The notes: generated by a model from the letters alone, not told the origin. A stretch of 59,031 nucleotides of DNA, filler included, from Sluysia triapertura (GCA_046118255.1; 4 parts of 4 records of this genome joined end to end with filler, not necessarily neighbours in it), one strand, 5' to 3'. Numbered from the whole stretch's first letter, positions 1-59,031 are shown. Made by a program: numbers and translations.

Positions 1-26800: not shown

Positions 26801-27266
26801 TGCAATAGGGATAGAGAAAAAAGTTCTTGTCTACTTATTGATTACATGTGGTTTTTTATTGATATTATTAATTTGTATCAATATTAAATTTATATTTTTT
26901 ATTAATATTTCAGTGAAATTGATGAAGAGACTAGTATGGCTGCACCGGAAGTAAGTTTCGGTTTTTGCACTAAATTACTTTATTGCACATTTTTTATCAA
27001 TAATAAATATTTTGTGGTGGTGGTGGTAGATAATTTGAAATTAATAAATCAAAAAGTCTTTCTATTTTTAGATATTAACTTTATATTTATATCACCAATG
27101 TTCAAATTATAAACAAATAATATATTTAATCAGATAATGAAAATATGATATGTTTAATTTTTATTCGTCCATTTTAATTGGTTGTGTTTGTCTATAATAA
27201 TAGCATGTCAATAACATGGATTCCGTTAGTGGACCTGCACCAGTACCAGTTGGTGGTATGAAGGCG
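14990..27266 (+). CDS. Classical calpain (calpain-B/CAPN-like), internal portion; exons 14990-15261, 16020-16185, 21055-21230, 24518-24896, 26914-26950, 27204-27266
   Basis: All introns are GT-AG and phase-compatible. GSYEALRGGSTTEALEDFTGG, catalytic His GHAYS, catalytic Asn IRNPWG, DDGEFWMS, AGGCRN, FWTNPQF, C2-like domain YCIVPSTFEPNQEAAFLLRIFSE. The catalytic-Cys exon and penta-EF-hand exons are not in this contig. Confidence 0.93.
15358..15398 (-). mobile_element. Possible piggyBac-like terminus
   Basis: Minus strand reads TAACACGTTGAATGCCATGGGGGTCACCGGTGACC (terminal motif plus subterminal palindrome); no transposase seen. Confidence 0.3.
17572..18070 (+). mobile_element. Internally deleted Tc1-like transposon, copy 1
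   Basis: TA-CAGTGGTGGCCAAATTATTAGAC left TIR; WPRSSPDMNHIENLWEIVKRKV matches the Tc1 catalytic-Glu motif WPxxSPDLNPIENLW. Confidence 0.8.
18457..18520. repeat. Head-to-head (AAT)n/(ATT)n microsatellite palindrome
   Basis: Read directly from the sequence. Confidence 0.85.
18995..19431 (+). mobile_element. Internally deleted Tc1-like transposon, copy 2
   Basis: WPGNSPDMNPVENLWDIVKRRV; right TIR GTCTAATAATTTGGTCACTTCTG-TA. Confidence 0.8.
20424..20780 (-). mobile_element. mariner remnant (3' part and TIR)
   Basis: NARPHVA and HLLRSMSNHLSGFTFENEEAITTWIEEFFDQKSPSFFKSGI; TIR-like TATTGGGTTGGTGCAT at about 20425. Confidence 0.75.
23329..23750 (-). other. Antisense coding-like segment in calpain intron (120+ codons, unknown)
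   Basis: Long open frame with raised GC and protein-like composition; no ATG at the tracked start; no domain recognised. Confidence 0.25.
25073..25224. other. Scaffold gap inside calpain intron, preceded by (TAC/TAT)n microsatellite
   Basis: N run with no linker; calpain exons continue in phase across it. Confidence 0.9.
25410..25740 (+). mobile_element. Highly decayed mariner remnant
   Basis: SYSTIKKWT (HTH region) and SPYSSDLTLNGF (compare HPPYSPDLAPSDF). Confidence 0.5.
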
Positions 27267-30174
27267 GTTAGTAAATCCATCGATAAGTCGTTAAGTTTCT
27301 TGAATTATGTACTTTAAAAAATTAAAAACATGAAAAATATTTTTTCTAAACTGCCAATTAAGTTTCAGTTTTATTTTGATTGGTGGACAATTTTGATTTG
27401 TTGATCATTAATTAAAATTTTTTAATAGATTTTATCGATAAAAGAGGATATTATTAATGTTAATTTTTAAATAATTTAATATATTAATATTATTTAATAT
27501 TTTTATATTACATAGATTGTTAAAATTGACATACAACTAATATATCTTATATGTAGCATATTTAATTCCGAAAGTTTGCCTTTTTAGACCTTATCATAAC
27601 GTCTTTCTTCTGATTATCCATTCAATATTTCGCATTTATCTTCAAAAACAAAACATGTAAACATAAGGTGTTGACAATTCAAAACTTTTATCGGCTGAAC
27701 GCCTTTCAAAAAACGATACCATATCCAAATTTGTATCCAAGGAGAAAGCGTGCACTTAATGTTATAAAAAGAGTAAATGATCACTAACGTAGTCGCGAGA
27801 TATTCGAATTGTTATTGTGGTAATGTTGATAAACAAATATTAAACTTTCACATTCTTTTCGTAAATACGTTTTTCAGCTTTGCTTTATGTAAAAACCGAT
27901 AACTTTATTTATATTTCTTTAATCGTTTACCGTTATTATAAATGTTAACTTTATATTTGTCAATAATTTCAAAGTTTATTTTCTATAAAATCCAATGATT
28001 CTTGATCTAAATTAAGTTCTCTTTATAACTTTAGCTTAAATAAGCTAATTTACTTAATATAAATATAATTTTAAGAGTGTGAGTTCAATATTCGTCTCTA
28101 TTTTTAAAACTGTGATATTATTTTAAAAAAATTTACTTTTCAACTAACTAACTAACTAACTACTATTACTACTAACGTGTGACAACTTACAAAAAATATG
28201 ACGCATATTCTATTTTTAAATGAAAATCAACTCAACCAATCAGAATTTTAATAGTAATTTATCAATAAAAAAATTCCATTTATGTTTTTTATTTGAAAAA
28301 TGTCATTATATTATGTGTGTATGTGTAATATAATGCACTAGAACAATGACATTTACATTAAATAAGCAAAGACACTAACATTTCTAAATGTTATGTATCA
28401 ACAGATATTTTGATATTAATCTTGTTAGGTTGGGTGGCAATAATGTAGTCTGTCAATCGATGACCAAATATGGAATTGTGTTTGGAATTGTGGACACGTC
28501 ACATGTACCTGATAAAGGATGTATGAAAGGGCTTCCTAATAGGGCAGCTGCTATTATTATTATCATAATGATTATTATCATTATTACTATCCATTATTCA
28601 TAGCGATAAATGGAGGACCTATAATAATTAAAATTTTGGATGTGAACACTATACCCTTAATCTTTCAGTTACAAGTGTTCACACTCAAAGCATAGAATCT
28701 TATTGGGCTAAAAACAAAAGAAGATGTAAAACAGTGATGGGTATAAAAAGGAATTGTTTTACAGCATTATTTAAAAGAATTATGTTAGAGAAAAGAGAGT
28801 TTTGAAAAAATTTTAGAATAAATAAGAGATTTTTATTATTGTTTGAAATTATTTATTTTTATTTTTTAAAATTATTTTTGTTTAATTATAAACTTCAATA
28901 TCTATTTCATTGGCTAATAATTGTAAAATCAAAATTTACCTTGTTGCGTCTGAAAAGTATAACTTTATGTAATACAAATAATGAAAATGTTTTTACTCTC
29001 AATATAAACAACAAATATAAATATTGTCATAATATTATTAAGACAAAATATATAAATAAAACGTTATTAAATAATAGTTTTGTTTGGAAATGAAACTATA
29101 TTGGCAGTTTTTTGCTAAATATTTAACATTGCATTTAATTTTTTAAAGTAGAAAATTTTAATATCATTGTTCTTTTTTTATTTTACTGTTGTATCAGATT
29201 TATTTATTTATTCTTTTCTTTTTATAAATTAATGACCAAAATAAAAAATTAATTTTTAGTTTATCAATTATTTACTTATTTTGATAAGTAGCTAAAGTTT
29301 GTAAATATTATGATATATGTTTGGTCAATAATTTTTTGTTGGCTGATTTTACCCAGCTCTTTCATGATACTGTGTTTAATTAGCATTGTTTCCAATTGGC
29401 TTTTACCATGATTTATTTTGATTTGCATGAACAAATTTTAATTAAATTACGCCCTTAATAATAATAATAATAATAATAATAAAATTATTGTTATTTCTGT
29501 AGAGTAATTTTGATTTATTTTCAATTATTTTTGTAAAATACGTTTTTTATTGTAATTTCTTATTTCTCAGCCAATCATAGACACTCTAGAAAATTGTTTT
29601 TTTGAAATACATAATAAGCAAACTTCAGACAGAATACAATATGTCATTAACGAATCACGAAAAAAAACAATTTAATTTCGTAGTTTGAAATATAAAAAAT
29701 ACCAATTTTAACAAATGCTGCGAACTTTTAAAAAATTCATTACAAAATTTGGTTTTCCTCTCAGATTTGTGTATTGTCAATCTGATTTGTTGATCAACTG
29801 TGATTTTGATGTTTCACTTAAATTTGCCAGGAAATAAATTTTAAAAAATTTTCACAATTATTTTGCCTCTGTTTGAGAAGATTGTTAATGAATGATGTGA
29901 AAAAAATTCGCGAAAAATCAACGTTATCGATTTATTTAACAATTTGAATTTTAAAACTATGAAAAAGCATTTGTTTGCCATAATAAATAAATGTATAAGT
30001 TAATATGCAAGGGAAGATAATTATAAGGAAGATATTTTTTACTAAAATATTAATACAATCTCTATTTTAATACATAATTATTATCATTATTATTATAATT
30101 ATCATTATTATTATCATTATAATTATTATCATTATTATTATCATTATAATTATTATCATTATTATTATCATTAT

Positions 30175-30274
30175 NNNNNNNNNNNNNNNNNNNNNNNNNN
30201 NNNNNNNNNNNNNNNNNNTTAATTAATTAANNNNNNNNNNNNNNNNNNNNNNNNNNNNNNNNNNNNNNNNNNNN
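30175..30274. other. Artificial contig spacer
   Basis: 44 N + TTAATTAATTAA + 44 N. Confidence 0.95.
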
Positions 30275-30769
30275 TATCACAAGTATTTACTTTGATGGTA
30301 GACGAGACACAACTTTGGTCAAAGTAAACAGAAATGGCAAGTGGTATGGTGCCACTCACTACTGTTGAAGATCATTATGTTCTGGTTGAAGAACCAGGTA
30401 GTAGCTATCTGACACATGTGACGCCTTCATGAGGCAAAAGTATTGATATTGTTAAATTCAGCAATGAGCCACTCACTTTGAATTACAAGAACCACACTCA
30501 AGGAGTAGAACGTTGCATAAAACTGGTTATAGATGCCTCAAAAGATGTTTATGTTTTTGAGGCCAGAGATGGCTTTATTTATATTTGGATAAAATATAGA
30601 TTTACGTTAGGTGTGCCTCATTATTTGATAAGTGTGCTGTGGTTGTCAATACCATTAAAGCGAGTATTTTCTAAATTAAAAATGGGGCATTTGTAAGTGT
30701 CCAGAAATAATTTCTTTGTGATTTTCTTTTATTTCACATGCGAACGCAAAGTTTTATTTTCAACCCACC

Positions 30770-30772
<3 letters not shown>
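30275..30772 (+). mobile_element. Internally deleted hATm-like DNA transposon (transposase fragments and right end)
   Basis: IYFDGRRDTT...EDHYVLVEEPGSSYLTHVTP and NHTQGVERCIKLVIDAS..V...EARDGFI; ends CCCACCCTA (= TAGGGTGGG terminus). Family label is from recalled motifs. Confidence 0.65.
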
Positions 30773-30807
<35 letters not shown>

Positions 30808-31599
30808 CGACTAAAATACACTTAGTCAACATTATTTTTCACGTTTTCATAATATACTTACAAACTATACCATGTGATACTTTCTTCACATTAATAACTT
30901 TTGTAAAAATATGGTAATCATTAATCAATCTCCTGTATAATTTACTTTAAGCTTTCATTGACTAAATGTTAGGTAAGTGGAATTTTACAGTATTAGACGT
31001 CCTCGAATAAAGCACGAAAACGCGGTACTCGAGGAACATTGTCTAATTACAGATTATCAATATAATTAAAATATTATAATAAATTAAAATAATTATATAA
31101 CATTATACAAACGATTTAAAATAACTTATTGTATTTTAAAAACGATAAAAGTAAACTTCGATATAGACAAAATTTTTTGGATAATTTCCATTATTATTAT
31201 TATAATTATAATTGTTATAATAATAATTATTACATTTTTAATTCATTAATAAAACAAATTAAAAATTTTTGTAAAATTGCTTACAATTTTTTAATTTAAT
31301 AATCCTTGAAATTAAATTAATCAGTGCAAATTTAATCAAATTTTGAGCAGAAATGAAATAAGTTTAATTAGAATTTTTTTAATCTTTAAATCGCTTTTTC
31401 ATCTGCTAAGGTATTTCATGTTTTAATTAATATTTTGTCGAGACACTGTTTACAAAATGTAAGAACAAATCTTAAGTCGTTCAATCAAAACTAATCATAT
31501 AAAGGAAGATATTGCAAATTTGATTATATTGTGATATTATCACTAATTAAATTGTAATTGTAAATTAGAATAATTATACAAATTCTATGTATAGAAGTA

Positions 31600-32280
31600 A
31601 TAAAATTAATAATAATAATTTACAGAGTAAACGTTTAATAGTAATAAGTAGTAACTAATAATAATACACAGTAATTATTGTTTTTTGTCTGAAATTGTTA
31701 ATACTAATACTAAATACTTTACAAGTAATAACACAATAATAATTGTTTTCTGTCTGAAATTTTTAGTAATATTAATTTATAAGTAATAAATAGTAGTGTA
31801 TAAGTGACACATACTAATCATTGTTTTAATCTAAAATTGTTGATAAATTTTAATTATATACTATTAATATTAAATCTCATTTTAATATGATTTTTGTCGA
31901 TTATAATGCTTCTAAATCTGATATAACATTATTCTCTCAATCTTTAATTTAAGTTAATTTTGATCGAGAATAATGTTATAAATTTTTAATTGTATACTAG
32001 TTTTACTCAATCTCAATTTAATATAATTTTAACTCATATTTTTATGTTCCTAAAATTTAATATTATATTGTCTTTATAAAATCTCATTTTAAAATGATTA
32101 TTTATTTTATTTCATTCAAAAACTAATTGGTATTTGCTATTAAATTTTAAATTTATATTAACTCTATTAAATCTTATTTTAAATTGACATAAAGCATTAT
32201 AATCTTAATGATAATGATTTTAATTTTGCTTTAAAATAATTTTTATTTAAAATAAATTTCAGTTAAATCAAAAATTTAAT
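31600..32280 (-). pseudogene. Decayed beta-repeat orphan gene (units of about 24-30 codons, N-[HY]-x-K-[ML]-R-[FL]-x4-I-x-L-x-[FI])
   Basis: QFKIRFNRVNINLKF / NHFKMRFYKDNIILNF / NYIKLRLSKTSIQLKI / NHIKMRFNINSI*LKF; DNA subrepeat atctcattttaa recurs at roughly 70-90 bp steps. Confidence 0.5.
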
Positions 32281-32285
32281 GAATA

Positions 32286-32732
32286 TTATGTTACAATTTC
32301 CTCCCACGGTAGGTAAGCTTTGTTCCAAAGCTTAAAAGAAAATAAGTGATTATTAGAAGGAAGATTTACATGTCGTACAGGACTTTTCGAGTATGTACTT
32401 AACGATTTATAGAAATTTCTTATTTGTGTCCGTCTTTTGTGTCGACGTTGTGACGGAGTCAATGCAGGTGATAAGTCAGGTGGGAGCCAAATATGTATAT
32501 TGAGACGGTATTTTGGTGTCTGTTAAGATGTAGTAGACGGTGTAGGCGTAAGTTTAAATTCAAAGAGCCTTTAAAAAACAATGTATAACCCAGTATTTCA
32601 GTTCGACAAAGAGCACAAGGTGGAAATCTTGTTAAATAGGCCAACAATACATTTATGATCATATTTATGACTGTATGGAAAACTTTCAACATAATATTCA
32701 TTTAGACTACTTTTACAAATTGGGCAAGTCAT
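32286..32732 (-). pseudogene. Intronless RING-H2 finger gene, decayed
   Basis: MTCPICKSSLNEYYVESFPYSHKYDHKCIVGL /frameshift/ FPPCALCRTEI (third Cys replaced by Tyr), then a Pro/Thr- and Arg-rich tail (LPPDLSPALTPSQRRHKRR) ending LPWEEIVT*. Confidence 0.7.
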
Positions 32733-32959
32733 GAATTATAATTCAAGAAATATTAAGAGCATAACCACCTAATAAAAAATATTAACCTATGTAAATCCTA
32801 TATTCTAACTATTGTCAATCATGTACCGACTACTCAGCTAGGCTGAGATCAGTGGACTTCATGTATCGAGATTGGAACCTATAAAAAACTATAATACAAT
32901 GTCATGCAAGAAAAATGTCATATATACATATAAAAATGTGTATGTAGAAATGTGTTGTG

Positions 32960-33360
32960 TCCATTCTAACCTTAACCTTATTAATTCATCCTTATTATTC
33001 TTTGGATATATAAGTGCTAAGTCTGTAAGAGGGTGAACGACTACATCATTTAATGCTCATAATTGTCCAGTCCAATAACACATGATGTAGGACAATTTCT
33101 AATAACCACGAATATAACTATAATTCTTCGATCCAAGATATCAACTTCATTTGCGATTATTCCAACTACTGATACTTTACGACCCATGCAATCGACTAAC
33201 TCACCAGCAATTGGTCGCGTAACTGTAACGATGCAAAGTGTAGAATTGTATGTGGGGCAGCATTATTGAGAAGTGCATGTACCGGTAATCCATTAATTTT
33301 AACGTTCTGCCATACATAGAGTTTATCGATAATATGGTTTCCTAATGTTAATAACGACAT
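32960..33360 (-). pseudogene. Stand-alone retropepsin-like aspartic protease, decayed
   Basis: Own ATG at 33360. LYVWQNVKINGLPVHALLNNAAPHTI (ALLD[ST]GA motif degenerated), then after a frameshift ELVDCMGRKVSVVG...VIFVVIRNCPTSCVIGLD (ILGxD-type motif). Confidence 0.7.
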
Positions 33361-33364
33361 TGGA

Positions 33365-33845
33365 TTAGATATGATTATATTTTTCCTTTGTCTTACATAG
33401 ACTTTTTTTGGGTTTCGACCAGCGAAAAATTGAAATAATAATAGAAATTACAGCCCAGCTGAATTCTATTATTATTGTTGCAATTAGGAGTTTTATCAAT
33501 TGAATTGAATAGGTGAATGTTGATTTCTTTTCTGTATGTGGTTCATGATTCTTTTAATAGTTTTGAGGGTAAACATAATATTTTGAACAGTTAGTTGATC
33601 GTGTTTATAGACTGGCATTAAATTTGTCATGTGTATATCGCATTTGCGTTTTGGTCGGAGTTTTTGAAATTAACAAGCATTCTTGAATTAGATATATTGT
33701 AGGTCGTGAAATTAAAGTATTCTTGGGAAATATACATTTTCAATGACAAATCAGTATGCTGTTTTATATAAAGTGATATTTCATGTGTTGGTAGTGAAAA
33801 TGTCAAGTCTGGTATCCAATTATTAGTGCCAATAATACAAATGTC
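33365..33845 (-). pseudogene. Type I membrane glycoprotein-like gene 2, decayed
   Basis: Signal-like FVLLALIIG; sequons NFT and NIS; TM LIKLLIATIIIEFSWAVISIIISIF; basic RWSKPKK; ends YNHI* 4 nt before the protease ATG. Needs two frameshifts. Confidence 0.55.
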
Positions 33846-34334
33846 TGTAAAGGGTTACTTGAATAAGGTGGAGGCGTTGTTTCTTCGTAAGGAGGCTGTC
33901 TTTGTCTTCTTGAGCAGCAATTTTTCCAATCTAATAATGACAGTGATATTAATAGAAATGGAACCATTAATATTCATGTGAATTGTGGTTCTTGTAATAC
34001 TATTGATGTAATAGTTGTATTCGTAATCTGATCGTAATATTGTAACATCCATGTACAAGAATCTTTTATTACGTTACAGTGGCAGATATTAGTTCCATGA
34101 TCTGAACAGTTCATTTGTTTTTATTCAAACGAACTACATTTGTTATGACCATACGGGTTTTCGTCACATGGTGGTTTTCAAGAAAGTATTGTGCTTGGTA
34201 CATATTTTCCAAGATAAGCTAGTAACATAGTCACTTCTAAGAAATTTTACAAGGGGTTCATTATGTTCCTTGGTTTTACATGCATCTAATGTAATAATCA
34301 AGTTACTCCAGATTAGGTTAAGAAATAGAAACAT
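33846..34334 (-). pseudogene. Type I membrane glycoprotein-like gene 1 with PPxY tail, decayed
   Basis: Signal-like MFLFLNLIWSNLIITLDAC; Cys-rich ectodomain (PPCDENPYGHNKC...NCSDHGTNICHCNVIKDSC); TM ILMVPFLLISLSLL; tail WKNCCSRRQRQPPYEETTPPPYSS. Confidence 0.6.
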
Positions 34335-34379
34335 TACAATATTTGTCAATATGAAATTAAATTTTATTAAATTAAATCT

Positions 34380-34640
34380 CTTTATTAAATCTCACTTTAA
34401 AATCATTAGTTTGATTCAAATTTGATTGTTATTTGTTGCTAAATTCTGAATTTATATTAACTGTATGTAATCTCATTTTAAATTGTAATATTTTGAGCAT
34501 TATTATTTTAACGTTATTTTAATATGAATAATAATTATTTTAACATTATATTTTATTAAATCATTAAAAATGAGTATTTTAAAATGAACATTATTTATTT
34601 ATGAAATGTTAATAATAAAAATGAATATTATGTTTAAAAT
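34380..34640 (-). pseudogene. Partial beta-repeat orphan copy
   Basis: QFKMRLHTVNINSEFSNK*QSNLNQTNDFKVRFNKEI; direct-orientation homolog of 32070-32290. Confidence 0.5.
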
Positions 34641-36239
34641 TCTTTAACCAAATATTACAAAACAGAATATCATTACAAATATTACAATGTCATGGATTGC
34701 TTTTGACTTTTTTTGAATTGTATCTGCTTTATAAGTTGTTAGATGGATGTGCAAAACATTTTCACTTAAATTATTCCATTACGCCCACGCTCCACGGTTT
34801 AAGCTTAATGTGACATTTATGTAGGTTTTCTCTTTATAAATTGATTTCGTCAATGTGAGTGTCTGTATTCACTCTTAATTGCTTTACTTTAATGTAACAA
34901 TGATTTGTCTTACACTTAATCGATTTCGAAAATATTTTATTATTGAACTAACTAACTTTATTCACTATTTAAGTTCTAATTCCTTGGACTGCTATTCTCT
35001 AAGAGCTGTATATTTAACTAAATTCTCTTATTATCCTTTTTCTACTTATAAAAAGTTAGATTCTCTTAATCAGTATATGCACTATCAATTTAATTTAATA
35101 TTAATCAATTAGATAAACTAATTTCAATTTCTTTTATTTTTCTAAATACTATCAATAATCTATCCATAAAATAATTTCTCTGCACTAAATTCTTTTAATT
35201 ACTAGTTTATAATCAATAACAAATATGTAACAAATGAAGGCCTGTTATTAATATTTCAACAACTCTTACTAATACTTTACAAAGTAACAATATGCAATAA
35301 TCCAACAATAAGATAATATAATATACAAAGTTATTTCTAGAAAAATATTTTCGAATTTTGAATAATATTTTTTATTTAACGTAAAAGTGTCGTGATTTTA
35401 CGTAAAAGTTAATTATTTTCGTAATAAAAAACAAGACTTAATAACAATTAATTTACTTATAGCTTTTACAAAAAATATGTAATCCAAGAATTTAATTAAT
35501 ATCTGTCGATGAAGTGATCCGTAATTTGTACGAATTGTTATGATAATCAAGACAACAGATTTTTTCAGTTAATCAGTTAAATAGCCATGTATAGCAAGTT
35601 ATAGATCAACAGTAAGTGGTATACTTGTGTTCGGATGTTTTATAATCAATTGATATTCCAAAATTTTGTAAATTCGATGGATTATACTCTTCGTTACTTC
35701 GAGCAATGAGATTTAAAAATAATTCATAATTATTGATGAAAAGTTATACGTCTCATATAATTTTTTCATCGTCAATATTCGTGAGTGTACTAATAATTAA
35801 ATTATTTTCTAAAACTATTTCAAATCCTTTAATCAGTGGATTTCAACAACAGGTTATTAACTTTATTCTAATTCAGATAATTATTATCTTTAGATAAAAT
35901 TCAATTTATTTTCTGATAAGGTTAGATTTATTATTATTATTATTTTATTAATTTATAGATTCAACCTACTGTTGAGATACCAACCTTACAGATATATTTT
36001 TAACAAAATTTATATTATTATATGATAGAAAATAGTTTATTATTATTTTGAAATATTGTACATAATATTTTGTCTTTTTGTTTTATACTATTTCATGTCT
36101 ACTATTTATACTATTTGTACTATTTTAAAATTAAATGCAATTATTATTTATCTGTATGTAATTAATAATAATAATAATAATAATATAATAATGCTCATTT
36201 GGCTTTAAATTAAAATTTCAAATTCTTGCTTTTAATTTC

Positions 36240-36990
36240 ATTTTCAAAATAAATTCAATATCATTATTACTGTAATAATAATGCTTTTGTATTAATTAAA
36301 AATTAAATTACATAGATTTAGTATAAAATCAAAATTTGATAACACAAAACAATCAATTTTAAATTGAAATTATATAAATAATCATTTAAAAGTGAGATCC
36401 AATCGAGAATATGAAATTAAAAATTATAAACATCAAACCTTACTATTGTAGTCAATAAATAAGACGTAATAATATGAAATCAAATTTAAGATCATAAAAT
36501 CCGATCAAAATTATATTAAAAACATGATTCAGAATATTATAATACATAAAATCATATTAGTATCATATTAATTTATGTACACAAAAATTAATAATATTAT
36601 GTTAGATCAAAATAAAATTTTAAATTAAAATAAAGATTTGGAAGAACAAAAAAATGTGTAGTTGTGCAAAACATTATATTACAAATTAATATTGTATAAT
36701 TTAATAGTATGGTTGTATATAAATGCTAATGACTAAAATAGTAATTACTATATCATAAATTAACTATTATTAAGCAAAATAGTTAGTCAAAAATTATAAA
36801 TTAAATTATTATTATTACAAAAAGACTATTAAATTAATTATTCAGACGAAAATCAACTACTATGATTACAAACTAACTATTACATTATTAATTGTATATA
36901 TTATTACTTATATTCAGACAAAAATTAACTATTATTGTATATATTACAAATAAAAACATTAATTAATGTTGCATATATTATAATTTAATA
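36240..36990 (+). pseudogene. Decayed beta-repeat orphan copy (inverted relative to 31600-32280)
   Basis: KIKLHRFSIKSKFDNTKQSILN*NYINNHLKVRSNRE aligns without gaps to KIRFNRVNINLKFNSKYQLVFE*NKINNHFKMRFYKD. Confidence 0.55.
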
Positions 36991-37429
36991 CTAACAAAAT
37001 TTTACAGGACAATATAAATTTTAGTGTCATTTGATAAACAACAAAAAAGTGGTTTTATAAAATTTAGTTTAAGTTTTAAAAGGAGTTGATTAAATGAATA
37101 TTACAGAAGTTGATATATTGTTGATAATTGAATATTTCATTTGAACACCGCGATAATTTTATCTTTATTTGAACACAGTATTTTAAAGTAGTAAGTGACT
37201 TTTACTGAATATAAAAATTAATAAAATAAATTTTCGATTAAATTTTCAATAAAAATTAAAATTACATATTATTATTTTCTTATAGTTAAAATGGTTGTAA
37301 ACTATTATTTAATTTTCTGTATTTTTCTAAGGGATTGAAAATAGAGTTGTTGCAAAAAATTAGAATTAGATATATATTATAAAGTTAAGTTGAAATTGAA
37401 AATGAAAATATTTTAAAGGTCTTATGAAG

Positions 37430-37815
37430 TGTATCAGAGAATTTAAAGTTGAATTAAATTTTTTATAAAGAGATTCGAACAAATTTAGTTTTATAAAATA
37501 AAATTAAGTTTTTTGTTGAATAATATTAAAGCACATACAAGAATTTAAACAAGTAAACTTTAAAGTAGTACAACTTTTGGTAAGCACTTCCATTTCGAAT
37601 AACTGTGACGAGTATTCGAATTCACACTTAATAGATAAAGCATAGATATTATTTGTAGAACACGTTAATAGAGGAAATTTATATTAATAAAAGATTGTAC
37701 CTTCTGATAAATTTAAGTAGTAATATAAAGTGAAAATATTATTAAAGAAGTTTAGATTATTATCAGAGATAAGGAGTTAATATTAACACATTCAAATATG
37801 CTATAATACTTAACC
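37430..37815 (-). pseudogene. Decayed orphan family TLYY/YSS
   Basis: IFTLYYYLN...IYALSIKCEFEYSSQLFEMEVL vs ORF 49376 NITLYYKN...LYHFKLNWRYESIYSSSFFRIEVF. Confidence 0.45.
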
Positions 37816-38579
37816 TATTTTTAATTTTTTAACTAAAAATATTAATTAATATTTTAATAAATTACAATACCAAATACCTAATTTTAAAATCAAAAAATTA
37901 ATGAAAAATATTGTAAATTGCATAAAACTTTTGTAGAAAAATTTAATAAAAACAGGTCTTTGGTAAATTTTATTTTATTCTTCAAAAGAATTTAATTATT
38001 ATTAATTATTTTGTTTCATATTTGTTCTTTATTATTTTTTTCAAAAGATAAATGGAAAATAAACAAAATATCAATGTTTAAGTCTAATTTCAAACAGCTA
38101 TAATCGATTCTAATTTTAAATAATTTAAAATATTCCACAATTAAGATTGTCAAAGAAGAGCTTATTTTATTTTTTTTTTGTTCAACAACATTATAATAAT
38201 CGACACTCGAAATTATAAAAGTAAAATGTAAAATAATAAATCATTTTAATGTTTCGAGTTATCGATTTAACGATAAAATAATTATTTTTTTTAGAAATAA
38301 TCGACGTTTTTCCATACATAATTTTATTAATTTATTGTTCAAATCAATTTTTGTGAATATAATAAATAAAAAATATTTTTGGCAATGATTCATTACAAGA
38401 GCAATTCGTTATTTTATTATTTATTAGTTTAGGTTTCTGAAGGAAATCATGAAGTCGACTTCCATATGGGAGTATTTTTTAATTACAACATTTAAAGAGT
38501 AAGTTCGATTAAATAAATTACTTAAATTATATTATATCTGTCCTCTGATATTTTCTTTCTGGAACTTTGAATAATAATA

Positions 38580-39240
38580 ATATTGTGAGATTTTAAAGCT
38601 TATTCTAAATACTCACGAATGAAAGTAAGTAAATGTAAGTAAACATACTTAGTCTTACCTGTTAGGGCTAGTCATTGGATTTGGAAATATTGATTTTAAT
38701 TTAACTGGAGGTTTTAATGTATATGAGTGCCTTTCAACAAAACTGTTAGTTTTTAAACGTATAATAAGACCTTTTCATTAAATAAATCGTTAAAGGTAAC
38801 AATGATTTTATTAAGTTTATTAATAAATAGAACCTAATTTATGTGGGTTTCTTATTAAATGAAACAAATAGTTTGAAATTTTAATTTGGATTTTATTAAG
38901 GTTTCCATTTAAACGAAACCTTTAAGAACTCATTATAACAAAATTTAAAAAATTCAAGGAGAATTTATTAATAAATAAAAATTATATTAAGCAAAAAATA
39001 ATGACTATAAAAATGTATATTTTGTAAGGATTAATCTTGTTAATCCTATAGATAAATTATCGTTTTAAAAGATAGGGATAAATATAAAATAAAATTTACG
39101 TGTAGTTTATCAAGTAATCCTTAAATGATTACAAAAACTTATGATGAAAACTAACGGTTATTAATGAGATTGATAATTGTCTTCAACAAGTAACTGCGAA
39201 ATTTATAAAAAAACTTTGTGTGAAGTAAAAATTGTGAAAA
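38580..39240 (-). repeat. Diverged interspersed unit homologous to 11380-12120
   Basis: NPMTSPNR* vs NPTASPNR* with synonymous aac/aat and agg/cgg differences. Confidence 0.55.
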
Positions 39241-40229
39241 CTTATATAGTCAAATTATTATGACCTTGAGTTCACAATTAAAACAACCTATAATTAAAAC
39301 AATCGCAATAAAAACTAAAATATTTTAAAATAAATATTTTTCTAATTTACAATTATTAAAATGATTAAAATATATTAAGTATTTTTACATTTATTAAAAT
39401 ATTTAAAATAAATATTTTTACAATTTACAATTATCAGAATGATTAAAATATAATAATATATTAATTTTATGAATAAATTAAAAAATTACCTTTAAATCAA
39501 TTGATATTTACCATAATATCCAATAATCAAAAATTTATAAATAGATTTATAATATACAAAATTTACACATGAATTAATCAATAATTTGTAGATATCTATT
39601 ACGCACAAGATTTAGTATGTAAATTTATATAGATTTATAACATTACAATATTAATATTTAATTTTTTAATTAGTGATTTTTAATGTAATTAAAATTTTAA
39701 TTAGTGGTGTATGTAATTTATATACAATATATAGTTATAGATACACCTACAGAAGGTTATAAGCCATACATTACAACCGTACCCACATTTAAACATCTTT
39801 ACAATTAAAAAAAAGAAAATTTCTAGTAGTGTTGTTGGTATTGTCAAACTGTATATCAGGAGATGAATGGGAAACACAGAACTTTAATAATAATAATTAT
39901 TATTATTATTTTAATGTGAGAAGTAATTTAAGTAAAAGTAGATTGAATAGAGCAAATGAAAATAATAGATAATAGTAAATCAATTTTTGTTTTTGTATCT
40001 AATAAAGTTTGACAGTAATTTTATAAATAGATTATTGTCCGATTAAATCTCAAAGAATGTTGCAGTGATTTGTGTGAAAAAATGTTTGGCAACGATTGGA
40101 TGATGAGACAATATAAAAAGGAATTTTACCTCACAATAATAACACAACAGTAACAACAATTAATAATGAAAATGAGAATATCCATGCTTTAAGTAATTTT
40201 TAAATTTATTTTTATGATTAAAAATATTA

Positions 40230-40620
40230 TTTTGGGAGATTATAGTAAAATAGTTTTTGTTTTTTGTGTTGCGTTAGGAAATTTATATTTGATAAGCCTG
40301 AATAATAGTTAATATTTTTCTCAGTGTTGTGTCATTTCTGGTTTCCTTGGACAGATTATTGTGGTCTTAATATTGTCATAAATATTATTGTTAATTTTGA
40401 AATTTAGTAAATTTTATTTTATCACTTCTATTAGTGTTAAAGGAGAAACTTATAATAACGACTTATATTTGATTTTGTAATTATTATATTATTGAGTTAT
40501 TATTAATTTGAATTAAGAACGTAATTTTTGGGTTGAATAAATATCATTAGGAAATATGTGAAAATTTATACTTTATCTAGTGAATATCCAAATTATTTAA
40601 GTAAATTAAATTGATATTAG
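40230..40620 (-). pseudogene. Decayed orphan family IIHPK/KPEVTQ, copy 3
   Basis: LNNLDIH*IKYKFS...FNPKIT...KPEMTQH. Confidence 0.55.
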
Positions 40621-40999
40621 TTTATTGTTACTATTACTTTCAAAGGCGCAAGAATAATATTATATAATGATGTTATAGTAATAATGATAATGTAGTATAA
40701 CAACGAAAAGAAATAATACAAGAATACTGTTAAACTAGTAGTAATAGTTTTAAGATGTGATTGTCGTATAAAACAATAATTCATTTTTTGCTTCTTCTTA
40801 CATCCAACTAAAGACGAATCGATAATCAATATACTTATTAATATTAAATATTTATAACAATATTGATAACAAATAATTGACAATAATAATAATAATGATA
40901 ATAATAATAATAATAATAATAATAATCGATGGTAATCTTTTTATCTTACTGTACAAATCTTTCGTTTTGAAGCCGAAATATTTGTTATTTCAGATTCTC

Positions 41000-43900
41000 T
41001 TCGAAGAAGTGTTGTATTGAGAGAAATATGGTAATCTGATGTAGTAATAAGTTGACTATGAATAAGACTTGATAGAGTATCACAATTAAATTCTGTTAGT
41101 AAATATTAATAACTCTGGAGGACTTTATTAATATGTCAAAATTTTTCTGTTGATCAATTCCGTTCGAAGTCCTAACATTTTCTGGCAACATAATGTAGTC
41201 ATTTACATTTCACCAAATATATAATCAGCTAATTTACCTGTACAAAGTCAAAACTTTCTGCAAATCCCATTAACATTTAATCATTTTTCAATTTTCGTAA
41301 CAGTTCGATCCAAAAAAGTTCAATACTCAGTCTTGATAATAAAAAAAGTTACAAATGAGACTCTTGGTTTCTCTTTCAAATTACATTGGAACTAAAATAC
41401 TAAAACATTTTAGTATTTTCTAAGTAGTTTTAAATGATTTTCAAGTATCATGGCTATTTCTCTGCTTGAAAATCTTGCATTTGACCCAACAATGTGCTTA
41501 TGATGTTGTTTCTTAAATTTGATCTATTCATTTTTATATCTGTACAAAAATTTTCTGTAAAGACTAACAAATTGATAGTTTAATAGTCAGAATGACAAGA
41601 CGGTTAAAAGTGTTTAACATTGGAATATATCAGAGTGGCAAAACTGCGTATATTTTAACTGATGGAGTGAAACTTTGTAAATGAAATATAAGACATAATA
41701 GTGAAATATAATGGAATATAATAAAACAGAGATCTACTTGTGATCCTTATCATTAAAGGGATCCAGTAATTACGGTAACAACAGCACTACTTTGGTTGTT
41801 GGATATATAAGATTAATTGTTTTATAAATTTAAAATTAGTTTCTAGATTAATATTTATAGAGATTTGGTTAAAACTATCTCTATAGAAAGCCAAATAAAT
41901 TAAATTTAATTAAAATAATTTACAAATAAAAAATAGGATAAGAAAACACAAATTTATTATGATTACATATGAATACAATGTTTACTATAACTGTAGGTAA
42001 ATCTCATAAAATTCATCACACTTCATCACAGAAAGACATCACTGACTTACACAGATCATTAAACAAACTACTAAACTCATTCAAAAAACAAGCATAATCA
42101 TTGCACATAATTATCATGAATTACAGCTATTATTATTACAATTCAAATCGTATTAAACAATATGTATAATAATTATTGTCATTATTGTTATATAATATGA
42201 GTAGCAAATAATAATCTTTATAATAACTTTTATAATAAATTTCATATTAACATCAACAATACCATCATTAATAAAAATAATAACTACGTTATTGTCATCA
42301 TTATTATTTCTTTTATCCTTATTATCAATCTTTCTTTTTATTCTTTTGTTTTTCCTCAATACTACACACAATATATTGATCTCAATCCAGAACAATTACT
42401 CTATCAATCAGCTGAATTCTAATTGGGTCTAACTTGGTTCTATTTGGGTACCGATTAGTCCTTTGAAAACAATGAAATATAATCAATAATGTGCTTCATT
42501 TTATTGTACAGTATTATTGGATAATTCAGAAATTGTTCGTGCAACAGGTCTAGCTAGTCTAGACAAGCTATTCGAGTAGTTGCTTTATTATTGGTAGATA
42601 AATCCATCGGTATTCAACCAATTGTGGTACTTAAAAAACAATTTAGATCTGAGTATGAACAGTAACATCAAGTAACAATTATACAAAAAATATTTTTCTT
42701 GATAGTCTTGTGTGGAATAAAAAATCTCTTTACCAACCAATTAATTTTCAGACGTTGATTATGCAACTAAAAAAACAGTATTTCGGTATAAACTTCGAGC
42801 CATTAGCATCAATTAAAAAACATCCTGAAATTATGAAATATATAAAAATTAAAAATTATATTAATTATCGATTTATCTAAAGTTAAAATACGCATTATGA
42901 AAATGCTGTTAAGCGTAGATTAAATCGCAATGAAAACGTAGCAAATTCTGAACAAGGTACAAAGTTAATAAAGTGTAATTCTAAATTGAAATTTATTCCA
43001 CGTTTTATGTGGAATTTTTCTTGGTCTTTATCAGATAAATCGAAAGTTTTTGTTCGTACTATAATGACAATAATTATGTTAGCTAGAATTATATGGCTTC
43101 TTCATTTAGGACCGATAGTTTCAATTATATTAGTATTGTTAATTCAAATAAAGGTTTTCCACAAAGTCATCAAAATCGGTTATAATATTTACCGTTACAA
43201 TGGTTGGAAATTATTTCGTTCTTTGTCTTATTTTTTTGTTAACATCAAATTATTTCTTGTTCGGAGAAAGTTTCATTGTCATTTTCGAATTTTATTGGCT
43301 AAAGAAGATTTACTACAGTATTTTGTTACTCATCATGGTTTAATTTCGTTTAGTTTTTTAATTGGTTTCGTGATCTTAGTTTTGATATTGACTAAAAACA
43401 TTATTTTAAGCAATTTGTATTGTTTGGATGGACTTATTTGTTGCTATTGATAATTGTTACGAGCAGTCATTTCTTAATAAACAATATTTTTCTGACATTA
43501 TTGGTTTCTACTACCGATTCTGTTGATATGTTTCAATGATATCATGGTTTACATTTTTGGAAACGCCATTTAAAAATAGTTGTTTCAGTATGTACTGATG
43601 TTTCTCAGTTACGCACTTTAGCGGTTCAAGGTCATTCTTGATTTTCTTTAAAAATTCGAATGGTTTTAGTGGACCAAGGTCACGCATTTAATTTTTATAT
43701 TCAGCGAATTTTGTTTTATTCTTGATTGATTGGTTGTGAAATCGATCAGTTCACAAATATTCTTCTTATTGCCATTATTGCAGGCTTGAGCATAAGTGAG
43801 ACTTTGCTTCACCATATTCGAACCTGCAGGCCAGTTGTTCTTATTATTATCTTTTGGAATTTTAAGTGGGCCCTGACTAGTTTTTCGAGGGGTTACATTA

Positions 43901-44250
43901 AAACCCTAAGTTATATTTTCCTTTTTCGAAGTTAAAGGGGACAACAGCGCCGGTACTAATTGGGTATGTGTCAAGTTTGTACATACTGGAACCCGCGCAG
44001 TAAGAGGGATTTTGTGTTGAATTTGATGTTCGCTTTGCACTCGTGCTTATAAAAGTAGCTATATTATAAACATAAATTCTAAATGTCTTTATTTTGTTTA
44101 TTTCATACTCAGGTAGATCATTCCTTTATAAAATTAAAATTTTAAAGCCAGCGTCAAATTATATGCCATATTAAAATTTAAATTGGTTTAAGAGAAATAT
44201 TAAAATCATTTATGGTTGAAATAAAAATTCCTGGAATATTCGGCTATCCG
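41000..44250 (-). pseudogene. Decayed coding-like region, unknown product
   Basis: Near-open frames on the minus strand (e.g. about 44045->43700: ARVQSEHQIQHKIPLTARVPVC...NWPAGSNMVKQSLTYAQAC) broken by stops and shifts. Confidence 0.3.
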
Positions 44251-44757
44251 GAAATGAAGTTGAAGGAAACTTCAGTCATTTTTCTGAGCCATTGAAATAT
44301 AGAACATATTTGAATGAATTTGTCACATATAACAATAGAAATAAGCATATGATTATGATTACAAGATATCATATAATTTTAATGTTCAGTCTAAAATTAA
44401 TTACAAACTTCTGAAGTTAAATTCTTGTACAACCTTCAAATAACTGCCACTAAGAATCCTCATTAAAAAGCAATAAGTTTTTATTATAACTTGAATATAA
44501 GTTGAAATTAAATAATGTGAAAGGCTACAATATAACTCATAATAGTAATAATCTTTTGACATTTCCATAAATGCGATTATTTCACGACCAAAAAATCAAT
44601 GCTTATAAAGTGTGGAGGGCATTCTTATATTTTTTATTTTATATAACATTACTTTATTCGAACTAAGCATAATTAAAGCCAAACTTTTTAGGTTTATTTT
44701 ATTTTTGTTTACGAAAATGGGCTTAAGGCCCGAATTAATTAAAAACGAACAAATAAT

Positions 44758-44857
44758 NNNNNNNNNNNNNNNNNNNNNNNNNNNNNNNNNNNNNNNNNNN
44801 NTTAATTAATTAANNNNNNNNNNNNNNNNNNNNNNNNNNNNNNNNNNNNNNNNNNNN
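44758..44857. other. Artificial contig spacer
   Basis: 44 N + TTAATTAATTAA + 44 N. Confidence 0.95.
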
Positions 44858-44948
44858 ACACAATAACAACAACACAATAACAACAACACAATAACAACAA
44901 CACAATAACAACAACACAATAACAACAACACAATAACAACAACACAAT
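44858..44948. repeat. 14-bp minisatellite (ACACAATAACAACA)n at contig start
   Basis: About six copies, read directly. Confidence 0.85.
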
Positions 44949-44991
44949 TATGTAATTATCCAGAGAAGATCCATGCATGGTAATGTTCTTG

Positions 44992-45022
<31 letters not shown>

Positions 45023-45129
45023 AAAATAATAATTGATTCCATTTTAACTTTATTGTTGATTTTATTTAAGGAAAGATAATTTTAATATCAATTATTATTG
45101 TGCTATTTTTATTGTAAGATCTTTGATTT

Positions 45130-45525
45130 TACTTTCAGTCATTTTTTTAAAGAAAAGGTAATTTAGTGGGAGACCCTCTGCCCAATTTATTTTTAAAAAA
45201 TATATATACATACTATTTTAAACTTTCCGAATATTCATATTTTTCAGTGTTTGTTGCGTCACTCTTGGTTTTTTCATTTAGATTGTAATATTCTTAATAT
45301 TATAAACTCTATTGTAAATTTTGTCATTTTAGCTATTTTTGGTTTTGTTGGTTGGAAAGAAAAATTCTAATTTGATTTTGGATAATAGTAAATTATTGCC
45401 TTACTTTTGATTTGATTCTTAAGAGCTTAATTTTGGGTGATAATTATTAATATTAAGTAAGAAGATTACACCAAAATTATATTTGATAAATTAACGACTT
45501 AAATTATTAAGATTATTTTAAGCTA
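45130..45525 (-). pseudogene. Decayed orphan family IIHPK/KPEVTQ, copy 4
   Basis: NNLNNLSR*FIKYNF...YHPKLS...MKKPRVTQQTLKKY in one frame. Confidence 0.55.
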
Positions 45526-46722
45526 ATCTAGTTATTATTGAGTTGAACTAGGCCTCAGTTACGTTATTTTGTAATTGTGTAAAATAACGATTTATTTAGG
45601 CAATAGAGCCAAATGAAATTAAGTGTGAAGGCTTACTTAAATGAAACGCTTGCATTAGTTATTGAACATTGCTAAATTTATAGACCATGCGTTAGTTTTT
45701 TATGTTATGTTGCACCTGTTACAATGCTATAATTATTTCAAGAAATTTTAAATATTGTTCTAAAATCTCATTAAAATTAAATCGTAATGATGTTAAATAT
45801 TAACAATCTTAATATTTAATTGTGCATTATATTTTGATACCTCTAAGAATTTATGAAAAAATAAATATCCATTTAGAGGAAATAATGTATTAAACATTTT
45901 ATCATTTTGATCCAAGTTTCTGTTAGGCAAAATTGTCAATGCTTTTTGCATGCATATTTATTTTGAACAGACGTAATGTCTTGAGTACCAAATTAAATGT
46001 AATCACTTTTTATAGTTTTTGATTCAAGTCAAAAAGTTTATAACATTTCCATACATTTTGGGTTATTTATGTAAATTAGCTGCTCGATTGAAATAATTGG
46101 CATTTAGCACATTTTTTAACTTGTCGAAATGTTAATTTTGTTTATTCGGACAAGTTTTACCTGTGCAGTTTTTAAAACATTGTAAACATATTAGATTATT
46201 TGATTTATATCTGAAATTATGAGCATTGTCATGAATATAGGCTGGATAATCTTAAACATGTTTGAATGTAAAATTTTGAAATATGTATTTGTAATTATCA
46301 TCTAAGGTGCAAATAGAATTACAAAGAGAAATATCTCTAATTTATAACAATAGTAAAATGTAACTAAGATGAGATATGCAAATATAAATTTTATGTCCAA
46401 TCATAATTGTGATTCTACTTTGGGAATATGAGTAATAATGTTCAGACTATCTCACATCCACTTAAATCATGTAATAAATATTACGCAAAATTATCTGCTT
46501 GACTAGCACAGTAATTATTATTAAAATATAAAATCGAAATATTTTTCATTGAATTTTGTTAAAGATATTTTGTTTAAATATGCAATTTTATTTGGTGTTT
46601 ATTTGTAAATTAATACATAGTATAATATAGTATTTTAATGTGTGTTTCTTAAATAATTTTTAAATCATACATTTTATATTTTCATAAAGTATATACTTTC
46701 ATATTAGCACATATTTTAAAAA

Positions 46723-49700
46723 ATGAATGAAGATGAAGAAAAAGGATTTCCAGTAAGATTTTATATGATTAATCAACTTTTTAGTTTGTCATATTTTTTA
46801 AATCAATTTATGAAGTAGAACCCTTAAATCATTTCAATCTTGTCACACAAAATACTCATCGATGGAAAATACGTGTTGAAACGTTAAAAAGTGTTAGTGC
46901 AATTAAACGTGTGAAATTTCAATTACATGAAACATTTGAAAAGCCCGTGCAAAGTTAGACTTATATTGGTTTTTATATTTGTATTGTAGTATTGACAGCA
47001 CCACCTTTTGAAATTGAAGAAGAAGGTTTTGGTGAATTTCAAATGAATATGGAAATTAAAGTAGTAAATCGTCGAATACCATTACCATATATGATTTTAC
47101 TTTCAACTCAAAAAGTTACAAATATTCAGTATCATCATTCATTATGGGAAAATGTCAAACCTAAAGAATATGGAATAGTATTAGATATCGGAGGTGTTCG
47201 TTTAAATATTTAATTTTTTAAATAAGTTTAAATATTTGTAAATAATAATGACAAACGTTATTCAGATACCGTTGAAGCATAATCTTAGTGTAGATTCTAT
47301 AAGTAGGAAATGCGAATATTTGTTAAATTTGGTTAAAAAATCCGAATCTGGTTTGTCTCCTGATCTACTTTATCCTAAGGTTTTTGAAAAAATTGTTAGT
47401 GAACTTTTATGAATATATAAAAAGAAAATTAAGTTTATTAATTTTTGAATTTTTATAATAAATTTTATAAGTCAATAAGTGTGTTTATAATTTGTATTAA
47501 TTAAACTAAGTTAATAATTTAAATTGCACTACAACATACTCTTTGAATAAACACTACTCCGAATGAATTTTACAAATACTGAGTAAAATAAATGATTAAA
47601 ACTCAATAGCAAAACTTAGGTTAAGATTTTCCCTAAGCCATATTCTTTCCTTTTAATTTTAATATTTTCTGAAATTTCTTAGATGATAATAATAATAATA
47701 ATAAGAAGAAGAAGAAGAAGCATATTAATTGATTGTTTTAAAGGTTATAAGCAAAATTATAGATAGATTAATTTATTTCAATCAAGTACTTTTAAAATAT
47801 GTTGTAAGTGCTCATCAAGCGATAAAAATAATAATTTTAAGATTAAGTGATCAAATTATAAGAATATTTGGTAGGTTAAATAATAAAATTAATATTTTAT
47901 TAATAATTATTATTAATAACAGTTGTAAATATATAATTGAAAATAATATTGTATGAAACAAGTAAAATTAATATTTATACATTTGAAACGCAATAAAACA
48001 TGATAAAATGAAATCCGTATGGGAAATATTTTATTTTTTTAAGAAAGCAGTTATGAATAATGTTAAACAAGAAAGTATTGCATCAATACCAGCGACAGAT
48101 AGACCATCACTTTCATCTGTCAATGCTAACATTGCTTCAGTTATTCACCAACCTGTTGAATCTTTTTCGGCAAAAAAGAATCATGCCAAGAAGCATCATA
48201 TTTCAGCATCTCAAACACGCCACGATGATCAACTGTCTGATTTATCCGATTTTCATGACAATGGTTCCGGTATTTCATCGGGTTCCAAAAGTAAGAAAAG
48301 AAAAAACGATATTCATGAAACACTGAAAAAAGAAATAAAATCAGAATCTGTTGTAACACCTATCAAACAAGAAAAAGTTAGTTAGAAATTATTATTTAGA
48401 AGTGTGTTTGAATTAAAGTTTAACAAATTGTACATAATTTGAGGAAATACCGAATGGGGAATAATATTAAAATAATAAGTTTAATCCACATTGGACAATG
48501 TGTAACATCTATCTCAATTGAAATGACACAATGAAACTTATACATGAAGTATAGATATAAGAGTCAATAAATTATCAACACAGGTCGAATGTATAACTTG
48601 TATAAGTTGTAATTTATTAAATTGTTTTAAATATAAATTACTACCTAAGGACTTAAGGTCCGTCATAAAAAATTCATTGGAAATAAAATTATTGCAAAAG
48701 GACTTAGGGCTCAGTATAAACTTTGAATGAATTCTTTTATGATCTATTGCATTAAAAAGACATAAAATTGAACGAGAGTAGATAGATACTAAATTGGTGT
48801 AACCAGTATAGAAATAAACCTTTACCAAATACCCATCCGAGCAACTGATGAGTATAATATTATACAAACATTTAACCGCATTAAAATAGTTATCAAAACA
48901 ATGTGAAGTTGTCTTTATATATCGACATAACTTCTTGCTTGGCCAGATACCATTCCAATTCGAATACTAAACTGTCTAGCTTCATAAGAACATGTGACAA
49001 ATTCAGTCACTGGACCATGTTCATTAACTTTTACTGAAGGACTGCAATGTACGATAGATTTACCTTTTAATTCCAGAAATTTTTTGAAACCTGCACAAAT
49101 TTTATTCATTGAATGAAAATTTTAACAAACGTTTGGTCTGAATAATCCCTTTCTCCGCACAATCTTCCTATTCACCAGTTTCAAAGCTGGCTACAATCCA
49201 ATTTGAAGTAATTTTTGGTAAGAAATTAGCAACTATGTGAGTGACATGATAATGATAAAACATAGCGACATTCCTTTGCTTCTTTTTTTCGATAATATAA
49301 ATCCATAAATCAATTCATAAAAATTGATATGTAATAAATTTTTTACATGTTATTAGAATTGTTAAATTTTTTGTCTTGTCTTCTCTATTTAAGCTGAATA
49401 TTACTTTATATTATAAAAATTTTTACTCTATATTAACAGTTCAAATCTCCGCAAAGTTTATATTTATATCGAACTTTAATTTATTATACCACTTTAAACT
49501 TAATTGGAGGTATGAGTCTATATACTCGTCCTCGTTCTTCAGGATAGAAGTGTTTAATAATAATTTTATTAGACGGATTATATACTAATTCAGAGCTACC
49601 TATCACTTAAAATTAATTTTAATGCAATTCTCTATGTTCCTTATTTACTTTTTTAGGGTCTCACTCCCAAACGTAAATCGAATTTAATCAATTATTTATT

Positions 49701-50300
49701 AAAAAACAACTAAATCAAATTTCTTTTAATTAACAAAATATATTAAAAAATTTTATATTAATATTATTATATATAAAGGACAATAAAGGAAAACTCACGA
49801 ATAATAATCGTTCTGTAAAAAATTGTCACGATTTGATATATTATCTGTTTTCTTTTCTTTCCAAGAGAATGGATTGAGAAAATAATAATCGTTCCGTAAT
49901 AAATTGTCACGATTTTATATATTATCTGTTTTCTTTCCCTTCCAAAAGAATGGATTGAGAAAATAATAATCGTTCCGTAAAAAATTGTCACAATTTGATA
50001 TATTATCTGTTTTCTTTCCTTTCCAAGAGAATGGATTGAGACTTTATAATTTATTGAAAGGATTTTATTCTATTCTTGTTACCTGTGTTTTTGTTTTTAA
50101 TTTCTGATGCTTTTATACACAACTTTTTTCAATAAATTTAATTCCAATAAATTAAATATAATGTAATTTCAGTAAATAAATGTAATATAAAAATTTTATA
50201 ATTTCAGATAACATAAAAATTCTATAAATGTATGCAAAATGTAAAAATTTTATAAAAATTCTATAAATGTAATTACGTACATATAATTTTATAATTTTGC

Positions 50301-50354
<54 letters not shown>

Positions 50355-53300
50355 CTATGTGGTATAATTTCAGTAAATAAATGTAATTTCAATATACATA
50401 AAAATAAAAATTCTAATTACGTACATATAATTGCAATGTACAAATTTTGTACTTTTAATCTATGTGGTATAAATTCTTTTTTATTTACACATTATAATAA
50501 ATTTAGCCATTTACAAATATAAATATTAGATTTATTGTTAATAATAATAATAATATATTTTACTGTCTGCGATAATAATAATAATAATTACTGTCCTTTA
50601 TTTTTTTAAACAAAATTATTATTTATATTGAAATACATTAAGATTTATAATTTTATATTATATTAAAATTAAAATTAAAATTTGTATTAAAATTTATATT
50701 ATTATATTAACAGATATACAAACGATTTTTAAACAAAAAAATTTTAAAAAACGCACTCTTAAGCCACCAATATTAAAACAATTTTTTTTCTTTTTAATAA
50801 CAATTATAATAAGATAACAAAAATAATAAAATTCATCGTATTTCTTGTACTGTACTTGATTCTTGAAGTACTTAAACCCTATTGGTTTAGTTGAGAGGTC
50901 GCATAATTATTAAAAAGTAATTCATTAAATAGGCGCTTAGGGCACCTGATAAACTTTGGACATTTTTCTTGCAACACGATTGAAAAAACTAAATAAAACG
51001 GACTAAAATTTATTACATTAAACTTCACAACATATCCATCTAATAAAAACGCATTGATACAAGAAAAAGAATTAGAATGAGAATGAGACTGGGCACACGC
51101 AAGTGCTGTAAACACAGACACAGTTGGATGAACAAAAAATAAAAGAGACCTGTACGATAATAATGTGTATAAAAAGTTTTGGTGAAGTTGTCCTTTGTCT
51201 GAGTTCTTCTCATGATTAAATAGATGTCTGTTTGATCCTAATTTGAATTTTAAATCTTACTGTCCCTATCTCTGGCATTGGTGAATCGAACTGGAGTAAA
51301 ATATGTGATGCACTGGTACCATCTATACACAAACTTATCTCCTGTATCTCAACTAGCGTTCCAACGCTAAAACCAAAATCATAATTTCAAAATTTAAATT
51401 TAAAATTCAATCCTTACGTTTTCCTTGCTTCGTCTTTTTACTCCAAGGTGCTCCTTATGACTAAACGGTACTCTATGCTCAGAGTGTAACTTCTCGAGGT
51501 ATGGTCTGGAATTACTAAGAACGCCTGGTTCGAGATATGCATTGGTTTCTTCGGAGAAAACTCTTTCCCTAAATATATGGTGGATTCTATATTTATGGCC
51601 GGCTTCGAAATAACTTTTAAACTTTAATTCATCCAGCCTTCTTTGCATTGCAATGAAAAACGATAAATATAGAGAGAATGGTTAATTGGGGATGACAGTG
51701 ATAATATGTTAACGCATATATTTAGAATTGCCTACTGATATTAGATAAATTTAGGGCTTTAAATTAGATTGAGTCTTAAAATATTTAATAGTCTGAATTT
51801 TATTAAAAAGTTTACAATGAGCCTACTTGTTGATGTCTGGTGGTTATGTATTTGTAATAATTTCGAGTTGCAGTTTAATTTTGTGTGGCGGATAGTGCAG
51901 GATAAAATCGTGGGGACGGCACGAACACCACAATTGGTTATATAATTATTATCAATAACAGAAACCAAGTTTCTGACATAACTTCAAAATCAATTCTTTT
52001 CGTATAAAATAGATATAATGAATTGTTGATATCAGAATCACAATCAAATATTGATACACCACAGAGAGGTATTACAAATTTGTTCTACAAAAATTCAACA
52101 TGCTTACAATTTATGAATTTAAAAAGAATTTCAAAAAAATAATAACAATGATGACGCTAATGGCGATCGTAAGAAAAGGACTATGATGTTGCAATAGAGT
52201 AAGACTGATATTAACATAATTGGTTATAATATTAATATGATTTTATTGTCGGATTTTATAGTCTGCAGTGTGTGGTTTGTAATTTGTGTCGAATATAGTG
52301 AGATGATAATGTATAAAATAGGTTTAATGTAAAGTTCTATGCATGTGGATGGCAGGGGCACCACAGCACATTTAGTTTTGTGGTATTAAAATGATTGACT
52401 TAGTTTGAAGAGGAACGAAAAAAATATATATTAGCGAATAAATCAAATATTCAAGATTTGAAATCTCATATAACATGTTAAGCATAAAGTTCGGTCAATC
52501 ATTAATGGATATTTGGCTATCGCGGTGCAGTTCTTGTTTTGTAAAATATGAATATAAAATAATCCCTGTTTTAGAAACGTACTAAACTATCTTTCAATTG
52601 TTATAAAACATTGTTGAAACACTCAGTGGCTTTTGAAACTAGTATTGTACTGGAAAACAATGCAATATCGAATGTGAACCTTATCATTATTATAAAACAT
52701 CTGCTTTTGAAATTTAAATCTAAGTTTATGTTTTTAATAATTTTGATGAATATTTAAACAATATTTATTAAATTTGAGCTATTTAATTTTTAAATCTGTA
52801 CAAAAATATATACAAAGATTTTCTTTCCAATTCAATAATATTTATTTGGGATAAATCGTACTAGTTTGATTTATAATATCACTTAAAGCTGATCACAATT
52901 TTCCGTGATTTGATATTTTCCGGTAGCCAAATATTAATTTTTGAAATAGGAACGATATATAACCTGTTACTTATAGTTATCAATTGTTATGTCTTAAAGA
53001 TATTCAGGAATTCATAATATAATCATTTGATGCTTGTCAAATTTTATAAATAATAAATCAATATTATTATATTTCAATATCCAAAAAATAGAATATAAAC
53101 TGTTGGAGTCGTCAGAAGATACAGTGATTGTAAGGATATCTAAACTTGAAAGTAAAGGGGTTAATATTTTCTAAAGGTTTACAAAAAATTTATAATTCTA
53201 TTTATTAATTTAATTAAAATTGCTGGAAAACATTTTGATCAATAACTCTCTGTATAGGAGCGGTTTCACATATAATAAAATACAATCATGAAATGTATCA

Positions 53301-56192
53301 GTGTTATGATGAACATCAAGACTGTGTAAAACACATCAACGCAGATAACTTAAAATCAGTTTAAATTAATTTTCTTTATAAAGTTAAATTTTTATGTATC
53401 ATAATGAGAATACATAATAAAAGTATATATCAAATTAATTTTCTCTAAGAGATCATAATGTTACTGAAAGTGGCGTGTGAGGTATCGTTAATGTGCTGCG
53501 CACTGTATCAAAAGTTATTTATTTGATGTAGTATTTAAAGTTATTTAAATGAGACGATATTGGTTTATCAATTAAAAATGTTACCGTAAAATGTTTAAAA
53601 TTTTCTTTAAATTCGAGTTTAATTTTATTAATGATTATAAATGAATTAAATTAACACGACAAAAATAAGCCCTTATGATAGATTTATTAGCAACATAAAA
53701 TTTTGGAATATAGAGTTCGTTAGAATAAGCAAGATAAACAATCACAAATAAAAGAATTACTTAGGAGTTGTTGCATTGTTTGAAAACTAGATACGTGCAC
53801 GTTGGATACTGATTCATTTCGCTGATTGTGGAATATGATTTACTACGCAACTTTAGAACAAAGAACACGAAATTTACATCTAGGTTCATTTTATAATTAT
53901 CTTGCATTAAGTAAGAGGTATCATCTAAATAGTTGATATTACCAGCATTATAATCTCCCTTTATAATTTGATATACTTAATTTATGGAGAAGTTGAAGAT
54001 ATAACTTGAAGAATATTATTCGCATTGAATTTGTAGACACTGTAGTCTTTATATTTTGATAGACATAGTTCATGATGAATTTGGCGATACTGTAATGATA
54101 ATTATGTAATTTATTGAGTCAAGTAATTTTGTGTTCTACTACTAATTTTAGTAGTGTATATATTAAAATGAAATGACAAAAAACTGCAACTTAATACATA
54201 GCTGTTATTTATTGAAATTATATTATTATGATTAATATTATGACAATTATTATAGCTATTATTACTAATATCGTTATTATTGTCATCATTATTATTATTT
54301 TGAGGATTATGATGCGTTTCGTTGCTTTTTATAATGTGGATATTGTTTATAAGAATCTGATAGTGATCTTTTACAATAATCTTTATTTTCATTTTCATTA
54401 TCATTACAAGTCCGTAGATCTTGAAAATTAATTTGGATATCAGTAGTTGGTACTGAGTTTTTTATTGAAGAATTAATGACGAAGTGGAACCACTGTACAT
54501 ATGTTGTGACAAAAGATCGGATTCAATTCGATATCTATGCTTCTTCAGGCACATGTTTAATTCTAGAAATTCCTTTGTTTTCTTCATTCTTTACATTGTA
54601 TCTTTTATATTTACAATATATAATATGATGTACCTGGGATGAAATTGCGGATTACAGGATTTGAGAAATCCTAACTTCATTTTCTTTTCTACAAATATCA
54701 TCTTCTAATTTTACAATTTTTCAAATGATCGAGTAAAAATGAGAACATTTTTTAAACTGAGAAGAGTATTCATAACATCGTCACTTTGTGAAATAAATGA
54801 TTGCAATTCAGATTGTTCCTTGGTTTTATGAAGAAGAGAAATATGAGTAAGGAGAAGTGAGAATCAGTAAGAGAAACAGTTATAAAAGAAAGTTAATGAA
54901 ATTGAAGATGTTTAATGGAAATTTCATTTTTTTATTTTAGATGAGTTTATTGAATTTTAATGCATTGAGCGATTTAAATGTTGTGCAGTTAAAATTGATG
55001 CGGGTTGATTTAAAATTTTGTTTAACGGTGTTGGTCACCACAAGTGAAAATAAGTTTTATATTTGATTAGATTTCATATTCAATTAAATTAATGCTTTAT
55101 TATATCAATAAGCTTTATAACCATCATGCTATATTTTAATTTTATTATTTTGAATAATTGTTAGATAATATTAAGGCGGAAATTTATGTTCAAATTTGAT
55201 TAATAAAATTGGTCGGCATAAAATCAACTCTAAAAATTTTATCTTATTGTTTATTTATTGTCATTTGGTTACTAACATTTATATATGTTGTATAAACCCT
55301 GAGATTGAGTATTATAATTTTATTTTATTGAATTATTGTGAGATTGGTAATTGTAAATTAACTAATTGTCGTACAAAGACTGGGTTGTATTAAGTTAATA
55401 ATTATTTGATTTCTATTGTAATGTATATTGTGATATAGTTATAATATATTGAGATATTATCGTTGTTAATCCAAAGAGTATTAAAAAGATGAAAGCGCAA
55501 CACAACGCTTATAAAGAGTTGAAAATAATTTAATTTTGAATGAATTTAGTTTCTATTAGTTTCATTTGAAAATACAATTTTTACACTATCTTTAGAAAAT
55601 CATGGATCCAAATGCACACCACAGACCACTCAAACACAGACACACCAATGACAAACTTACTGCTCCAGATTCTCAACAACACAGACATTCGGTTTCTAAA
55701 GTACCGAATACAAACGAACACTTCCAAACGAAACCTCACAAATCTAAATCGAAGCATAAAGATTTTTCTAATACATTTACTGAATCGAATGATAATTTTA
55801 ACAAATTATTTGCCCCGTCGGACGTTCTCACTGTTAAACGCAGCACCCATAAAATATCATCGAAAATAAAAAAAGAACCCAAAGAATCTTCAAAACATTC
55901 CTCAAATAAATCTCAGATAACGACTTCCATCGGCTCAGCAACAGCAGCAGCAGCAACAACATTGAACGAAGCACCGGCAAAGAAATCAAACACGAAATTT
56001 TCGAACAAAAAAATGCCAAAAAGTAACATTACAGTAAATGCAAAAGATAAATCGAAAAGCGATCATTTAAAGAAACAAATATTTGGTTTATCGGATGATG
56101 ATGATGACGACGACGATGATGATGATGATGATAATGATGATAACAATGAAATTAAAAATAATGAAGAGGAAAATGATTATGGTGACAGCAAC

Positions 56193-56246
<54 letters not shown>

Positions 56247-56540
56247 CGACACAAAGAAGAAGCAATTAATCATAGTAGAAATAATCAAATGGGTCGTCTA
56301 TTCGGCAATGATTTCAATACGAGCTCATCCGATGACGCTGATATAAGTGATTTCAAGAAGTCGATAAAGTGTAAAAGTGAGAAAAAAGTGCAAGATGAAA
56401 GTATCAATCAAATTCCCACTGGTATAATAGTAGATCGTAAACAATTGTTTGGGGATAATGATGATGACGATGATGATGAAGATGATGAAGACGATGATGT
56501 CGGTGTCGGTGTCGGAAATAGGAATAACATTTTGAGTTAA
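46723..56540 (+). CDS. YEATS-domain chromatin reader with long Lys/Ser/Asp/Asn-rich tail (AF9/ENL-like architecture); exons 46723-46752, 46785-46953, 46990-47195, 47266-47379, 48044-48376, 55596-56540
   Basis: GT-AG introns keep the frame throughout. THRWKIRV, IKRVKFQLHETFEKPVQILTAPPFEIEEEGFGEF. The 3' end is uncertain; no AHD domain was found. Confidence 0.85.
48538..49270 (-). pseudogene. Antisense orphan ORF remnants in YEATS intron 5 (unit 1)
   Basis: ORFs of 109 and 64 aa; CSDGYLVKV...KFILSPKSFCNNFISN matches unit 2. Confidence 0.35.
49376..49670 (+). pseudogene. Orphan family TLYY/YSS copy
   Basis: Homologous to 37430-37815 (minus). Confidence 0.4.
49800..50041. repeat. 81-bp tandem repeat, 3 copies
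   Basis: ataataatcgtt recurs at 49801, 49882 and 49963; few substitutions, no indels. Confidence 0.9.
50879..51968 (-). pseudogene. Antisense cluster of short orphan ORFs in YEATS intron 5 (unit 2), including 82-aa ATG ORF 51400-51648
   Basis: Closely packed minus-strand ORFs with raised GC; LDGYVVKF...KFIRCPKRLFNELLFN. Confidence 0.35.
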
Positions 56541-56609
56541 TTTTATTTAATTATATTAATTCATATTATATTAATACAAAAATTCACTTTATAATTTAAA
56601 ATAAAATAA

Positions 56610-56667
<58 letters not shown>

Positions 56668-56829
56668 GTAATTTAAAGCATGTAATTTAATTTTTAAGTA
56701 AATATTCAATGAAATAAAATTTTAAATTAAATAAACTTAAGAAAAACGTATAAATATGAAAGTGAAAAAGAAGCATCTCAAAAAGTATATTCAAATGATA
56801 GTAAAAGAAAAATAAGAGGTGAGAATAAA

Positions 56830-57815
56830 AAAGGAGTTGCAGAAAGTTATTTCACACTTAAGCCGCATAATCATTATTTTGACAGCTGATATAGTAAGGC
56901 TTGTGGTGCTAAAAATTTTGTTTGATTCTTTGTAATAGTTTTGTTTGGTGCATTATCAAAGATGAAAAATCGAAAGTAGCATTTTCGGCATATTTTACTT
57001 TTTTACTATCGAAAAGGTGAAAGTACAGTTCAAACAAGGCGAAAGTTATGTGATATGTATGAAGAAGATGTATTGACCGAACGACAATGCCAAAATTGGT
57101 TTGCAGTATTTCGATGTTGAAGATGCACCATATTCTGGAAGACCCGTTGAAGCCGATTAAGACAAAATAAAGGCATTGATAGATGCAAACTGCCGAAAAA
57201 CAACTCGTGAGATTAGTGAGAGGTTAAATTTGTCGAATTCGACTGTTCATGATCACGTGAAGCTTTTCTTCGTCACATTAACGACTATGATTATTGGCAA
57301 CGAGAAATGAGATCATGGGGTAAAAAGATGAACCAGCTCACATCAATTCGAAGGCCGATACCTGTTTGGCGGGATTTCAAGGAGATCGTATTTTTGAGCT
57401 TCTACCGGACAATTCTGAAGTATACTGTAATCAACTTGACGAATTGAATGATTCACTTAAACCGAAAAGGCCAGAATTGATCAATAGAAAAGGTATATTG
57501 TTCCATCACGATAATACGAGACCTCGAACAAGTTTGTTAATTCGTCAAAAGTCTTTAATAGGAAGTACCACTATATCCACCACATTCTCCAGATTTGGCA
57601 TTTTCGGACTATAATTTGCTCCGGTCTGTAAAATTTTTTGGATGGGAAGATCTTCACTTCAGATATCACTTGGACGAGTTTTTGCATGCAAAGATGATCG
57701 GAATCAATATCCTGTCCGAAAGGTGGAAAAGTATTGGACCAAAATGGAGAATATATAATTTAATATAATGTTTATAAACGTTCATTTTCACCGAAAAAGC
57801 GAAAGTACGAAATTT
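56830..57815 (+). mobile_element. Decayed near-full-length mariner transposon
   Basis: From ATG 56962: HFRHILLFYYRKG...RKLCDMYEEDVLTERQCQNWFA; later SGRPVE, YCNQLDELNDSLKPKRPELINRKGILFHHDNTRP and a PPHSPDLAFSDY-type motif. Confidence 0.88.
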
Positions 57816-58199
57816 TTTAAAATATAAAAATTGCATATAAGATGCTTATGGATAGGCTTAATTTCTTTGCATAACAACTTAAGGTCTCTTGATGTCTAAT
57901 AATTATTCAGTGGATGAGGACACGTTTGCTTGTTACCTAGGGTACTCGACATTTAATTCAAAAATAGAAAAAAATCATTACTAACTTGATCATTAGATTC
58001 GCTCAGAAAATGTTCTTGTTTCTAACGATGGTTCGTATAATAAAACATTTAGAAAAAGAGATTTTAAAAGATGTATAATTGACTGTGATCATTACTTAGA
58101 AAGTAGTTTTTAAAAATTAAAATTGCCGACTTATGTAGCTTTAGAAATTTTTTTTCATTATTTATAATAGTAAGTAATATCAGTTAGGACAATAATGAT

Positions 58200-58201
58200 A
58201 A

Positions 58202-58270
<69 letters not shown>
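58200..58270. repeat. (AAT)n microsatellite (others near 16285, 23812, 29457, 40883, 50301, 56192 in CDS, 56610)
   Basis: Read directly from the sequence. Confidence 0.9.
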
Positions 58271-58271
<1 letters not shown>

Positions 58272-59031
58272 TAATAGCACACATTAAAATGATAATAATT
58301 TTAACTTTAAAAAATGGAATTAAAATATTTATCATAATTATTAAAAACAAACTGACAATGTGATTAAGAAAAAATATACTCATTGGATCCAGAACAATAC
58401 TTTCAAGAAAACGATAGTTATTGTACAAAGAAATAACAAATCAAATATAATGAGTATTTTAGAAGTGTACAAATGTAAATAGAAGTATAAGAAAATAGCA
58501 TTATCATTTATTTTAAGTTGAAAAATATGAAATCATATAAATGAAATCTTAATGATATGAGTATATAAGAGTATAAAAATGTAATGAAGTGTGATTAAAT
58601 GGGTAATGTTGATATTATGAGTTAATTTGGCATTATATTTCAATTTATACAAATTCTGAGAAGGATAAATTCTGTTTGATTAATTCTACTTAAAGAAAAA
58701 GTTACAAAAATTGTGTTTATTATTTATTAAATACAATTTAATCGAATTTAAATACAGTACTCTTCAACTAATGATACAAGCTTTAATTTTTTATAATTTA
58801 ATGATATTTATGGACCTGTTGCTTTTTCTAAGATAAATAAATAAAAATATGTTATTTACAAATTTAAATAAATATTATTTGTATTTTAAAATAAAACAAA
58901 TCATATCAAATCGATAATTACTTAACTATACATATTAATAATACAACAATTGAAAATGTAATAATTCAGATTAGATTAAAATTACAGAATTATAGTAATT
59001 ATAATAATAATCATTATTATTATTATTATTG

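Follow-up and report, generated by a model that had tools for sequence, protein, structure and literature searches.

What kind of element sets two small predicted membrane proteins, a retropepsin-like protease and a RING finger side by side, intronless and on one strand, in the DNA of an animal? The window (the whole stretch of DNA analysed, 59,031 nt including filler, from Sluysia triapertura, GCA_046118255.1) has the GC content of AT-rich animal DNA, 15-35% per kb, and also holds a spliced calpain gene, a spliced YEATS gene, a mariner fragment and, at 42887-43540, an apparent decayed retrocopy (E=0.12). A preliminary description had taken the block for the fossil of a virus-like mobile element of open class. 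The mobile element stands, with intronless multi-copy genes, a glycoprotein gene (GP2) that bears the mark of selection and a content other than ordinary gag-pol, but the class can be drawn more narrowly, since the anatomy is that of LTR elements: a purine tract, a TG...CA repeat and a solo copy of that repeat argue for an LTR retroelement and not a DNA virus. We think it fairly probable that the cassette makes up the accessory genes at the 3' end of an LTR retroelement present in abundance, and that the window copy has lost gag-pol by internal deletion. The features concerned are these:

999..1507, minus strand: further partial repeat copy, ending TTACA at 999 (alignment to the solo copy)
31553..32295, minus strand: 3' terminal repeat, likely an LTR, about 740 nt, TGTAA...TTACA (alignments, contig depth)
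32286..32732, minus strand: N-terminal RING finger with a Pro/Ser/Thr-rich, basic tail (Pfam, PDB)
32296..32307, minus strand: G-rich purine tract, likely a polypurine tract (adjoins the start of the 3' repeat)
32889..33360, minus strand: retropepsin-like protease with its own ATG (Atlas features, weak PDB matches)
33365..33853, minus strand: GP2, predicted type I membrane glycoprotein (sequence, hydropathy, third-position bias)
33848..34334, minus strand: GP1, predicted type I membrane protein (sequence and hydropathy)
34380..34637, minus strand: partial 5' terminal repeat, the first ~260 nt of the LTR-like unit (alignment to the 3' copy)
36157..36948, plus strand: solo repeat copy in opposite orientation, TGTAA...TTACA (end-to-end alignment with the 3' copy)

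Positions 32286-34334 of the minus strand form a decayed coding block of four co-oriented intronless genes, each of about 150-165 codons and readable in pieces. Stop-free runs of at least 40 codons cover 90% of it, against 45 ± 12% (maximum 83%) in 500 local shuffles and 21-54% in five control stretches read on both strands. At least five tightly packed frames had been described here; the co-oriented, intronless block is confirmed, only four genes were found, and the tight packing holds at the GP1-GP2-protease junctions but not for the RING gene, which starts about 157 nt beyond the end of the protease frame. Other details of that description proved accurate: the GP2 stop codon (33365-33367) lies 4 nt ahead of the protease ATG at 33360, the GP1 frame continues into a hydrophobic stretch that is likely the start of GP2, and the frames are broken, with about eight frameshifts and three in-frame stops over the four genes when these are read in pieces. 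Elsewhere in the window, homology between the intact ORF at 3-569 and the decayed frame at 35400-35780 was ruled out, there being no tblastn match.

Clues to the class of the element lie at the edges of the block. The 3' repeat begins TGTAA at 32295 and ends TTACA at 31553 or 31559; its first 500 nt have 15% GC, and it contains internal units of about 90 nt as well as partial palindromes. A 5' copy, whose first base at 34637 aligns with base 1 of the 3' copy, covers only the first ~260 of the ~740 nt; the block stands between this partial copy and the complete one. The two copies are identical at 170 of 215 aligned columns (about 79-80%), with a local score of 182 against 91 ± 9 for shuffles (maximum 116, n=200), and after the 5' copy, at about 34345-34379 as read by eye from the alignment, comes a short inverted piece of the repeat unit. 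The solo copy, 1.5 kb from the cassette, aligns end to end with the 3' copy at 508 of 711 identical columns (71%; score 325, shuffles 162 ± 15, maximum 209, n=100), although the second halves of these two copies align marginally (87, with a shuffle maximum of 85). The 5' copy is nearer to the 3' copy (80%) than to the solo copy (76%). The partial copy ending at 999 matches the solo copy at 369 of 486 columns (score 223, shuffles 133 ± 11), and its 3' end does not beat shuffles. Three copies finish TTACA and two begin TGTAA, inverted ends of five nucleotides that are weak evidence alone because the repeat is 85% AT. A G-rich purine tract precedes only one of the window's 310 TGTAA sites, both strands counted, by a criterion chosen after sight of 32296-32307. 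The 3' genes of LTR elements usually end at the junction of purine tract and LTR, and the last gene of the block, the RING gene, ends at just this junction, its stop codon falling just inside the 3' repeat.

These repeats had first been taken for beta-repeat genes bracketing the cassette. They are non-coding: between repeat copies, mismatches are spread 13/14/12 over the three codon positions in 143 ungapped nucleotides (p=0.93), three other aligned blocks are likewise free of codon bias (p=0.33-0.61), and the GC content is 15%. A split-repeat layout, as in PAT/Ngaro-type elements, was also rejected, as no extra repeat block lies ahead of the 3' copy.

The window copy therefore combines some LTR hallmarks (a TG...CA repeat, a purine tract, many copies including solo copies) with the absence of others (primer-binding site, target-site duplication and gag-pol), and for want of these three we have not filed the element under a named family. 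No TGG follows the 5' copy or any of the other three copies; the primer-binding site would be expected to go if the 3' part of the 5' LTR was deleted. No target-site duplication of 4-6 nt flanks the element, at either of two candidate ends, or the solo copy; with copies 20-29% diverged, it may have decayed. The reported lack of RT, RNase H, integrase and gag nearby agrees with our Pfam scan, in which 155 of the window's 213 ORF pieces, after filtering for complexity, matched none of these families and no capsid. We read an internal deletion here, with one end inside the 5' LTR and the other just ahead of GP1, which would have removed both the primer-binding site and gag-pol.

What do the four genes encode? 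The RING finger, read with an X at its break, covers positions 2-44 of the 44-position Pfam profile zf-RING_2 at E=0.0014, a match that falls short of the curated cut-off, and all ten of its PDB matches are RING domains, the best being RNF126 (E=0.0028), with an equine herpesvirus RING (PDB 1chc) at E=0.035. The gene is broken by two frameshifts and one stop. Six of the eight zinc ligands are in place, and since positions 3 and 5 are not intact in the window copy, the RING identification does not extend to the H2 subtype that had been given to it, which has His at positions 4 and 5. At the ligand-3 codon the window is at odds with almost every other copy (24 contigs, 6,378 of a summed depth of 6,411), a sign that the window copy has decayed.

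The protease, which carries two frameshifts, was searched as separate halves. Atlas features of the N-terminal half lie at 0.91-0.94 to aspartyl-protease clusters, with all ten of the best family-bearing matches in one aspartyl-protease family or clan, and its eight weak PDB matches are all retropepsins (E 0.38-1.5). Neither half matched Pfam, the C-terminal half had no PDB match, and in the PDB alignment the catalytic motif of the window copy is not intact; the proposed stand-alone retropepsin has support over its N-terminal half.

The two membrane glycoproteins of the earlier reading are supported by hydropathy peaks (1.85 for GP1, 2.5 for GP2) and by two sequons in each, but not by profiles, as neither matched a Pfam family. 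GP1 opens with an ATG at 34334 and a hydrophobic N-terminus (a predicted signal peptide), followed by a Cys-rich ectodomain with eight cysteines ahead of the membrane segment; beyond the segment come a Cys-Cys pair and one canonical PPxY in the tail, a motif found seven times among the 118,058 residues that six-frame translation yields. The gene is broken by one frameshift and by two stops in frame, a stop codon falling inside the membrane segment. GP2, broken by about three frameshifts, has a strong membrane segment and a basic tail ending in YxxI. Single-sequence folds of GP1 and GP2 pieces reached a pLDDT of 50, too low to use. At about 120 residues, the ectodomains of both fall short of the size of a canonical fusion protein.

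No sequence relative was found for any of the four genes. The 5.8-billion-protein set gave no match for GP1 (68-219 aa), the RING gene (81-259 aa) or the N-terminal half of the protease (96-2000 aa), and phmmer with one 581-residue frame gave none at E<=0.001 among 1.84 billion representatives. Scans of viral contigs, sensitive to close relatives only, and of metagenomes yielded no relative, a phage tblastn search returned only five chance-level matches at E=9, and the Atlas had no usable match for a GP2 piece. The best PHROGs match (E=0.0037) fell on the GP2 membrane segment and was not accepted as homology. These blanks say little about novelty, because broken pieces served as queries and the UBA5-like protein of the host is likewise missing from a 15-billion-protein collection.

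Contigs of two sequencing runs (X1 and X2) contain the stretch, and when X1 contigs were mapped on 31300-37000 at 80% likeness, 8,436 matched within these 5.7 kb, 584, 1,766, 3,557 and 2,529 of them in identity classes from 99 and above down to under 90. Summed depth, which is not equal to copy number, is 355-60,000 inside 31491-34737 (355-28,000 over the genes, 12,000-60,000 at the repeat-copy peaks) against 12-70 at 34738-36074, and contigs identical to the window have a single-copy depth of 11-24. Each of the four genes is present in many copies, and their depths, taken where support is best, are similar (3,600-6,400). The block belongs to a large, diverse and abundant family. One X1 contig over part of GP2 has a depth of 3,613, or 151-328 times single copy; the ratio of abundant to single-copy depth, about 150-330 in X1 and by a Poisson estimate roughly 48 in X2, decides nothing between an episome and integrated copies, because X1 may be the source sample and host DNA is thin in X2. 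Some members of the family seem to be both young and abundant, which makes it likely that intact copies exist in nature.

The same abundant contig differs from the window at 23 sites in 33588-33714 of GP2, counted within the best 40 of 585 rows as ranked by support and not by position. Sixteen of the 23 fall on third codon positions (p=0.0004), and the bias holds on either side of a one-base indel, in two window frames (6 of 7 and 10 of 16). This pattern marks GP2 as a selected gene and, to judge from these codon positions, one under purifying selection. A 694-nt contig from X2 shares these differences, spans GP2 and rejoins the window in GP1, so GP1 and GP2 are neighbours in another copy. The genes thus co-occur beyond the window as far as this pair is concerned; among the contigs listed, none bridges all four in another copy. 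Both runs show loose ends at 33404-33408, where some copies become unlike the window just before the GP2-protease junction.

The missing gag-pol has one main competing account. Under this account the cassette is a helper-dependent, satellite-like LTR element that never travelled with gag-pol, was copied by the RT and integrase of another element, and kept only membrane, protease and ubiquitin genes under selection. The Pfam scan of the window found no gag-pol beside the block, and a second contig, of single-copy depth, joins repeat sequence to just upstream of GP1; from this contig (at least one such was found), the layout without gag-pol may not be private to the window copy. The third-position bias in GP2 fits a gene maintained by selection, and non-autonomous LTR derivatives are described in the sections consulted of two studies, among them TelKA2n, which keeps its env (PMC6431247, PMC5408684). 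Against these points, the window copy has no complete 5' LTR or primer-binding site and so is not itself the mobile form, and at least two contigs depart from the window upstream of 34310. We regard a helper-dependent unit as rather unlikely, and retain as likelier an LTR element that carried its own gag-pol.

Could the block instead derive from a DNA virus, integrated or episomal, or from a Polinton-like element, of which it would be a fragment, with the repeat as an origin-like sequence or as a miniature transposon that has nothing to do with it? A DNA virus would suit the tight packing, the small orphan glycoproteins and the N-terminal RING, whose PDB matches include a herpesvirus RING, and would also suit the ~90-nt units and partial palindromes of the repeat, and the very uniform high-depth contig could be an episome. 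However, a purine tract and TG...CA ends lie exactly at the end of the last gene, and retropepsins are typical of LTR elements and retroviruses; the viral-contig scans, in which only close relatives were detectable, brought up no relative, and the divergence among thousands of contigs suggests that the family has long been resident in the genome. For Polintons or Mavericks in particular, capsid, packaging ATPase, protein-primed polymerase and integrase were all without a match in the 155 ORF pieces of the window. A DNA virus is accordingly an improbable source.

That host gene pieces, retrocopied or captured, merely happen to be flanked by a common repeat on both sides is hardly credible: animals do have small RING proteins, Ddi1-type retropepsins and PPxY membrane adaptors, and the window holds the apparent decayed retrocopy mentioned above, but all four genes are multi-copy at similar depth, GP1 and GP2 adjoin in another copy, no poly(A) scars lie between the four genes, and no similarity to conserved animal proteins emerged among the 1.84 billion representatives.

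If the block is indeed the 3' end of an LTR retroelement, how might it work? Full-length relatives would replicate by reverse transcription, with the plus strand primed at the purine tract. The 3' block would be expressed from a subgenomic RNA, and its GP1-GP2-protease junctions would be crossed by re-initiation or leaky scanning. GP1 would serve as an adaptor in the membrane, its PPxY tail binding NEDD4-type ligases in budding or in the removal of host surface proteins, and GP2 as a small surface glycoprotein whose YxxI tail directs its sorting. As a homodimer, the separate protease would work on proteins of the element or of the host. The RING protein would have the role of an E3 ligase directed against host defence or silencing factors, for which herpesvirus ICP0 offers an analogy. 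We infer that the block would in this way supply envelope, budding and ubiquitin functions.

The usual description of an invertebrate LTR element is gag-pol plus, at most, a single env-like gene. Here we likely have an LTR-type element with an unusual four-gene 3' block where one envelope gene is normal. Whether it is also something more is a question we answer tentatively: it is possible, if not the reading we would bet on, that the block stands for a lineage of complex, retrovirus-like elements of invertebrates, equipped with accessory genes of their own, or for a satellite retroelement lending only membrane and anti-host functions to a helper. Were the complex lineage real, it would have two small glycoproteins on the envelope side, a protease apart from pol and an ICP0-like ubiquitin ligase, in hundreds of near-identical copies that are still active. 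Such an element would be nearer to a complex virus than to a simple transposon, with an accessory set akin to those of complex vertebrate retroviruses and large DNA viruses, and would provide a test case for counter-silencing by retroelements and for movement from cell to cell without a canonical fusogen.

How does this compare with known systems? Our literature search, which mostly did not extend to subscription papers and Repbase entries, found no paper with this four-gene combination and no precedent for a second or displaced retropepsin in the 3' region of an LTR element. The likeness to ICP0-type proteins is one of arrangement, in that a Pro/Ser-rich, basic region comes after a RING close to the N-terminus; the match is weak (E=0.035), the cellular RNF126 matches better (E=0.0028), and there is no sign of herpesvirus descent. 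In plants, Retand elements have a long region between pol and the 3' LTR, with several kb of extra coding sequence and non-autonomous members, as outlined in the sections consulted (PMC11963269); their extra ORFs are antisense and mostly TRP28, whereas the cassette genes are sense.

Among animals, the errantiviruses, env-carrying Ty3/gypsy elements, are a parallel in that an invertebrate LTR element bears genes for membrane glycoproteins at its 3' end, and their env is a fusogen of F type or herpes gB type; the accessible part of the study describes no RING, accessory gene or extra protease (PMC13524379). An env of this type, several hundred residues long, is not matched in the cassette, where GP1 and GP2 are far smaller, at about 160 codons, and belong to no Pfam family. 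The planarian giant Ty3/gypsy element Burro is closer in content, being an invertebrate LTR element abundant to thousands of copies, with env-like, ubiquitin-related and RING-like (AIR1) domains and accessory ORFs. By the partial account available to us, Burro encodes one polyprotein of about 4,900 residues, with env before the protease and RT, RNase H and integrase after it, between LTRs of several kb (PMC6431247). In contrast, the cassette genes are separate and small, and are followed by a purine tract and a 740-nt repeat. Bdelloid rotifers offer a further parallel in the LTR retrotransposons Vesta4 and Vesta6c, which have small transmembrane ORF3s of 210-230 residues, and in the non-autonomous TelKA2n, which keeps env without most of pol, as presented in the sections consulted (PMC5408684). 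The bdelloid elements have one ORF3, whereas the cassette has four genes including a retropepsin and a RING, a term absent from the main text of that study, and the two are likened by description and not by sequence. What they have in common, as far as that part of the study goes, is small Cys-bearing orphan membrane proteins and the env position between pol and the 3' LTR.

Summed contig depth, which is not a copy number, shows peaks within the cassette of four decayed minus-strand genes in run X1, a sequencing run whose contigs match the window: the peaks at 33401-33591 and 32828-33018 reach 15,000-28,000, with one site up to 87,000, and equal the terminal repeat in depth. These peaks may represent conserved stretches common to many subfamilies, or a shorter derivative of very high abundance.

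Two reading frames lie near copies of the likely LTR. An intact orphan ORF of 189 codons (3-569, plus strand), located ~430 nt away from the partial LTR copy, was without a match in Pfam and PDB searches, and a search of the window found no second copy. A possible decayed frame (35400-35780, minus strand), without a Pfam match, occupies low-depth DNA with the cassette on one side and the solo LTR on the other.

Other features of the window are:

1519-2258, 13792-14095, 39885-40597 and 45212-45508: second dispersed repeat family, separate from the LTR
6337-7554: ThiF/UBA5-like gene, single ORF
14955-24906, 46785-47210 and 57324-57611: exons of spliced calpain and YEATS-domain genes, plus part of a mariner-type transposase

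Copies of the second family are 68-73% alike within the window, and one adjoins the partial LTR. The start of the ThiF/UBA5-like gene falls within an identical 305-nt duplicate (5064-5368 and 6245-6549), reflecting either a recent duplication or an assembly artefact. An intronless, decayed cytidylyltransferase-like sequence (42887-43540, plus strand; Pfam CTP_transf_1, E=0.12) is likely a processed pseudogene. Apparent DNA-transposase remnants at 28388-28802 and 30302-30693, without a Pfam match, seem Merlin-like and hAT-like by their motifs. The calpain, YEATS and mariner context is that of an AT-rich animal host genome.
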